In this document: in pieces, positions 1 to 32,590 of the stretch | Position numbering within the stretch: the stretch's first letter is position 1 | How the letters are laid out: each line of letters starts with the position of its first letter | IMG/VR virus record: IMGVR_UViG_2740892422_000012 | Length of the DNA: 32,590 nt | Reading direction: 5' to 3' (one strand) | Source: a virus | Lineage: Duplodnaviria; Heunggongvirae; Uroviricota; Caudoviricetes | The notes under the pieces: generated by a model | Told to the model about the DNA's origin: nothing | The model's input: the letters and a program-made list of their open reading frames with translations, nothing else | Databases searched by the model: none | Translations under genes and position numbers: made by a program

Positions 1-990
1 TTATGTGGATGAAATGTGGATGCCTCCTTTTAATGGATTAAGTGAAATTGCATCCTGGAGGAAATCAGGAGCGAGGTGCGCATAGGTCATAGTTTGCTGG
101 ATCGTGGCGTGCCCCATAATTCGCTGGAGCGTAAGTATATTTCCTCCATTAATCATAAAGTGAGCAGCAAAGGTATGGCGTAGAACATGTACAGCCTGTC
201 CTTTTGGTAGGTCTGGCTTAACACTGCGAAGCACCTTGCGATATTCTTCATAATTGACGTCAAACAAAAGGCCGGATTTCTTTGTTTTGATCTCACTAAC
301 AACTTCATCAGAGACAGGAATAATTCGAACTTTTCCGTTTTTAGTTTTGTTAAACGTCACGCGATTATTGATGATGTGTTCCGCGCGCAGATTTTTCGCT
401 TCTCCCCATCTCGCCCCAGTACTGAGACAAAGTAGCGTAATCCGCCGAGCATCACCGCTTACTGCATCCAGCAATTTGGCGATTTCTTCCGTAGTGAGGT
501 ACGTCATTTCGGGTGATTTTCGTTTCAAAGAGGGGAGGGCGCGGAGTGGATTTTCTCCGTGAAATTCCCCGGCATTTGCCAGGAGTGTAAACATTCCTCC
601 GAGATCCGACTCATCACGCCGAACAGTAGACTCTTTTACTCCCAAGGATAAGCGGGAGCTTCGATAAGCTGCCATGAAACGAGCATTAATCTGGCTAACC
701 CTTGGATCATTCATTTCTTTGATGATTTTTTTCAATCTGGTTAGAACGCCGTTAGCATATGGCTTATTGCGTCCACCCAATTCCCACCATAACGGAAGCA
801 GATCTGAGAGATGACGTTGCTCTGTTGGCTTTTCAAGCCATTCCTTATCGTGCATGTGGCTGAGAACATAGCGCTCAAAGGCCACTGCATCTGCCTTTTT
901 CTTAAAAATCCGCTGAATCCGACGTCCACTTCGGCCACGCGGTCTAACATCCACTTTATATCGTCCACCATCGAGTGCTTTAATTGCCAT
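1..990 (-). CDS. int: Phage integrase, P2-type tyrosine recombinase
   Basis: ORF 1..1023(-); N-terminus from internal Met (MAIKALDGGRYKVDVRPRGRSGRRIQRIFKKKADAVAFERY) matches recalled P2 Int start, C-terminal region has HVLRHTFA...GHA...Y catalytic pattern. Start moved to ATG at 990 because GGAGGG lies about 7 nt upstream on the minus strand; ATG at 1023 remains possible. Confidence 0.9.
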   Translation of the reverse strand: MAIKALDGGRYKVDVRPRGRSGRRIQRIFKKKADAVAFERYVLSHMHDKEWLEKPTEQRHLSDLLPLWWELGGRNKPYANGVLTRLKKIIKEMNDPRVSQINARFMAAYRSSRLSLGVKESTVRRDESDLGGMFTLLANAGEFHGENPLRALPSLKRKSPEMTYLTTEEIAKLLDAVSGDARRITLLCLSTGARWGEAKNLRAEHIINNRVTFNKTKNGKVRIIPVSDEVVSEIKTKKSGLLFDVNYEEYRKVLRSVKPDLPKGQAVHVLRHTFAAHFMINGGNILTLQRIMGHATIQQTMTYAHLAPDFLQDAISLNPLKGGIHISST

Positions 991-1056
991 TGGCAAGCCC
1001 TCCGGTGAAACGAGGAAAGACATTTCCAGTTTGTAAAACGTAAGAATAATAAAGGG

Positions 1057-1359
1057 TTAACCAATTTTCCTTTCGGATGGGGGTAAATCCGTTGGCTCTT
1101 GCCCATAGTGTGCGAGAGCCGGAGCTATCTGCCCGGATTCAGGCGCAATTTTTCCAGTCATAAACCACAAGGCATATTTTTCGAACCGCGGGCAATTTAA
1201 GATTTTCATCATTACATCCCCTTTGGGTATGGATTCGCCAGTCTCATAACGCCATAGCGCGTTATGCGGAATACCTATTAACTCCGCAGCCTCATTGCGA
1301 CTTGTAATGCGCTCACTTTCACGCATTAGTTTTAGTTTTTCACCAATCTCCAAAATCAT
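1057..1359 (-). CDS. Immunity repressor, P2 C-like HTH protein
   Basis: ORF 1057..1386(-); segment VMMKILNCPRFEKYALWFMTGKIAPESGQIAPALAHYGQ closely resembles recalled P2 C repressor C-terminus; sits between int and a divergent cox-like gene as in P2. Start chosen at internal ATG 1359 (MILEIGEKL) with GGAG upstream; 1386 is an alternative. Confidence 0.75.
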   Translation of the reverse strand: MILEIGEKLKLMRESERITSRNEAAELIGIPHNALWRYETGESIPKGDVMMKILNCPRFEKYALWFMTGKIAPESGQIAPALAHYGQEPTDLPPSERKIG

Positions 1360-1453
1360 ATTGCATTCTCCAAATATGTAGTGCATTATGCAAACAATGA
1401 GTTGAACTATGGGGTAAATATCTCACCTATACCCCAAACAGGGAGATTATCAC
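1360..1453. promoter_or_regulatory. Divergent early promoter/operator region between repressor and cox-like gene
   Basis: 94-bp AT-rich gap between divergent genes; contains dyads TGCAT-T-ATGCA and GGGGTA-N13-TACCCC that could be operators. Position-based inference only. Confidence 0.45.
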
Positions 1454-1780
1454 ATGAATGAAGAACTATTGAGGGCATTGTTTAAGATCCCAGACCCCAT
1501 CACCGTCGATGAATTTGCTCGCCGCACGGGCAAGACCGAATCAGCCGTAAGAAAGTTGGTGGAACGTCGACTCATCCCTCTGGCCACTGAGCGTGAAGTT
1601 TTAGGCGAGGAAGGAAGTTCACGCCGCCTTCTCATCCTATGGAACGAGTGGCTCGAAATGGTCTATGACGCAACGAAACAGCTTCCTCCTGAGCGTAAAG
1701 ATTGGCGCAACCACTGGCTTAATAAAGCCAAGAAGCTGGCGGAAGATTTGGGATTAGGCTTCCTTAATTTTGCTGCATGA
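1454..1780 (+). CDS. Cox/Apl-like excisionase and early regulator (putative)
   Basis: 108-aa ORF transcribed divergently from the repressor, AGGGAG RBS 8 nt upstream of ATG; position matches P2 cox / 186 apl. Sequence similarity to P2 Cox is weak by eye. Confidence 0.5.
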   Translation: MNEELLRALFKIPDPITVDEFARRTGKTESAVRKLVERRLIPLATEREVLGEEGSSRRLLILWNEWLEMVYDATKQLPPERKDWRNHWLNKAKKLAEDLGLGFLNFAA

Positions 1781-1798
1781 GATGCAGGGAGTTTTGAT

Positions 1799-2140
1799 AT
1801 GAAACAGCAACGTAATTCACGCTTTCGTAATGGTGCTGAACGCCACGCTAACCGTTTCGCTACCAGTGCATCACGCAGCAACATCCGCTACAGCCTGAGC
1901 GAAACACACGCAACGCCGGATGGCTACCCAGTAAAACAAATCGGCGAGCACGCCTGGTTGATTGAGAAAGCTGGAATCGTGGTCCACAAATGCCCACACA
2001 ATCCGTTTACCGGAAACCGCATTTTTGCACTAAGCAGCGGCGACAATCAGTTCGGACAGGATTTCACATTGTACGAAGCACTTCGTACAGTTGATCGTCT
2101 GCTTCGCGGACAAAGTTTTATTAAACAGGCTGATTTATAA
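1799..2140 (+). CDS. Hypothetical early protein
   Basis: 113-aa ORF, GGGAG RBS, tightly packed in the early operon. Confidence 0.55.
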   Translation: MKQQRNSRFRNGAERHANRFATSASRSNIRYSLSETHATPDGYPVKQIGEHAWLIEKAGIVVHKCPHNPFTGNRIFALSSGDNQFGQDFTLYEALRTVDRLLRGQSFIKQADL

Positions 2141-2150
2141 CAGGTGCTTT

Positions 2151-2429
2151 ATGACCAAAGAGCATGCACAAGGTGTATTTATCCGTTTTATTGATTTTCG
2201 CGGTGAACTGTTATTACGCGCATCGGCTATTGATGCTGTAGTTCCGGCAGAAAAAGATGTGGCCACTTACCTTTATCTGAACGGCACGCGATTGTTTGTG
2301 GAACTTCCGTACCAGACCGTACGCGAAATCATTAACGAAGCTGAAAAGGCACGTCAGGTTAATGGCGATGAACCATATATCGAAATTATCTGCATGGATT
2401 CAGAAACTGAAATTCAGAAAGCAGATTAA
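2151..2429 (+). CDS. Hypothetical early protein
   Basis: In-frame ATG at 2151 (MTKEHAQG...) chosen over track start 2091, which overlaps the upstream gene; AGGTG 4 nt upstream. Confidence 0.55.
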   Translation: MTKEHAQGVFIRFIDFRGELLLRASAIDAVVPAEKDVATYLYLNGTRLFVELPYQTVREIINEAEKARQVNGDEPYIEIICMDSETEIQKAD

Positions 2430-2440
2430 AGGGCGTTGCG

Positions 2441-2683
2441 ATGGGCAAAGAATATAAAACTCTCATTAACAAAGCACTTGAGCGTTTTTATTTTCGCTTA
2501 AGTGCATCAGGCGCTCATGCTGAACGTGCAGCCCGCGACTCATTGACCAGGGCAATTCGGAGTCTGTATGACGTGGCTTTTTACGCTGATGATCTGGATG
2601 CACTTAACGAACTTTCCGAGCTGATCTGTGCCGCAGAATGCGGGGAACATATTGAACCGTATAAGCTGGGGAATATTGCATGA
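2441..2683 (+). CDS. Hypothetical early protein
   Basis: 80-aa ORF in the same operon; helical, charged composition. Confidence 0.55.
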   Translation: MGKEYKTLINKALERFYFRLSASGAHAERAARDSLTRAIRSLYDVAFYADDLDALNELSELICAAECGEHIEPYKLGNIA

Positions 2684-2793
2684 GTATATTTATCTCATGG
2701 CTTGTTCTGATTATTTCGGTGGCCTGCGCCATTGGGATTATGCGAATTATTAATTCAGTAAAAAAGATTGAACGCTTTTTCACTGGTGAATAA
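2680..2793 (+). CDS. Small hydrophobic membrane peptide (37 aa), putative
   Basis: Not in the ORF track (below its size cut-off). ATG at 2680 overlaps upstream TGA (ATGA coupling); translation MSIFISWLVLIISVACAIGIMRIINSVKKIERFFTGE has one predicted transmembrane helix and a basic tail. Confidence 0.4.
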   Translation: MSIFISWLVLIISVACAIGIMRIINSVKKIERFFTGE

Positions 2794-2879
2794 CAGCGCA
2801 AATAAAACCACAGGTTAAATAAGAAAATGTAAAAACAATCCGCATTCGCGGAGGTATTCGCACACGCCAAGGAGGCGCA

Positions 2880-3083
2880 ATGGCAATTAAGCATTTTCCC
2901 GTCGTTCGTTTCACTTCCAGAGGACGTGAATACGAGGTCGACGAACGCCTGATTACCACAATCGACAAACACCGTTCAGAACAGGATGCACATCACATCT
3001 ATCTCACTGACGGCACTTACTTCTGCGCCACGAATGTGGTGCAGGTGAACCTTATCCGACAGGTACAGGAGTCACGCAGATGA
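2880..3083 (+). CDS. Hypothetical early protein
   Basis: 67-aa ORF with strong RBS AAGGAGG 5-10 nt upstream of ATG. Confidence 0.6.
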   Translation: MAIKHFPVVRFTSRGREYEVDERLITTIDKHRSEQDAHHIYLTDGTYFCATNVVQVNLIRQVQESRR

Positions 3084-3325
3084 CCATTCTGGATTATATC
3101 GCTGCCAATCCGGGGTGTAGCGGTGGAGAAATCGCCGCAGCACTGAATACCCCAACCACAGCCATTAATGCGGAGTTACGCCGACTCTGGCGCAGCGGTT
3201 CAGTCATAAGAAAAGAGCGCAAAACAGGCGGTCGCTTTTCTTACCAGATAAACCCGATGCCGTTCGGGTGCGGCAATCCACTTACCAACATGTTTAACCA
3301 GCTACTGAAGGAAGCCAGAGCATGA
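3080..3325 (+). CDS. Small winged-helix-like DNA-binding protein (putative)
   Basis: 81-aa ORF, ATGA overlap with upstream gene; helical pattern AANPGCSGGEIAAALNTPTTAINAELRRLWRSG suggests an HTH fold. Confidence 0.5.
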   Translation: MTILDYIAANPGCSGGEIAAALNTPTTAINAELRRLWRSGSVIRKERKTGGRFSYQINPMPFGCGNPLTNMFNQLLKEARA

Positions 3326-4251
3326 GCGCCATCAACCACCAGGGATTACGCGAACTGGCAACTGACCTTCAACGAATGGCAACGCATCAAAAATTACTGG
3401 CGTTTCGCGCAATGCTCTCGCCGTCTGCTGTGCTGGCAATGCTGGATGAGCTGGAGCACGCCAGAACCACGGCTCCTGCCATTCGCCTGACACTCCATCA
3501 TGAAATTGCTGATTTCTGCGCGACGTTGGAGGCACCAGGCGAACCGGAAACGCCGGAAGCAATACAGCAAGAGCTGCTGCAACGCATTGACAAGGTTTTT
3601 GATTTTTTTTCTGAACCACTAAGAAACCAGAACATGCACACACAAAAAAACCGCTTGCCATGCCGTAATCAGTCAGGTTACATTTCCGCTGCACCTCATA
3701 AAACGGGTGCCGGGATTCTCAACCCGATACAGAGCAAAGCGCATAACCGCGCCAGCGGTTTTTTTGTGCGTACTGTATTGCCACGTCTTTTTCGCGTCAG
3801 AATTATGGCGGGGCGTACGGGGCCGACTTCGGTCGGGCCGGATTCTTTGCTCTCCGGTGTTGAGAACCCTGTACGTCTCGCCACCCCGAGATTCTCAACT
3901 CTGGATGGTGAGTTATTTCTATCACCGAGCAAAGAGGCCACACCATGGCAAACCGCAAACAGCACCGCGCATACGCTGCGCGTCGTCACATCCAGACTGA
4001 AATCAACCGCAGACTTTCCCGCGCATTCCGCGTCGCTAAAATCATGCACATCAATATGCTGCATGAGCGTAGCTGCGAACTTTCAAACCTCTATTCATCC
4101 GCTGTTTTCAGCTATCTGGCGGATGATCTGCGCGAGCTTCAGCAGCTCTTCCAGCAGCAAAACAAACCCCATTAATTCCTGTTCCGGGCCTTTCCTGCAC
4201 CTTGCGGCGGGAGGCCTTCGCACATCTGTAGTAAAGAGAATTGCAGCATGA
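3322..4251 (+). CDS. Hypothetical protein; only the N-terminal ~100 codons look protein-like, remainder of ORF is doubtful
   Basis: ORF 3322..4251 (309 codons) with GGAAG RBS. After about 3620 the translation becomes low-complexity (S/T/R/A-rich), crosses hairpins and a terminator-like structure, and overlaps the better-supported gene 3945..4175 in another frame. Confidence 0.3.
   Translation: MSAINHQGLRELATDLQRMATHQKLLAFRAMLSPSAVLAMLDELEHARTTAPAIRLTLHHEIADFCATLEAPGEPETPEAIQQELLQRIDKVFDFFSEPLRNQNMHTQKNRLPCRNQSGYISAAPHKTGAGILNPIQSKAHNRASGFFVRTVLPRLFRVRIMAGRTGPTSVGPDSLLSGVENPVRLATPRFSTLDGELFLSPSKEATPWQTANSTAHTLRVVTSRLKSTADFPAHSASLKSCTSICCMSVAANFQTSIHPLFSAIWRMICASFSSSSSSKTNPINSCSGPFLHLAAGGLRTSVVKRIAA
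3746..3766 (+). terminator. Candidate intrinsic terminator (short stem ACCGC/GCGGT, loop GCCA, then T7)
   Basis: Read directly: accgc gcca gcggt followed by ttttttt at 3759-3765. Lies inside the long ORF 3322..4251, which argues against that ORF being translated through here. Confidence 0.35.
3945..4175 (+). CDS. Small basic hypothetical protein (76 aa)
   Basis: AGAGG RBS 7 nt upstream of ATG; translation MANRKQHRAYAARRHIQTEINRRLSRAFRVAKIMHINMLHERS... is arginine-rich and helical. Confidence 0.5.
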   Translation: MANRKQHRAYAARRHIQTEINRRLSRAFRVAKIMHINMLHERSCELSNLYSSAVFSYLADDLRELQQLFQQQNKPH

Positions 4252-4637
4252 TTGACGCTCATGACTTCACAAGATGGGTGCGCACACAGGACACCCGTCT
4301 GGCTCCCGTTCTTCAGGGATTATTTGATCTCTACATCCGTGGTCGTGACAACAGAGCACGCACCACAAAACCGGAGAATGCAGACACCCTTTATTTCACA
4401 GTAGACGACTGCTACCGCGTGGACTTCACACCACACGGGCTGGCGTTGCACTGCCTGACACCACACGGCGAATCACTACTGGCGTATTACGACTCCCCGG
4501 CCTCCGTATTTGCGGCAATGCTGGCGCATCGCACTGCTGGCGGGTGTGCCTCGCTGAGTGAATACACCGCTGAATTTGACCGCCTTTCCGCCATCTTCTC
4601 GCAGGAGTGGCAGCGCGTGACGGGATACCAGCCATGA
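4248..4637 (+). CDS. Hypothetical protein (129 aa), translationally coupled to the replication gene
   Basis: ORF with stop overlapping the downstream ATG (ATGA at 4634-4637). Confidence 0.55.
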   Translation: MIDAHDFTRWVRTQDTRLAPVLQGLFDLYIRGRDNRARTTKPENADTLYFTVDDCYRVDFTPHGLALHCLTPHGESLLAYYDSPASVFAAMLAHRTAGGCASLSEYTAEFDRLSAIFSQEWQRVTGYQP

Positions 4638-7459
4638 GTGAGTTTGCATGGAGCTGGAATGAACCACGACCAGCCATTGATCCGGCCAGATTTACGGAGC
4701 GCAGGCAGGAAACTGAAACCGACTTGCAACGCGCCATCCGTTACTACCTTGAGGCGGACAAAAAGGCCCGGGAAGAACAGGAAGCGAAGGAGGAAGCCTT
4801 TTTCGCACAATCCGCCATGGGTAAAAAACTCATGGCATCCCTTGAGGAAGCCGGACAGCGTGAAAAGCTGGCACAGAGCATCATCAGTAAGCGCCGGGCA
4901 ACAGAACAAGACCCAGTAGCCCGTGCCTTTGCCACACTAAAGGCACTACCTGTTTATCTGCGTGAACCACTGAGCCGCCACCTCTCTTTCCTGCGCAAAA
5001 AACAGGAAGCCGATCGCCAGAAAGGCAAAAAGAGCTGGCAGGCGGAACGCTATGCACGCGGAACCCTGCGCAAAATATTCGAACGTCTAGATCGCACTGA
5101 CGGACGCTGGCTGACACCGGGTTATCGCTCCCTTGCCGGGCGCGAACGCCTGGACGATTTGCTTTACCTGCCGCAGCTCAACAAGCACCAGATACAGACG
5201 CTGGCCACCATGACCGCGGCGATGTTCAGCAGCACCTTCGAAACACTCTGCGATGGCTTTGGTGCCAGAGATGGCGAGCTGACCATGGATGTAATGTTGA
5301 AGGCTTACCGGATGCTGGCTCGTATCGCATTACGCCTGCACATCATGCCGCCACATTACGAAGCCCTGAACAAGAGCGAACCGGATACGGAACTGCTGCC
5401 GGGCGCAATCCTTCGCCTGACCTGTGCGGACTGGTGGAAACGCAAACTGTGGCTGTTACGTTGCGAGTGGAGAGAAGAACAACTCCGCGCCGCCTGTCTG
5501 GTTTCCAGAAAAACATCACCCTATCTGAGCCAGGACGCGTTAAGCGAGTTTCGCGCACAGCGCGAGAAAACACGCGATTTCCTGAAAAGTTTCATGCTGG
5601 AAAATGAAGACGGGTTCACGATTGATCTCGAGACGGTGTATTACGCGGGAGTAAGTAACCCGGTTCACCGTAAGGCAGAAATGATGGCCACCATGAAGGG
5701 ACTGGAACTTCTGGCCGAAGCCCGTGGCGACAGAGCGGTGTTTCTGACTGTCACCTGCCCGTCAAAATACCACGCAACAACGGAGAACGGTCATCCGAAT
5801 CCCAAATGGAACGGGGCCACCATGCGCGACTCCAGCGATTACCTGGTTAACACGTTTTTTGCGGCGGTCCGCAAGAAACTGAACCGCGACGGCCTGCGCT
5901 GGTATGGCATCCGCACGGTGGAGCCTCACCATGACGGCACCGTGCACTGGCATATGATGGTCTTTGCCCATCCGGAAGAAATCGACACCATTGTGTCCCA
6001 CACCCGCGATATTGCCATTCAGGAAGATCGTCACGAGCTGGGCGATGATATTACTCCGCGCTTTAAGGCGGAGTATGTAGACGGCTCAAAAGGCACGCCA
6101 ACCAGCTACATCGCCACCTACATCGGAAAGAACCTGGACAGCCGCGCCGTGGATGGCATCGACCCGAAAACAGGCAAACCACGCGTTGACCACGAAACCG
6201 GAAAATCAATGGCCGAGAGCGTGGAGCGCGCCATCGGCTGGGCGCGCCTTCACCGGGTCCGCCAGTTCCAGTTCTTTGGCATCCCATCCCGTCAGGTGTG
6301 GCGTGAACTGCGCCGCCTTGCCAGCCAGATGGCACGCAACCCGGAAGGCCCGCAACGGCTGAAGGATGACGCAATGGACGCGGTTCTTGCTGCCGCTGAT
6401 GCCGGATGTTTTGCCACCTACATTGAGAAACAGGGCGGCGTACTTGTTCCACGCAAAGACTACCTGATTCGCACCGCCTACGACCTCGCAGATGAGCTGA
6501 ACGATTACGGCGAACAGAGCGTACAGATTTACGGGATCTGGTCACCACTCATCGGGGAATCCTCCCGTGTGTGCACGCACCCGGATAACTGGAAGCTGGT
6601 AAGACGTAAACCGGAAGCGGAAGACAGCACCCGCGAAAATGGTTTTGACCTTCAGGGCGGCCCTGCCGCCCCTTGGACTCGTGGCAATAACTGTCCCCGT
6701 GTACAGGAAGCAGGCAACAGCGGGACAGAACTGTCGGAAGAGCAACCAACACCGTGGCCGCAGATCCCTGACGGCGTTGATGTGGATGAATGGATGCGCT
6801 CACTGAAACGGCACGAACGCCGGGCGCTGATGCGTTCGCTGCGTGACAAACAGGCAAAAAACAGCAGTGATGAAATGCAGAGCTGGACACAGAGCCGCAA
6901 ACAGCAGCGGCCTTTGCCTGATAACCACGAATTACTCGCTAAAGAATGGCGGGAGTCTGCCGAATCTCTCGGCCTGCATATCGGTGAACAGCAGATGCAG
7001 CACCTGTTACGGGGCGGCAGCCTGTACGTTGACGGCAGCATCATTGCACCGCAGGGATTTGAAATTGTACGCAAACCGGATACCCGCCCGGACAGCCGAA
7101 TCACGCAGCTCTGGCAGCGCCTGAGCCGTAATCATGGCGTAAGCAGCACGGAGATCCGCCATAACCCGGTCGCCAGCTATCTGACACAGCTGGGGGCATC
7201 AGACCCTGAAGCCGCCGCACGCCTGGCATCCACACTTCAGCAGGACCAGAACACCATGAAAACCCCCGTTACCGTGCTTTCTGACATGCTGCGCGCCATC
7301 CGTGACGCAGAGCACGCACAGAGAATCAGTGAAACAACTGAACGCGCCCGCCGCAAAGCAGACCTGCTGCGGGGTGGCCTGATCAGTGGAAACAAAAAAC
7401 AGACAGAAACGGGATTCACAAATCCCGTAAATGAGCAAAAAACGTGCCGCGATGTATGA
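4634..7459 (+). CDS. Rolling-circle replication initiator, HUH endonuclease (P2 gene A homolog)
   Basis: Contains the HUH motif VEPHHDGTVHWHMMVFAH; large protein in the position of P2 A. Start set at ATG 4634 (track start 4607 is GTG with RBS too close). About 941 aa, longer than the roughly 760 aa recalled for P2 A. Confidence 0.85.
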   Translation: MSEFAWSWNEPRPAIDPARFTERRQETETDLQRAIRYYLEADKKAREEQEAKEEAFFAQSAMGKKLMASLEEAGQREKLAQSIISKRRATEQDPVARAFATLKALPVYLREPLSRHLSFLRKKQEADRQKGKKSWQAERYARGTLRKIFERLDRTDGRWLTPGYRSLAGRERLDDLLYLPQLNKHQIQTLATMTAAMFSSTFETLCDGFGARDGELTMDVMLKAYRMLARIALRLHIMPPHYEALNKSEPDTELLPGAILRLTCADWWKRKLWLLRCEWREEQLRAACLVSRKTSPYLSQDALSEFRAQREKTRDFLKSFMLENEDGFTIDLETVYYAGVSNPVHRKAEMMATMKGLELLAEARGDRAVFLTVTCPSKYHATTENGHPNPKWNGATMRDSSDYLVNTFFAAVRKKLNRDGLRWYGIRTVEPHHDGTVHWHMMVFAHPEEIDTIVSHTRDIAIQEDRHELGDDITPRFKAEYVDGSKGTPTSYIATYIGKNLDSRAVDGIDPKTGKPRVDHETGKSMAESVERAIGWARLHRVRQFQFFGIPSRQVWRELRRLASQMARNPEGPQRLKDDAMDAVLAAADAGCFATYIEKQGGVLVPRKDYLIRTAYDLADELNDYGEQSVQIYGIWSPLIGESSRVCTHPDNWKLVRRKPEAEDSTRENGFDLQGGPAAPWTRGNNCPRVQEAGNSGTELSEEQPTPWPQIPDGVDVDEWMRSLKRHERRALMRSLRDKQAKNSSDEMQSWTQSRKQQRPLPDNHELLAKEWRESAESLGLHIGEQQMQHLLRGGSLYVDGSIIAPQGFEIVRKPDTRPDSRITQLWQRLSRNHGVSSTEIRHNPVASYLTQLGASDPEAAARLASTLQQDQNTMKTPVTVLSDMLRAIRDAEHAQRISETTERARRKADLLRGGLISGNKKQTETGFTNPVNEQKTCRDV

Positions 7460-7505
7460 AGCGCGCACAAAACAGGCAAAAGCGGGATTCCAGAATCCCG
7501 TAAAC
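7408..7505. promoter_or_regulatory. Two copies of an inverted-repeat site CGGGATT-N4-AATCCCG-TAAA; candidate parC-like centromere/operator or origin element
   Basis: Copies at 7410..7427 and 7483..7500, each within a roughly 37-bp imperfect direct repeat. First copy is inside the 3' end of gene A, second is 35 bp upstream of the parM start. Confidence 0.4.
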
Positions 7506-7535
7506 GGTTAATTAATCAACATAAGGAAAATCGAC

Positions 7536-8495
7536 ATGAAAATTTGTATCGACGACGGCTCCACCAACATCAAGCTGGCATGGACTGAGAACGGCGAACG
7601 CCGCAACGCCATCAGCCCGAACAGCTTCAAGTCGGAATGGTCTGCGCCGTTCGGTGGCTCGCAGCCTGCGAACTACATGCTTGATGGCGTGCGCTATGGT
7701 TTTGATCCGGTCAGCGATCGCTTTGTCCAGACGACCGACACGCAATACCAGTACAGCGATGTGAATGTCATTGCCATTCATCACGCGCTGGTCAAATCAG
7801 GCATCACGCCTCAGGAGGTGGATGTGGTTGTCACCCTGCCACTGAGCGAGTATTTCGACACAAACGCACAGCCAGACATGGCCAACATCAACCGCAAAAA
7901 AGCGAACGTTATGCGCCCGGTGGAGTACCAGAACGGCGAAGCATTCACTATCCGTAACGTGCGGGTTATGCCTGAATCCATTCCGGCTGGTTTTAAGGCA
8001 CTGGCTGACATGAGTCCGTTTGAATCCCTGCTGATTGTGGATTTGGGCGGAACCACGCTGGATGTGGCAAAGGTTCAGGGGCAACTGGCAGGTATCAGCC
8101 AGGTGTTTTGCGATCCACACGTAGGCGTTTCTCTGATGGCTGATGCCGTGCTGTCGGTGATGGCCACTAACGGTATGCGTACCAGTCACCACATCGCCAA
8201 TACCATTATTGAGCACCGTCACGATGAAGCCTGGCTACGCCAGCACATTCACAATGACGCGCATTACAACAGCCTGATGGCGGTTATTCGTGAAAAGGAG
8301 GAAACACTGAAACAACGCGTGATCCGCGCGCTGGCGGGTTTTTCGGGTTACGGGCGGGTGATGGTTGTAGGTGGAGGAGCGGAGATTGTGGCACCCGCTA
8401 TCCGCGAAGCCTGCGGAGTTAATGCGACTTTCATCGCGGACGGGGTGCCACAGTTTGCTCTGGTTAATGGGCTGTACGCAATGGACAAGGAGTAA
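7536..8495 (+). CDS. parM: ParM/StbA-family actin-like segregation ATPase
   Basis: Motifs IDDGSTNIKL, PNSFK, YSDVNVIAIHHAL, VDVVVTLPL, IVDLGGTTLD, VMVVGGGAEI align with recalled plasmid R1 ParM (StbA); AAGGAAAA RBS. Confidence 0.85.
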   Translation: MKICIDDGSTNIKLAWTENGERRNAISPNSFKSEWSAPFGGSQPANYMLDGVRYGFDPVSDRFVQTTDTQYQYSDVNVIAIHHALVKSGITPQEVDVVVTLPLSEYFDTNAQPDMANINRKKANVMRPVEYQNGEAFTIRNVRVMPESIPAGFKALADMSPFESLLIVDLGGTTLDVAKVQGQLAGISQVFCDPHVGVSLMADAVLSVMATNGMRTSHHIANTIIEHRHDEAWLRQHIHNDAHYNSLMAVIREKEETLKQRVIRALAGFSGYGRVMVVGGGAEIVAPAIREACGVNATFIADGVPQFALVNGLYAMDKE

Positions 8496-8499
8496 ATCA

Positions 8500-8814
8500 A
8501 TGACGACACCAACCAGACGGATAAGTTTCTATCTGAAGCCCGCCGTCGTCAAGAGCGAACGGGAGGCGTGCAGTTACCTCGACAGCCTGCCAGCCTCCGA
8601 ACGCAGCCGCGCACAACGCGCGGCTTTTCTGGCCGGACTGGCTCTTATAAAACGCATCCCCGCGTTGGCGTATTCGCTGGCAGAATGGTCAGAAGACGAA
8701 ATAAGGATGCCACCGCTACCAGTACAGCCTGAAAAACCGGCGAAACCAGCAGCAGACAGCGCCCCCCATATGCAGCAGGTGAAGAAGAATATTCAGGCGT
8801 TTTTTCCGAAGTGA
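8500..8814 (+). CDS. parR: ParR/StbB-like ribbon-helix-helix partition adaptor
   Basis: Start ATG 8500, 5 nt after parM stop. N-terminus MTTPTRRISFYLKPAV...LDSLPASERSRAQRAAFLAGLAL parallels recalled R1 ParR (RRTIAFKLNPDV...LDSIPQGERSRLNRAALTAGLAL). Confidence 0.8.
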   Translation: MTTPTRRISFYLKPAVVKSEREACSYLDSLPASERSRAQRAAFLAGLALIKRIPALAYSLAEWSEDEIRMPPLPVQPEKPAKPAADSAPHMQQVKKNIQAFFPK

Positions 8815-8828
8815 AAACAGGAGTAACT

Positions 8829-9116
8829 ATGTCCACCATTACCAAAGAATGGTTACAACGTAAAATCACAGAGTTTAAATCGTGGCGCGAAGACATCCCG
8901 TTCGGTCTTGATGAAGACGATCACAATATGTTAATCGCACTGGAAATCGCACTTGCATCACTGGAAGCAGAGCCAGTGGCATGGATGCACGCAAATAATC
9001 CTATTGGAATACCGGCGATAACAAGAAGTAAAGATGTTGCAGACAGCTGGCGCTCTAAGGGATGGAATGTATTGCCTCTTTATTCACTGACCCGCTCCAT
9101 CAATTTATGCCATTAA
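8829..9116 (+). CDS. Hypothetical protein (95 aa), co-transcribed with parMR
   Basis: ATG 8829 with ACAGGAG RBS (track GTG start 8811 overlaps parR); composition becomes more AT-rich from here, suggesting separately acquired cargo. Confidence 0.5.
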   Translation: MSTITKEWLQRKITEFKSWREDIPFGLDEDDHNMLIALEIALASLEAEPVAWMHANNPIGIPAITRSKDVADSWRSKGWNVLPLYSLTRSINLCH

Positions 9117-9127
9117 TGGAAGTAATC

Positions 9128-9487
9128 ATGATGAAAGATAATTCCGGAAGCCAGCGTGCATCAGTTGCAGTTATGGTAATGATTAAATTTGTGAAACAGT
9201 ACACCGGAAAGCCAACCTCGCTCCGGCAATTAAGCAAAGAAACCGTTTCACTGTCATATCTGGAGCAAATATTCAGATATTTACGGGAAAGTAGCCTGGT
9301 AAAAGCCACACGCGGCCCGGGTGGTGGATATATCCCAACAAAAGAAAATTACAGTGTTGGTGATATTGTCCGGGCAATGAAATGTTCCGGATTATATACA
9401 CAGCACGTTATTCTGGCTGCACTGGATAATATTTCTTTAACCAGCCTGCAGGAAGACACAAATTATCAGTTGTCTGCCATTGAATAA
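9128..9487 (+). CDS. Rrf2-family winged-helix transcriptional regulator, no cysteine cluster
   Basis: Signature VSLSYLEQIFRYLRESSLVKATRGPGGGY matches the Rrf2/IscR DNA-binding motif (compare IscR [29 protein letters not shown] from memory); lacks the three-cysteine Fe-S ligand cluster. Start at ATG 9128 with GGAAG upstream. Confidence 0.75.
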   Translation: MMKDNSGSQRASVAVMVMIKFVKQYTGKPTSLRQLSKETVSLSYLEQIFRYLRESSLVKATRGPGGGYIPTKENYSVGDIVRAMKCSGLYTQHVILAALDNISLTSLQEDTNYQLSAIE

Positions 9488-9492
9488 GAAAA

Positions 9493-9533
9493 CCCGGAAC
9501 GGGTGCGCAAATTCTTTGTGCGCCCGTTCCGGG
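9493..9533. terminator. Long hairpin between convergent genes; intrinsic terminator mainly for the minus-strand transcript
   Basis: 19-bp stem (two G-T wobbles) cccggaacgggtgcgcaaa / tttgtgcgcccgttccggg, loop ttc. On the minus strand it is followed by TTTTCTT; on the plus strand an A-tract precedes it. Confidence 0.6.
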
Positions 9534-9558
9534 TTGGACAAGCGAAGCGCGTCAGCTA

Positions 9559-9813
9559 TCAGGCCTGCAACAACTCCAGAGCCATTTGTTTTTCTTCCGG
9601 ACGCATCCGCTCAATCAACAGCTTTAACACACCATTCTCCAGCCCGCTGGGCACCAGTGTGTGCGAGTAGGTCAGATTCATCACCCAGGTATGTCCGCAC
9701 TCGAGACGGGTGCAACGGTAATACACATCAGCAAACTGATCGGTTTTCCAGGCTGTTTTCTCAATCACTGCATGTGCACCGCAGCAATGACATCGCGCTT
9801 TCTGTCTGCGCAT
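9559..9813 (-). CDS. ogr: Ogr/Delta-family zinc-finger late transcription activator
   Basis: Start at internal ATG 9813 with GGGAGGTGGAAA RBS; product MRRQKARCHCCGAHAV...YYRCTRLECGHTW has a C-x2-C ... C-x4-C zinc-finger arrangement typical of Ogr/Delta. Confidence 0.75.
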   Translation of the reverse strand: MRRQKARCHCCGAHAVIEKTAWKTDQFADVYYRCTRLECGHTWVMNLTYSHTLVPSGLENGVLKLLIERMRPEEKQMALELLQA

Positions 9814-9844
9814 TTTCCACCTCCCGGAACAGCGTTTTACTGCC

Positions 9845-9878
9845 ACCGATTTTACCCGCTCTTTCCCCATACCGCACA
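9845..9878. other. Candidate cos (cohesive end) region
   Basis: Minus-strand sequence GTGCGGTATGGGGAAAGAGCGGG contains GGGGAAAG, resembling the recalled P2/186 cohesive-end core (GGCGAGGCGGGGAAAGCAC); lies just downstream of the portal gene 3' end as in P2. Weak, memory-based. Confidence 0.25.
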
Positions 9879-10913
9879 TCACTCCGTGGATTCGTTAAAT
9901 TCAAGAATAAATTCCACCTGCCCCAGCCGTCTGATATCCGGATCGCTGTTGATCCCCTCCATAATCAGACGGCGCATCGGAATAACCTCATCTCTGTAAT
10001 ATGCCTCGCGGGATTTCAGTGGGTCACCAAGCCCGGCCGTATTTGCGGGAATGATGCCGGCAAGTCCGGGTGGAAAACGGTGCGCAACGAGCTGATCCTG
10101 GGCACTGATGGTTTTTATATTCAGGAACTCATCTTTTGTGCCTGAATCCCCGATAGGGATCACCTTAACGCCTTCTTTGTCTCCGCCCGGTATATTGATA
10201 AACATGGATTTAAAATTGCCCGCCCCTTTTGACGCCTCTATCTTTTTACGGAATTCCGCCTCGAGCTCGGGATCCATGTCCGGGTCAGTGGAATACAGGA
10301 TATAACCAAGATGTGCGCCGTTCTTGTAATACTTGCGGCGAAAGCGGGTGGCATCCACATTCAGCATGGCGGATTCCATCCCGTGAATATAATCCGGGAC
10401 ACCGTAAACCTGCTGTTGCGGGTCATAAATGGCCACGAACACCACTTCGCCTGGCGGGTAAACGAGATCTTCCAGTGCTGCCTGCACAATCACCGTGCCA
10501 CCCTCGTTGTTACGCCGCAGGTACAGAGAAGGTAACGTATGCAGGCGCACCACGCGACCGAAGCCATTGCGCACTTTAAGCAACCCCATATCCCCGAATA
10601 TCAGCAGATTGGTTACTGCTGCCGCCATGGCGGCGTGTGTCATACCACCACCACCCCGAAAACCCTGCATGATCATATTGACGCGCGCACGCAATACCGC
10701 GCCGTGATACGGTGCGATATTGGACAACATGGCGAGATCCATGCGCTCAATTGGCGGCGTGTACCAGCCGTTATAGCCATCCCAGAGCGAGCCGTAATAA
10801 CAGCCCCATGCAGCGACCGGTTCCGGGTCACCAAATTCAATAAACGTCATTTTGCTGGCTGTTTTTTTTGCCACGCCATCGTGTAACACGGGGTATTTTT
10901 TCTTTTTACTCAT
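9879..10913 (-). CDS. Portal protein (P2 gpQ-like)
   Basis: 344-aa ORF, same size and position as P2 Q, upstream of and co-oriented with the large terminase. Confidence 0.85.
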   Translation of the reverse strand: MSKKKKYPVLHDGVAKKTASKMTFIEFGDPEPVAAWGCYYGSLWDGYNGWYTPPIERMDLAMLSNIAPYHGAVLRARVNMIMQGFRGGGGMTHAAMAAAVTNLLIFGDMGLLKVRNGFGRVVRLHTLPSLYLRRNNEGGTVIVQAALEDLVYPPGEVVFVAIYDPQQQVYGVPDYIHGMESAMLNVDATRFRRKYYKNGAHLGYILYSTDPDMDPELEAEFRKKIEASKGAGNFKSMFINIPGGDKEGVKVIPIGDSGTKDEFLNIKTISAQDQLVAHRFPPGLAGIIPANTAGLGDPLKSREAYYRDEVIPMRRLIMEGINSDPDIRRLGQVEFILEFNESTE

Positions 10914-12693
10914 CTGACAGGATCCATGTTGATTTGCGCTTGTGCTTATAGTTCAGGGGTTCATTACTTGCGGCATGAGCGATGGCAAAGAAGATGTCAG
11001 CGTGCCCGGTTTCTTCGCTACGTTCGGCGGTGAAAGTGACTTTATTGCCACTGTTGGTGGATTCCTGACGAATGGCCAGGAACGATGCCGGAATGTCCGT
11101 GGCTTCCTCATCCCACTCAATACGGTTGGCGTAAATCAGATCCAGCATCTTCATCACCAGGCGGTTTTTGGATTCCACGCTGTAATGAATGGCCACTGTT
11201 TCACGGCGGGCAAATCCCTGAACCAGCTCAAAGACACCGTAGCCAAGACCGGTGACATCAATGCCGATAAACGTCATGTTATAGCGTGCCTTAATGCTGC
11301 GGATACGCTCTGCCATAAACTGGAATGACATGCTGCGCCAGTGGTGTTTTTCCAGCACGCGGAATCGTTCTGCCGCAACCAGCGGCGGTGCCAGCACAAC
11401 AAATGTGGCGTTATCGCCGGAGCGCGCAGGGTCAAAGCCGCCCCACACCTCACGGTTACCAAATGGCATGGGCTCTTCCGGGTGAAAATCCTCCCACGTA
11501 CTGACATCAACACCACAACGCACAAGATCATCAAATTTAAAGACGCTCTCTTTGTCATCCACAAACACACACATAAACAGCATATTGAACGCTGTTTCGT
11601 TGTATCGCTCGCGCAGCTCGTTGATGTCAGCAAGGTTAAAGCCGCCGGCAATGGCATCTTCCAGCGTAACCACATAGCGCCACTGACCATCCGGACATTC
11701 ACGCCCACCATCGCGCAGCTCATCAAAGGACGGAAACTCAACCCCTTTTCGTTTCGGATCGCCTTTGCGCCATTCATCGCCAGACCAGAACGGGTAACCC
11801 TGGTGTGTTTTGGATGACGGCGTGGAGAAATAGGTAATGCGCCAGTGTTTATGGGTGGCCATCCCTGATGCCACTTCATTGAGACGGCGAAAACCGGGGA
11901 TCCACAGGTATTCATCAATATACAGGTGGCCGCTGTTTGACTGCGCTGTGTTACTGTTGGTCGCCAGAAAATACAGTTCAGCCAGATTACTTAACTTAAC
12001 CGGATTGCCTTTAATGGGAATGCCAAACTCTGTTTGTGCAATTTTTACAATATAAGTACGGAATACTTCGGCCTGACGTTTTGATGCCGATAAAAATATC
12101 TGTGTGTCGCCGGTTAATACTGCATCTTCAAATGCCTCAAACGCGAAGTAATACGTCGCCCCAATCTGGCGGGATTTAAGCAGGTTGCGTACACGGCGGA
12201 ATTTGTTTTCACGCAGGAGCAACTGGTAAGTAAACAACTTTTTCGTAAACGGCTCAAAACTTTCAGCAGTCAGTCCGGAAACGTCATTAGCTTTGCGGGG
12301 GCGCTCTTTCTTACCTGCACCTTTTTCTCCGCGTTCTTCTTTTCCATAACGACCAGACTGGGGAATATCCGCTCCCATTCGTTCAATCTCGGCCATTCGT
12401 TCCGTGTGCTTGTTCCTGACCGACATCAGTTTGACGTGATGGCCAATCAGGCGATCGAGTTCATCGTGTTCTTCCGGCGTTTTATGATCACGCTCCGCCA
12501 GTACAGCGAGACGACGGGCGATAACATCTTCCACGCCTTCAGTATTAAGCTGTGTGTACCACTCAAACTTTGTCGCCCAGTAATAAACAATTCGCGGGCT
12601 GTTCAGTCCGAGTTTCTTTTGTATTTCTTTTGGTGTGTGCCTTTTCAGATAGAGCGATTTTGCAGCAGCAATCACCTCATCAGAATACGCCAT
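10906..12693 (-). CDS. Terminase large (ATPase) subunit (P2 gpP-like)
   Basis: 595-aa ORF, divergent from the scaffold/capsid operon as in P2; RBS AGGTGAGG upstream on the minus strand; 8-nt overlap with the portal gene. Confidence 0.85.
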   Translation of the reverse strand: MAYSDEVIAAAKSLYLKRHTPKEIQKKLGLNSPRIVYYWATKFEWYTQLNTEGVEDVIARRLAVLAERDHKTPEEHDELDRLIGHHVKLMSVRNKHTERMAEIERMGADIPQSGRYGKEERGEKGAGKKERPRKANDVSGLTAESFEPFTKKLFTYQLLLRENKFRRVRNLLKSRQIGATYYFAFEAFEDAVLTGDTQIFLSASKRQAEVFRTYIVKIAQTEFGIPIKGNPVKLSNLAELYFLATNSNTAQSNSGHLYIDEYLWIPGFRRLNEVASGMATHKHWRITYFSTPSSKTHQGYPFWSGDEWRKGDPKRKGVEFPSFDELRDGGRECPDGQWRYVVTLEDAIAGGFNLADINELRERYNETAFNMLFMCVFVDDKESVFKFDDLVRCGVDVSTWEDFHPEEPMPFGNREVWGGFDPARSGDNATFVVLAPPLVAAERFRVLEKHHWRSMSFQFMAERIRSIKARYNMTFIGIDVTGLGYGVFELVQGFARRETVAIHYSVESKNRLVMKMLDLIYANRIEWDEEATDIPASFLAIRQESTNSGNKVTFTAERSEETGHADIFFAIAHAASNEPLNYKHKRKSTWILSDE

Positions 12694-12887
12694 AAATAAA
12701 CCTCACCTGCTGATGCAATTTTAATTTATGCATTTTCAGCAAAGGGTTTTTTAAAAACGAATATCGCTTTTCGGTATTTTTCGGATATATACGCATATCC
12801 GAAAGTACCGGAAATTAATCAGATGACGACGTTTTCATTTCTCCGTTAAATAACGCCAGTTTAATTTTTATCAGCGGATTAATTCAG
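12694..12887. promoter_or_regulatory. Divergent late promoter region between terminase and scaffold operons, with large dyad element
   Basis: 194-bp AT-rich gap between divergent late operons; perfect dyad TTTCGGATAT-ATACGC-ATATCCGAAA at 12779..12804, extended by CGGTA/TACCG arms (12772..12810). Confidence 0.5.
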
Positions 12888-13784
12888 ATGACGAAGCAGA
12901 AAACAGACTGGGTTGTGGTTGCCACATCAGGCCCCACCATCGACGGTCGGGAAATTGATCCGAAGTGGCTGACGGATGCCGCCGAGGTTTACAACCCGGA
13001 CGAGCGAGCCGCCATGCTCTGGCCATATCACGCCGATTCCGGATGGCGTGCCTTCACCAATAACTACGGCATTGTTGACGCCCTGAAAGTCGAAAAATTT
13101 GGTGAAAAGGTGCAGCTTAAAGCACGCCTGATCCCAAATCGCTTCCTGATTGAAGCCAATAAGGCCGGGCAGAAACTTTTTACCTCCATTGAGGTGCGGG
13201 AAAACTATCTGGGCACGGGCAAATTCTTTGTGTCCGGTATCGCCGTGACGGATACCCCAGCCAGCATTAACACTACACGCCTGCAGTTTTCCATGGGGGA
13301 AGCCATCCATATGGGCAACGCAGAGGCGCTGAATTTTACGCTGCAGCCTGATGATGAGCAGGCCAAGCGCAACTTCTTCTCCCGCTTCTTCTCATCTGAC
13401 AATCACCAACAGGGAATTTACCAAGCCATGAACGAAGAACAGTTCAGCCAGTTAATGGGTGCCATTAATAAAACCAGTGAACGCCTGGACGAGCTGGAAA
13501 AAAACGTCGCGCAGTTCAGCGCGAAGGACGCCCCGAAAGATACCGGTGATAACAAGCCGGAAGGCAGCACCGGCGATCAGGGGCAGGACAACGCAGAACA
13601 GAACAACAAGGACGACAAAACCTTCACGCTGACCACCGAGCAGGGCGAAAAGCTGTTCTCCACAGTGAACGCCATCGCGGAGAAGGTTACCAGTATGGAA
13701 ACCGCATTTGCTGAACTCAGCAAGGACGCCACGAAGCTGCCGGGCAACAATCCGGCCGGTGGCGAAACTTTTAACCTGGTGTAA
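12888..13784 (+). CDS. Capsid scaffolding protein (P2 gpO-like)
   Basis: 298-aa ORF at the head of the plus-strand late operon; acidic low-complexity C-terminal half typical of scaffold proteins. Confidence 0.8.
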   Translation: MTKQKTDWVVVATSGPTIDGREIDPKWLTDAAEVYNPDERAAMLWPYHADSGWRAFTNNYGIVDALKVEKFGEKVQLKARLIPNRFLIEANKAGQKLFTSIEVRENYLGTGKFFVSGIAVTDTPASINTTRLQFSMGEAIHMGNAEALNFTLQPDDEQAKRNFFSRFFSSDNHQQGIYQAMNEEQFSQLMGAINKTSERLDELEKNVAQFSAKDAPKDTGDNKPEGSTGDQGQDNAEQNNKDDKTFTLTTEQGEKLFSTVNAIAEKVTSMETAFAELSKDATKLPGNNPAGGETFNLV

Positions 13785-13798
13785 CCGGAGAGAACACA

Positions 13799-14812
13799 AT
13801 GAACATGACACCAGAAGCACAAAAGCTGGTTAATCAGTACATCAGCGAACTGCAAAAAACATTCAGTGACTGCGGGAAATCAAGCGATCGTTTCTTTTCG
13901 CTGACCGAGCCACGTAGTATTGCTCTGCGTAAAGCCCTGCTGGAAAGCACGGAGTTTCTGAGTTTCATCACCTGCATGGACGTTCCGCACCCGCAGGGGC
14001 AGGTCGTCACCGTGGGCGAATCCACGCTGCGCACCGGTCGCGTGAAAAGCGGTCGTTTCGCTAAAGGTTCGGGCATCAAAGGCAACGAATTTAAACTCGT
14101 TGAAACTGATTCCTGCTGCGTGATCACCTGGGAACAACTCGCCATCTGGGCGAATGCCGGTAGCCCGCAGGAATTTTTCAACCTGATGAACTCCGCCGCC
14201 GTCACCAACTTTGCGCTGGATATGCTGCGCATTGGCTTTAACGGTAAAACAGCAGCGGAAAACTCTGACCCGGAAAGTCACCCGAACGGCGAAGACGTCA
14301 ACATCGGCTGGCATGAAATCGCCAAAAAGTGGGGAGAACAGCCCGGCAATACCTCCCGTATTCTGACAGACGCCGTTACCCTGGGCGAAGGCGGCGATTA
14401 TGTCGGTCTTGATGCCATGGCCTCAGACCTGATCCGCACTTACATCCCGGCACAGTATCACAACGACCCACGACTTACCGTACTGGTCGGCGCAGACCTT
14501 GTGGCTGCTGAAGAACTGCGCCTCTACAACAAAGAGGACAAGCCCACCGAAAAAGTGGCCGCACAGTTGCTGACGAAGAACATCGCAGGCCGCAAGGCCA
14601 TCATTCCGCCGTTTATGCCGGGCAAACGTATGGTGGTGACCATGCTGCCAAACCTGCAGATCCTGACGCTGAAAGGCTCCCGCCGCCGCAAGGCAGAAGA
14701 TGTGGGCGATCGCAAACAGTTCGAAAACTCATACTGGCGTTACGAGGGGTACGCCCTGGGCGATCCGGATTTATATGCTGCCGTAGATGAGTCTGCGGTC
14801 ACCATCGCCTGA
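13799..14812 (+). CDS. Major capsid protein (P2 gpN-like)
   Basis: 337-aa ORF following the scaffold gene, GGAG RBS. Confidence 0.85.
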   Translation: MNMTPEAQKLVNQYISELQKTFSDCGKSSDRFFSLTEPRSIALRKALLESTEFLSFITCMDVPHPQGQVVTVGESTLRTGRVKSGRFAKGSGIKGNEFKLVETDSCCVITWEQLAIWANAGSPQEFFNLMNSAAVTNFALDMLRIGFNGKTAAENSDPESHPNGEDVNIGWHEIAKKWGEQPGNTSRILTDAVTLGEGGDYVGLDAMASDLIRTYIPAQYHNDPRLTVLVGADLVAAEELRLYNKEDKPTEKVAAQLLTKNIAGRKAIIPPFMPGKRMVVTMLPNLQILTLKGSRRRKAEDVGDRKQFENSYWRYEGYALGDPDLYAAVDESAVTIA

Positions 14813-14829
14813 TAAACGGAGCGCACGGT

Positions 14830-15540
14830 ATGCCAACGCCAATGCAGCGACAACGTGCCCGACAGATGGATGAGCGCCGTGCGGCGCTCATGACCAGAAC
14901 GGACGGGGGCGCCATCAGCACAGAGAGTCAGCACATTAAGCTGCTGGCACTGGATAACGACATCAGACAACTGCACAACATGGAGCTGCTGTCTGACAAG
15001 CTGGAATTCAAACGGAACACGCTGCTGCCCCGCTGGCTGCCACACGCACAGGCTTATCTGGAGGGGGAACGCGTCTATCAGAATCCCATTCTGGTGTACT
15101 GCATCATCTGGCTGTTCGATACCGGGCAGTTTGAGATGGCGCTGCGGTGGGCTGACATTGCCATTGAGCAGGGGCAAAAGACGCCGGAGAACTTCAAAAG
15201 CGAGCTGCCAACGTTTGTGGCCCATTTCATTCTTGAATGGGCAGAAACCGAAGCTGAACGCGGGAACAGTATCGCGCCATATTTTCAGCAGGTGTTTGAA
15301 AAAATCCGCGACAAATGGCGCGTGAATGAACGCCTTGCTGCCCGCTACTGGCGCTTTGCAGGCGTCCTGTTGCTGCGCGGCGATGACGGCAAGCCACAGG
15401 CCAGCGCAATTAACGATCCGGAGAGACTGCAACAGGCCGACCAGTGCCTGGAACGGGCTGCCTGGCTGCATCCCAAAATTCAGGTGAAAACCCTGCGCCA
15501 GCGCATTGCCGCAAGATTGCGCGCGTTGCAGGGCACGTAA
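14830..15540 (+). CDS. Terminase small (endonuclease) subunit (P2 gpM-like)
   Basis: 236-aa ORF after the capsid gene, as in P2. Confidence 0.75.
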   Translation: MPTPMQRQRARQMDERRAALMTRTDGGAISTESQHIKLLALDNDIRQLHNMELLSDKLEFKRNTLLPRWLPHAQAYLEGERVYQNPILVYCIIWLFDTGQFEMALRWADIAIEQGQKTPENFKSELPTFVAHFILEWAETEAERGNSIAPYFQQVFEKIRDKWRVNERLAARYWRFAGVLLLRGDDGKPQASAINDPERLQQADQCLERAAWLHPKIQVKTLRQRIAARLRALQGT

Positions 15541-15638
15541 ACGACTCCCAACAACCGGGCGGGCGCGGTGGAGGTGTGCCGGCAAAAGCCATCAGCACAC
15601 TGCGGAAACCGGTCAGCCCGCCTTTCCCCGGAGTGAGC

Positions 15639-16133
15639 ATGTTTGACGGGAAAAGCATTCACTATCAGCAGGCCATTATTCAGAACGATGGATTCTGGCC
15701 GGATATTGATGCCGGCGATTTTGAAAAGAGCCGCAGCATCCCCGCCGTCACGTCACACGAAACGGTGCTGACGGCGCTGCTTTGCGCGGTAACAGAGATT
15801 AACACTGAACTGGCTGCACGCCGTGAATACTGGCAGGAACAGGGCCACATCCGGGCCGCTGATATTCCGGGTTACACCGTGTTGCAACCAGAGCCGCGCA
15901 ATACGGATGCACAACCTGAACGGATGCAGAACCACATTACAGCACTGTACACCAAGGCTGTGTATGCCCGCGCAAAGGCCGATCTTTTGCCGGAATCTGC
16001 CAGCGTGGGGCGGCGCGAGGCGCAGCCCTCATCAGAAGCCAGCGAAAGCCGCCGGACGTTGCTGGCTGAAGCGGCCATGGCGGTGCGGGCGCTACTGGGC
16101 CGACCACGTGCATCCATCGCGCTGATTGATTAA
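15639..16133 (+). CDS. Head completion/stabilization protein (P2 gpL-like)
   Basis: Start at ATG 15639 (MFDGKSIHYQQ...) with GGAG RBS; the track ORF from 15444 reads through the intergenic gap. Confidence 0.7.
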   Translation: MFDGKSIHYQQAIIQNDGFWPDIDAGDFEKSRSIPAVTSHETVLTALLCAVTEINTELAARREYWQEQGHIRAADIPGYTVLQPEPRNTDAQPERMQNHITALYTKAVYARAKADLLPESASVGRREAQPSSEASESRRTLLAEAAMAVRALLGRPRASIALID

Positions 16134-16142
16134 GGAAATGGT

Positions 16143-16616
16143 ATGACGCAACTCGCCAGCCTGACGGCATTCATTGAAAACAATCTGCCGGCACGCGCAC
16201 GCATTCCGTTCACCAGTGACATGGATGACATCACGCTCGTTCCGTTTACGAAGTCGCTGGGGCACGGGCAGTTATGTACGCAGGTCCGAAAATATACGGC
16301 TTTTCTGCGATGGGACGCATGGCCCTATCGTCAGCTCAATCCGGATTTGGTGTTTTCTCTGGTTGAAGCCTGGCTGGCAGACAACGGCGGCGACCTGCGC
16401 CAGCGCCTGGCACCGGATGCGCCAGCCGTTGACGTCGAAGTGGATGATGAAAATGAAGTGGCATGGCTGGAAATCAGTCTGCCGCTGGTTGATCCCATCA
16501 CCCTGGTTGAGGACGAAAACGGCCCCATCCCCAGAGGCGGGAAACGTTACCAGCTGGAAAAGCCTGAAATCTGGGTGGCTCAGGCGCATCAGCTTCACTG
16601 CCAGATGATGCCATGA
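16143..16616 (+). CDS. Putative tail completion / head-tail joining protein
   Basis: 157-aa ORF between head completion and sheath genes; AGGA RBS. Assignment by position and size only. Confidence 0.4.
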   Translation: MTQLASLTAFIENNLPARARIPFTSDMDDITLVPFTKSLGHGQLCTQVRKYTAFLRWDAWPYRQLNPDLVFSLVEAWLADNGGDLRQRLAPDAPAVDVEVDDENEVAWLEISLPLVDPITLVEDENGPIPRGGKRYQLEKPEIWVAQAHQLHCQMMP

Positions 16617-17326
16617 CGCGCCCCGTGATTAACGAGTCACAACTCCGGCAGGTTCGTCGCGCCATCAGAGAGGCAGAACTTCCGCCGGCAAAGGCCAGAA
16701 AGCTGCTGGTTCGCATTGCGAAATACGGCCTGATACCGGCTGCACGACGCAATGTGAAAGCACAGCGAACACCGGAGGGGGCAGCCTGGGCACCACGAAA
16801 AAGACCGGATAAAGCCAGCGGCAGGTATAAAAACAAAATGCTGCTGGGACTGCCGAAACTGCTGGCCATCAGGGTTGATGGCAGCGGGAAAAGTGTCCGC
16901 CTTTTCTTCAAAAAAGGGGATTACAACTCCGGCTCTCATGGTGGGGCAGTTGCGTGGGTGCAACAGCACGGTGCAACCATCAAAGGCCGCGCCACAAAAC
17001 GCCGGGACAGCGAAGCCATGCGCACCCGTCCCGCCACACGACGGCAGGCAGAACGCCTTCTTTCTCTGGGCTTTCGCGCCCCCGTCGGCGCGGTCAGCAA
17101 AAAAACCGGACGCAGGGGATACAGAAAACCTTCCCTGAAATGGATTATGGAAAACATGAGTATGGCGCAGGCCGGGCTGGTGATCAGCATTCTGAAAGGC
17201 GAGCAGAAAAAACGTGTATGGGAAATCAAAATTCCCTCCCGCGCATTTCTGGGAGCCAGTAACGCTGAATTTGCCCGCATTCTGGAGGCGCAATTGCGCA
17301 GCCTGCATTACGGCGGCACGAGATAA
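16613..17326 (+). CDS. Putative virion morphogenesis / tail completion protein
   Basis: 237-aa basic ORF coupled (ATGA) to the upstream gene, immediately before the sheath gene. Confidence 0.4.
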   Translation: MTRPVINESQLRQVRRAIREAELPPAKARKLLVRIAKYGLIPAARRNVKAQRTPEGAAWAPRKRPDKASGRYKNKMLLGLPKLLAIRVDGSGKSVRLFFKKGDYNSGSHGGAVAWVQQHGATIKGRATKRRDSEAMRTRPATRRQAERLLSLGFRAPVGAVSKKTGRRGYRKPSLKWIMENMSMAQAGLVISILKGEQKKRVWEIKIPSRAFLGASNAEFARILEAQLRSLHYGGTR

Positions 17327-17345
17327 CAAAATCAGGAGACAAACC

Positions 17346-18494
17346 ATGACATGGCCATCTGTCACGATTGAGCAGTACAACACATTCAGCAGTTCACCGG
17401 ACGGCGTGGAAAATACACTGCTGTTTGTGGGCAATGCACAAAACAACAAAGGTAAGGTTCTGCCGGTTAATGCCAACAGCGATCTGGATGAGCTGCTGGG
17501 AACAAACGCCAGCCCGCTGAAGAATTTCCTTCAGTCTGCACTGACCAATGCCGGACAGAATGCCTTTTTCTATGTTGCCGTTCTGCCGGAAGCCGGCAAA
17601 GGCAAAGAAGCGACGCCAGCCTGCCAGGCATGGCAGAACGCCATACTGGCGGCTCAGGAAACTGTTTCAGTGGAAGGCGTGGTGATCACCGAACCGGTCA
17701 GCACAAAGGATGACATCAACGCCATACAGGCGTTACGTCAGACCATCATCAATAAATATCAGCGCCGCATCTGGTTCATCCTGACCATCGCCGCCAACGA
17801 CGGTAGTAAAACCTGGGCGGATTACGTTGCCGAACTGACCACGCTACAGAAAGGTATTGCAGCCCCGCAAATCATGCTGGTTCCGGAAATTTTTGGCTTT
17901 GAACCGGGCGTTCTCGCCGGCCGTCTGTGTAACAGCGCCGTCACCATTGCTGACAGTCCGGCGCGTGTGGCAACCGGGGCGCTGTCCGCACTGAAAACCA
18001 CAGAGCGCCCGAAGGACAGCGCAGGGCAGGCAATTGATCTCGCCACACTGCAGGCACTGGCAACCGCCCGCTACAGCGTGCCCATGTGGTATGCCGACTA
18101 TGACGGCCTGTACTGGGCCGATGGTGTGACACTTGAGGTGGAAGGCGGGGACTACAACGTCATTGAGCATGTCCGCATTGCTGATAAGGTGGCACGCCGC
18201 GTGCGACTGATGGCCATCCCCAAAATTGCCGATCGCTCACTGAACAGCACGCCGGGCAGCATTGCCGCACACGAAACGCTGTTTGCCCGCCCACTGCGTG
18301 CCATGGCGAAATCCACGCAAATCAACGGCATCACGTTTCCGGGCGAAGTGAAATCGCCCCGGAAAGGCGACGTGGTTATCACCTGGCAGGACGAAAAGAC
18401 GGTCAGCATCAGCATTGTCGTCCGCCCTTACGCCTGCCCTAAAACCATCAAAGTGGGCATTCAGCTGGATAAATCTCTGGAGGAAAACGCATGA
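17346..18494 (+). CDS. Tail sheath protein (contractile tail)
   Basis: Start at ATG 17346 with AGGAG RBS (track ORF from 17214 is an upstream extension); 382 aa, followed by a tube-sized gene. Confidence 0.6.
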   Translation: MTWPSVTIEQYNTFSSSPDGVENTLLFVGNAQNNKGKVLPVNANSDLDELLGTNASPLKNFLQSALTNAGQNAFFYVAVLPEAGKGKEATPACQAWQNAILAAQETVSVEGVVITEPVSTKDDINAIQALRQTIINKYQRRIWFILTIAANDGSKTWADYVAELTTLQKGIAAPQIMLVPEIFGFEPGVLAGRLCNSAVTIADSPARVATGALSALKTTERPKDSAGQAIDLATLQALATARYSVPMWYADYDGLYWADGVTLEVEGGDYNVIEHVRIADKVARRVRLMAIPKIADRSLNSTPGSIAAHETLFARPLRAMAKSTQINGITFPGEVKSPRKGDVVITWQDEKTVSISIVVRPYACPKTIKVGIQLDKSLEENA

Positions 18495-18946
18495 CGACCC
18501 GCATTAACGGCATGGCGTTTGACACCTTTATCGGTGGAACGGATATCCATGTGAAAAGCATCTCACTGGACATCAGCGATGAAAGCGCCGTTGCCAAAAC
18601 CCGTGGCATCCCTGACGGCAAACTGCGCGGCCCTGTCAGTGCCGAAGGTGAAATCGAAATGAGTACCCGCAGCTTTAACCAGCTCGGGGAAGTGGCTGCT
18701 CAGGCGGGATCGTGGCGTGACCTGCCGCCAATGGATTTTGTGTTTTACGCCAATACGGGAACCGAAGAAATCCGCGTTGAAGCCTTCGGTTGTGAGCTGA
18801 TGCTTTCCGGCCTGTTAAGCATTGACACCGAGAGCGCAGATCTGACCACGCACAAAATCAAGTACGTGGTGGCAAGCCCTGACTTTGTGCGTATCAACGG
18901 CGTGCCCGTTCTCTCAGAGAACGATGTGCGCGGACTGATGGGGTGA
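18491..18946 (+). CDS. Tail tube protein (putative)
   Basis: 151-aa ORF coupled to the sheath gene (ATGA overlap), GGAGG RBS. Confidence 0.55.
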   Translation: MTTRINGMAFDTFIGGTDIHVKSISLDISDESAVAKTRGIPDGKLRGPVSAEGEIEMSTRSFNQLGEVAAQAGSWRDLPPMDFVFYANTGTEEIRVEAFGCELMLSGLLSIDTESADLTTHKIKYVVASPDFVRINGVPVLSENDVRGLMG

Positions 18947-18949
18947 ACC

Positions 18950-19246
18950 ATGCAGGAGCATGAGCGCACCATTATCACTCTGGGCATTCTGGGCGGAATC
19001 GCTGCCGCAAGTCGGGTGCTGGCTGGCGCAGAGCCGATTACGTTGCGGTTGTTTGTGGGCCGAACCCTGCTGGGGAGCGCGCTGGGTGTTTCTGCCGCTG
19101 CCCTGCTGGTTCGCTACCCGAACCTTGACCCACTGGCCATTGCCGGCGCAGGCACCGCAATGGGCGTTGCCGGTTACCAGATTGTTGAAATCTTCCTGCG
19201 TCATATGCGCCGGAAGCTGGGCGAGAAAGAGAACAAAGAGGAGTAA
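18950..19246 (+). CDS. Holin (three predicted transmembrane segments, charged C-terminus)
   Basis: Hydrophobic stretches ITLGILGGIAAASRVLAG, LFVGRTLLGSALGVSAAALLV, LAIAGAGTAMGVAGYQIVEIF, then RRKLGEKENKEE; two genes upstream of the endolysin. Confidence 0.6.
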   Translation: MQEHERTIITLGILGGIAAASRVLAGAEPITLRLFVGRTLLGSALGVSAAALLVRYPNLDPLAIAGAGTAMGVAGYQIVEIFLRHMRRKLGEKENKEE

Positions 19247-19251
19247 CAGCA

Positions 19252-19359
19252 ATGCTGTCCCGCAGGGAACAAAAAGCTGCCGCCATTGCCTGGAAAATTA
19301 TCCGGGCACTGTGGTACTGGCTGCGCAAACCTCAGCAACCTCATAAGGAGCAAAAATGA
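19252..19359 (+). CDS. Small basic amphipathic protein (35 aa) in the lysis cassette
   Basis: Not in the ORF track. GAGGAG RBS 8 nt upstream; MLSRREQKAAAIAWKIIRALWYWLRKPQQPHKEQK; stop overlaps endolysin start (ATGA). Confidence 0.35.
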   Translation: MLSRREQKAAAIAWKIIRALWYWLRKPQQPHKEQK

Positions 19360-19697
19360 AACTCTCCGATAAGCAACAACAATTTACCGTCATGATCGGA
19401 AAACTCATCCAGTTTGCCCATCAGCGCGGTTATGGCCTGACGTTCGGTGAGGCGTACCGCACGCCAGAACAGGCAAAACTCAACGCACAAAAGGGATCCG
19501 GCATTGCCAACAGCCTGCACTGCCAGCGGCTGGCCGTGGATTTTAATCTGTTTATTAACGGTGAATATCAGACCCGCACAGAGGCCTACCGCGAGCTGGG
19601 CGAGTACTGGGAATCCATTGGTGGCGCATGGGGCGGTCGTTTTAAAAACCGCCCGGATGGCAATCATTTCAGCCTTGAGCACGACGGCGTGCGCTGA
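19356..19697 (+). CDS. Endolysin, peptidase M15 family (zinc peptidase)
   Basis: Zinc-ligand pattern HCQRLAVD ... DGNHFSLEH characteristic of M15 cell-wall peptidases. Confidence 0.75.
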   Translation: MKLSDKQQQFTVMIGKLIQFAHQRGYGLTFGEAYRTPEQAKLNAQKGSGIANSLHCQRLAVDFNLFINGEYQTRTEAYRELGEYWESIGGAWGGRFKNRPDGNHFSLEHDGVR

Positions 19698-19704
19698 TTT
19701 TACG

Positions 19705-19750
19705 CTTAATAAGCCTTCCTGCAGGCTTATTAAGCCCTCTTATTCTTGAC
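19705..19750 (+). terminator. Hairpin with T-rich tail after the lysis cassette
   Basis: Perfect 11-bp stem cttaataagcc / ggcttattaag (19705..19734), 8-nt loop, then ccctcttattcttgac; TTGACT follows and could be a -35 for the next operon. Confidence 0.45.
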
Positions 19751-19761
19751 TTTAAAAGGAA

Positions 19762-20055
19762 ATGATGATGAACGATAAAAACACCCAGACTACCGCAGAG
19801 AACACCATCACTTTACAGGTCGGCGAGCATGAACTGGCGTTTATCCCGACCGTAAAAGCCTACAACGACCTGCAGAACGACTTCATGCCGGATAACAAAA
19901 TCGCGCCGCTGAAAAACTACCTGCGCCGTATCGTGATTAAAGAGCACCGCGATCTGCTTAACCAGTTGCTGGAAAAACCAGGAATGCCGGCCAGCCTGGC
20001 AACAGCCGTGAATAACGAGTTTGTGCCGGAAGTGGAAATCACCGTAAAAAAATAA
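19762..20055 (+). CDS. Tail assembly chaperone (P2 gpE analog)
   Basis: 97-aa ORF immediately upstream of tape measure, ending at a slippery A-run. True start may be the third ATG (19768), which has better spacing from AAAGGA. Confidence 0.7.
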   Translation: MMMNDKNTQTTAENTITLQVGEHELAFIPTVKAYNDLQNDFMPDNKIAPLKNYLRRIVIKEHRDLLNQLLEKPGMPASLATAVNNEFVPEVEITVKK

Positions 20056-20243
20056 AAAGCCATCTGGGGGCCATTGATCGCAATGACCTTACCCGGATGC
20101 TGATTCTGCGCCGCCACTGGCTGCCCGGCGAGGATGACTCGCCGCAGTCACTGGCTGCCGCCGTCTGGCTGGATAACCACTACTGGGAAAATATGAGCAT
20201 CGCCGTCAATAACGGCATTATCCGTGCTTTTAAGGGATCGTAA
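19762..20243 (+). CDS. Tail assembly chaperone frameshift product (E-prime analog), via -1 slip at 20046..20052
   Basis: Heptamer A AAA AAA directly before the TAA stop; the -1 frame is open from the slip site to TAA at 20241..20243 (extension ...KKIKSHLGAIDRND...YWENMSIAVNNGIIRAFKGS). Confidence 0.55.
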
Positions 20244-22339
20244 TGTCACAACAGCGCCTTGAATTACTTCTTGAACTGACAGACCGCCTGACAAGGCCGT
20301 TGCGTGCAGCCGGGCGACAGGTTCAGGGATTTGCTGCAACAAGTCGGGGAGCCTTTCGGGACATTGCTACCGGAGGCGCTGCGCTCTGGGGAGTGGGTGC
20401 AGCCATTCAGGGGGCACTGATGCCAGCCATTGAAATGGACAGGGCGCTCGGTGAGGTGAAATCACTGGGCGTCGCAGAGTCCGGATTGCGTAAACTCAGT
20501 CGCGCCGCCGTTGATTTCACTATGGAATACGGCGGGGCTGCGCAGGATTTTGTGCGTGCTTCTTACGACATCCAGTCAGCCATTGCCGGATTAACTGACG
20601 ATGAGCTGTCCCGCTTCACCACCGCATCAGCAACGGTGGCAGCAGCAACCAAATCCAGCAGCCAGACCATTACCGCCTACATGGGCACCATGTACGGCAT
20701 CTTTAAAGACCAGGCTGATGCCATGGGAAAAAGCAAATGGGTGGAGCAGGTCGCCGGGCAAACCGCCACCGCCGTGCAAATGTTTAAAACAACCGGCGAT
20801 AACATGTCAGCGGCGTTCACCACGCTGGGTGCCAGTGCAAAAGCGGCCGGTATTGATGCGGCTGAACAGTTCGCCGTGCTGGGACAGCTGCAGGCCACCA
20901 TGAGTGGCAGCGAGGCCGGGACAAAGTACAAGGCATTTCTTGCCGCAGTAGGCAGCGCCCAGAAAAAGCTGGGGCTTAATTTCGTGAATAAAGACGGCAC
21001 GATGAAAAGTGTTGTCGAGATCATGAAACTTATCAGGGGTAAATTTGGTGATCTGTCAAAAGTAGCTGATTCCGATTTGCTGAAAAGCGCCTTTGGCTCC
21101 GATGAAGCTGTGGCCATGATTAAATTACTCAATGCGGACATTGGCGGACTTGAAAAGAATATCGCCACGCTGGGCAATATCAAAGGTATGGATAAGGCTG
21201 TCGAAATGGCGCAGGCCATGGCTGATCCATGGGAACAGGCCGCTGCAATTATTAACGGCATTCGCATCGAAATTGGCACGCAGTTGCTGCCTGTTCTGTA
21301 CCCGTTTATCCAGAAAAGCAACGAAGGCGGTAAATCCTTTGTTGCCTGGTTACGTCTGTATCCCAATATCACACGGGCCATTGGTTTACTGTCTGCCGCC
21401 CTGCTGGGCATTGCCGCAGTGGGTGCTGTTGTCAACATTATGGTGGGTGTGGCGAAGTTTGTCTGGACAGGACTGCGGCTGGTCTGGCTGGCAGCCGTTG
21501 CGCCGCTGAAGATTCTCATTCTGCTGAAACGCACACTGACGGCTACCATGTGGGCATTCACTGTAGTTGCCCGAACGGTCAGGGCGCTGTATCTGGCCAT
21601 GTCCATTGCTATGGGAACATACAACGTCAAAGCAAAAATTCAGCTGGCGCTGCTGAAATTACAGCGCGCCGGACTCTGGCTTTATTCTGTTGCGCTGGGT
21701 GCCGCCGGCATAGCAATGAAAATCTACACCGCAGTCACCAGCGGAGCTGCAATTGCAACACAGTTACTTTTCAGCCCCATCACATTAATCATCCTGGCAC
21801 TGGCTGCGCTGGGCGTGGGCATTTATTTCCTGATCACCCGCTGGGATGAGATTAAAGCCGCGCTGATGGATACCACCGCCTTTCAGTGGGTGGCTGAAAT
21901 GGTCGGCAGTATGGGGGCATGGTTCGGCAATGCATGGAACACAATCCAGGACGGCTGGAATGCACTGGTTAACTATTTTTCCACGCATTCACCACTGGAT
22001 GCCCTGAAGGATCTCGCGGGCGGCATCCTGAACATTTTCAGTAACCTCTGGGAACTGGTGAAACAGTCCTTCAGTGATTCATGGGGCTGGATTGTGGACA
22101 AACTCAACATGATCCCCGGCGTTAACATCGGCACATCAGAAAGCACAGGACGTGGCGAAGGCTCCGTATTAACCGGCGGTAAAGCCATCAGTGCGGGGCC
22201 GGGTGGCATTGCGGCAGAAATGCAGAACAACAGCGAAAACCAGACCACAATCGATAACTCCCGTCGTGTGGTCAACGTTAACGTGCAGGATCCATCCCCT
22301 GCCCGCCTCAACGAGTGGATGGAACTACATGCATACTGA
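20243..22339 (+). CDS. Tail tape measure protein
   Basis: 698-aa ORF after the chaperone/frameshift pair; alanine- and glycine-rich with a hydrophobic central region. Confidence 0.85.
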   Translation: MSQQRLELLLELTDRLTRPLRAAGRQVQGFAATSRGAFRDIATGGAALWGVGAAIQGALMPAIEMDRALGEVKSLGVAESGLRKLSRAAVDFTMEYGGAAQDFVRASYDIQSAIAGLTDDELSRFTTASATVAAATKSSSQTITAYMGTMYGIFKDQADAMGKSKWVEQVAGQTATAVQMFKTTGDNMSAAFTTLGASAKAAGIDAAEQFAVLGQLQATMSGSEAGTKYKAFLAAVGSAQKKLGLNFVNKDGTMKSVVEIMKLIRGKFGDLSKVADSDLLKSAFGSDEAVAMIKLLNADIGGLEKNIATLGNIKGMDKAVEMAQAMADPWEQAAAIINGIRIEIGTQLLPVLYPFIQKSNEGGKSFVAWLRLYPNITRAIGLLSAALLGIAAVGAVVNIMVGVAKFVWTGLRLVWLAAVAPLKILILLKRTLTATMWAFTVVARTVRALYLAMSIAMGTYNVKAKIQLALLKLQRAGLWLYSVALGAAGIAMKIYTAVTSGAAIATQLLFSPITLIILALAALGVGIYFLITRWDEIKAALMDTTAFQWVAEMVGSMGAWFGNAWNTIQDGWNALVNYFSTHSPLDALKDLAGGILNIFSNLWELVKQSFSDSWGWIVDKLNMIPGVNIGTSESTGRGEGSVLTGGKAISAGPGGIAAEMQNNSENQTTIDNSRRVVNVNVQDPSPARLNEWMELHAY

Positions 22340-22679
22340 TAAACCGCTTTACATTGATTTGCTCATCACCGGCCGCAATCTCACGCTGAACAGCGCCAGT
22401 GAGCCGGTGTTATGCAACAACAGGGAAAGTATTGCCCAGGACTGCCAGCACGCCATCATTGAGAGCGGACTGGCAACGCGCCTGCTGGCTGAAAAAAGCC
22501 CGACACTTCGTGCCGACATCATGATGCAGATGACACTGCTGATTGAAGATGATGAGCGCATCACACCCGGCACGGTCAGTGTGACAGAAGAAACCCCGCT
22601 TTCTGGTCGCCTGCTGATTAGCGCCCACACCGAAGATTTTTTTGAACCCCTGACTTTTACGGTATCTCTTGATGATTAA
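22329..22679 (+). CDS. Putative small baseplate protein
   Basis: Start ATG 22329 (track start 22191 lies inside tape measure); 116 aa, immediately upstream of the J-like gene. Family not recognised. Confidence 0.45.
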   Translation: MHTDKPLYIDLLITGRNLTLNSASEPVLCNNRESIAQDCQHAIIESGLATRLLAEKSPTLRADIMMQMTLLIEDDERITPGTVSVTEETPLSGRLLISAHTEDFFEPLTFTVSLDD

Positions 22680-23856
22680 CGGCAAACCCACCGCAGATTA
22701 CGAGCGCATTCTGGCTGATAACGGCATGCCGGTAACAGAAGAACAGGCGCGCGCTGAATTTGAAGCCATTGTCAAAGACGAAGGGCTTATCACCAACACA
22801 TCCCGCATGTCGCCGTTCTGGCGACTGATTACAGCTATCGCCACAAAACCCGTGATGTGGCTGAAAGATGCGCTGGTTAATGTGGTGATGAAAAACCTGT
22901 TTCTGGCCGATGCCAGCGGTGTATTCGTTGATGTTTTTGCCTGGGCGGTAAACCTGCAACGCAAGGCCGCCACGCACGCAGCCGGCGTGATTCGTTTCAC
23001 CAAGAACGACATTGATCGCGCAGTTACCGTGCCGGCCGGTACGCAGATTCAGACAGAACGCATTAACGGCGTGATTTATACGCTGACCGTTGTCAGGGAT
23101 ACCGTTATTCCGGCAGGAACACTCAGCATGAACATCGATGTTTCTGCGGAACAGGCCGGAGCCGGCTTTAACCTTGCGCCGGGATATTACCGCATCCTTC
23201 CGGTGGCGATTGATGGTATTGCCGGCGTTGAGAACGATGAAAACTGGCTGACAACACCGGGGGCCAACGAAGAAAGCGATGACGAGCTGCGTGATCGTGT
23301 TCGCAATCAGTTTAACCTTGCCGGCGCTTATCACACCGATGCCGTTTACCGGGGATTAATTGCCGGCGTTGCCGGTATCAGTGCCGACCGCATCTATTTT
23401 CTGCATGACGCACCACGCGGCCCCGGCACAGCAAATGCTTACATTCTGCTGGATACCGGCATCGCATCCGAACCGTTCGTTGATGCAGTAAACGCATTCA
23501 TTAACGATGAAGGTCATCACGGACACGGTGATGATCTGCGCTGTTTTTCCATGCCTGAAACACGCCACACCCTGACCGTGACACTCTGGTTATATGCAAC
23601 GCTGAACCTCAGCGATGAGGAAATTCAGACGTTATTGCGCAATGTGGAAAATCTGGTTCGCTGTGCATTTCGAGAAAACAGCGATTATGACGTTCAGAAA
23701 ACATGGCCGTATAGCCGTTTCAGCATGTCCAGACTGGGCGAAGAGATCCACCAGGTATTTCCACAGGTGGAGTCGGTTACATTTTCTCTTCCGGATATTC
23801 TCAGTGATCTGGCTGTTCCTCGTCTGGAATCCCTTACTGTGGAGGTGAGCGCGTGA
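22672..23856 (+). CDS. Baseplate J-like protein
   Basis: 394 aa from ATG 22672 (track start 22669 is TTG); position and size fit the baseplate J/gp47 family, followed by an I-like gene and tail fibers. Confidence 0.65.
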   Translation: MINGKPTADYERILADNGMPVTEEQARAEFEAIVKDEGLITNTSRMSPFWRLITAIATKPVMWLKDALVNVVMKNLFLADASGVFVDVFAWAVNLQRKAATHAAGVIRFTKNDIDRAVTVPAGTQIQTERINGVIYTLTVVRDTVIPAGTLSMNIDVSAEQAGAGFNLAPGYYRILPVAIDGIAGVENDENWLTTPGANEESDDELRDRVRNQFNLAGAYHTDAVYRGLIAGVAGISADRIYFLHDAPRGPGTANAYILLDTGIASEPFVDAVNAFINDEGHHGHGDDLRCFSMPETRHTLTVTLWLYATLNLSDEEIQTLLRNVENLVRCAFRENSDYDVQKTWPYSRFSMSRLGEEIHQVFPQVESVTFSLPDILSDLAVPRLESLTVEVSA

Positions 23857-24488
23857 AACTTCCGGAGATCCCTGAATTTCCGCTCCCCACCTGGATGAAT
23901 AAAGGCGAGCCGTTAACGCTGGCACATTCATCGCATCGCTACTGGGAAAAGGTATACAGCTGGCTGACGTGGCCACTACAGCAGATTGATGTCGACACCT
24001 GCGCAGAGCCTTTACTTAACCTGCTGGCTTATCAGCGCAATATCACCCGATTTAAAGGTGAGCCGGTTTCGTTATTCCGCTTAAGAGTGAAACACGCGTT
24101 TATTAACGCTCAGGACTCTGGCGAACGCGCCGGCTTCGAACGCATCTTTAAGCGCCTTGGCGTGGGAGACGTTAAAACACTGGAACGGCAACTGCAGCAT
24201 GACTGGGACGTTATTTTACTGCGCATTAATGACACCCAGTTAAGTGAAAACAACGCGCTGATGATGCAGCTCGTGCGCCAGTATGGTCGTACCTGCAGGC
24301 GCTATTTCTTTCAGGTAATCAATACAACCACTGCCCGGCTGACAGCCGGCACATTTGATGGCCATTACAGGTATCACACAGCAGAAGCAACGGTGAGAAA
24401 GGACACCATCTGGTTAACCGCTTCGCTACAGGCAGGACATTACGGCCTGTCCGTGGAACATTACACATTACAGGCAGATGAAGCATGA
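23853..24488 (+). CDS. Tail protein I-like (baseplate)
   Basis: GTG start at 23853 preceded by GGAGGTG and overlapping upstream stop; 211 aa between J-like and tail fiber genes. Confidence 0.55.
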   Translation: MKLPEIPEFPLPTWMNKGEPLTLAHSSHRYWEKVYSWLTWPLQQIDVDTCAEPLLNLLAYQRNITRFKGEPVSLFRLRVKHAFINAQDSGERAGFERIFKRLGVGDVKTLERQLQHDWDVILLRINDTQLSENNALMMQLVRQYGRTCRRYFFQVINTTTARLTAGTFDGHYRYHTAEATVRKDTIWLTASLQAGHYGLSVEHYTLQADEA

Positions 24489-26239
24489 GCACGATTATTA
24501 CTGAACAGTACGAACACTGGTGCGCAAATCAGATCATCAGTGGAAAACCCGCGCGCCCGGATACATTTGTTTTTGCATATATTCCGGGACAGGATGAATC
24601 CGCAGAGATCCCCCGCGATGAGATACTCCCTGATGAATCCATGATTCAGTATCGTGCGCCGGTCACCCAGTACGGCCTCCTGTCGCCGAATGCGACCGCG
24701 TTTTCCATCATTCTGGACACGACAGTCGGCGACTTCGAATACAACTGGATCGGTCTGCTGAACGAAGAAAGCGGCGTGCTCTGCATGATTGCACACACAC
24801 CTCGTCAGCAAAAAATTAAAACAGCAAACGGCGTACAGGGAAACAACCTGATCCGCACATTTTCCATGGAGTTTGACGGCGCTGCAGCAGCAATGCATAT
24901 CGATGTCAGCGCTGATGTCTGGCAGATTGATTTCACTGCCCGTCTTGCGGGAATGGATGAAGCCCGCCGGCTGCTGGCGTTTGATCACTACGGTGAAGCC
25001 GCTTTTCTGGGGGATGGTTTTCAGGTCAGCTATCAGGACGGTACCGCCACTGTTGCCGCCGGCGTGGGTTATGTGGGAGGTCTGCGCGTCAGCCTGCGCG
25101 AACCTTACAGCCTGCCGGCTGCTGTCGGGGATACCCTCTGGATTGATGCAAGCTGGCAGGGATTTGTTACCGGCGAATGGAGCACCGTTTTTACGTTCTG
25201 CGCTCGCAAGGAACACGCGCCCTATACAGACGGGAACGGTTTCCAACACTTTGTCGCGCCACTTGCAAAACTGACAGCAGGTGGCCCACAGGATTTACGT
25301 CCACAGACGCCCGACGAAGAGCAAAGCAACGCGCTGGCAGAACACGAAAAATCCCGCAGACACCCGGATGCCACGCTGACCGAAAAAGGCTTTGCGCAGT
25401 ACAGCAACGCCACCGACAGCGATGCAGAAGACCGCGCCGCCACGTCAAAAGCGGTAAAAATCGCAATGGATAACGCCAACGCACGTCTTGCGAAAAATCG
25501 CAACGGCAGCGACATTCCCAATAAACCGCTGTTTATTGAAAACGTCGGACTGAAACCCACCGTTGATAAAGCTGAAAGCGCCGTTCAACGCGCTGGCGAC
25601 ACCATGACCGGGGAGCTGAAAATCCGTGGTGTTAATGCACTGAGGATTTTCAACGAAGTCTTTGGCCTGATTTTCCGTCGTTCGGAAGAGTGCCTGCACC
25701 TTATCCCTACCAGTGAAGGTCAGGGCGAGAATGGCGATATTGGTCCACTTCGACCGTTCACCATAAATCTGCGGACGGGTGAAATATCCATGTCGCATAA
25801 AGTGTCTGTTGGCGGCGGCTCTCAGGTCAATGGTGCGCTGGGTATCGGCGTTCAGAACGCGCTGGGTGGAAACTCAATTGCTTTCGGGGATAACGATACC
25901 GGCCTGAAACAGAATGGTGACGGCCTGCTGGATGTTTATGCCAATGGTCAGCACGTATTCCGTTTTCAGAATGGCGCGTTACAAAGTAACCGGGCAGTGA
26001 ATGTTTCAGGTCGGGTAACACCGTCAGACTACGGAAACTTTGATGCCCGCTATCAAACCAAAACAGGCGGTGTGCAGGATGTGCGTCTGGGCAGTGCCAT
26101 TGGTATTGGGCGTGGCGGGAATGCACCATCAGGTCACCTTATCAGCGGTCTTGATGGTGGTGAAAGTATGGACTGGGCCAATGCCCGCCCGGTGCAGGTT
26201 CTGATTAATGGCGTCTGGCGGAATGTAGCGAGTTTGTAA
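24485..26239 (+). CDS. Tail fiber protein (P2 gpH-like C-terminal region)
   Basis: Segments AEHEKSRRHPDATLTEKGFAQYSNATDSDAEDRAATSKAV, ALGGNSIAFGDNDTGLKQNGDGLLDVYANGQHVFRFQNG and C-terminal VLINGVWRNVASL match recalled P2 H tail fiber motifs. Confidence 0.85.
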   Translation: MSTIITEQYEHWCANQIISGKPARPDTFVFAYIPGQDESAEIPRDEILPDESMIQYRAPVTQYGLLSPNATAFSIILDTTVGDFEYNWIGLLNEESGVLCMIAHTPRQQKIKTANGVQGNNLIRTFSMEFDGAAAAMHIDVSADVWQIDFTARLAGMDEARRLLAFDHYGEAAFLGDGFQVSYQDGTATVAAGVGYVGGLRVSLREPYSLPAAVGDTLWIDASWQGFVTGEWSTVFTFCARKEHAPYTDGNGFQHFVAPLAKLTAGGPQDLRPQTPDEEQSNALAEHEKSRRHPDATLTEKGFAQYSNATDSDAEDRAATSKAVKIAMDNANARLAKNRNGSDIPNKPLFIENVGLKPTVDKAESAVQRAGDTMTGELKIRGVNALRIFNEVFGLIFRRSEECLHLIPTSEGQGENGDIGPLRPFTINLRTGEISMSHKVSVGGGSQVNGALGIGVQNALGGNSIAFGDNDTGLKQNGDGLLDVYANGQHVFRFQNGALQSNRAVNVSGRVTPSDYGNFDARYQTKTGGVQDVRLGSAIGIGRGGNAPSGHLISGLDGGESMDWANARPVQVLINGVWRNVASL

Positions 26240-26241
26240 TT

Positions 26242-26796
26242 ATGATGCACTTAAAAAATATTACGGCACAAAATCCCAAAACAATTGAGCAATACCAGCT
26301 GGCGCGACAGCATAAATTTTTATTGTGGCTGTTCTCCGATGATGGTCAGGAATGGCACGAAGCCCAGGAAAAATTTCAGCCAGACACTCTGAAAGTTATT
26401 TATGTTGAAACTGGCGAAGTGGTCTGGGTCGGAAAAGACATCACCTCAATCTGCCCGGAAAATAAAAGCGTGATTGAGCTACCGGATATTACCGCCAATC
26501 GTCGCATCGAGGCGTCGGGTTACTGGTTCTACCGCAATGATGAATTTGTTTTTAATTACAAATTAAAAGCAGAAGACGAGCGTGATGCCCTGTTAAAACA
26601 GATCAGCATCATGACCAGCGAGTGGGAAAAAGACCTGCTGCTGGGACTAATCAGCGACGAAGACAGGGAAAAACTGAAAGCCTGCCGCATTTATGCGAAA
26701 GCACTACAGCAAATGACTTTCAGCCAGGTTACAGATAAAGCATCGTATGCTGCGATTGTATGGCCAGAATTACCGCAAAACATTAGCGAGAATTAA
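26242..26796 (+). CDS. Tail fiber assembly chaperone (P2 gpG-like)
   Basis: N-terminus MMHLKNITAQNPKTIEQYQLARQ...FQPDTLKVIY parallels recalled P2 G (MQHLKNIKSGNPKTKEQYQL...FQPDTIKIVY); AT-rich. Confidence 0.8.
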   Translation: MMHLKNITAQNPKTIEQYQLARQHKFLLWLFSDDGQEWHEAQEKFQPDTLKVIYVETGEVVWVGKDITSICPENKSVIELPDITANRRIEASGYWFYRNDEFVFNYKLKAEDERDALLKQISIMTSEWEKDLLLGLISDEDREKLKACRIYAKALQQMTFSQVTDKASYAAIVWPELPQNISEN

Positions 26797-26802
26797 GAAG
26801 TA

Positions 26803-28098
26803 ATGAGCGCACTGTTAACGAAAGCATTTGAAAAGTGGGTTGCCGAATGCACAGCCAGTAATTTACCTGCACGTCCTGACGCCATTATTTTTGCTCTGAT
26901 GGAGCGGGAACCAACGCGCGAAGATACCACCGTTCCGGAAGAAAAAATCACATATGCTGTAAATGAACTGACCTACGGCCAGTTAAGCCCGAACAATATT
27001 GTGTGTAGCGCGGTTGTTCCTGATGACTGTGCATTCAGCTATGACTGGATTTGTCTCATCCATCAGACCAGCGGAACACTGTGCGGCGTAATAAAAACCC
27101 CTGTCCGTCAGAAACATGCTGGCGAGTCACTGGTCAGGAATTTCACGATTACTTATCAGGGCGTGGCTCAGGCTGCGCAAATTACCGTTCCTCCACAGAG
27201 CTGGCAGGTGGATATTACCCCTGAGCTGAAATCAATGCTGAAAGCTCCTAACCGACTGTCAGAAATTGCAGCAGAGGGGGAAGAGGCGCAACAGGAATCC
27301 CGAGACAATCTGGGGTTGAAAGGTGCTGCTTTGCTTGATGTTCAGAGCGATATCTACGACCGCACCGCAGGCCGTCTGGCGTTACCCGGTGCATTCGGAT
27401 ACGGGCATTTATTCTCTTCGTCGGAAGTCGTGTATTTCAGCGCGCAAAATGGCCCCGCCGAATTTCTGAAGTGGGTATTCGAGGTCACACCAGGGCGTTA
27501 TGCGGTAACGCAGTACGGTGGTTCTGGTAATTGGTATAACCCCATCATTGCTTATGATGGGGGGGATGTATATTTCAGGGGGCTTGTAGACATAGATATA
27601 CGACACGGAATTGGTTCAGACGGTATTGAATCAGAAACTGGCCGGTGGATAACTTTTCATGGCGATGCCGAATACACTGGCTGGCATGGTGAGGGGCCGG
27701 CTAAGTATCAGGTATTGGTTACAAAATCAATGTCTTCGGCGACACTTCCCGGGGCATGGTCGCGGCTATTCTGGTCACGCGACCGACTGAGACAACTGTT
27801 ATGTGCAGGAGATACTACATCATGGCGTGCTCCGCAACCGGGTAGCCTGGTTCTTGCCGCATACCTGCCAGATAGCGGCAGCAGTGATGTCACATTACTT
27901 CGCACACAATCTGTGCCGGGATCAAGACTCCGGCAGGTGGTCTTCGAAGCTGAGTATCGCGATTCAGGATTTAGTGCCGCTGCCAGGTCATTTGTCTACG
28001 GAAGTACCCTGCCTGGCACGTATCTCGCTTTATCAGGAGGCCCGAATGTCACGTTTTATAATCGGGGGCTGGTTTCTTTGTTTGTGAGGGTTTCATGA
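26803..28098 (+). CDS. Second tail fiber protein with divergent C-terminal domain
   Basis: N-terminal ~150 aa is a paralog of the first fiber N-terminus (PARPDAIIFAL... vs PARPDTFVFAY...; GQLSPNN...SYDWICLIHQTSGTLCGVIKTP vs GLLSPNA...EYNWIGLLNEESGVLCMIAHTP); C-terminal half unrelated. Confidence 0.7.
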   Translation: MSALLTKAFEKWVAECTASNLPARPDAIIFALMEREPTREDTTVPEEKITYAVNELTYGQLSPNNIVCSAVVPDDCAFSYDWICLIHQTSGTLCGVIKTPVRQKHAGESLVRNFTITYQGVAQAAQITVPPQSWQVDITPELKSMLKAPNRLSEIAAEGEEAQQESRDNLGLKGAALLDVQSDIYDRTAGRLALPGAFGYGHLFSSSEVVYFSAQNGPAEFLKWVFEVTPGRYAVTQYGGSGNWYNPIIAYDGGDVYFRGLVDIDIRHGIGSDGIESETGRWITFHGDAEYTGWHGEGPAKYQVLVTKSMSSATLPGAWSRLFWSRDRLRQLLCAGDTTSWRAPQPGSLVLAAYLPDSGSSDVTLLRTQSVPGSRLRQVVFEAEYRDSGFSAAARSFVYGSTLPGTYLALSGGPNVTFYNRGLVSLFVRVS

Positions 28099-28670
28099 TG
28101 CAAATTAAAAAAATCACCAGTCCCCGCTACACCGAGTCCGGTGCAATTGACTGCGAGGTGCTTTTTGAAGGGATGGAAGAAGCCATTCCGTACACAGCCA
28201 CACCAGAAGACACAGCAACAACAGGCCAGCAAATCTGGCAGGAGCTGCAAAGCGGCAAATGGGGCGAGATTGCCCCGTTCACCGCATCACCTGAACTTAT
28301 CGCAGCAGCAAAAGACGCCAAAAAACGAGAAATTGAGGCGTGGCGCACAGAACAGGAGGCGCAGCCGTTCACGTTCGAATGGAACGGTCGTACCTGGAAC
28401 GCTGGCCCCGACTCAATGGCCCGTCTTTATCCGGTAGTAATGGCGGCGAAATCTGACACGGCGCGGGACGTTATGGCGTGGGGTGACGCCGATAATCAAC
28501 AGGTGAAACTGTCAATACCGGAACTGGAAGAACTGGCGACAGCAATGGCGCAGGCACAGGTCGATCGCAATGACGAGATTTATCGCCGTCAGCGACAGAT
28601 GAAGGACGTGCTGGATAGCCTTAATAATCTTGCCGACATCCGCGCTTTTCAGGCTGGAGAGTCAGAATGA
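28095..28670 (+). CDS. Putative tail fiber chaperone/assembly protein for the second fiber
   Basis: 191-aa acidic ORF coupled (ATGA) to the second fiber gene. Function inferred from position. Confidence 0.4.
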   Translation: MMQIKKITSPRYTESGAIDCEVLFEGMEEAIPYTATPEDTATTGQQIWQELQSGKWGEIAPFTASPELIAAAKDAKKREIEAWRTEQEAQPFTFEWNGRTWNAGPDSMARLYPVVMAAKSDTARDVMAWGDADNQQVKLSIPELEELATAMAQAQVDRNDEIYRRQRQMKDVLDSLNNLADIRAFQAGESE

Positions 28671-29380
28671 AATGGGAAAAGGCAATTCTGCGCCCGTCAG
28701 CCATGAACATTAAATGCTCTGTGGTTTGCCTGCATCCATGGTCAGAAAATACCGGAAACATCAAACCATCGGGGCGTTATCTCAGCCCCGAAAATGCTGT
28801 ATCTGCACTTTTACCCTATCTGAAAGAAAACACAGAAAAGGACATTGTGGCGCTGTTATTTTGCGCTCCTTCTGCTGGCGAGTTTTTATCACTCGCCAGG
28901 CAATTTTCAGGCGCATTTCCGTTGCCGGAGGTGGGACGAATGTCCCGCATGATCTCCAGTCAGCTTTCACTGGCCATCAGCAGAATGCAAATCCCCGCCA
29001 GACCGGCAACATCACTTCCGGAACCGATAATGCTGTCGACACAGACCACTCGCAGCATGTCGCTGGCGGCAACCATTGCACAGGCAGCCACTCCTGCCGC
29101 CACATCACCGGAAACATTGTCATCATCACTGCATCAGTTCATGAATGCGAGAGATAAAGCTCTACAGGAAATCGCTGATCAGCAGGCTGCACTCCGGCAA
29201 AAATTTTGCCCGGTGTGGCGCTTTTGCTACAAGGGAGCCCTCAGCCAGGCCGCAGTGCTGATACAAAAAAACATCCCACACCCTGAGTGGGTTTTTACAG
29301 CTGTGATGCTGTTCGTCGGCGATGATCTCTCATCACTAAGGGAGGCACTACATGACCCAGATGATTGTCCTTGCGCTTGA
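28667..29380 (+). CDS. Hypothetical protein (237 aa) with S/T/A-rich central region
   Basis: ORF coupled to the upstream gene (ATGA), overlaps the next gene by 29 nt; no recognisable family. Confidence 0.4.
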   Translation: MKWEKAILRPSAMNIKCSVVCLHPWSENTGNIKPSGRYLSPENAVSALLPYLKENTEKDIVALLFCAPSAGEFLSLARQFSGAFPLPEVGRMSRMISSQLSLAISRMQIPARPATSLPEPIMLSTQTTRSMSLAATIAQAATPAATSPETLSSSLHQFMNARDKALQEIADQQAALRQKFCPVWRFCYKGALSQAAVLIQKNIPHPEWVFTAVMLFVGDDLSSLREALHDPDDCPCA

Positions 29381-29927
29381 CGGGGAAGCCATTCTGCTGC
29401 GCAACATCACCGTCAGCGCCACCATGCAACTACCGGACAAAGATATGTCCGGACAGTCAACCAGCACCACGAGCGCCCAGCAGGGAAGCAAGGCTAAAGA
29501 GCTGCGCGTGTCGGGGGTTATTGATTTTAACGATGAAGCTATTCTGACCCGTATTTTTCAGCTTGCGGAGGCAACAGAAAGCAATGGCGCGAAAAAAACA
29601 TATCGCATTGCTAACGCTACCGCGAAGGCAATCAATATGCGACAGGGGGTATTTTCTGGTGGCATTGATGCCACGGAACAACAGGGAAAAATGCACTGGC
29701 AGGTCACCTTTACTCTCAGGGAAAAATTAAGCGTGCCAGAGAAAGCGTCTGCACGTAGCGGTTCGCAGAAAACCATCGCCAGACAGCAGACCCAGAACGG
29801 TAGCGAACAGGCACCAGACAAAGGCATGAATACGCAAAGTTCGTTCTGGAAAAAAATCAATGATGCCGTTGGCTCTGGTCTGGATGCTGTTGGCATCGGG
29901 AGCGTGAAAGAGGAAGGGAAAACATGA
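29352..29927 (+). CDS. Putative tail protein (gpU-like position)
   Basis: 191-aa ORF with GGGAGG RBS immediately upstream of the hub/spike gene. Confidence 0.4.
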   Translation: MTQMIVLALDGEAILLRNITVSATMQLPDKDMSGQSTSTTSAQQGSKAKELRVSGVIDFNDEAILTRIFQLAEATESNGAKKTYRIANATAKAINMRQGVFSGGIDATEQQGKMHWQVTFTLREKLSVPEKASARSGSQKTIARQQTQNGSEQAPDKGMNTQSSFWKKINDAVGSGLDAVGIGSVKEEGKT

Positions 29928-31621
29928 AATTGATACAACGCTGCATGATTAATGGCGAACGGGTGGAAATTGCCGATGTAAGCCTTGTTCTCACCCTGAA
30001 TGCCGCCGGTCGTGGCTTCATTTCTGTTAACAATCTGTCATCCGAACACAGCCTTGCCGGCGCAATGGTGCAAATTGATCTCGGTCGTGACGGTGAAGCA
30101 TGGCGCTATTTCTCCGGCTACGTTGAACGCGACCAACCCGCCGAAAATGGTTCGCGCCGCCTTTTTATCCGTGAAGCAGCTGCTGTGCTGGATTTTGATT
30201 TCCCCTGCTCCATGCAACACCCGACGTTGCGGGAGGTGTTAGATAATCTGGGACGACAAAGCGGCATCGTTTTTATCACCCCGGACGCGGATTATGTCAA
30301 CACACCAACCCCCTACATCACCCACAGCGGCAGCGGAACGCAGCTACTCAGCCAGCTGGGGCGCGCATTCAGTATCAGCGATTACGTCTGGCACCCAATG
30401 CCGGACGGTTCTGTATTTGTGGGAAGCGCCGCTGATTCACGATTTGCCAGTATTACGATGCCGGATATTCCGCAACAGTACGCTCTCGGGCAAAGCGGCG
30501 GAAACAGCATCGACATCATGTTCATGGAAACTGTGCGACCGGGCGTGAATCTTCCCGCCGGGCGTATTACCCGCGTAGCCCTCAACAACGAGAAAATGAC
30601 TCTGACGTGGGAGCGCCTTACCGTCACGGGCAGCCCTGTCTCCAAATCACCATTACGCAGACAGATGGAAACACAGTTCCCGGAACTGGCCAGCGGCACA
30701 CTACACACCAGGCTGGCGCGCGTCATTGCACCAACGGAATCCGCCACCCTGGGCGATGTGGCCGACAGCTTCCGTCCACGCTACGCCGTGGACGTGCAAC
30801 TGCTCGATGAGGACGGCAACGATAAAAGCGATACGCCTGTTTACCCGGCAGTCCCACTCCCCGTCCCGATGGCTGGTAGCGAGGCGGGATGTTTTGCCTA
30901 CCCGCCGGCAGGCACCATCGTGGAAATATCTAACATTGAAGGGCGCCCGGATAAACCTGTTATCAGGCAAATCTTACCCGCTGGCCATAACCTGCCTGAT
31001 GTAAAGCCCGGCGAACAACTGCAGCAACAGCGCGCAGAAGTGTTTCAGCGCGTCACGACTGACGGAAGCTGGCACAGAGAAACAGACCAGCAAATCAGGG
31101 AGCAGTCAGCCACCCGCACAATTAACAGTGATGCAGAAGAGCGCACCACAACAACCAGAACAACCACAGTACGGGCAAACGACATAACCAGTGTTCTGGG
31201 AACCAGCAAGCTGGCGGCAGGACAAATAGAGCACCTTACTACCGGCCATTACGCGATCGCAGCCAGCGAGCATATCCAGATGGTAGCGCAGGATTTGCTG
31301 ACTAAACTCAAAGGGGCAATATCCACAATTGAGCAGGACCTGACTGAAAACGTGGGAGGCCGCAGAACATGCCGGGCGGACGGCGGTCTGAAGTTTACAG
31401 CCCCGACAGTATTTATTGGTCGCGGTGGCTCACGGGAAAAATCCGAACTTAATCTGCTGACGTTGTTGATTGATATTCTGGATCTGATTCAATTGCTGGC
31501 CACGCACACTGCAAACCATACCCACAGCAACACTGGCGCACCAATGAACAGCGGCGAACTTGCCGCAGATGCCCTGCAGGCTACGAGCCTGCGCGAAAAA
31601 TACGGGGACCTTATTGCCTGA
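29924..31621 (+). CDS. Baseplate hub / central spike protein (gpD/gpV-like)
   Basis: 565 aa; C-terminus HTANHTHSNTGAPMNSGELAA resembles the histidine-rich spike apex recalled for P2 gpV; last gene of the late operon, followed by a strong terminator. Confidence 0.55.
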   Translation: MKLIQRCMINGERVEIADVSLVLTLNAAGRGFISVNNLSSEHSLAGAMVQIDLGRDGEAWRYFSGYVERDQPAENGSRRLFIREAAAVLDFDFPCSMQHPTLREVLDNLGRQSGIVFITPDADYVNTPTPYITHSGSGTQLLSQLGRAFSISDYVWHPMPDGSVFVGSAADSRFASITMPDIPQQYALGQSGGNSIDIMFMETVRPGVNLPAGRITRVALNNEKMTLTWERLTVTGSPVSKSPLRRQMETQFPELASGTLHTRLARVIAPTESATLGDVADSFRPRYAVDVQLLDEDGNDKSDTPVYPAVPLPVPMAGSEAGCFAYPPAGTIVEISNIEGRPDKPVIRQILPAGHNLPDVKPGEQLQQQRAEVFQRVTTDGSWHRETDQQIREQSATRTINSDAEERTTTTRTTTVRANDITSVLGTSKLAAGQIEHLTTGHYAIAASEHIQMVAQDLLTKLKGAISTIEQDLTENVGGRRTCRADGGLKFTAPTVFIGRGGSREKSELNLLTLLIDILDLIQLLATHTANHTHSNTGAPMNSGELAADALQATSLREKYGDLIA

Positions 31622-31660
31622 TCACCTGGACATAAAAGCCACATAAACGCCCATCACACA

Positions 31661-31685
31661 ACGCACGGCTTCGGCCGTGCGTTTT
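31661..31685 (+). terminator. Intrinsic terminator ending the late tail operon
   Basis: 9-bp GC-rich stem acgcacggc / gccgtgcgt with ttcg tetraloop, followed by a short T-run (ttttc), 40 bp after the hub/spike stop. Confidence 0.65.
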
Positions 31686-31744
31686 CATATCTGCCACCTG
31701 ATTAATGCGTTCTGCGCGCCATTCCGGCGCTGTATGCGCACACC

Positions 31745-31783
31745 GCGTAAACGGTGTGACGTAAAGCGTGAGGTGACGTAAAC
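31745..31783 (+). repeat. Three direct repeats of (G/A)CGTAAA(C/G), possible recombinase arm-type sites
   Basis: gcgtaaac, gacgtaaag, gacgtaaac spaced 13 and 17 bp apart, between the last phage gene and the hok locus. Confidence 0.25.
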
Positions 31784-32162
31784 CGCGCTACCCCCTCCAA
31801 CCCGCGGGTTTTGTGTCGAAACAGTTTTTCAGTTTTCTGCCGTGCAAAACTGACCGCCAGCCCGCGCAGCAACTGAGGAAAAAGCGAAGATCTGAAATTT
31901 CACGCTTTGAAATTTTTTGCAGTTTTCAGAGGGATTTTTACGATCTCATGAATGGCAGGAGAAAGAAAACAGGCTGATATTAAAAGAGTTTTCATACTTT
32001 ACGTGGGACAAGACGCGATCGCGAAAGGATCGCATCAAAAAATCTTCAAACAACGAAGCCAGACGCGGCGCGGCCTGCGTAAGATTGAGAGTCAAAATTA
32101 AACTGAAAAAAGGATCAATACCGCGCCTCGATCGCACATGACGATCTACGCAGCAACAGGAC

Positions 32163-32185
32163 AAAAAAACCGGCGCGAACGCCGG
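32163..32185 (-). terminator. Minus-strand intrinsic terminator
   Basis: Plus strand reads A7 then ccggcg-cgaa-cgccgg; on the minus strand this is a 6-bp GC stem followed by a run of seven U. Confidence 0.45.
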
Positions 32186-32420
32186 CGGAAGCATGTATCA
32201 AATGCGTGACTGAATAATGTCTACGGTCGGGAATTTTATATCAAAAGGCTGACAGGCCTCAACGGATTGAAACAAGGGAAAAAACCAGGCTAGAATTCGC
32301 GCGGGTGCCTTTCGGCTGATGGTCGGAGGGAATACCCGAAGGCCGGATGTGGAAAGGCCCCGGAAAACATTTCTGTTTAACCGAGGCCCTAACATATCTA
32401 CCTTAAGCAAGTGATAGGTT

Positions 32421-32449
32421 AGCGCCTCTCCAACAAAGGAGCAAGCGCT
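32421..32449 (+). promoter_or_regulatory. Hairpin sequestering the hok Shine-Dalgarno sequence
   Basis: agcgc/gcgct and ctcc/ggag pairings place the GGAG Shine-Dalgarno (32438..32441) in a stem directly upstream of the hok ATG. Confidence 0.4.
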
Positions 32450-32590
32450 ATGTCGCAAAAATCGCTTACGGCCATCACGTTCTGCGTGACGGTAATCCTC
32501 ATCATCTGGATGCTGCACGGCTCGCTGTGTGAAATACGGATGAGCTTCTGGGGAGCGGAGTTTGCGGCGTTCTTACAGTGTAAACAGTAA
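32450..32590 (+). CDS. hok: Hok/Gef-family type I toxin (small membrane peptide)
   Basis: Not in the ORF track. 46-aa product MSQKSLTAITFCVTVILIIWMLHGSLCEIRMSFWGAEFAAFLQCKQ has one transmembrane helix and the SLCEIR ... AAFL pattern of Hok-family toxins (closest by eye to HokA). Stop is the last codon of the window. Confidence 0.8.
   Translation: MSQKSLTAITFCVTVILIIWMLHGSLCEIRMSFWGAEFAAFLQCKQ

Follow-up and report, generated by a model that had tools for sequence, protein, structure and literature searches.

The 309-aa open reading frame at positions 3322 to 4251 of the window, the whole 32,590-nt stretch of viral DNA analysed here, covers an RNA immunity module of the P4/P1 type, in which two small RNAs silence an anti-repressor gene from within an eta-like ORF, and a run of eight T residues fuses the preceding 99-aa gene to that ORF; we put the probability of this reading at about 85%. 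The module is, judged by its sequence, homologous to that of satellite P4 and built like the immI region of P1. The window itself comes from a P88-like E. coli prophage (Xuanwuvirus, P2-family), of which it represents the early region. The gene order is integrase, C repressor (1057..1386, minus strand), cox, early genes and replication gene A, with the module placed ahead of gene A and after the early genes. The GpA-type replication endonuclease gene (4607..7459) is preceded by a 129-aa gene (4248..4637), the product of which showed no similarity to P4 ORF151. The latter gene and all of the ORFs, RNAs and sites described below lie on the + strand. A query of complete genomes matched 1423 of 5426, with partial coverage in most, and a search of genome contigs with the 76-aa protein encoded within the module gave only 3 loci; the useful set of homologues came from a search of the viral collection. 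In NCBIfam, neither the long ORF nor the 76-aa and 129-aa proteins had a match.

The initial annotation had described 3322..4251 as an ORF of 930 nt that may contain a small RNA or protein-binding regulatory element, or be a gene disrupted by an indel. The ORF, which begins with ATG, is present as described, and the results support both alternatives together. Its first part (3322..3619) is the body of an upstream early gene, which in relatives encodes a 99-aa protein (WP_032419531) with a weak Ead/Ea22-like match. The relatives' gene ends in DFFLNH, and its TAA stop codon corresponds to 3620..3622 of the window. The window has T8 at 3603..3610, whereas the relatives have T7, which was found in 82 of the 84 IMG/VR matches (T8 in the other 2), in 45 of 48 loci, and in the closest complete genomes. 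The extra T puts the 99-aa gene in frame with the ORF that follows and gives rise to the 309-aa ORF, which is an artefact composed of two neighbouring frames joined by a one-base indel.

The eighth T could itself be a homopolymer error of sequencing or assembly, in which case the real phage would possess a normal 99-aa gene and a separate eta-like ORF; we rate the odds of this as somewhat short of even. Apart from this base, the window is identical over 1561 bases to several complete genomes bearing T7. The other T8 cases (L008 and L010) have a T7 sibling (L007) that is otherwise identical to them over the compared segment, the 3'-terminal 120 bases of the upstream gene, and T8 is rare in IMG/VR as given above. 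However, runs of eight bases slip in vivo as well, and T8 is present in two different immunity lineages.

A search for RNA families identified two RNA genes downstream of the fusion point. The sequence at 3691..3765 matches the isrK/P4 seqA RNA family with 62.8 bits (RF01394; gathering score 50; model positions 1-77 of 77), and that at 3801..3888 matches C4, the family of the P4 CI-type antisense RNA, with 78.5 bits (RF01695; gathering score 45; model positions 1-87 of 87). The RNA regulatory element proposed earlier is found at 3691..3944, which consists of an isrK/seqA-type RNA, a C4/CI-type antisense RNA and a target leader. Weak Rfam matches to CRISPR-DR33, Ms_IGR-4 and c4-a1b1 (15.9 bits versus a gathering score of 46.7) were below threshold and were not used. 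A promoter-like site, TTGCCA-18-TACATT (3655..3684), matches at 9 of 12 positions and would place a transcription start near 3691; this block is conserved in all homologues regardless of the gene that lies upstream. The isrK-type RNA (fold z = -2.7) is composed of two hairpins, a single-stranded b1 segment and an intrinsic terminator. The latter had been recognized from the sequence as a terminator-like hairpin with T7 at 3746..3766, and consists of AACCGC-GCCA-GCGGTT at 3745..3760 with the T7 run at 3759..3765. The C4 RNA has a 17-bp closing stem, a UUCG hairpin and a hairpin presenting b', and its minimum-free-energy fold (-47.6 kcal/mol, z = -4.9) is the same as the model fold. The UUCG hairpin, CCGACTTCGGTCGG, had also been seen earlier, one base too low; it lies at 3823..3836. 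Among the homologues, the C4 helices were 99.7-100% paired with 5 pairs changed on both sides, and the RNA stems were 96% paired, also with 5 pairs changed on both sides, a result that none of 500 shuffles reached and that compares with 35-50% in slid controls. An acceptor-like stem followed by ACC (3881..3886) is visible in the C4 sequence; the mature RNA of this family is released from a longer transcript by RNase P.

The initial annotation listed three copies of GATTCTCAAC, which are the a1, a' and a2 sites of the module. Two of these copies are exact, at 3714..3723 (reported one base low) and 3890..3899, but the inverted copy at 3859..3868 has one mismatch; the 8-bp inverted repeat described for the last two copies is borne out by 8 contiguous complementary bases. 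The a1 target, UUCUCAAC (3716..3723), occupies the loop and 3' side of isrK hairpin 2, the antisense segment a', GUUGAGAA (3859..3866), is in a single-stranded junction of C4, and the a2 target, again UUCUCAAC (3892..3899), is in the leader of the 76-aa gene. We found a second complementary triple that had escaped notice. It is composed of b1, AGAGCAAAG (3731..3739), which is single-stranded in the isrK-type RNA, b', UCUUUGCUCU (3844..3853), in the loop of C4 hairpin 2, and b2, GAGCAAAGA (3927..3935), which overlaps the Shine-Dalgarno sequence AAGAGG (3932..3937) located 7 nt before the ATG (3945) of the 76-aa gene.

The number of GATTCTCAAC 10-mers alone is not beyond chance, as 18 of 100 shuffles equalled the 4 matches found with up to one mismatch. 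The arrangement of hairpins and repeats is far beyond chance, as judged by the Rfam scores, the fold z values and the covariation of the repeats. The a'/a2 and b'/b2 pairs were 94.4% paired, with 90 cells changed on both sides compared with 27 in shuffles and a covariation score of 0.667 (0.143 in shuffles). Pairing between a1 and a' and between b1 and b' amounted to 95.7%, with a covariation score of 0.681 (0.130 in shuffles). Both sets of sites co-vary in concert across 22 distinct homologues representing 18 C4 specificity types, and the mean duplex energy was -23.5 kcal/mol for cognate and -10.5 kcal/mol for non-cognate combinations.

The overlap of the long ORF with a 76-aa ORF in a different frame, as first reported, is seen at 3945..4175. 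The 76-aa protein is homologous to the 'derepression' (anti-repressor) protein epsilon of P4; it scored 29.4 bits against Pfam Derepression (PF25738; gathering score 27) and showed 33% identity to P4 epsilon over 51 aa in a pairwise BLASTP comparison (E = 5e-9). The pN/pS value in this frame was 0.29. By analogy with the known systems, the epsilon-like gene is probably the one regulated by the C4/CI-type RNA, and the position of b2 suggests that C4 pairing would mask its ribosome-binding site.

The second part of the fused ORF is an eta-like 'ash family' ORF of 205 codons (3634..4251). Its start lies upstream of the internal promoter, and the frame continues across both RNA genes and the whole of the epsilon-like gene, which is out of frame with it, to end in an ATGA overlap at the ATG (4248) of the 129-aa gene. 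The ORF shows no amino-acid constraint, since pN/pS was 1.06 over 3634..3942 and 1.18 in the overlap with the 76-aa gene, and diversity is flat over the three codon positions. Contrary to the initial annotation, the open frame over the RNA region is not accidental, as its openness is conserved. The ORF is intact in 80 of 86 loci, with the ATG 171-294 nt ahead of the C4 AUG across four different upstream contexts, only two of which are independent because three share a conserved block; in P88-type loci the ATG is located 3 nt further upstream. An in-frame stop was present in only one of 57 unique sequences, whereas each of the other frames has stops at 8-10 sites. About 5 stop-creating alleles were expected in the eta-like frame and 1 was seen, which is a statistically modest difference. 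Three combinations of indels keep the frame and three sequences break it. A 97-aa GTG-initiated ORF (3707..4000) in the second open + frame is not regarded as coding, since in other variants this frame is interrupted by stops at 8 sites. As in P4 eta, conservation extends to the openness of the eta-like ORF, to the position of its start ahead of the internal promoter and to its phase with respect to the two RNAs, and we conclude that what is maintained is the openness of the frame and not its sequence.

The connection between this ORF and P4 Eta rests on architecture and a Pfam profile and not on pairwise identity. Against Phage_ASH (PF10554) it gave 18.2 and 19.8 bits, which is below the gathering score of 26, whereas P4 Eta itself gave 82.2 bits with a domain covering exactly the P4 seqA and CI region; a direct BLASTP comparison of the ORF with P4 Eta returned noise only (E = 0.03). 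RefSeq records label this same DNA inconsistently, as 'ash family protein' or 'derepression protein'.

The P4 immunity region is made up of an eta/kil ORF that contains the promoter PLE, seqA and the CI RNA, followed by epsilon. The window shares with P4 the order of an eta ORF containing the isrK and C4 matches and then epsilon, the homology of the downstream gene to epsilon, an ORF of around 210 codons that starts upstream of an internal promoter, and antisense segments complementary to one upstream and one downstream site. The phase of the ORF relative to isrK position 1 and the C4 AUG is identical in the two, and the arrangement is kept in 80 of 86 loci. The P4 promoter is internal to eta, the translation of which prevents termination (PMC10111431). 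The window differs from P4 in that the module resides in a full P2-family phage and not in a satellite, the replication gene is of the GpA type and not the alpha primase, a kil-sized terminal ORF is absent, isrK and C4 lie 75 nt closer together, and the ORF falls under the Phage_ASH threshold. In addition, the downstream target site overlaps the epsilon-like gene's own ribosome-binding site, and the ORF continues out of frame to the following gene, whereas eta ends at the epsilon start.

The immI region of P1 and P7 (Citron and Schuster 1990, cited in PMC8201110) contains the c4 antisense RNA, the a1/b1 and a2/b2 sites, and icd-ant. The window resembles immI in its C4-family RNA with two antisense segments, each having an upstream and a downstream site, in having b2 on the ribosome-binding site of the leading gene of an anti-repressor operon, and in a specificity that changes when all copies change together, as is the case between P1 and P7. 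The differences are that the regulated protein is epsilon-like and not Icd/Ant, that an intrinsic terminator separates a1/b1 from c4, as with isrK and P4, and that the whole module is contained in a long ORF.

The transcription starts, RNA processing, translational block and anti-termination that we propose for the module are modelled on P4 and P1. The internal promoter near 3655..3684 would give rise to a transcript from near 3691, and the majority of transcripts would end at the terminator (3745..3765), producing an RNA of approximately 75 nt of the isrK/seqA type that carries a1 and b1; both promoter use and terminator efficiency are presumed here. Read-through transcripts would contain the C4/CI-type RNA, which would be cut out as a stable species. 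Its single-stranded a' and b' segments are predicted to base-pair with the leader of the 76-aa gene at a2 and b2, and because b2 overlaps the Shine-Dalgarno sequence, translation of the gene would be blocked. By analogy, the block would cause transcription towards gene A to end early. The a1/b1 copy may likewise pair with a' and b', whether in cis or in the form of a short decoy RNA. Since the eta-like ORF starts upstream of the internal promoter, only transcripts from an upstream lytic promoter could translate it. Ribosomes moving through the ORF would prevent the terminator and the antisense pairing from acting, and lytic transcripts, translated across the ORF, would then escape immunity.

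The a1/b1 copy may be activating or repressing, because the homologous IsrK of Gifsy-1 was shown experimentally to activate, and not repress, in trans (PMC4825925). In the isrK-orf45(STnc1160)-anrP segment of Gifsy-1, an isrK-type RNA with its own terminator and partial read-through is followed by STnc1160, a stable processed RNA and putative C4-type counterpart, and then by the anti-repressor gene; that study links IsrK to P4 seqA and STnc1160 to CI, and reports that orf45, with 45 codons between isrK and anrP, is translated and coupled to anrP (PMC4825925). The window may accordingly contain a module of this kind, in which the long transcript is silent through intramolecular pairing and the short isrK-type RNA opens it in trans for translation of an ORF from AUG 3805 and the coupled downstream genes. 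We consider this unlikely, at roughly one chance in four, as an account of the locus. The isrK match and the terminator agree with it, as does the AUG at 3805, at the 5' end of C4, which is invariant and lies in the conserved open frame; the ORF starting there would be the counterpart of orf45. However, the frame from 3805 has no stop near the anti-repressor start and continues for 148 codons (444 nt) to the next gene, unlike orf45, which ends near the start of the anti-repressor gene, and in two loci (L004 and L073) the AUG is outside the conserved frame. The overlap of b2 with the Shine-Dalgarno sequence favours direct repression by C4, as in P1. The output in Gifsy-1 is the antiterminator AntQ. 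Gifsy-1-like activation and C4 repression are compatible with each other.

Much less probable is that the T7 run produces the same fusion, and feeds ribosomes of the 99-aa gene into the eta-like frame, by a -1 ribosomal slip or transcriptional slippage. The T7 allele, GAU UUU UUU, does hold an in-phase U_UUU_UUU slippery heptamer. That the T run is conserved says nothing about programmed slippage, as the upstream gene shows hardly any variation over its entire 3' end. If slippage did occur, the T run would be a tunable entry point that sets the share of lytic transcripts translated across the module to the replication genes, and genomic T8 alleles would be locked-on variants. Least probable, and already contradicted by the tests in this analysis, is that the 309-aa ORF is one genuine protein to which the hairpins and repeats are incidental: the frame is open for 309 codons, its second part is open in 53 of 57 unique homologues and PGAP calls that part 'ash family protein' in relatives, but the T7 of relatives splits the frame into 99 aa and 205 aa, pN/pS is near 1 compared with 0.29 for the 76-aa gene, diversity is equal across codon positions, the variable positions co-vary as RNA duplexes and not as codons, and no homologue with a conserved 309-aa protein and coding-like substitutions was found, which was the refuting condition named in the initial annotation.

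With the P4/P1-type module as the preferred reading, annotation of the 309-aa ORF as a protein should be avoided; the real features of the region are the RNA genes and the epsilon-like gene of 76 aa. The locus leaves the known working of such immunity systems unchanged. It places a P4-type RNA immunity module with an epsilon-like anti-repressor in P2-like prophages of E. coli, within the early operon of a common family that is a plausible source or sink for the module of P4 satellites, and the occurrence of 18 specificity types in a small sample predicts many heteroimmune groups.

The initial annotation proposed that the 309-aa ORF (930 nt, 3322..4251, plus strand) might be a gene disrupted by an indel, and noted that it overlaps a 76-aa ORF (3945..4175) in another frame. 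The ORF listing confirmed both the ORF and the overlap, and comparison with the closest genomes located the indel: they differ from the window by a single base, having seven Ts (T7) rather than eight (T8) at 3603..3610. In the T7 version the upstream gene encodes 99 aa and ends at the TAA equivalent to 3620..3622, and RefSeq has a separate 205-aa "ash family protein" starting from the ATG equivalent to 3634; in other records the annotated product of the locus is instead the 76-aa "derepression protein". Both labels are found on the equivalent DNA of close relatives (the homologous loci L001 and L003, respectively). T7 was present in 45 of the fetched loci and T8 in 3, and the corresponding numbers among IMG/VR exact matches were 82 and 2. 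Every T8 sequence has a T7 sibling that matches it at all other positions in the 120 bases compared, those at the 3' end of the upstream gene; T8 has therefore either arisen by recent slippage or is an error in sequencing the homopolymer. We conclude that one extra base creates the 930-nt ORF by joining a small early gene to a frame, resembling the eta ORF of phage P4, that lies over a P4/P1-type RNA immunity module. The T8 allele is found in two distinct immunity lineages, one represented by the window and the other by L008 and L010. The T7 allele reads GAU UUU UUU, an in-phase U_UUU_UUU slippery heptamer (window 3601..3612), and a −1 slip there would give exactly the fusion protein encoded by the window's T8 allele.

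The suggestion that the segment contains an RNA regulatory element was supported by an Rfam search, which returned full-length matches above the gathering scores to isrK (RF01394; 3691..3765, 62.8 bits) and C4 antisense RNA (RF01695; 3801..3888, 78.5 bits). The C4 segment alone folds into the model structure (−47.6 kcal/mol, z = −4.9), and the isrK segment folds with z = −2.7. All of the features listed initially are present, although three of the coordinates had been given one base too low. The terminator-like hairpin followed by seven Ts (hairpin at 3745..3760) is the isrK terminator, and the UUCG hairpin CCGACTTCGGTCGG (3823..3836) is the first C4 hairpin. The three copies of GATTCTCAAC correspond to an upstream site, a1 (3714..3723), an antisense segment within C4, a' (3859..3868), and a downstream site, a2 (3890..3899); the two direct copies are exact, and the inverted copy, a', carries one mismatch. 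A second set, absent from the original list, comprises b1 (AGAGCAAAG, 3731..3739), b' (UCUUUGCUCU, 3844..3853, lying in the second hairpin loop of C4) and b2 (GAGCAAAGA, 3927..3935). b2 overlaps the AAGAGG Shine-Dalgarno sequence (3932..3937) of the 76-aa gene, the ATG of which is at 3945. TTGCCA-17-AATTAT, a second promoter-like site (3778..3806), immediately precedes C4 and has been conserved among homologues; transcription from it would be predicted to start within the C4 closing stem.

We fetched 83 loci, each encoding a relative of the 76-aa protein, and the RNA region was found immediately upstream of that gene in all 83. After L001-L003 had been added and loci short of upstream sequence dropped, 85 loci and the window gave 57 unique sequences; the pairing tests used an alignment of 23 sequences, with 22 distinct rows. 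Variation in the a and b sites is concerted across all three copies. For a'/a2 and b'/b2, 94.4% of cells were paired and 90 had changed on both sides, compared with 27 in shuffles (covariation score 0.667 versus 0.143); for a1/a' and b1/b', 95.7% were paired and 93 had changed on both sides (0.681 versus 0.130). Neither score was reached by any of 500 shuffles, and controls with slid partners gave just 24-53% pairing. Pairing in the intramolecular stems was 96%, and 5 of their pairs had changed on both sides. The a' segment falls into 6 types and the b' segment into 14, giving 18 C4 types when the two are combined. Antisense-target duplexes averaged −23.5 kcal/mol for cognate and −10.5 kcal/mol for non-cognate combinations, and a single non-cognate pair came within 2 kcal/mol of the cognate. 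Concerted change together with cognate preference is the signature of heteroimmune specificity, of the kind known for P1 and P7. Across L004-L086 the a and b types reassort, the same a occurring with different b and the reverse, and each type change requires concerted replacement at three separate places (3716..3739, 3844..3866 and 3892..3935). In L070 the second C4 hairpin carries 17 inserted nt (equivalent of window 3849), which create two tandem b'-bearing loops, one of the window type and the other matching its own b1/b2; this may be a two-specificity C4 or a recombination scar.

The impression that the segment does not look coding also held. Diversity across 3634..3944 was flat by codon position (0.119, 0.133, 0.107), and pN/pS of the long frame running from the ATG at 3634 was 1.06 in the RNA region and 1.18 in the overlap with the 76-aa gene. 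Judged by these values, the long frame is without amino-acid constraint. Across 3945..4175, diversity is highest at third positions of the 76-aa frame (0.047, 0.105, 0.048), which has a pN/pS of 0.29; we therefore regard the 76-aa gene as genuinely protein-coding. Its product scored 29.4 bits against Pfam Derepression (gathering score 27) and, over 51 aa, shares 33% identity with P4 epsilon. In L077 this epsilon-like gene has a premature TAG (equivalent of window 4155..4157), six codons short of the normal stop. The long frame is nevertheless open in 53 of the 57 unique sequences: its RNA region showed one in-frame stop versus about five stop-creating alleles expected, and the other two frames gain stops at 8 and 10 sites. 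The frame is kept by three indel combinations (+1/−1, +1/+2 and +3) and lost in three sequences. For 80 of the 86 loci, the frame has an ATG 171-294 nt 5' of the AUG at the C4 5' end, which places it before the conserved promoter block in each of the four upstream gene contexts, and in those 80 the frame stops 444 ± 3 nt past the C4 AUG, as an ATGA overlap with the next gene. This pattern argues that the openness is not accidental.

The window ORF fits the architecture of P4 eta. P4 eta (214 codons, 8812..8168, minus strand) is followed by epsilon and contains an isrK match (seqA, 60.8 bits) and a C4 match (CI, 74.9 bits); both RNAs are in the same codon phase in the two ORFs, and the AUG at the C4 5' end is in frame in each. 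Unlike P4 eta, the window ORF crosses the epsilon-like gene and stops at the following gene. P4 Eta scored 82 bits against Pfam Phage_ASH, the match coinciding exactly with its seqA-CI stretch (8330..8704, minus strand); this domain corresponds to the translated seqA-plus-CI RNA sequence of eta. The window ORF scored 18-20 bits over the equivalent 3679..3966, below the threshold of 26. In P4, a constitutive promoter is located within eta, and its transcripts end early through interactions of CI and seqA and are then processed to CI; full-length Eta is translated solely from a late promoter further upstream, and that translation keeps termination from occurring (PMC10111431). In Gifsy-1, a short IsrK RNA activates translation of orf45, just downstream of isrK (PMC4825925), and the AUG conserved at the C4 5' end suggests that orf45 may start in a C4-like region. 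Given this activation, a short RNA bearing a1/b1 may act against C4 instead of aiding it.

Several complete E. coli chromosomes match the region at 99.9% identity, and P88-like phages (genus Xuanwuvirus, P2-family group) match it at 88-95%. An integrase, a C-type repressor and a cox-like gene lie upstream; a 129-aa gene and a GpA-type replication endonuclease lie downstream. Used as a query, window 3080-4640 hit 1423 of the 5426 complete E. coli genomes; in 254 of them a single place covers at least 80% of it. Phage P88 itself (L002, 2054..3084 and 3203..3391) has an insert of about 1 kb between the Ea22-like gene and the RNA module, with genes for a membrane protein and for a product that the annotation calls "lipoprotein" and its note a serine protease, and the P88 RefSeq record lays a minus-strand hypothetical CDS, probably spurious, over the RNA genes. 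A contig labelled Vagococcus sp. (NZ_JBQPOM010000071.1) carries this enterobacterial prophage module, its 76-aa protein being 84% identical, and is probably contaminated or mislabelled.

The initial observation is confirmed, and a system of a known kind accounts for it fully. A literature search found no paper describing this RNA immunity module in P88-like phages, and we therefore count it as a further member of that kind. Transcription would be driven from a promoter-like sequence at 3655..3684 (9/12 match) and terminate in part at 3765; C4 would be released from read-through transcripts and would block translation of the epsilon-like gene, with polarity on gene A, and translation of the eta-like ORF would protect lytic transcripts.

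Follow-up and report, generated by a model that had tools for sequence, protein, structure and literature searches.

The window that we have analysed, i.e. the whole stretch of 32,590 nt, contains a P2-like prophage in which the integrase, the HTH repressor and Cox are all present and intact, in agreement with an earlier, sequence-only reading of the same DNA. The region of interest is situated between gpA and the portal gene, as that reading had placed it, and this interval corresponds to the known P2 gpA-gpQ hotspot, the content of which varies among related prophages. The four plus-strand genes that had been described there, encoding ParM, ParR, a 95-aa protein and an Rrf2-like protein, are present, and the Pfam searches confirm the three families that had been named, i.e. 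ParM/StbA, ParR and Rrf2; the intergenic gaps measure 4, 14 and 11 nt, instead of the 5 to 14 nt that had been reported. The GC content is approximately 43% across the last two genes and 53-58% across parMR, while an Rfam scan of positions 7000-10000 returned nothing meaningful. The features are listed in Table 1.

Table 1. Features of the locus, with window coordinates, strand and the evidence or remarks that accompany each assignment.
Feature	Coordinates	Strand	Evidence or remark
gpA replication endonuclease, 950 aa	4607..7459	+	Pfam Phage_GPA 3.9e-130; context gene
parC-like repeat unit 1, palindrome ACGGGATT-CACA-AATCCCGT at 7409-7428	7393..7431	.	overlaps gpA 3' end
parC-like repeat unit 2, palindrome CGGGATT-CCAG-AATCCCG at 7483-7500	7466..7504	.	
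parM, actin-like segregation ATPase, 319 aa	7536..8495	+	Pfam, PDB, identity with P88-like phages, dN/dS
parR, ribbon-helix-helix adaptor, 104 aa	8500..8814	+	PF10784 7e-24, alignments
95-aa cargo protein, Eaa/DUF551-type small prophage protein family	8829..9116	+	phrog_660 and phrog_60
Rrf2/IscR-like winged-helix regulator, short, cargo	9128..9487, alternative start 9116	+	PF02082 5e-13
Hairpin, 21-bp stem, right edge of variable slot	9491..9535	.	-39.7 kcal/mol
ogr/Delta-type zinc-finger late activator, backbone context	9559..9756	-	Pfam Ogr_Delta 1.4e-12; RefSeq annotation in L001
Portal gene, gpQ equivalent, right anchor of hotspot	9879..10913	-	Pfam Phage_portal

The product of parM matches both the StbA_N (2e-82) and the ParM C-terminal (1.4e-68) domains of Pfam, and the structures of R1 ParM in the PDB match it over its full length (E about 1e-92); in the alignment to R1 ParM, the nucleotide-binding motifs DDGSTNIK, MPESIPAG, DLGGTTLD and GGGAE are conserved and intact. 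Directly downstream of parM, the start of parR follows after 4 nt; its product is a ribbon-helix-helix (RHH) adaptor, the Plasmid_stab_B match of which spans residues 6-70, and a profile search of the PDB with ParR yielded a marginal match only, to pB171 ParR (2JD3, E 0.01-0.04). In the alignments, the N-terminal DNA-binding part of ParR and its C-terminal tail, NIQAFFPK, are conserved, and the linker that joins them is hypervariable; the phage proteins occur as two RHH alleles, across which the C-terminal motif NI(Q/R/K)x(F/L)FP is conserved, and the ParR of an IncF plasmid has this motif too. With a parM dN/dS of about 0.06, the ParMR module is under strong purifying selection.

Two exact copies of CGGGATT-N4-AATCCCG, and no others, are located in the window (7410-7427 and 7483-7500), against a chance expectation of 0.07 and with two matches in none of 100 shuffled sequences, confirming the paired inverted-repeat sites that had been noted upstream of parM. 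Each palindrome is enclosed by a 39-nt direct repeat, the two repeats being 73 nt apart, and 35 nt separate the end of the second palindrome from the parM ATG downstream; beyond this pair, no further clusters of ParR half-sites were found in the window. The repeats are kept in all ParMR-positive relatives and are absent from the ParMR-negative ones, and in a Plesiomonas relative, with a ParM identity of 63%, a comparable pair of repeats is spaced 72 nt apart. The Pfam matches, the match to R1 ParM and the palindromes support the proposal that the ParM/ParR module is complete, of the R1 type and preceded by repeat sites.

Plasmid R1 ParMRC resembles the locus in the order of repeats, parM and parR, in a full-length ParM with ATP-binding motifs and in a ParR of the same Pfam family, but the two ParMs are about 47% identical (about 52% for the best plasmid ParMs), and the carrier is an integrating rolling-circle phage here and a theta-replicating, low-copy plasmid there. 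The parC of R1 is made of ten iterons, i.e. two blocks of five 11-bp iterons, whereas the candidate centromere of the prophage consists of two 18-20-bp palindromes 73 nt apart; these two candidate ParR sites could be an operator instead of a centromere. The palindromes are also scored as weak terminators of the minus strand. No plus-strand terminator was found between gpA and parM, and a promoter scan revealed no sigma-70 consensus upstream of parM, its sole match being inside the 95-aa gene; the scan is a simple consensus search, which a promoter that is active in the prophage state could escape. A gap of 76 nt from gpA to parM that holds neither a plus-strand terminator nor a recognisable promoter of its own points to the co-transcription of parMR with the early operon; the linked downstream cargo, in turn, might need expression in lysogens, which would imply that ParMR is also expressed there.

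That P2-like prophages carry ParMR is already known, both from the annotation of public phage genomes, where GenBank and RefSeq entries of P88-like phages name ParM and a partition protein, and from a report in which a “plasmid partitioning system” was described in the gpA-gpQ hotspot of about a quarter of P2-like phages and plasmid maintenance was proposed (Rousset et al. 2022). P88 and the Xuanwuvirus-type P2-like phages contain the same module, with a ParM that is 98-99% identical in amino acids, the same position after gpA and the same palindromes, but they differ from this prophage in the 3' half of parR and in the downstream cargo, and P88 has a different late module (portal 29% identical). 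The bases of the window that align to P88 number 7058 of 32590 (22%), in the early region (1820-8659) and at the hok end, and the prophage falls short of the genome-wide nucleotide similarity to P88 that would place it in the Xuanwuvirus (P88-like) genus; the best matches of its late genes, to ESSI-2, Yersinia and Vibrio K139-type phages, reach 66-68% identity and cover less than 45% of the gene length. To the published picture, we add that the variable slot starts past parR, that the linkage of gpA with parMR is old, and that complete genomes barely support a plasmid state.

Of 5426 complete E. coli genomes, 1303 contain ParMR DNA; gpA and parM adjoin each other in at least 1223 E. coli genomes, and 62 of the 69 relatives that were selected by their gpA have ParM, always directly after gpA; with such numbers, ParMR is not the unusual accessory of this prophage that it had been taken for. 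The order gpA-parM-parR-cargo-portal is kept in P2-like prophages of Plesiomonas, Hafnia, Serratia and Enterobacter, at ParM identities of 54-63%. These comparisons indicate that the gpA-parMR linkage is old and that ParMR is a near-fixed part of the P88-like phage replication module. For the sequence-only reading, a conserved core module with an established replication role would have been a refutation; half of this applies, as the conservation is evident, but the established role is not, with no functional studies of ParMR in P2-like phages found in the searchable literature. About 10% of the relatives with the same gpA are without ParMR, which makes the module dispensable for phage viability; these ParMR-negative relatives part from the window sequence from about position 7350-7370 onward, and the last ~33 codons of gpA travel with the module. 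We have rejected a recent capture of parMR from a plasmid, because all genuine plasmid ParMs are less than 60% identical; the clustering of the P2-phage ParMs with each other in a neighbour-joining tree (without bootstrap) also counters it. A ParM scan of genome contigs, in which exact peptide words were required, retrieved three near-identical loci only; one of them is labelled Vagococcus and is probably contamination.

The comparison of the relatives, which the sequence-only reading had suggested, indicates that the variable slot opens after parR: positions 8815-9490 vary, with 34 cargo types in 72 loci, while parMR does not. Recombination breakpoints relative to the relatives are located at 8659-8807, within parR. 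In many relatives the cargo is on the opposite strand. A large share of the cargo types are known defence systems, and the slots of the relatives contain matches to IetAS, PD-Lambda-5, PDC-S20, RmrA-like, PDC-M04A and other such systems. The 95-aa and Rrf2-like genes accompany parMR in 37 genomes, versus the 1303 with parMR; this restricted occurrence, their low GC content and the many alternative cargoes agree with the proposal that the two genes were acquired separately, and they are best regarded as cargo that is unrelated to parMR.

The 95-aa protein has no Pfam match; of its 274 homologues, some are called Eaa, some DUF551 and others hypothetical. The structure prediction that had been suggested for it gave an AlphaFold2 model (pLDDT 83) but no match among solved structures, the only matches of the model being uncharacterised phage proteins. 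The Rrf2-like protein (119 aa, or 123 aa from the alternative start) has an Rrf2-type N-terminal winged helix-turn-helix, with the Pfam match covering residues 12-92; in the alignment to IscR-like proteins, the GPGGGY motif is conserved, while the segment of ~26 residues that bears the cluster ligands in IscR is missing, and the Fe-S ligands with it. The protein had been called cysteine-less, but one cysteine is present. Its family is narrow, and a homologue that is 51% identical is located in a lambdoid replication region.

The hairpin that follows has a stem of 21 bp, rather than 19 bp as first described, and a z-score of -6.65. Its T-run is on the minus strand, which makes it a canonical terminator of the leftward ogr gene, possibly acting as a bidirectional stop for the plus-strand genes too. 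The hairpin had been read as the closure of a four-gene operon; we have rejected this role, as the hairpin is part of the conserved ogr flank and is kept with it in loci that hold other cargo.

We propose that positions 7393-8814 constitute an intact type II (R1-type) parC-parM-parR cassette that probably acts on transient circular phage DNA, an account to which we assign an about even chance of being right. The assignment to type II follows from a ParM with the StbA_N and C-terminal domains and intact motifs, and from the RHH adaptor directly downstream of it. Our analysis establishes that the homology holds, that the motifs are intact, that selection is purifying, that the gene order is deeply conserved and that the module resides in chromosomes, while the binding of the palindromes, the timing of expression, the substrate and the benefit are what we infer. 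By homology to R1 ParMRC, ParR dimers would bind the two palindrome-bearing repeats on either side of the gpA stop codon, the C-terminal tail of ParR would catch ATP-ParM filaments, and the growing filaments would drive the ParR-bound DNA circles apart. The substrate would most likely be the extrachromosomal circular phage genome that is produced by gpA rolling-circle replication, during a transient phase either after infection, prior to integration or lysis, or after induction; the likely benefit would be the delivery of phage DNA to both daughter cells or the spatial organisation of replicating genomes.

Two systems of integrated elements are close to this proposal. The SrpMRC system of the SXT/R391 elements, a type II partition system on an element that is normally integrated, stabilises the transient, replicating, excised ICE circle, and SrpMR is only distant kin of R1 ParMR (PMC4489591); the carrier there is an ICE and not a phage, and the function that is inferred here has been demonstrated there. 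A Dickeya ICE carries a ParM that is about 49% identical to that of the prophage. The Corynebacterium prophage CGP3, likewise integrated, encodes a filament protein of the actin-like kind together with an adaptor to DNA (AlpAC, with alpS); the system is induced early, the circular phage DNA depends on it to replicate efficiently, and the sites to which the adaptor binds are upstream of the operon that encodes it (PMC4446434). AlpC belongs to another actin-like family and to a Gram-positive host.

The puzzle is that, in several enterobacterial genera, strong selection has preserved the segregation machine of a plasmid in an integrating phage that replicates by rolling circle; its solution would throw light on what temperate phages do in the interval between genome entry or excision and integration or lysis, and would show how sharp the boundary is among prophages, phage-plasmids and ICEs. 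In a broader form, which we consider doubtful, the locus would hold a phage segrosome for the non-integrated genome and, separately, an undescribed host-manipulation or defence module formed by the 95-aa protein and the clusterless Rrf2-like protein. If this were true, a quarter of the E. coli P2-like prophages could outlast the division of their host cells as circles that are actively partitioned, either in a pseudolysogenic or facultative plasmid phase or because actin organises their replication, and the locus would provide the first case in which a functional type II partition system is shown to act during the life of a Gram-negative phage that integrates.

An unlikely alternative is that the element is a facultative plasmid prophage with a dual lifestyle, in which ParMRC would allow the repressed genome to persist as a plasmid of low copy number, for instance in hosts without attB. 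The partition cassette is complete, the idea has been put forward before (Rousset et al. 2022), and the P2-like Burkholderia phage KS14, which combines a P2-like virion module with a plasmid lifestyle, is a proven plasmid prophage (PMC3091744). KS14 is, nevertheless, kept as a plasmid with RepB and ParA, whereas the present element has an intact integrase, repressor and Cox, and no plasmid-type initiator in the early region examined (window 1-9900); phage-plasmids, in comparison, usually have such an initiator and no integration module. Its sole replication gene is gpA, an HUH endonuclease, located in the operon that the repressor, by the P2 paradigm, would be expected to shut off.

The distribution also disfavours extrachromosomal residence in lysogens and, with it, the dual integrative and plasmid lifestyle that the sequence-only reading had offered: in complete E. 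coli genomes, the locus is chromosomal in 1441 of 1443 places and, in a separate count, in 1730 of 1732, i.e. in more than 99%. The matches in plasmid databases are mostly replicons of 227 kb to 1.4 Mb with an integrated copy; one PLSDB record, a circular replicon of 34,461 bp, is a whole P88-like phage, but an integrated copy that is 99.9% identical to it exists in a strain of a sister study, and the circle may be an excised replicative form. The StbA/StbB of D6, which is known as a P1-like phage-plasmid and whose record has P1-like neighbours, are a ParM/ParR pair 48% identical to that of the prophage.

It is still less probable that ParMR serves the integrated prophage in some way other than by segregating its DNA, for example with ParR regulating mainly the transcription of the downstream cargo or the read-through from gpA, or with the system hindering incoming related phages or plasmids by centromere competition. 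The palindromes do occupy an operator-like place upstream of parM, the cargo follows in tight linkage, two RHH alleles of ParR exist besides its hypervariable linker, and ParMR is intact even in degraded prophages such as K_EC180 and O157:H7 EC4115; a pure regulator, however, would leave the strong purifying selection on a full-length ATPase unexplained, the opposite-strand cargo of many relatives does not suit it, and the low identity of genuine plasmid ParMs makes cross-talk with resident plasmids unlikely. That the filament system has been repurposed for anti-phage defence, alone or with the 95-aa and Rrf2-like genes, is highly improbable: the module does border a proven defence hotspot (Rousset et al. 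2022), next to slots that hold defence matches in relatives, but PADLOC returned no matches among the four proteins, the module has the canonical ParR tail and centromere-like repeats, the 95-aa protein is from a ubiquitous family, the Rrf2-like one is an ordinary winged-helix regulator, and ParMR is stable beside the fast turnover of the adjacent defence cargo.

The region between the replication gene gpA and the portal gene contains four closely spaced plus-strand ORFs; their reading from the sequence alone, i.e. ParM and ParR with inverted repeats upstream, two small genes and a hairpin, has been confirmed with small corrections by Pfam searches and a motif count, and the ParM/StbA, ParR and Rrf2 families have all been matched in profile searches. 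ParM can be aligned over its whole length with the solved structures of R1 ParM (E ~1e-92) and shares with them its phosphate, connect and adenosine motifs (DDGSTNIK, MPESIPAG, DLGGTTLD and GGGAE), and ParR has a weak match to the pB171 ParR structure. There are exactly two copies of the palindrome CGGGATT-N4-AATCCCG in the 32.6 kb (7410-7427 and 7483-7500; 0.07 occurrences expected by chance), both being embedded in 39-nt direct repeats with a spacing of 73 nt. On the minus strand, the palindromes (7409-7428 and 7483-7500) each precede a T-rich run and score weakly as intrinsic terminators, which might block antisense transcription coming from reverse-oriented cargo from reaching gpA.

Features between gpA and ogr in the window
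Feature	Position	Strand	Description
ParM	7536-8495	+	319 aa; Pfam StbA_N 2e-82, ParM C-terminal domain 1.4e-68
ParR	8500-8814	+	104 aa; PF10784 Plasmid_stab_B, 7e-24
95-aa ORF	8829-9116	+	no Pfam match
Rrf2-like ORF	9128-9487	+	Rrf2-type winged helix, 5e-13
Hairpin	9491-9535		21-bp stem, -39.7 kcal/mol, z = -6.65

The idea that ParMR is an unusual accessory of this prophage is not supported by its distribution. The stretch from 7400 to 8660/8700 shares ~94% identity with 14 phage genomes in the databases (P88, other Xuanwuvirus-type phages and Citrobacter phage phiSM), whose annotation already names ParM and a partition protein; of 5426 complete E. coli genomes, 1303 have parMR DNA, and gpA and parM are contiguous in at least 1223, including O104:H4 C227-11 and O157:H7 EC4115. 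gpA is directly 5' of parM in every one of 80 IMG/VR loci picked by ParM, and an independent set picked by gpA has ParM in 62 of 69 evaluable loci, a proportion that may be biased by the choice of the 80 best matches. In the seven remaining loci, as well as in the separately examined E. coli FY10 and B2, gpA is followed directly by other cargo; because these relatives part from the window just 5' of the first palindrome, the repeats, parM and parR are gained or lost as a unit, whose layout, as far as sequence can tell, is that of a parC-parM-parR cassette. Since about 10% of the relatives are without the module, it would be of help to the phage but is not essential.

The last ~33 codons of gpA (window 7350-7459), which include the first palindrome, co-vary with the presence of parMR, and in relatives without ParMR the gpA C-terminus differs from the same point on; gpA has 950 aa in the window and 785-907 aa in more distant relatives. 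In E. coli K_EC180 (locus L001), which is 100% identical over 7400-9540, the prophage is degraded, with a frameshifted integrase and the portal-to-tail genes deleted, but parMR and both cargo genes are intact; O157:H7 EC4115 has retained parMR beside an IS3 insertion and has no portal. A contig labelled Vagococcus sp. WN89Y (Firmicutes; locus L013) carries gpA and ParM with 92-97% protein identity to E. coli phage, and its label is probably due to contamination or mislabelling.

Pairwise comparisons of parM give a dN of ~0.005 and a dS of ~0.08 (ratio 0.06). In ParR, the first 14 residues are invariant, the ribbon-helix-helix body occurs as two alleles, SLPASERSRAQRAAF and SLTPEARKSGQRVAF, both with the same palindromes upstream, and the linker is hypervariable, while the C-terminal motif NI(Q/R)x(F/L)FP is kept, a motif common to phage ParR and an IncF plasmid ParR; this pattern is the one that would be expected for a working adaptor. 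Recombination breakpoints relative to relatives are also located within parR (8500-8814). Recent capture of parM from a plasmid has been rejected, since all genuine plasmid ParMs are less than 60% identical to the window ParM (the best ~52%, R1 ParM ~47% by MAFFT) and no homologue in this comparison falls between 60% and 95%. The next ParMs, with 54-63% identity, come from Plesiomonas, Hafnia, Serratia and Enterobacter, all in P2-like prophages of unchanged order (gpA, 0-2 small ORFs, parM, parR, cargo, sometimes ogr, portal); the Plesiomonas relative has two GCGGGA-containing repeats 5' of parM, 72 nt apart, and the ParMs of P2-like phages cluster in a neighbour-joining tree computed without bootstrap. 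Matches below 53% identity are found in one ICE and in plasmid contexts. On these comparative grounds, the module is judged functional and old. The ICE, on a Dickeya chromosome (locus L182), encodes ParM and ParR ~49% identical to those of the window beside TraG, TraU and an integrase; it adds to the integrative elements that carry a type II partition module.

Integrase, HTH repressor and Cox are present at the left end of the window. Because an integrated prophage has no need of partition, the expected substrate of ParMR is the phage genome in circular form. To judge from homologous systems, ParR would bind both upstream repeats and its tail would capture ParM filaments, whose growth would drive the bound DNA molecules apart. 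parM lies 76 nt 3' of gpA, and the gap contains neither a plus-strand terminator nor a recognisable promoter, so co-expression with the early operon is the simplest reading, and would take place after infection or induction. Two precedents fit this reading: srpMRC stabilises the transient replicating circle of SXT/R391 ICEs (PMC4489591), and AlpAC serves efficient replication of the CGP3 prophage after induction (PMC4446434). The alternative that the phage is a plasmid prophage, in line with the dual integrative/plasmid lifestyle suggested by the sequence-only reading, is weaker: in complete E. coli genomes, 1730 of its 1732 places are on the chromosome, matches in the plasmid database are mostly very large replicons with an integrated copy, and the prophage has no plasmid-type initiator in its early region (window 1-9900), unlike KS14, a proven P2-like plasmid prophage with RepB and ParA (PMC3091744). 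A fourth reason is that the lone circular record of 34.4 kb has a twin, 99.9% identical, that is integrated in a sister strain. The record (L004, NZ_CP148288.1) is a complete P88-like phage of an E. coli isolate from a cat and was submitted as a circular 'plasmid' of 34,461 bp; the twin (H152, NZ_CP148378.1) is on the chromosome of an isolate that the same study obtained from a human. The circle may be either a stable episome or an excised form.

The survey of related prophages has shown that the slot is indeed variable, but only from the parR stop onward: between the parR and portal stops, the 72 loci with both anchors contain 34 unrelated DNA types of 1.0-4.2 kb, with left breakpoints at window 8659-8985 and right breakpoints at the hairpin or the ogr stop. 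The hairpin, described earlier as a 19-bp structure closing the operon, is present with a longer stem, but its T-run is on the minus strand and it accompanies the ogr flank in loci with different cargo; it is therefore the terminator of ogr and marks the slot's right border. As cargo, relatives carry defence systems that are known or are candidates (IetAS, an AbiL/PARIS-like ATPase, PD-Lambda-5, PDC-S20, an RmrA-type system and PDC-M04A), besides DUF4760, a PIN-domain protein and proteins of the Ead/Ea22 type; of the larger cargo proteins, several (487, 351, 280 and 269 aa) are without a match in Pfam or PADLOC. In nine loci of relatives (L005, i.e. FY10, L062, L063, L079, L135, L142, L159, L082 and L018), the slot 3' of gpA or parR holds IetAS, the AbiL/PARIS-like ATPase with a small partner, PD-Lambda-5 as a methyltransferase and an ATPase, a PDC-S20 KAP NTPase, an RmrA-type protein with a PIN protein, and PDC-M04A.

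The two genes that trail parR in the window are ordinary hotspot cargo, and the proposal that they were separately acquired is supported by their low GC (~43% across both) and narrow distribution, all four genes being jointly present in only 37 of the 5426 complete E. coli genomes. The 95-aa protein is a member of a family of small proteins that is very common in enterobacterial prophages (274 homologues returned, named Eaa, DUF551 or hypothetical, some mis-named valyl-tRNA synthetase) with the common motif IALASLEAEPVAW; its structure is confidently predicted (pLDDT 83) as a helical hairpin with a small alpha/beta unit after it, a model with no match among solved structures. The Rrf2-like protein forms a narrow family with near-identical copies in E. 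coli and one 51% homologue in a lambdoid replication region; its other matches are cellular IscR proteins (35-45% identity across the winged helix), from which it differs in having neither the cluster-ligand segment nor the C-terminal extension. PADLOC has no match for any of the four proteins.

The ParMR finding and its main interpretation are already on record: Rousset et al. 2022 studied the gpA-gpQ locus in P2-like phages of E. coli, reporting the partition system in about a quarter of P2-like phages and proposing a role in plasmid maintenance, and the Citrobacter rodentium prophage paper names the same gene among fitness factors; our literature search found no functional study of ParMR in P2-like phages. 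The observation is correct, but its interest is modest, the module being already known and very common.

The prophage itself is a mosaic. Its portal, which ogr adjoins, is 29% identical to that of P88, and its head genes reach at best 66-68% identity over <45% of their length (ESSI-2, Yersinia and Vibrio K139-type phages); given these poor matches, the late module is without a close relative among deposited sequences. The alignment with P88 is limited to the early region (1820-8659) and the hok end (32279-32590). Two ORFs of the early operon 5' of gpA, 3322-4251 (309 aa) and 4248-4637 (129 aa), have no Pfam match; at their position, K_EC180 and P88 carry a gene for an SPFH-domain protein or a lipoprotein, together with a 'derepression protein'.

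Follow-up and report, generated by a model that had tools for sequence, protein, structure and literature searches.

A truncated IscR-like Rrf2 protein encoded in the gpA-gpQ hotspot of a P2-like prophage

The gene located between parR and ogr in a P2-like prophage of Escherichia coli encodes a genuine but truncated Rrf2 protein, hereafter named mini-Rrf2, which has kept the DNA-reading residues of IscR and lost the loop with which Rrf2 regulators sense Fe-S clusters. Short proteins of the same architecture are encoded by diverse phages, in the representative loci within early transcription units. Taken together, the data make it rather probable that mini-Rrf2 and the gene preceding it, orf95, form a hotspot insert made of early genes of lambdoid type, in which mini-Rrf2 would be a sensor-less, IscR-like DNA-binding regulator expressed early and orf95 a mere neighbour.

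A variable cassette between gpA and the portal gene

The window, that is, the whole stretch of 32,590 nucleotides analysed here, has an early region of the P88 (Xuanwuvirus) type, and in a 99%-identical genome the prophage adjoins pheA. An earlier note on this DNA, made from the letters alone, had described a cassette of two genes at 8829-9487, and the two co-oriented open reading frames were indeed recovered there (Table 1). The cassette begins 14 bp past the parR stop, with a Shine-Dalgarno sequence (AGGAG, 8819-8823) located 5 nt before the ATG of orf95, and 11 bp separate the orf95 stop from the mini-Rrf2 start. On the distal side the mini-Rrf2 gene converges with ogr, which adjoins the portal gene in all of the retrieved alleles in which the latter is retained.

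Table 1. Features of the cassette and of the surrounding region (positions in the window)
Feature	Position	Strand	Basis or remark
Replication endonuclease gpA	4607-7459	+	
parM (ParM)	7536-8495	+	Pfam StbA_N/ParM_N
parR / StbB	8500-8814	+	Pfam Plasmid_stab_B
orf95, 95 aa	8829-9116	+	ORF and Shine-Dalgarno sequence
38-bp junction encoding IALASLEAEPVAW	8943-8980	+	Common to both orf95 modules
mini-Rrf2, 119 aa	9128-9487	+	ORF; Pfam, NCBIfam and PHROG matches
Hairpin, 21-bp stem	9491-9535	.	Inverted repeat I1, terminator scan
ogr/delta-type zinc-finger late activator	9559-9816	-	Pfam Ogr_Delta, E=1.4e-12; RefSeq annotation
Portal gene (gpQ)	9879-10913	-	
Large terminase	10906-12693	-	

The drop in GC content from position 8829 onward, which had been noticed previously, was borne out, the cassette having a GC fraction of 0.428 versus 0.527 for the whole window and about 55% for the flanks. 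Third codon positions behave in the same way (GC3 of 0.43 and 0.39 in the two cassette genes, versus 0.59-0.64 in gpA, parM and parR), and only 0.19% of segments of equal size are as AT-rich as the cassette. One other stretch of the window, near 2040-3020, is comparably AT-rich.

In P2, the interval between gpA and gpQ is a variable hotspot, as defined by Rousset 2022 (PMC9122126) and taken up again in PMC13586616. The cassette lies within this interval, between gpA and the portal gene, and the content of the slot varies among related prophages: in P88 and vB_EcoM-569R5 the space from parR to the portal gene is filled by unrelated genes, and most related prophages cease to match the window at 8642-8697, within parR. 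That the cassette is cargo and not part of the core genome, as the earlier note had proposed, is also apparent from its distribution, since a survey of 5426 complete E. coli genomes gave 37 with the Rrf2 gene, compared with about 1300 for the adjacent parMR. In all 37 genomes the Rrf2 gene is at least 98.9% identical and the reading frames are intact. Uniform composition together with core presence in P2-like relatives had been named as the observation that would speak against cargo; what was found is an uneven composition and a variably present gene, so that the cargo reading stands. The same arrangement, WP_000104418 with WP_000974052, is listed among the 1,650 arrangements of Table S5A in Rousset 2022 (PMC9122126), outside the set assayed there. 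With the PADLOC-DB 2.0 profiles, no family matched orf95, mini-Rrf2 or ogr at E values up to 1, and no Rfam match was obtained within the cassette. On plasmids the Rrf2 gene is absent, and orf95 modules alone are present on a few. Most probably, the insert was assembled from early-region genes of lambdoid phages.

mini-Rrf2 and its relatives in phages

The Rrf2 signature reported in the earlier note is clear, with the motif LVKATRGPGGGY at residues 57-68 and a match to the Pfam Rrf2 profile (PF02082; 50 bits, E=4.4e-13; gathering score 30) that spans only positions 2-85 of the 132 positions of the profile. The protein does not reach the cut-off of the NCBIfam model rrf2_super (53.7 versus 73.3 bits) or those of the IscR equivalogs TIGR02010 (57.7 versus 207.55 bits) and NF008110 (44.9 versus 275 bits), and its gene, lying between parR and ogr, is not the first gene of an isc operon. 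In PHROGs, mini-Rrf2 belongs to phrog_24072 (E=1e-46), which is listed there as 'function unknown'; the RefSeq name for the gene is 'RrF2 family transcriptional regulator'.

A sequence search of the PDB identified E. coli IscR as the closest protein of solved structure (40% identity over residues 14-87). In the AlphaFold2 model of mini-Rrf2 (pLDDT 82.7, pTM 0.77), helix 1 and a short helix 2 are followed by a recognition helix (residues 42-54) and two wing strands (58-61 and 67-70), and the C-terminal part consists of helices 77-83, 93-100 (8 residues) and 104-109 (short). When this model was compared with the PDB using Foldseek, the best match was apo-IscR (4HF0; TM 0.74, E=3.7e-7), and the top 36 matches were all Rrf2 proteins. 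Sequence and model agree on a winged helix-turn-helix with a recognition helix (SLSYLEQIF, residues 41-49) and a glycine-rich wing (RGPGGGY, residues 62-68). Relative to apo-IscR of E. coli (4HF0 / 4HF1), the best match by both sequence and fold, the recognition helix SLSYLEQ[IL]F and the wing RGPGGGY are both nearly identical. The differences lie elsewhere: mini-Rrf2 has 119 aa versus 162 for IscR, lacks Cys92/98/104, the sensing loop, the first half of the dimerisation helix and the C-terminal tail, has another sequence in place of the N-terminal MRLTxKGRYA, and is phage-borne, AT-rich and encoded away from isc genes.

In detail, the gap in comparison with canonical Rrf2 proteins spans 22-27 alignment columns and comprises the entire Cys loop and about the first half of the dimerisation helix. 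After the deletion, homology resumes at mini-Rrf2 ...VILAALDNISLTSL, aligned with IscR ...LTGFLNNITLGEL. Instead of a long C-terminal dimerisation helix, two short helices remain, and the loop after helix 4 that in Fe-S sensing proteins carries three clustered Cys and a His or Asp has no counterpart. The absence of the Fe-S cysteine cluster was thus confirmed, as no IscR-type ligand is left. The description of the protein as cysteine-less has to be corrected, for it has one cysteine, C86, which is not aligned with IscR C92, C98 or C104. The truncation goes beyond the cysteines, the dimerisation helix also being cut by about half. Since the Fe-S sensing loop is lost, no sensing of Fe-S, NO or redox state in the canonical Rrf2 manner is to be expected. 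The earlier note had offered two roles, plain repressor or ligand sensor; the latter is without support because the sensing loop is gone, and the former is plausible.

To find relatives, an exhaustive HMMER search was run over 1.84 billion cluster representatives, which returned about 20 divergent proteins of 95-123 aa matching through to the C-terminal short helices. The clusters of this short form differ from one another by 50% or more, and in an alignment with E. coli IscR the same gap of about 22 columns runs through all 21 short proteins. The alignment indicates that the short form is a family-wide truncation and not a local accident. Positions S41, S43, Y44, E46, G63, G65-G67, Y68 and L99 stand out as invariant among the 21 members, and Q47, F49, L52, V58, R62, P64 and V77 are nearly so. 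In IscR, residues S40, E43 and Q44 touch the major groove of type-2 sites, with E43 setting type-2 specificity; the corresponding residues are T, A and K in NsrR, which recognises different sequences (PMC5411485). The equivalents of IscR S40, E43, Q44 and R59 are S43, E46, Q47 and the wing residue R62; mini-Rrf2 thus has the three base-contact residues and the wing arginine, and among the family members each of the four varies little or not at all.

A tblastn search of IMG/VR (E <=1e-3) gave 286 stretches coding for an Rrf2 protein related to the query. The best 80 of these are all of the short form, and 11 of the 80 encode a protein 98-99% identical to that of the window. When the E. coli allele is compared with that of Salmonella, the mini-Rrf2 gene shows a dN/dS of 0.10 (8 synonymous and 3 non-synonymous changes), similar to parM (0.09), and is thus a maintained gene and not a relic.

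The genomic contexts of the family were compared by mapping the open reading frames around 15 representative loci and clustering the neighbours, which gave three classes. Class 1, from E. coli and Salmonella, is the P2 hotspot downstream of parMR (the window and loci L009-L016). Class 2 is a lambdoid early-left arrangement running from a cI-like HTH repressor through DUF1482, mini-Rrf2 and a RecE-like exonuclease VIII to xis and int; it includes Klebsiella phage Kp4865-4, Citrobacter phage Chris1 and many IMG/VR prophages. Class 3 lies in lambdoid replication regions, where an O-like initiator, sometimes a DnaC-like loader, and a DUF1627 / phrog_630 double-wHTH gene precede mini-Rrf2, whose start overlaps the stop of the DUF1627 / phrog_630 gene; on the 3′ side follow a weak Lar-like zinc ribbon and then nin-type genes (loci L008, L028, L029, L037 and L043). 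All three classes are early transcription units, and no neighbour is common to all of them. The two named class 2 phages are temperate enterobacterial phages whose proteins make up part of phrog_24072, as the 'iron-sulfur cluster regulator' of Chris1 and an unannotated ORF of Kp4865-4. Both proteins have the same truncated architecture as mini-Rrf2, at 37-47% identity, and both genes lie between the cI-like repressor and the RecE-like exonuclease, with no orf95-like neighbour.

CymR proteins, which are Rrf2 regulators without a cluster, offer a second comparison. In CymR the dimerisation helix is complete, and a partner protein, CysK, exerts control. The fold of mini-Rrf2 matches CymR structures (2Y75, 3T8R) with TM values of 0.62-0.71; mini-Rrf2 is shorter and has no evident partner. 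Our literature search found no paper on a phage-encoded truncated Rrf2 protein. The PHROG number, the RefSeq name and the catalogued arrangement were known before.

orf95 as a neighbouring gene

For orf95 the earlier note had recognised no family. This holds for Pfam, NCBIfam and PADLOC, none of which gave a match, but not for PHROGs, where the protein matches PHROG 660 (E=3e-18) and PHROG 60, with further matches to PHROGs 5117 and 3323. The names of its 274 homologues include 'Eaa' and 'DUF551 domain-containing'; 'valyl-tRNA synthetase', given to some of them, is a wrong name. The family is modular, with an N-terminal helical hairpin extending to a near-invariant ALASLEAEPVAW, a small domain with the motif ...GIPAITRSKDVADSW.SKGW.V.PLY, and optional C-terminal domains. 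The AlphaFold2 model of orf95 (pLDDT 84.8) consists of a helical hairpin and a small beta-alpha-beta domain. It has no significant match in the PDB by sequence or fold search, and its matches in BFVD are solely uncharacterised or DUF551-type phage proteins. The lambdoid 'ea' proteins of the Eaa / DUF551 type share with orf95 the N-terminal module followed by the small domain (50-100% identity per module), and differ from it in that orf95 lacks DUF551 or any other C-terminal domain.

The two modules of orf95 have separate counterparts in the four-gene alleles of loci L013 and L016. There, window positions 7400-8980 and 8943-11000 match different paralogous genes located 648 bp apart, such that the first 51 residues of orf95 fall in a 137-aa gene and the rest in an 88-aa gene. 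In 46 aligned members of the family, A41, L42 and A47 never vary, and conservation is 90% or more throughout A43-V50. From these alignments, orf95 is a recombinant two-module chimera, with the shared 38-bp segment (Table 1) as the recombination junction. Relative to the Salmonella allele, its dN/dS is 0.72 (3 synonymous and 8 non-synonymous changes), a value indicating that orf95 is under weak constraint.

Could orf95 and mini-Rrf2 nevertheless form a functional pair, as had been suggested? Such a pair was not demonstrable, since co-occurrence is kept only within near-identical P2-like alleles. Segments of orf95 are found in 657 E. coli genomes, compared with the 37 that have the Rrf2 gene, and 12 lambdoid mini-Rrf2 loci have other neighbours and no orf95-like gene. 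The occurrence of mini-Rrf2 in three early-operon contexts therefore argues that orf95 is not an obligate partner. Moreover, in the P2-like alleles the Rrf2 gene is constant and has between one and three orf95-like genes ahead of it, suggesting that the pair is a linkage group of one lineage and not a conserved module. A toxin-antitoxin pair was also considered and rejected: no toxin-like domain is present, and the upstream gene is variable and chimeric.

Expression, DNA targets and possible roles

No credible site was detected ahead of the cassette by a crude consensus scan for sigma-70 promoters. The 14-bp gap and the lack of a promoter-like site after parR make co-transcription with parMR likely, and as the lambdoid relatives belong to operons kept under repression in lysogens, mini-Rrf2 is probably an early lytic product and not a lysogenic-conversion factor. 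The cassette may, on the other hand, contain a promoter of its own that is active in lysogens. Between the convergent mini-Rrf2 and ogr genes, the hairpin at 9491-9535 (dG -43.3 kcal/mol, z = -7.2) has a T-run on the minus (ogr) side only, according to the terminator scan, and is likely to be a terminator. In the Salmonella allele this hairpin is still joined to the Rrf2 gene, and 873 bp are inserted just past it.

The palindromic operator that the earlier note had thought worth looking for was not found, the region 7400-9600 having only the terminator-like hairpin and a weak palindrome at 9103-9126, which overlies the Rrf2 start. Likewise, no palindrome is common to the three context classes; the sole shared one is a hairpin 3′ of the mini-Rrf2 gene in class 2 phages that are related to each other. 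The published IscR type-2 motif (AxxxCCxxAxxxxxxxTAxGGxxxT), with at most one mismatch, occurs 5 times in the window versus 4.3 expected, never near the cassette, and 13 times versus about 28 expected in the 15 representative loci. The type-1 motif shows no excess. A looser motif (WWWWCCxYAxxxxxxxTRxGGWWWW, at most three mismatches) gave 35 matches versus 17.7 expected, which are scattered in coding DNA and not informative, the best being at 2804-2828 in the early-gene region. What we take to be the 26-mer IscR type-2 consensus has one match in the window, with 3 mismatches, inside ogr (9722-9747; 0.01 expected). Of the 9 critical bases of the published motif this site has just 4, and for that reason it was not relied on.

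According to the model that we favour, mini-Rrf2 would be an IscR-like winged helix without the Fe-S loop, blind to Fe-S clusters, NO and redox state, which would bind DNA constitutively and whose activity would be set by its own expression alone. It would be expressed early after induction or infection, from the distal end of the early/parMR unit, with orf95 as a neighbour and not a dedicated partner. The short dimer helix may, however, prevent the dimerisation that Rrf2 proteins require for DNA binding. As for the target, it would be a sequence of the IscR type-2 kind in the hosts of these phages. Unrelated phages of several genera keep the reading head, making a host target likelier than a phage-specific operator. 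The SYLEQ helix is largely common to CymR-type proteins, so that specificity for IscR boxes is not guaranteed.

Four other explanations were weighed. mini-Rrf2 could be a phage-internal regulator, for example of ogr timing or of early/parMR feedback, and not directed at the host. It does adjoin the convergent ogr gene with only a hairpin between them, and the match to the 26-mer falls inside ogr; that match is the one with few critical bases, though, and the family also occurs in unrelated operons of lambdoid phages that have no ogr, with the same reading-head residues, which would be unexpected for phage-specific operators. Furthermore, most related P2-like prophages are without the gene, indicating that mini-Rrf2 is not needed for the lytic programme. 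We regard internal regulation as unlikely; if mini-Rrf2 were an ordinary phage-internal repressor, the finding would be routine.

An anti-phage defence or superinfection-exclusion system, in which the winged-helix protein would be the sensor or regulator and orf95 the effector, would suit the location, given that the hotspot is enriched in defence systems and has old and tin among its occupants, and given that the two genes are 11 bp apart in all P2-like alleles. This cassette occupies the same slot as old, tin and the systems of Rousset 2022 and is variable cargo like them, but differs from the defence occupants in having no known defence family or effector domain: neither protein matches a PADLOC family, and neither has an enzymatic or membrane effector domain. 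The lambdoid relatives of mini-Rrf2 do without orf95 in early operons outside the hotspot, orf95 itself varies in copy number from one to three, is chimeric and has a high dN/dS (see above), and the promoter scan gave no site that could drive expression in lysogens. Defence is for these reasons quite unlikely, and the cassette is a caution that the occupants of the P2 hotspot need not all be defence systems.

A further alternative is that mini-Rrf2 poisons the host IscR, or another Rrf2 protein, by pairing with it through the remaining C-terminal helices. The retained VLxALDxVxL corresponds in the alignment to the last part of the IscR dimer helix and the ITLGEL helix, L99 is invariant, and the deletion leaves a smaller homodimer interface. 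Conservation within the family is nevertheless strongest in the DNA-reading helix and the wing, not in the C-terminal helices, pointing to DNA binding as the selected function, and poisoning by pairing is accordingly very improbable. Lastly, a truncated cellular iscR relic next to a gene fragment, that is, decaying junk, would agree with the truncation, with the score below the NCBIfam superfamily cut-off and with the chimeric, fast-changing orf95, but is extremely improbable in view of the architecture shared by about 20 clusters so divergent, the low dN/dS of mini-Rrf2, the intact frames in 37 of 37 near-identical genomes and the confident AlphaFold2 fold.

Returning to the favoured model of a sensor-less IscR-like regulator, Rrf2 proteins have been studied as sensors, whereas this phage lineage sheds the sensor and a portion of the dimer interface and keeps the IscR reading head under purifying selection. 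The programme controlled by IscR includes Fe-S biogenesis, anaerobic respiration, fimbriae and biofilm, and virulence. In a bolder version, which we consider doubtful, the mini-IscR family of temperate enterobacterial phages, among them P2-like, Rac-like and further lambdoid types, would occupy type-2 boxes, or displace or poison IscR, and so fix the host programme in the phage's favour. If true, the family would be a case of viral mimicry, its model being a global metabolic regulator. The lineage suggests a route by which phages may override a global regulator of their host, or at least a minimal Rrf2 scaffold for DNA binding.

Alternative forms of the orf95/mini-Rrf2 cassette

The 95-aa gene (orf95) and the truncated Rrf2-family gene (mini-Rrf2) of the window have a four-gene counterpart in two related loci (L013 and L016), in which two orf95-like genes, the first of 137 aa and the second of 88 aa, enclose a 95-aa phrog_2821 gene, and the same Rrf2 gene as that of the window follows 3′ of all three. 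The single orf95 of the window looks as if the two outer genes (137 aa and 88 aa) had recombined to form it.

The 873-bp insertion of the Salmonella allele is placed exactly between the hairpin that follows the cassette and the ogr stop codon, and carries on its minus strand a 209-aa gene assigned to phrog_12870 and, weakly, to DUF6338. The hairpin/ogr boundary is an insertion point nested inside the gpA-gpQ accessory hotspot. Two degraded versions of the prophage are those of E. coli K_EC180 and STEC306, both of which lack the portal-to-tail genes, so that the tail-fibre genes directly adjoin the leftover early region.

Features of the window and of related loci (L-numbers)
Feature	Location	Strand	Remarks
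isrK Hfq-binding RNA	window 3691-3765	+	Rfam match at gathering level, 62.8 bits
C4 antisense RNA	window 3801-3888	+	Rfam match at gathering level, 78.5 bits
Hairpin pair, CGGGATT-N4-AATCCCG	window 7409-7428 and 7483-7500		near-identical; 74 bp apart
ParM/ParR (StbA/StbB)	window 7536-8814		actin-type plasmid partition pair within integrated P2-like prophage
Four-gene cassette	L013 4295-5267; L016 1557-2529		
873-bp insertion, Salmonella allele	L009 5729-6601		equivalent window point 9556/9558
Conserved non-coding stretch, ~140 nt	L048 5337-5477		equivalents in L006, L030, L034, L036, L038
DUF1627/phrog_630 gene	L029 4328-5002		immediately upstream of mini-Rrf2; likewise L008, L028, L043
Degraded prophage, E. 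coli K_EC180	L001 7057-9418		ogr truncated
Degraded prophage, STEC306	L097 4794-6700		orf95 truncated, Rrf2 gene lost

Surroundings of mini-Rrf2 in other contexts

Where mini-Rrf2 belongs to a replication module, its start overlaps the stop of the DUF1627/phrog_630 gene, the product of which itself shows winged-helix signals, one of them a faint Rrf2 match (E=0.009). It is possible that this protein is a partner of mini-Rrf2, in the replication-module class only. In the lambdoid class, the ~140-nt non-coding stretch is bordered by mini-Rrf2 on one side and by the RecE-like gene on the other, and begins with a hairpin (AACCCGCGCAAGGCGGGTT). The stretch, for which Rfam gave no match, may act as a terminator or be some other RNA element.

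Partition genes and early-region RNAs of the window

The ParM/ParR pair occurs in about 1300 of the 5426 complete E. coli genomes. The paired hairpins bridge the gpA end and the region upstream of parM; ParR/parC sites and minus-strand terminators are the two candidate roles for them. Further upstream, the part of the early region that matches isrK and C4 is occupied in close relatives by 'ash family' and 'derepression' genes. The isrK/C4 stretch looks like an antirepressor control module of the P1/P7 immI type inside a P2-like prophage.

Follow-up and report, generated by a model that had tools for sequence, protein, structure and literature searches.

The window, by which we mean the whole 32,590-nt stretch of DNA analyzed here, is a P2/HP1-like (Peduoviridae-type) E. 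coli prophage with two tail fibre genes in succession, each followed by its own chaperone-like gene. Taken as a whole, this arrangement is likely to be best explained as a two-fibre module with cognate chaperones, in which both fibres would be co-displayed without a switch and an old second anchor would form a slot that receives foreign cassettes.

The module comprises four tightly coupled ORFs, all on the + strand (24485-26239, 584 aa; 26242-26796, 184 aa; 26803-28098, 431 aa; 28095-28670, 191 aa), in the order fibre 1, Mu U/P2 G-type assembly protein, fibre 2, and DUF4376 chaperone (Table 1). Start and stop codons within it overlap or lie 2-6 nt apart, and promoter-like sites inside the fibre module are not in excess. 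The gene for baseplate protein gpI lies directly 5' of fibre 1, its stop overlapping the fibre 1 start, and the orf33-position gene follows the module in all relatives, with a gene at the equivalent position in HP1, ESSI-2, and SI7. The surrounding genes follow the HP1-like order (tape measure, DUF2590, J, I, fibre, Tfa, orf33, orf34, orf35), and this tail module is accompanied in the prophage by P2-type head and replication genes. A sequence-only reading of this DNA had described two consecutive same-strand fibre genes, each with a chaperone-like gene behind it, and the ORF coordinates and chaperone families (Caudo_TAP PF02413; DUF4376 PF14301) bear out both statements. Its description of tandemly duplicated fibre-chaperone pairs did not hold, because paralogy is limited to the ~150-aa anchor; the chaperones are unrelated members of two families (E 0.15).

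Table 1 Features of the two-fibre module and its flanking genes (positions in the window).
Feature	Position	Strand	Evidence
Baseplate protein gpI (P2 I-like)	23853..24488	+	PF09684 Tail_P2_I E 7e-5; phrog_1228 tail protein E 9e-82
Fibre 1 anchor domain, aa 1-160, PF12571/DUF3751	24485..24964	+	PF12571 aa 3-157, E 2.5e-29
Fibre 1 conserved proximal shaft, including PF03406 fibre repeat	24965..25535	+	PF03406 E 6e-16
Fibre 1 exchangeable distal, receptor-binding part (predicted)	25536..26239	+	phrog_6859 tail fibre E 3e-115
Tail fibre assembly protein 1 (Mu U/U', P2 G, lambda Tfa family)	26242..26796	+	PF02413 Caudo_TAP E 5.8e-20
Fibre 2 anchor domain, aa 1-145, paralogous PF12571, lineage-specific subtype	26803..27237	+	PF12571 aa 3-142, E 8e-13
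Fibre 2 linker (NRLSEIAAEGEEAQQESRDNLGLK, aa 150-173) and exchangeable distal domain	27238..28098	+	phrog_2636 tail fibre E 6.5e-76
DUF4376 chaperone for fibre 2 (predicted)	28095..28670	+	PF14301 aa 71-175, E 8e-16; phrog_1141 E 4e-87
Conserved HP1 orf33-position protein, right-hand end of variable module	28667..29380	+	phrog_1677/31292

We searched the module for a genetic switch. No invertase is annotated by RefSeq anywhere in the identical prophage or was found among the scanned ORFs, a consensus search for gix/hix/cix-like crossover sites gave 0 matches at up to 3 mismatches, and there were no long inverted repeats, with short ones at chance level only. Both pairs consist of complete genes on the + strand, with none of the oppositely oriented fibre ends seen in Mu G, P1 C, e14 P, and Min. 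The earlier opinion that this is not an invertible segment thus stands.

Fibre 1 matches Mu S (PDB 5yvq_A, E 1e-39) best over aa 294-382, and its PF03406 repeat lies at aa 297-338 (nt 25373-25498). Its assembly protein matches Mu U (PDB 5yvq_B, E 2e-33) and is 42% identical to Mu U' (E 1e-51). Pair 1 is thus homologous to the solved Mu S-U complex and belongs with the Mu S/U and S'/U' pairs (G segment) and P2 H/G; its earlier description as P2 H/G-like was right and is more precisely Mu S/U-like. The pair-1 chaperone and the extreme tip of fibre 1 resemble Mu U'/S'. The distal part of fibre 1 is 36-97% identical among backbone relatives and shares 94% nucleotide and 95% amino-acid identity with phiP27 L54.

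Fibre 2 has ~285 aa beyond its anchor and is essentially without a shaft. PF12571 is its sole Pfam domain, and the distal domain had no Pfam or PDB sequence match; it is 83% identical to the C-terminus of phiP27 L56 and 79% identical to Rac-SA53 tail3. An AF2 model (pLDDT 70) matched predicted phage tail fibres in BFVD (E 7e-7). The DUF4376 gene start overlaps the fibre 2 stop (28095-28098), and its product is 85% identical to phiP27 L57. The fibres of Alteromonas phage V22 and Campylobacter CJIE1 have been shown to depend on DUF4376 proteins as chaperones (PMC7289586, PMC10579305, PMC7882524), and by analogy with homologues in other phages (PMC7289586, PMC7882524) the protein of the window would be required for fibre 2 activity. 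In phiP27, Rac-SA53, and backbone relatives, the distal part of fibre 2 is found together with the DUF4376 protein; in relatives with unrelated fibre 2 tips, the chaperone is missing or changed.

Pairwise alignment of the two fibres was confined to the N-terminus (63/177 identical, 36%, E=5e-26); no other part gave a significant match. Together with the shared PF12571 domain, this confirms the reported combination of a homologous N-terminal ~150 aa with unrelated C-termini. DUF3751 has been described as the domain by which the fibres of R2 pyocin and P2 (H) are anchored to the baseplate (PMC7882524, PMC4684702). Among relatives whose gpI is at least 90% identical, anchor 1 shows 94-100% identity. 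Anchor 2 falls in a clade of its own in which two insertions are missing, a small and discrete group of paralogues (19 representatives among 1.84 billion; full lengths 75 to 775 aa) found only within the lineage of the window prophage. On near-identical gpI/gpJ, nucleotide identity was 70-100% for anchor 2 vs. 95-100% for anchor 1; so much greater variability of anchor 2 would not be expected were both to contact one invariant surface. Residues invariant in both clades include W12, PARPD, and W134-Q135. The PARPD motif is common to anchor 2 and the lineage's own anchor 1, and the two occupy adjacent branches in an NJ tree (without bootstrap support, and with anchor 2 on a long branch), which points to anchor 2 being an old in-lineage duplicate of anchor 1.

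To place the layout in its lineage, we compared the fibre slot among relatives. Of the sampled relatives with a gpI that is at least 90% identical, all whose contig reaches the slot carry fibre 1, the assembly protein (TAP) gene, and fibre 2, so that the two-fibre layout is old in the lineage; it also occurs in the E. albertii reference genome. Among 5426 complete E. coli genomes, 51 contain anchor 1 and 49 contain anchor 2, and with anchor 2 as query, tblastn matched 70 deposited phage records, once in each. HP1 (Haemophilus, orf27-35), ESSI-2 (Cronobacter), and SI7 (Salmonella) have a tail gene order identical to that of the window, but carry one fibre and one chaperone in the equivalent slot, whereas the window lineage adds a PF12571 fibre, usually with a DUF4376 chaperone, before orf33. 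Four further loci (L031-L034) likewise have a single fibre and a single Tfa there. Both fibre ORFs are intact in all loci covering them, and many relatives retain a cognate chaperone for fibre 2. Fibre 2 lengths span 285 to 842 aa, on anchors that are 69-97% identical. In two relatives (L014 and L035), a 285-aa fibre 2 is followed by a separate 352-aa ORF.

Recombination breakpoints fall at 25479, 25536, and 25565 in fibre 1 (aa 332-361) and at 27224-27236 in fibre 2 (aa 140-145), with others at aa ~199 of fibre 2 and at the borders of chaperone 2. Recombination moves each distal part together with its own chaperone, with breakpoints at domain boundaries. The same order of fibre, Tfa, fibre, and DUF4376 protein is found in phiP27 (L54-L55-L56-L57), an Stx2e phage, and in Rac-SA53 (tail1-4). 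The tips and chaperones of the window share 83-95% amino-acid identity with L54-L57 (fibre 1 distal part 95%, Tfa 90%, fibre 2 distal part 83%, DUF4376 protein 85%), whereas the phiP27 anchors differ. In phiP27 and Rac-SA53, the anchors of the two fibres are unrelated to each other (no Pfam anchor match for L54; PF08400 on L56 and Rac-SA53 tail3), and the fibres sit on a different, Mu-like or lambdoid tail; in the window, both anchors are paralogous PF12571 domains and the fibres belong to an HP1-type baseplate.

We propose that the module is the host-recognition unit of an integrated P2/HP1-like temperate myovirus and would provide two trimeric receptor-binding fibres from one late operon. 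In each fibre, a DUF3751/PF12571 domain of ~145-160 aa would dock to the gpJ/gpI baseplate wedge and be joined, through the PF03406 repeat (fibre 1) or the 'NLGLK' linker (fibre 2), to an exchangeable distal receptor-binding part, which the chaperone encoded just 3' would fold (a Mu U/P2 G-type Tfa for fibre 1, DUF4376 for fibre 2). With no invertase or other switch, and with translational coupling between the genes, each lytic cycle probably yields both fibres for co-display, which would give two receptor specificities per particle. Constitutive display of two specificities is therefore the likely function of the module. Anchor 2 would be an old, fast-diverging paralogue whose slot takes in cassettes of distal part plus chaperone from unrelated phages (e.g., phiP27-like, or Rac/lambdoid side-tail-fibre genes) by recombination at domain boundaries.

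The two anchors might instead compete for the same six sites of the baseplate. We suggest, tentatively and at somewhat less than even confidence, that the fast-evolving second DUF3751 anchor may let a minimal six-fold P2/HP1-type baseplate bear two complete fibre sets simultaneously, through either a second docking surface or stochastic mixed occupancy. If occupancy of the six sites is mixed, each burst would consist of particles with differing fibre mixtures. In either case, the module would broaden host range without a switch, unlike Mu-type inversion, and slot 2 would be reserved for incoming receptor-binding cassettes of foreign origin.

Alternatively, only one fibre might be functional, with fibre 2 (or fibre 1) a vestigial or non-incorporated duplicate, or with competition such that each particle effectively uses one. 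We consider this unlikely. In its favor, the homology of the anchors could direct both to one set of six docking sites, evolution is faster in anchor 2, and fibre 2 is just 285-350 aa in some relatives. Against this, both ORFs are intact wherever covered, the residues named above are invariant in both anchor clades, a chaperone is kept for fibre 2 in many relatives, and distal turnover of fibre 2 by in-frame cassette exchange is the mark that selection leaves on a functioning receptor-binding protein.

It is similarly improbable that a one-fibre phage recently acquired the whole second pair horizontally, which is how we take the sequence-only reading of a module acquired by recombination. Consistent with such a transfer, the canonical relatives are single-fibre, fibre 2 has a distal part and a chaperone that share 83-85% identity with L56/L57, and GC content is lower around 26150-27050. 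That tract ends well before 28100, although the region from 26240 to 28100 had been described as AT-richer. The AT-rich stretch is mainly the TAP gene (44.0% GC, the lowest of the module) and not the second pair (fibre-2 anchor 48.9%, fibre-2 distal part 52.2%, DUF4376 gene 53.8%), compared to a window mean of 52.8 +/- 4.0% in 550-nt windows, so the dip covers the pair-1 chaperone. Acquisition as a single block is largely refuted by the presence of the layout in E. albertii and in every sampled relative covering the slot with gpI at least 90% identical, by the restriction of anchor 2 to the window lineage, and by the PF08400 anchor on L56, because of which the second pair cannot have crossed as one block; the PARPD motif common to both anchors also argues against it. 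What survives of the earlier view of a dual host-range module gained by recombination is the exchange of tips with their chaperones, and the predicted role in host range.

A further and very improbable reading takes fibre 2 for a part of the baseplate or an adaptor (a 'tail collar' piece). The shortness of fibre 2, its near-absence of a shaft, and single Pfam domain would fit, as would the short 'a-type' DUF3751-only proteins of tailocins (PMC4684702) and the 285-aa version with a separate ORF in L014 and L035. The fibre 2 C-terminus, however, recurs at the end of bona fide side-tail-fibre proteins carrying PF08400/PF03406, which together with the PHROG tail-fibre match (phrog_2636) supports a fibre and not the baseplate component that had been considered for the second gene; the dedicated DUF4376 chaperone, hypervariability between near-identical prophages, and structural matches to phage fibres and receptor-binding proteins also argue against a baseplate piece. 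Despite the likeness of the pair-1 chaperone and fibre 1 tip to Mu U'/S', an alternating switch of the Mu G/P1 C/Min type or another programmed rearrangement is refuted at the sequence level by the single strand and by the lack of an annotated serine invertase, crossover sites, and long inverted repeats, and has almost no probability left.

Mu and the window are alike in placing two alternative receptor specificities side by side (predicted ones in the window), but Mu expresses a single pair at once via Gin-mediated inversion, whereas the window has no invertase or crossover site. Simultaneous, not alternate, use of two different fibres on a contractile tail with a simple baseplate is known from Shigella phage Sf14 (PMC11821841) and from Wifcevirus and Gordonclarkvirinae (BASEL, PMC11990801); these belong to other phage families, and the two window fibres would be a comparable, predicted case. 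In R-type pyocins and tailocins, DUF3751 fibres have an anchor of ~150-164 aa separable from a specificity C-terminus plus chaperone, and the natural breakpoints in fibre 2 (aa 140-145) lie where engineers fuse heterologous receptor-binding proteins (PMC7882524, PMC4684702). Those particles are single-fibre and the swaps were made in the laboratory, whereas the window lineage shows swaps in natural populations. Two-fibre phages and swappable tips are thus already known, and the layout in the window is a modest variation on both. If both fibres are displayed, duplication of just a ~150-aa anchor would have made a simple contractile-tail baseplate bivalent. The breakpoints in both fibres offer graft points for foreign receptor-binding modules with their chaperones, which would be useful for engineering dual-specificity P2-like phages and R-type tailocins, and the layout is relevant to host-range prediction for prophages in pig ETEC and STEC strains.

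The prophage encodes a tyrosine integrase, Cox and ogr/Delta regulators and a GPA replication protein, together with P2-family head genes (portal, terminase, scaffold and capsid). Its tail genes follow the order tape measure, DUF2590, J, I, fibres, orf33-like, HP1_ORF34 and a 565-aa baseplate protein, which is an HP1-type Peduoviridae layout. Exactly the same order is found in HP1, Cronobacter phage ESSI-2 and Salmonella phage SI7; however, these phages have one PF12571 fibre and one assembly protein, whereas the window has two PF12571 fibres. The fibres and their chaperones form a genuine, well-delimited dual-fibre host-recognition module of four closely packed plus-strand ORFs (see table). 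Stop and start overlap at three junctions: between the P2 I-like baseplate gene (gpI) upstream and fibre 1, between fibre 2 and the DUF4376 gene, and between the DUF4376 gene and the conserved tail gene that follows it. What is new relative to one-fibre HP1-like phages and phiP27-type dual cassettes is the paralogous second DUF3751 anchor.

Genes, domains and base composition of the dual-fibre module
Feature	Position	Strand	Description	GC
Fibre 1	24485-26239	+	ORF, 584 aa	
Fibre 1 anchor (anchor 1)	fibre 1 aa 3-157		PF12571 (formerly DUF3751, 'tail-collar fibre N-terminal'), Pfam	
Fibre 1 repeat	fibre 1 aa 297-338		PF03406 fibre repeat, Pfam	
TAP gene	26242-26796	+	ORF, 184 aa; PF02413 (Caudo_TAP)	44.0%
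Fibre 2	26803-28098	+	ORF, 431 aa	
Fibre 2 anchor (anchor 2)	fibre 2 aa 3-142		PF12571, Pfam	48.9%
Fibre 2 distal part				52.2%
DUF4376 gene	28095-28670	+	ORF, 191 aa	53.8%
Window			550-nt windows	52.8 +/- 4.0%

ORF calls, BLASTP and Pfam bore out the coordinates and core observation of an earlier sequence-only reading, i.e., two consecutive fibres with a common N-terminal domain. The sole significant BLASTP alignment between them is N-terminal (63/177 identical, 36%, E=5e-26), the remainder being without significant similarity, and Pfam found no other domain in fibre 2 beyond PF12571. The TAP protein shares 42% identity with Mu U' and, in the PDB, matches the Mu U chain of the S-U structure (5yvq_B, E 2e-33); the 191-aa protein was identified as a DUF4376 protein by domain search, and direct comparison showed the two to be unrelated. 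What had been described as tandem duplicated fibre-chaperone pairs is therefore a duplication of the anchor domain and not of the pairs as such. Both chaperone genes begin with MMxxKxIT, and the phrog_11571 profile matches the N-terminal half of TAP (aa 27-103) and the C-terminal half of the DUF4376 protein (aa 70-188); because this profile spans both types, natural chimeras of the two chaperones exist. GC content by segment revealed an AT-rich tract, but one shorter than the ~26240-28100 first proposed: the dip lies at ~26150-27050 and corresponds to the pair-1 chaperone and the beginning of fibre 2, not to the second pair. NCBIfam has no names for the module proteins.

Several lines of evidence indicate that fibre 2 is a fibre, as the earlier reading held. 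Proteins with PF08400 ('prophage tail fibre N-terminal') and PF03406 repeats end in a sequence 80-95% identical to the last 260-315 residues of fibre 2, the top PHROG for its distal part is a tail-fibre family, and it is directly followed by the DUF4376 gene. Members of the DUF4376 class are experimentally required fibre chaperones in Alteromonas phage V22/A5 and Campylobacter CJIE1 prophages (PMC7289586, PMC10579305, PMC7882524). Fibre 2, the DUF4376 protein and ORF34 had no meaningful match in PDB sequence searches, and gpJ had only marginal ones (best E 0.008, a baseplate wedge protein). AF2 modelled fibre 2 poorly at full length (pLDDT 54), and Foldseek gave no match to this model below E 0.5 in the PDB. 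In many NCBI records, a family of fibre C-terminal domains is named 'shikimate transporter' (e.g., the fibre 2 tip of strain A36, ~31% identical to that of the window; locus L005 4762-6699, proteins P0137-P0192), which looks like a propagated misannotation.

To date the two-fibre layout, we mapped each part of the module in 28 IMG/VR loci gathered via the gpI protein. Fibre 1, TAP and fibre 2 are present in every locus with gpI identity of at least 90% whose contig reaches the slot, and likewise in the E. albertii reference genome. At lower gpI identity, L031-L034 (54-79%) have a single fibre and a single TAP, and L030 (77%) has two fibres. The two-fibre layout is thus ancestral in the lineage. 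Of 5426 complete E. coli genomes, 51 carry anchor 1 and 49 carry anchor 2. All contigs on which an anchor-2-type domain was found belong to this lineage; a genome-contig scan with the anchor 2 alignment, by which cross-genus distribution is poorly sampled, yielded one locus, in E. albertii. A word-index search with the 150-aa anchor gave only 12 partial proteins, and an exhaustive HMMER search of 1.84 billion representatives was used instead. Here, 19 representatives make up a discrete anchor 2 group (58-94% identity, no indels), and all other PF12571 domains are at most 40% identical to anchor 2 and carry ~12 extra residues. Among 50,697 deposited phage records, tblastn with anchor 2 matched 70, once each and at no more than 32% identity; within this sensitivity, neither the two-anchor arrangement nor an anchor-2-type domain occurs in an isolated phage. 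The open-access literature yielded no report of a P2/HP1-like phage with two DUF3751-anchored fibres.

The anchor alignment resolves two clean clades, set apart by two insertions, that have W12, PARPD, W134-Q135 and other invariant residues in common. ESSI-2, SI7 and HP1 lack PARPD, which anchor 1, anchor 2 and the single-fibre L031-L034 proteins all have. A distance tree (no bootstrap) places anchor 2 as the long-branch sister of the anchor-1 clade, inside ESSI-2, SI7 and HP1. Given the loci, the anchor distribution, PARPD and the tree, the most economical reading of these sequences is that the anchor was duplicated long ago within the lineage and then diverged fast, rather than that a foreign pair was imported.

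Nucleotide comparisons revealed recurring breakpoints at 25479-25565 (fibre 1 aa 332-361, just past the PF03406 repeat), 27224-27236 (fibre 2 aa 140-145, the anchor end), ~27400 and the DUF4376 gene borders. The Stx2e phage phiP27, which has a Mu-like tail, has two separate segments in common with the window: fibre 1 distal part plus TAP (25536-26765, 94% nucleotide identity) and fibre 2 distal part plus DUF4376 (27233-28594, 83%), between which the two are unrelated. Anchors of phiP27 L56 and Rac-SA53 tail3 are PF08400, whereas that of fibre 2 is PF12571, and phiP27 L54 and L56 show no N-terminal similarity, unlike the paralogous anchors of the window. As judged from these comparisons, cassettes of distal part plus chaperone were swapped at domain boundaries, and only distal cassettes were imported. 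The earlier interpretation was therefore right in outline (dual receptor-binding proteins, a non-invertible arrangement, shaping by recombination) and mistaken about the origin of the layout, which is ancestral, as about the extent of the AT-rich tract.

Fibre 2 ranges from 285 to 842 aa among near-identical backbones, some of which pair it with a DUF4376 protein, others with an additional 352-aa ORF, and others with no chaperone. Of the 51 genomes with anchor 1, 45 have it at 95-100% identity, whereas identities of anchor 2 vary from 70 to 100%. Some relatives, among them the E. albertii reference genome, encode a 285-aa fibre 2 (anchor plus ~140 aa) followed, in place of the DUF4376 chaperone, by the 352-aa ORF without a Pfam match (L014 6659-8599; L035 10001-10858 and downstream), which may represent an adaptor and a separate receptor-binding protein. 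In otherwise near-identical backbones, identity of the orf33-position protein (hyp237, 28667-29380; 79-99%) co-varies with that of anchor 2 (69-97%), probably through hitch-hiking because the gene is linked to the variable zone, although co-adaptation with anchor 2 is conceivable. We rejected hyp237 as a fibre-2-specific adaptor since single-fibre phages have a gene at the same position.

An invertible segment was rejected, in agreement with the earlier reading: all four ORFs are on the plus strand, the Gin/Hin/Cin/Pin crossover consensus had no matches at up to three mismatches, the inverted repeats from a repeat scan are all short and at chance level, and no invertase is annotated in RefSeq in the whole ETEC1730-type element (from the integrase beside pheA/pheL to the Com/methyltransferase beside raiA), the window being 100% identical to the prophage of pig ETEC strains, e.g., ETEC1730. 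Sequence and homology show two fibres, each with a separable anchor, junction and distal part and a predicted cognate chaperone, in one operon with no switch. Each lytic cycle would make both fibres, and both would dock to the gpJ/gpI wedge via their DUF3751 anchors, a role described for P2 H and the R2 pyocin fibre (PMC7882524, PMC4684702), so that the particle would have two receptor specificities. The two trimers could use two site sets or compete for the same six; neither model explains why anchor 2 is the more variable of the two when gpI/gpJ are invariant. Simple baseplates can bear two fibre sets simultaneously in Sf14 and other myoviruses (PMC11821841, PMC11990801).

Elsewhere in the element, the 565-aa HP1 orf35-like baseplate protein (29924-31621) shows weak similarity to VgrG over aa 264-364 (TIGR01646, E 2e-4, far below cut-off), which suggests a hub or spike protein. 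A ParM actin-like segregation ATPase (7536-8495; PF06406+PF21523, E 2e-82) is followed by a small ORF for a partition/stability protein, plasmid-maintenance genes that are unusual in a chromosomally integrated P2-type phage. The right end (window ~31700-32590 and beyond; L001 15966-17676) encodes a Hok/Gef toxin and a TM2-domain protein, as well as a Com-family regulator and DNA methyltransferase in the Mu com/mom position, just before raiA/bamD.

Follow-up and report, generated by a model that had tools for sequence, protein, structure and literature searches.

The hok/sok locus is the textbook type I toxin-antitoxin system, in which translational coupling is held to be obligatory: translation of mok has been called "absolutely required" for hok translation (review PMC4147584). 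The right boundary of the window, the 32,590-nt stretch of viral DNA analysed here, carries a hok gene whose Shine-Dalgarno (SD) sequence appears to be hidden in a hairpin and for which no mok frame is apparent. How could such a toxin be translated, and does it belong to the phage or to flanking chromosome? In the reading that we consider probable, a P2-like prophage carries here, as a moron, a type I toxin-antitoxin module of the hok/sok kind that has no mok and whose hok is translated directly after refolding of the mRNA. The features on which this reading draws are collected in Table 1.

Table 1. Features of the hok locus (window coordinates; RNA elements and antisense features are predictions)
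Feature	Position	Strand	Description
hok promoter	32267..32296	+	-35 TTGAAA 32267..32272, 18-nt spacer, -10 TAGAAT 32291..32296; start ~32303
hok mRNA 5' leader	32303..32449	+	147 nt; Rfam RF01794 match, fold z = -3.2
tac element	32303..32313	+	GGGUGCCUUUC; alternative partners fbi (3' UTR) or ucb
Sok-like antisense RNA (predicted)	32351..32409	-	~59 nt; single-stranded 5' tail, terminator hairpin and UUU
ucb / anti-SD box	32352..32361	+	GAAAGGCCCC; pairs with tac
Closed-state hairpin	32356..32388	+	GGCCCCGG...CCGAGGCC; hides GAGG 32383..32386; complement is the Sok-like terminator stem
Sok-target hairpin	32383..32428	+	GAGGCCCUAAC ... GUUAGCGCCUC; hypervariable loop; corresponds by homology to the Rfam target stem-loop
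Sok-like promoter (predicted)	32416..32444	-	-35 TTGCTC 32444->32439, 17 nt, -10 TAACCT 32421->32416
hok SD hairpin	32420..32450	+	anti-SD CUCC 32428..32431 with SD GGAG 32438..32441
hok coding sequence	32450..32590	+	46-aa ATG ORF, MSQKSLTAITFCVTVILIIWMLHGSLCEIRMSFWGAEFAAFLQCKQ; stop codon at the window end
fbi box	window-equivalent 32638..32655 (L003 7639..7656)	+	48-65 nt past the window end

A hok gene carried by a P2-like prophage

The 46-aa product had been assigned to the Hok family in an earlier note on this DNA, and profile searches bear this out. The peptide matches Pfam PF01848 HOK_GEF at 30.1 bits (cutoff 22; residues 7-44) and PHROG 251 at 82.8 bits, and has the SLCEIR motif in common with R1 Hok. 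Alignment to known hok loci, as proposed in the same note, gave 43% identity with K-12 HokA and 39% identity across 31 aa with R1 Hok. The best-fitting protein model is the NCBIfam HokA equivalog (NF007290), but its 35.8 bits fall far under the cutoff of 89, which rules out HokA itself and points to a separate subfamily. This peptide family has already been catalogued as cluster 72 in a 2026 preprint, in which 42 of 45 homologues were toxic when expressed, including the cluster-72 representatives 72_1621 and 72_1589 (10.1101/2025.08.07.668861). The first of these is one residue apart from the window peptide, which is thus probably a small membrane toxin, its toxicity being read across from these near-identical peptides. 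Comparison with 11 relatives from Escherichia, Salmonella and Klebsiella gave dN/dS values of 0.09-0.44, which across these genera indicate that the Hok peptide is under purifying selection. RefSeq and PHROG label the 46-aa family "MokW-like host killing", a name that comes from PHROG 251 and is misleading, because the product is Hok and not Mok. Longer database proteins (59-81 aa) were considered as in-frame, mokC-like N-terminal extensions; all of them proved to be C-terminal read-through or frameshift variants.

The earlier note had left open whether the locus is phage cargo or flanking chromosome. In Escherichia coli ETEC1730 the prophage continues for three genes past hok, and the whole element sits between pheL and raiA, flanked by the 20-bp att core ACAAAAAACGCGCCCGAAGG. 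Because hok lies inside the attL-attR interval of ETEC1730, with attR 1673 bp to the right of its stop codon, it is cargo (a moron) of a P2-like E. coli prophage, located near the right end; the true prophage end is about 1.7 kb past the window. Members of the 46-aa family are also found after gpD/ogr in Salmonella P2-like prophages and beside lom in Stx phages, and they are abundant in functional phages, among them P88 and the Stx phages. As a moron of P2-like and Stx phages, the locus likely serves prophage maintenance, the modulation or timing of lysis, or abortive infection.

Absence of a mok frame and the leader ORFs

In the window, the hok-1 frame stays open between 32407 and 32529 and contains no ATG, GTG, TTG, CTG, ATT, ATC or ATA ahead of the hok ATG. 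Stop codons end the other frame (TGA 32412 and TAG 32415) as well as the hok frame (TAG 32420), and no start codon is present for any frame crossing the hok ribosome-binding site. With the frames closed or start-less upstream of the hok ATG, the view that a classical mok frame is lacking holds. The AUA at 32394, which aligns with the mok AUG of R1, was examined as a non-canonical mok start and rejected, as its frame ends at 32412 and relatives have ACU, CGU or CAU at this place.

The same arrangement extends across the subfamily. A genome scan for the family gave seven loci and a viral scan returned only 98-100% identical peptides; the diversity of relatives was drawn from contigs encoding the protein, which yielded 61 unique loci in Escherichia, Salmonella, Klebsiella and Citrobacter. 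The structural alignment used 34 representatives. Retrieval required an intact hok ORF, and the 61 loci, chosen in this way, contain no internal stops. No ATG, GTG or TTG occurs within 22 nt of the GAGG tract in 54 of the 61, and the remaining seven have just a TTG, 16 nt downstream of it. A leader ORF starting more than 20 nt upstream and reaching the SD is absent in 43 of the 61 loci, and the 18 loci that have one use six different starts. The controls (R1-type, hokB, hokC and intact hokA) all have an ATG 6-8 nt past GAGGC that reads through the hok SD. The distance from GAGG to the hok ATG is 67-69 nt in both the R1-type and the present loci. Judged from these sequences, a conserved mok reading frame is absent from the window locus and from the whole subfamily. 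The earlier note had also weighed a known chromosomal hok pseudogene with an identical disrupted regulatory region; what was found instead is a mok-less arrangement that is clade-wide and selected, not a one-off disruption. A full-text literature search for a mok-less hok found nothing, and the most recent survey of Hok diversity did not analyse Mok and Sok, Mok being hard to call (10.1101/2025.08.07.668861). We found these 61 unique loci, which lack the mok start of R1 hok, hokA, hokB and hokC while Hok is selected, to be previously undescribed. If true, a widespread, selected, prophage-associated mok-less subfamily would show that the coupling ORF is dispensable.

Coupling could alternatively run through a leader ORF that does not overlap hok, either the 31 codons from ATG 32319 to TGA 32412 or an ORF from a second ATG conserved in relatives. 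Ribosomes would terminate at a point 8 nt ahead of the SD hairpin, open its outer stem and allow (re-)initiation at hok, and a Sok-like RNA would block the ORF. Should such a cryptic upstream ORF cover the absence of mok, the locus would be simply another hok/sok copy. This is supported by R1, where mok translation is needed only up to the hok SD (PMC9841398), by the conservation of both ATGs in E. coli-type leaders, and by 43 of the 47 E. coli-type unique sequences, the window included, having an ATG ORF, 10 or more codons long, that stops at -38, -30 or -19 or enters hok. However, we discount this near-universal ORF as a sign of selection. Because the two ATGs lie in different frames and stops occur in all three frames from -46 to -30, geometry nearly ensures that some ORF extends to -38 or -30; moreover, its end and frame vary (-112, -59, -46, -38, -30, -19, +80, +131), since insertions and deletions in the hypervariable loop occur irrespective of the frame. 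ATG 32319 has no SD and lies 16 nt from the 5' end. Finally, an ATG-initiated upstream ORF is found in none of the 14 Salmonella-, Klebsiella- and Citrobacter-type loci, which nevertheless keep the SD hairpin and a selected Hok. Coupling through a leader ORF is therefore regarded as unlikely.

Leader folding, the predicted antisense RNA and translation of hok

A sigma-70 promoter (10/12 in a consensus scan; shuffles expect 0.6 sites) is predicted to drive an approximately 350-nt hok mRNA starting near 32303. Its -10 element is kept in relatives as TAGAAT, TAGATT or TAAATT, at a constant distance to GGGTGCC. The leader matches Rfam RF01794 from end to end (44.8 bits, E = 3e-8), not reaching the gathering score of 59, and clade members score 33-57 bits versus 87-118 bits for the classical controls; on these scores the window leader is homologous to the hok leader but divergent. 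RF01794 is named "sok" but models the sense-strand hok leader. The strong structure that had been ascribed to the entire upstream 300 bp is confined to the leader, as 32153..32302 gave z-scores of only -1.0 and -0.5; the full-length hok mRNA folds with z = -7.4.

The elements of the R1 folding pathway can be recognized in this mRNA. Fold-back inhibition pairing is present between tac GGGUGCCUUUCGGCU and fbi GGUCGAAGUGGCACCC, with compensatory changes at four helix positions (among them UA21/CG12, CG22/GC12, GC21/AU11). The alternative tac:ucb helix is 96.4% paired with 20 compensated cells, a level that none of 500 shuffles attains, and the compensatory covariation of the two helices falls on the same tac positions. 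The GGCCCC of ucb is also a partner of CCGAGGCC in the closed-state hairpin (columns 79-85 with 108-114; GC29/AU5), which is recovered with compensatory pairs in the RNAalifold consensus and appears in the MFE folds of both full-length and truncated mRNA. Within it lies the GAGG that corresponds by homology to the mok SD and that ucb sequesters in the closed form. In one Salmonella copy (L098) both the promoter and tac are lost.

The hok SD itself is held in a second hairpin, running from U32420-A32450 through C32425-G32445 and continuing with C32428-G32441, U32429-A32440, C32430-G32439 and C32431-G32438, so that its outer stem extends to the A of the hok start codon. The earlier claim that GGAG is sequestered by an upstream CUCC is thus upheld, and the hairpin is conserved: among 34 diverse relatives 93% of cells are paired (99.5% in the outer stem), with G-U changes only and no double-sided compensation. 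It folds at -14.2 kcal/mol (z = -2.3; 5 of 200 shuffles fold equally well), and in models of the full-length and truncated mRNAs the predicted probability that GGAG is unpaired does not exceed 0.01. The AUG and hok codons 1-5 pair in addition with the codons for AEFAAF, a helix that is almost never broken (two non-pairing cells, both terminal pairs in one divergent relative). The Sok-target hairpin, with 96.5% of cells paired in 34 sequences, shares 32420..32428 with the SD hairpin, and the two are mutually exclusive; both are compatible with the 34 sequences. In the relative L109, a single sequence, three mutually pairing columns (81/112/152) change together.

A hairpin of about -13 to -14 kcal/mol that stays closed in every modelled state could mean that the loss of mok left hok essentially untranslatable, the module then persisting either as a remnant or on account of its antisense RNA, which might for instance serve as an anti-addiction decoy against related hok mRNAs. 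In K-12, several of the chromosomal hok loci are indeed visibly disrupted (hokA by IS150), and L098 without its promoter and tac would fit such decay. We consider a disarmed module very unlikely, as the constraint on Hok described above (dN/dS 0.09-0.44 across genera, no internal stops in the 61 loci selected for an intact ORF) and its abundance in functional phages (P88, Stx phages) speak against it; the promoter is kept, and tac, ucb and fbi still covary, which means that the machinery for activation has been kept.

By homology with R1, SokB and SokC, an antisense RNA is predicted to start near 32409 and to end in the hairpin complementary to 32356..32388. Its 5' tail is complementary to 32390..32409, its predicted fold has -30 kcal/mol (z = -3.9), and its size and position are the same as those of the annotated SokC (59 nt) and SokB (57 nt). 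The earlier note had proposed to look for a minus-strand promoter overlapping 32400..32470, and the candidate listed in Table 1 has its -35 over the hok SD. This promoter scores under the threshold of a simple promoter scan; it is in place in 34 of 34 representatives (TTGCTC/TTTACT/TTGACT/TTGCCT, 17-18 nt, TAACCT/TATCCT), where the same bases are also constrained by mRNA structure, and at the homologous position an R1-type plasmid locus reads TTGCGC-17-TATCCT. The minus-strand terminator that the earlier note placed at 32163..32185 does exist, as a stem from 32186 to 32169 followed by a T-run. It was rejected as the end of the Sok-like RNA, since it lies outside the conserved module, approximately 165 nt beyond the homologous Sok end. 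Homology with P88 begins at 32279, and the spacer holding this terminator is common only to L007 and L075, the prophage lineage of the window.

Combining these elements, the closed mRNA would have GAGG held by ucb, the SD in its own hairpin and the AUG region paired with downstream codons. As in R1, slow 3' trimming would take off fbi, and tac would then capture ucb. The freed GAGG, having no leader-peptide start behind it, would pair instead with GCGCCUC 32422..32428 to form the target hairpin, which would take the anti-SD arm from the SD hairpin and permit direct translation of hok, possibly assisted by standby binding of 30S subunits on the adjacent single-stranded tract. The Sok-like RNA would bind the 5' arm and loop of the target hairpin, returning the anti-SD to the SD and creating an RNase III substrate. 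It is conceivable, and we put this forward tentatively, that the cluster-72 subfamily dropped mok and that the old mok SD, GAGG, now works as an anti-anti-SD, so that 3' processing and Sok toggle the hok ribosome-binding site directly, a pure RNA switch replacing coupling, with or without standby. Thermodynamic support for such a hairpin exchange was sought in the modelled states and not obtained: equilibrium folding opened the SD in none of them, the closed hairpin pair is favoured over the target hairpin by 6-9 kcal/mol, and enforcing tac:ucb raised the probability of unpaired GGAG to only 0.02-0.23. Hairpin exchange alone may not suffice to open the SD hairpin without mok, because R1 has a similar CCUC/anti-SD geometry and mok is nonetheless needed there (PMC9841398). 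If the direct-translation reading is true, the locus offers a natural system for asking how a hairpin of this stability opens.

Standby-site control, as in tisB/istR-1 or zorO/orzO, would supply one answer: 30S subunits would dock on the single-stranded, A/U-rich 32389..32419 and catch transient openings of the hairpin, with the Sok-like RNA as competitor. In the predicted fold of the leader, about 16 nt directly 5' of the SD hairpin (32405..32420) are unpaired, the complement of 32390..32409 forms the 5' tail of the predicted Sok-like RNA, and leaderless-ORF type I systems with distant antisense sites use standby binding (PMC4147584). On the other hand, the predicted Sok-like RNA would reach no further than the 5' part of the unpaired tract, and no other part of the leader varies as much as this tract. 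We hold control by standby alone to be quite unlikely; the idea overlaps with the direct translation after refolding that we prefer.

Comparison with known type I systems

The closest counterpart is hok/mok/sok of plasmid R1 (also flm/srnB of F and pnd of R483). Like R1, the window locus has a Hok with SLCEIR and the tac/ucb/fbi logic with coupled covariation, ucb sequesters GAGG in the closed form (PMC9841398), and a candidate antisense promoter with the same -35/17/-10 geometry lies over the hok SD and is predicted to yield an RNA of approximately 60 nt. In contrast to R1, it has AUA at the position of the mok AUG and no mok start after GAGG, and each of the three frames meets a stop ahead of the SD; where R1 has a small hairpin between CCUCUUACC and AAGGAG, there is one GCGC-closed hairpin with direct pairing of CUCC and GGAG; and the module resides on a prophage rather than on a plasmid. 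With chromosomal E. coli hokA/mokA/sokA it has the target-hairpin arm AGGUUAGC..CUC in common, but in intact hokA GAGGC-N6-AUG opens an in-frame mokA through the SD, whereas the invariant TAG 32420 closes that frame here.

The hokW-sokW locus of the Stx2 prophage Sp5/933W (Takada et al. 2021, PMC8621323) is likewise a prophage-borne hok/sok type I system. However, HokW is another peptide, of 51 aa, whose cloning primer encodes MKQQKAM..., and its leader, GGGUGCUUGAGGCUAUCUGCC..., is different as well (PMC8621323). These primer sequences rule out that the window Hok is the HokW already studied; the Stx phages hold a member of the 46-aa family at a separate site by lom. Among type I systems with no leader peptide, tisB/istR-1, zorO/orzO and aapA1/IsoA1 combine a structured toxin mRNA that is inert until processed, an antisense site upstream, apart from the SD, and the lack of a coupling ORF. 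The present module would have to work in the same manner; the proposed likeness is one of mechanism only. They differ in that their toxins and RNAs are unrelated to those of the hok locus, and in that they either are activated by 5' processing (tisB and zorO) or have an antisense RNA that overlaps the translation initiation region more directly.

Hok subfamily and its prophage setting

The locus is a genuine hok/sok-type module, whose gene has been annotated and whose peptide family has been catalogued before. Its product, MSQKSLTAITFCVTVILIIWMLHGSLCEIRMSFWGAEFAAFLQCKQ, scored 30.1 bits against Pfam HOK_GEF (curated cutoff 22) and shared 39% identity with R1 Hok, SLCEIR motif included, and 43% with K-12 HokA, bearing out the Hok-family assignment made from this motif in an earlier note. 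The top NCBIfam model was the HokA equivalog at 35.8 bits, far under its cutoff of 89, indicating that the peptide belongs to a separate Hok subfamily. The name "MokW-like host killing" used by RefSeq and PHROG derives from PHROG 251 and is a misnomer for this peptide. Identity with HokW of Takada et al. was also rejected, because the HokW cloning primer encodes MKQQKAM... and HokW is a different, 51-aa peptide (PMC8621323). A Hok survey lists the window peptide, unchanged, as sequence 1628 in "60%-identity cluster 72"; two cluster-72 peptides were assayed in that survey, one of them a single residue off the window peptide, and neither is among the three non-toxic homologues named there (10.1101/2025.08.07.668861).

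E. coli ETEC1730 is collinear with the entire window, and E. coli K_EC180 matches the window's final 1.6 kb at 100% identity. The ETEC1730 element is a P2-like prophage between pheL and raiA, with genes in the order integrase, Cox, replication endonuclease, ParM, ogr, portal, terminase, P2-family capsid and tail genes, and a 20-bp direct repeat, ACAAAAAACGCGCCCGAAGG, forms the att core on both sides. Its right copy, attR, lies 1673 bp past the hok stop, beyond a TM2-domain gene, a com-like gene and a DNA methyltransferase. Since the repeats flank the element and attR lies beyond hok, the question left undecided earlier, phage cargo or flanking chromosome, is settled: the phage carries hok as cargo, and the window, which ends at a gene boundary, does not reach the true prophage end.

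In the interval from hok to attR (L112, 35220..36776, window-equivalent ~32726..34282), the TM2-domain gene is accompanied by a Mu com/mom-like pair, in which the Com-family regulator overlaps the DNA methyltransferase. Many IMG/VR prophage contigs (L015, L020, L023, L024 and others) end at the hok stop, 3 nt after the matched residues; prophage-boundary callers apparently cut at hok, losing the last ~1.7 kb of the element. Near the replication endonuclease (window ~7536..8814; L112 10030..11308), genes for a ParM-type plasmid segregation protein and a partitioning/stability protein hint at a plasmid-like or partition-assisted lifestyle.

Members of the same Hok family follow gpD/ogr at the right end of P2-like prophages in Salmonella, adjoin lom in Stx phages, and occur in phage P88 (96.8% DNA identity from 32279 on). 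Salmonella contigs L095 (701..841 and 1195..1335), L096 and L097 carry two tandem diverged modules with separate leaders, spaced ~490 bp apart, and with a YafO-toxin gene adjoining. In Salmonella, the prophage-chromosome junction immediately downstream of the module holds the sRNA STnc540 (172-186 bits). One Salmonella copy (L098, 551..700), with promoter and tac swapped for unrelated sequence and the remaining leader and hok ORF intact, looks like a decaying or silenced copy.

Features of the hok region and of related loci (window coordinates unless a contig is named)
Feature	Position	Strand	Basis or remark
hok promoter, TTGAAA-18-TAGAAT	32267..32296	+	near-consensus, before predicted +1
hok coding sequence	32450..32590	+	46-codon ATG ORF; stop is last base of window
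Candidate Sok-like promoter, TTGCTC-17-TAACCT	32444->32439 and 32421->32416	-	R1-homologous place
Promoter-like site in spacer, TTGAGG-18-TAAAAT	32262->32233	-	divergent from hok
Intrinsic terminator in spacer	stem 32186->32169, then T-run (to 32162)	-	sequence scan
STnc540	L009 1809..1995; L105 995..1192	-	Rfam RF02082

Leader structure of the hok mRNA

Despite its name, "sok", the Rfam model RF01794 describes the sense strand and covers the hok leader from +1 to the hok AUG. The model matched 32303..32460 end to end (44.8 bits, E = 3e-8, under the gathering score, 59); hokC, hokB and an R1-type plasmid scored 118, 110 and 87 bits, and all tested clade members 33-57 bits, showing that the leader is homologous to classical hok leaders and forms a divergent subgroup. 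The upstream 300 bp had been described as highly structured; this held for the proximal 147 nt (32303..32449, z = -3.2), to which unusual structure is limited, and not for 32153..32302 (z = -1.0 and -0.5 on the two strands). The full-length mRNA of ~353 nt, with its 3' UTR taken from K_EC180, folded with z = -7.4, and its first 15 nt paired with the last 16.

Covariation was assessed in an alignment of 34 representatives with <97.5% mutual identity. The 5' box tac (32303..32313) and the 3' UTR box fbi showed compensatory changes at four positions (UA 21/CG 12, CG 22/GC 12, GC 21/AU 11 and a mix of GU, GC and CG). The tac box also covaried with the internal box ucb (32352..32361; 96.4% paired, 20 compensated cells, 0/500 shuffles). 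Two alternative partners for tac are a hallmark of hok mRNA folding known from R1, in which ucb sequesters GAGG in the closed form and is captured by tac once the mRNA is 3'-trimmed (PMC9841398). RNAalifold further placed the hok AUG and codons 1-5 (32450..32465) in a helix with the AEFAAF codons (32555..32577), with just two non-pairing cells, both at terminal pairs in one divergent relative. This helix explains why the AEFAAFLQ codons, GCGGAGTTTGCGGCGTTCTTACA, are nearly invariant across genera even at synonymous sites, and as modelled it would block initiation too.

The earlier proposal that the GGAG Shine-Dalgarno (SD) is sequestered was supported by the computed hairpin, which runs from U32420-A32450 to C32425-G32445 and pairs CUCC (32428..32431) with GGAG (32438..32441) at -14.2 kcal/mol (z = -2.3). 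Pairing was kept in 93% of cells (outer stem 99.5%) among the 34 representatives. Every change among them was G-C to G-U, with no compensatory pair found; the alignment therefore agrees with the hairpin but does not prove it by compensation.

Search for a mok reading frame

The frame equivalent to R1 mok is open over 32407..32529 and has no ATG, GTG, TTG, CTG, ATT, ATC or ATA ahead of the hok ATG, and the other two frames are closed by TGA 32412, TAG 32415 and TAG 32420; the earlier statement that no start codon is available thus extends to near-cognate codons. GAGG (32383..32386), the counterpart of the mok SD, lies at -67 relative to the hok ATG, and the codon aligned with the mok AUG is AUA, in a frame stopping at 32412. 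Among the controls, the R1-type plasmid and hokC carry GAGGC at -69, an ATG 8 nt past it in frame with hok, and an open frame from upstream through the hok SD, in agreement with the shared stop in the K-12 annotation. In hokB, an ATG at -58 opens a 55-codon ORF through the SD, and in intact hokA, GAGGC-UACCCU-AUG opens an in-frame mokA.

The scan took in 61 unique loci of the family, whose sources were viral contigs, species-representative genomes and assemblies of Salmonella, Klebsiella and Citrobacter. No ATG, GTG or TTG lay within 22 nt of GAGG in 54 of them, and the other seven had only a TTG 16 nt downstream. A leader ORF that begins >20 nt before the hok ATG and extends to the hok SD was missing from 43/61 loci, two of which had nothing but a trivial GTG at -5, within the SD-AUG spacer; in the remaining 18, SD-reaching ORFs used six different starts (ATG at -130 and -103, GTG at -145, -104 and -28, TTG at -38), and the hypervariable target loop has 13-16 nt indels that freely shift the frame. 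These results indicate that the classical mok initiation region is missing from the whole subfamily, with no alternative leader ORF conserved.

Alternatively, a ribosome terminating on another upstream ORF near the SD hairpin could melt its outer stem, at this locus included. Such an ATG-initiated ORF, with its end 8 nt short of the hairpin, on the hairpin's first base or further on, was present in 43/47 E. coli-type sequences (ATG 32319 to TGA 32412 in the window). However, with two ATGs in different frames and each of the three frames stopped between -46 and -30, such an ORF is almost bound to arise, ATG 32319 lacks an SD and is 16 nt from the 5' end, the end point varies widely, and 0/14 Salmonella/Klebsiella/Citrobacter-type loci had such an ORF. 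The upstream ORF was therefore discounted as a sign of selection.

Compared with relatives at dS up to 1.2, hok had dN/dS of 0.09-0.44; combined with the activation elements that still covary, this indicates that the peptide is still made despite the missing mok. According to reviews, hok requires the translation of mok (PMC4147584), and a 2026 survey left Mok unanalysed, since calling it "is not trivial" (10.1101/2025.08.07.668861). Our literature search, in which older hok papers were incompletely covered, found no description of mok-less hok loci. Clade-wide absence of mok alongside maintained selection on Hok is directly testable and worth pursuing, chiefly for type I toxin-antitoxin specialists.

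Putative switch and antisense RNA

A Sok-target hairpin pairs GAGGCCCUAAC (32383..32393) with GUUAGCGCCUC (32418..32428; 96.5% paired in the alignment). It shares 32420..32428 with the SD hairpin (32420..32450), and the two cannot coexist. A single Salmonella-type sequence (L109) has joint substitutions at three mutually pairing columns (ucb, C to U; GAGG, G to A; CCUC, C to U). After 3' trimming, tac may capture ucb, and the freed GAGG tract would then pair with CCUC and strip the anti-SD arm off the hok SD. A Sok-like RNA binding the loop and 5' arm of the target hairpin could hand the anti-SD back to the SD and create an RNase III substrate. Equilibrium folding of full-length, truncated and leader-only RNAs did not yield this exchange, the closed hairpins being ahead by 6-9 kcal/mol, and GGAG was paired in every modelled state (P(unpaired) <=0.23 for one base with tac:ucb enforced). 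Ribosome standby on the unpaired tract 32405..32420 next to the hairpin (~-13 to -14 kcal/mol) would be a reasonable complement to the exchange. In R1, the geometry is partly similar and mok is still needed (PMC9841398).

Between the hok promoter and the last tail/baseplate gene (565 aa, ends 31621) is a spacer, 31622..32266, that is unusually long and gene-free and had no Rfam match; among all fetched loci, 31622..32302 was common only to the same prophage lineage (L003, L112, L007, L075). The minus-strand terminator noted earlier at 32163..32185 does exist there. It was rejected as the end of a Sok-like RNA: it is ~165 nt past the predicted 3' end and, given its lineage-restricted spacer, outside the hok/sok module, where at most it might catch read-through. 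Together with the spacer's promoter-like site, it could delimit a small RNA of ~55-60 nt.

The Sok promoter of the R1-type locus, minus-strand TTGCGC-17-TATCCT, overlaps the hok SD. In the corresponding position, 32444->32416, the window carries a candidate, TTGCTC-17-TAACCT, that is too weak for a simple consensus scan. A -35-like hexamer (TTGCTC, TTTACT, TTGACT or TTGCCT), a 17-18 nt spacer and TAACCT or TATCCT were kept in 34/34 representatives, although these bases are also constrained by mRNA structure. The target-hairpin loop (32394..32409, alignment columns ~120-135), to which the predicted antisense 5' tail would bind, is the module's most variable stretch, with frequent 1-3 nt indels, which fits antisense specificity diversifying among co-resident hok loci. 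Transcription from ~32409 would give a predicted Sok-like RNA with a single-stranded 5' tail, a strong hairpin GGGCCUCGG...CCGGGGCCU and then UUU (-30 kcal/mol, z = -3.9). At ~59 nt, this predicted RNA matches the annotated SokC (59 nt) and SokB (57 nt) in both size and position.
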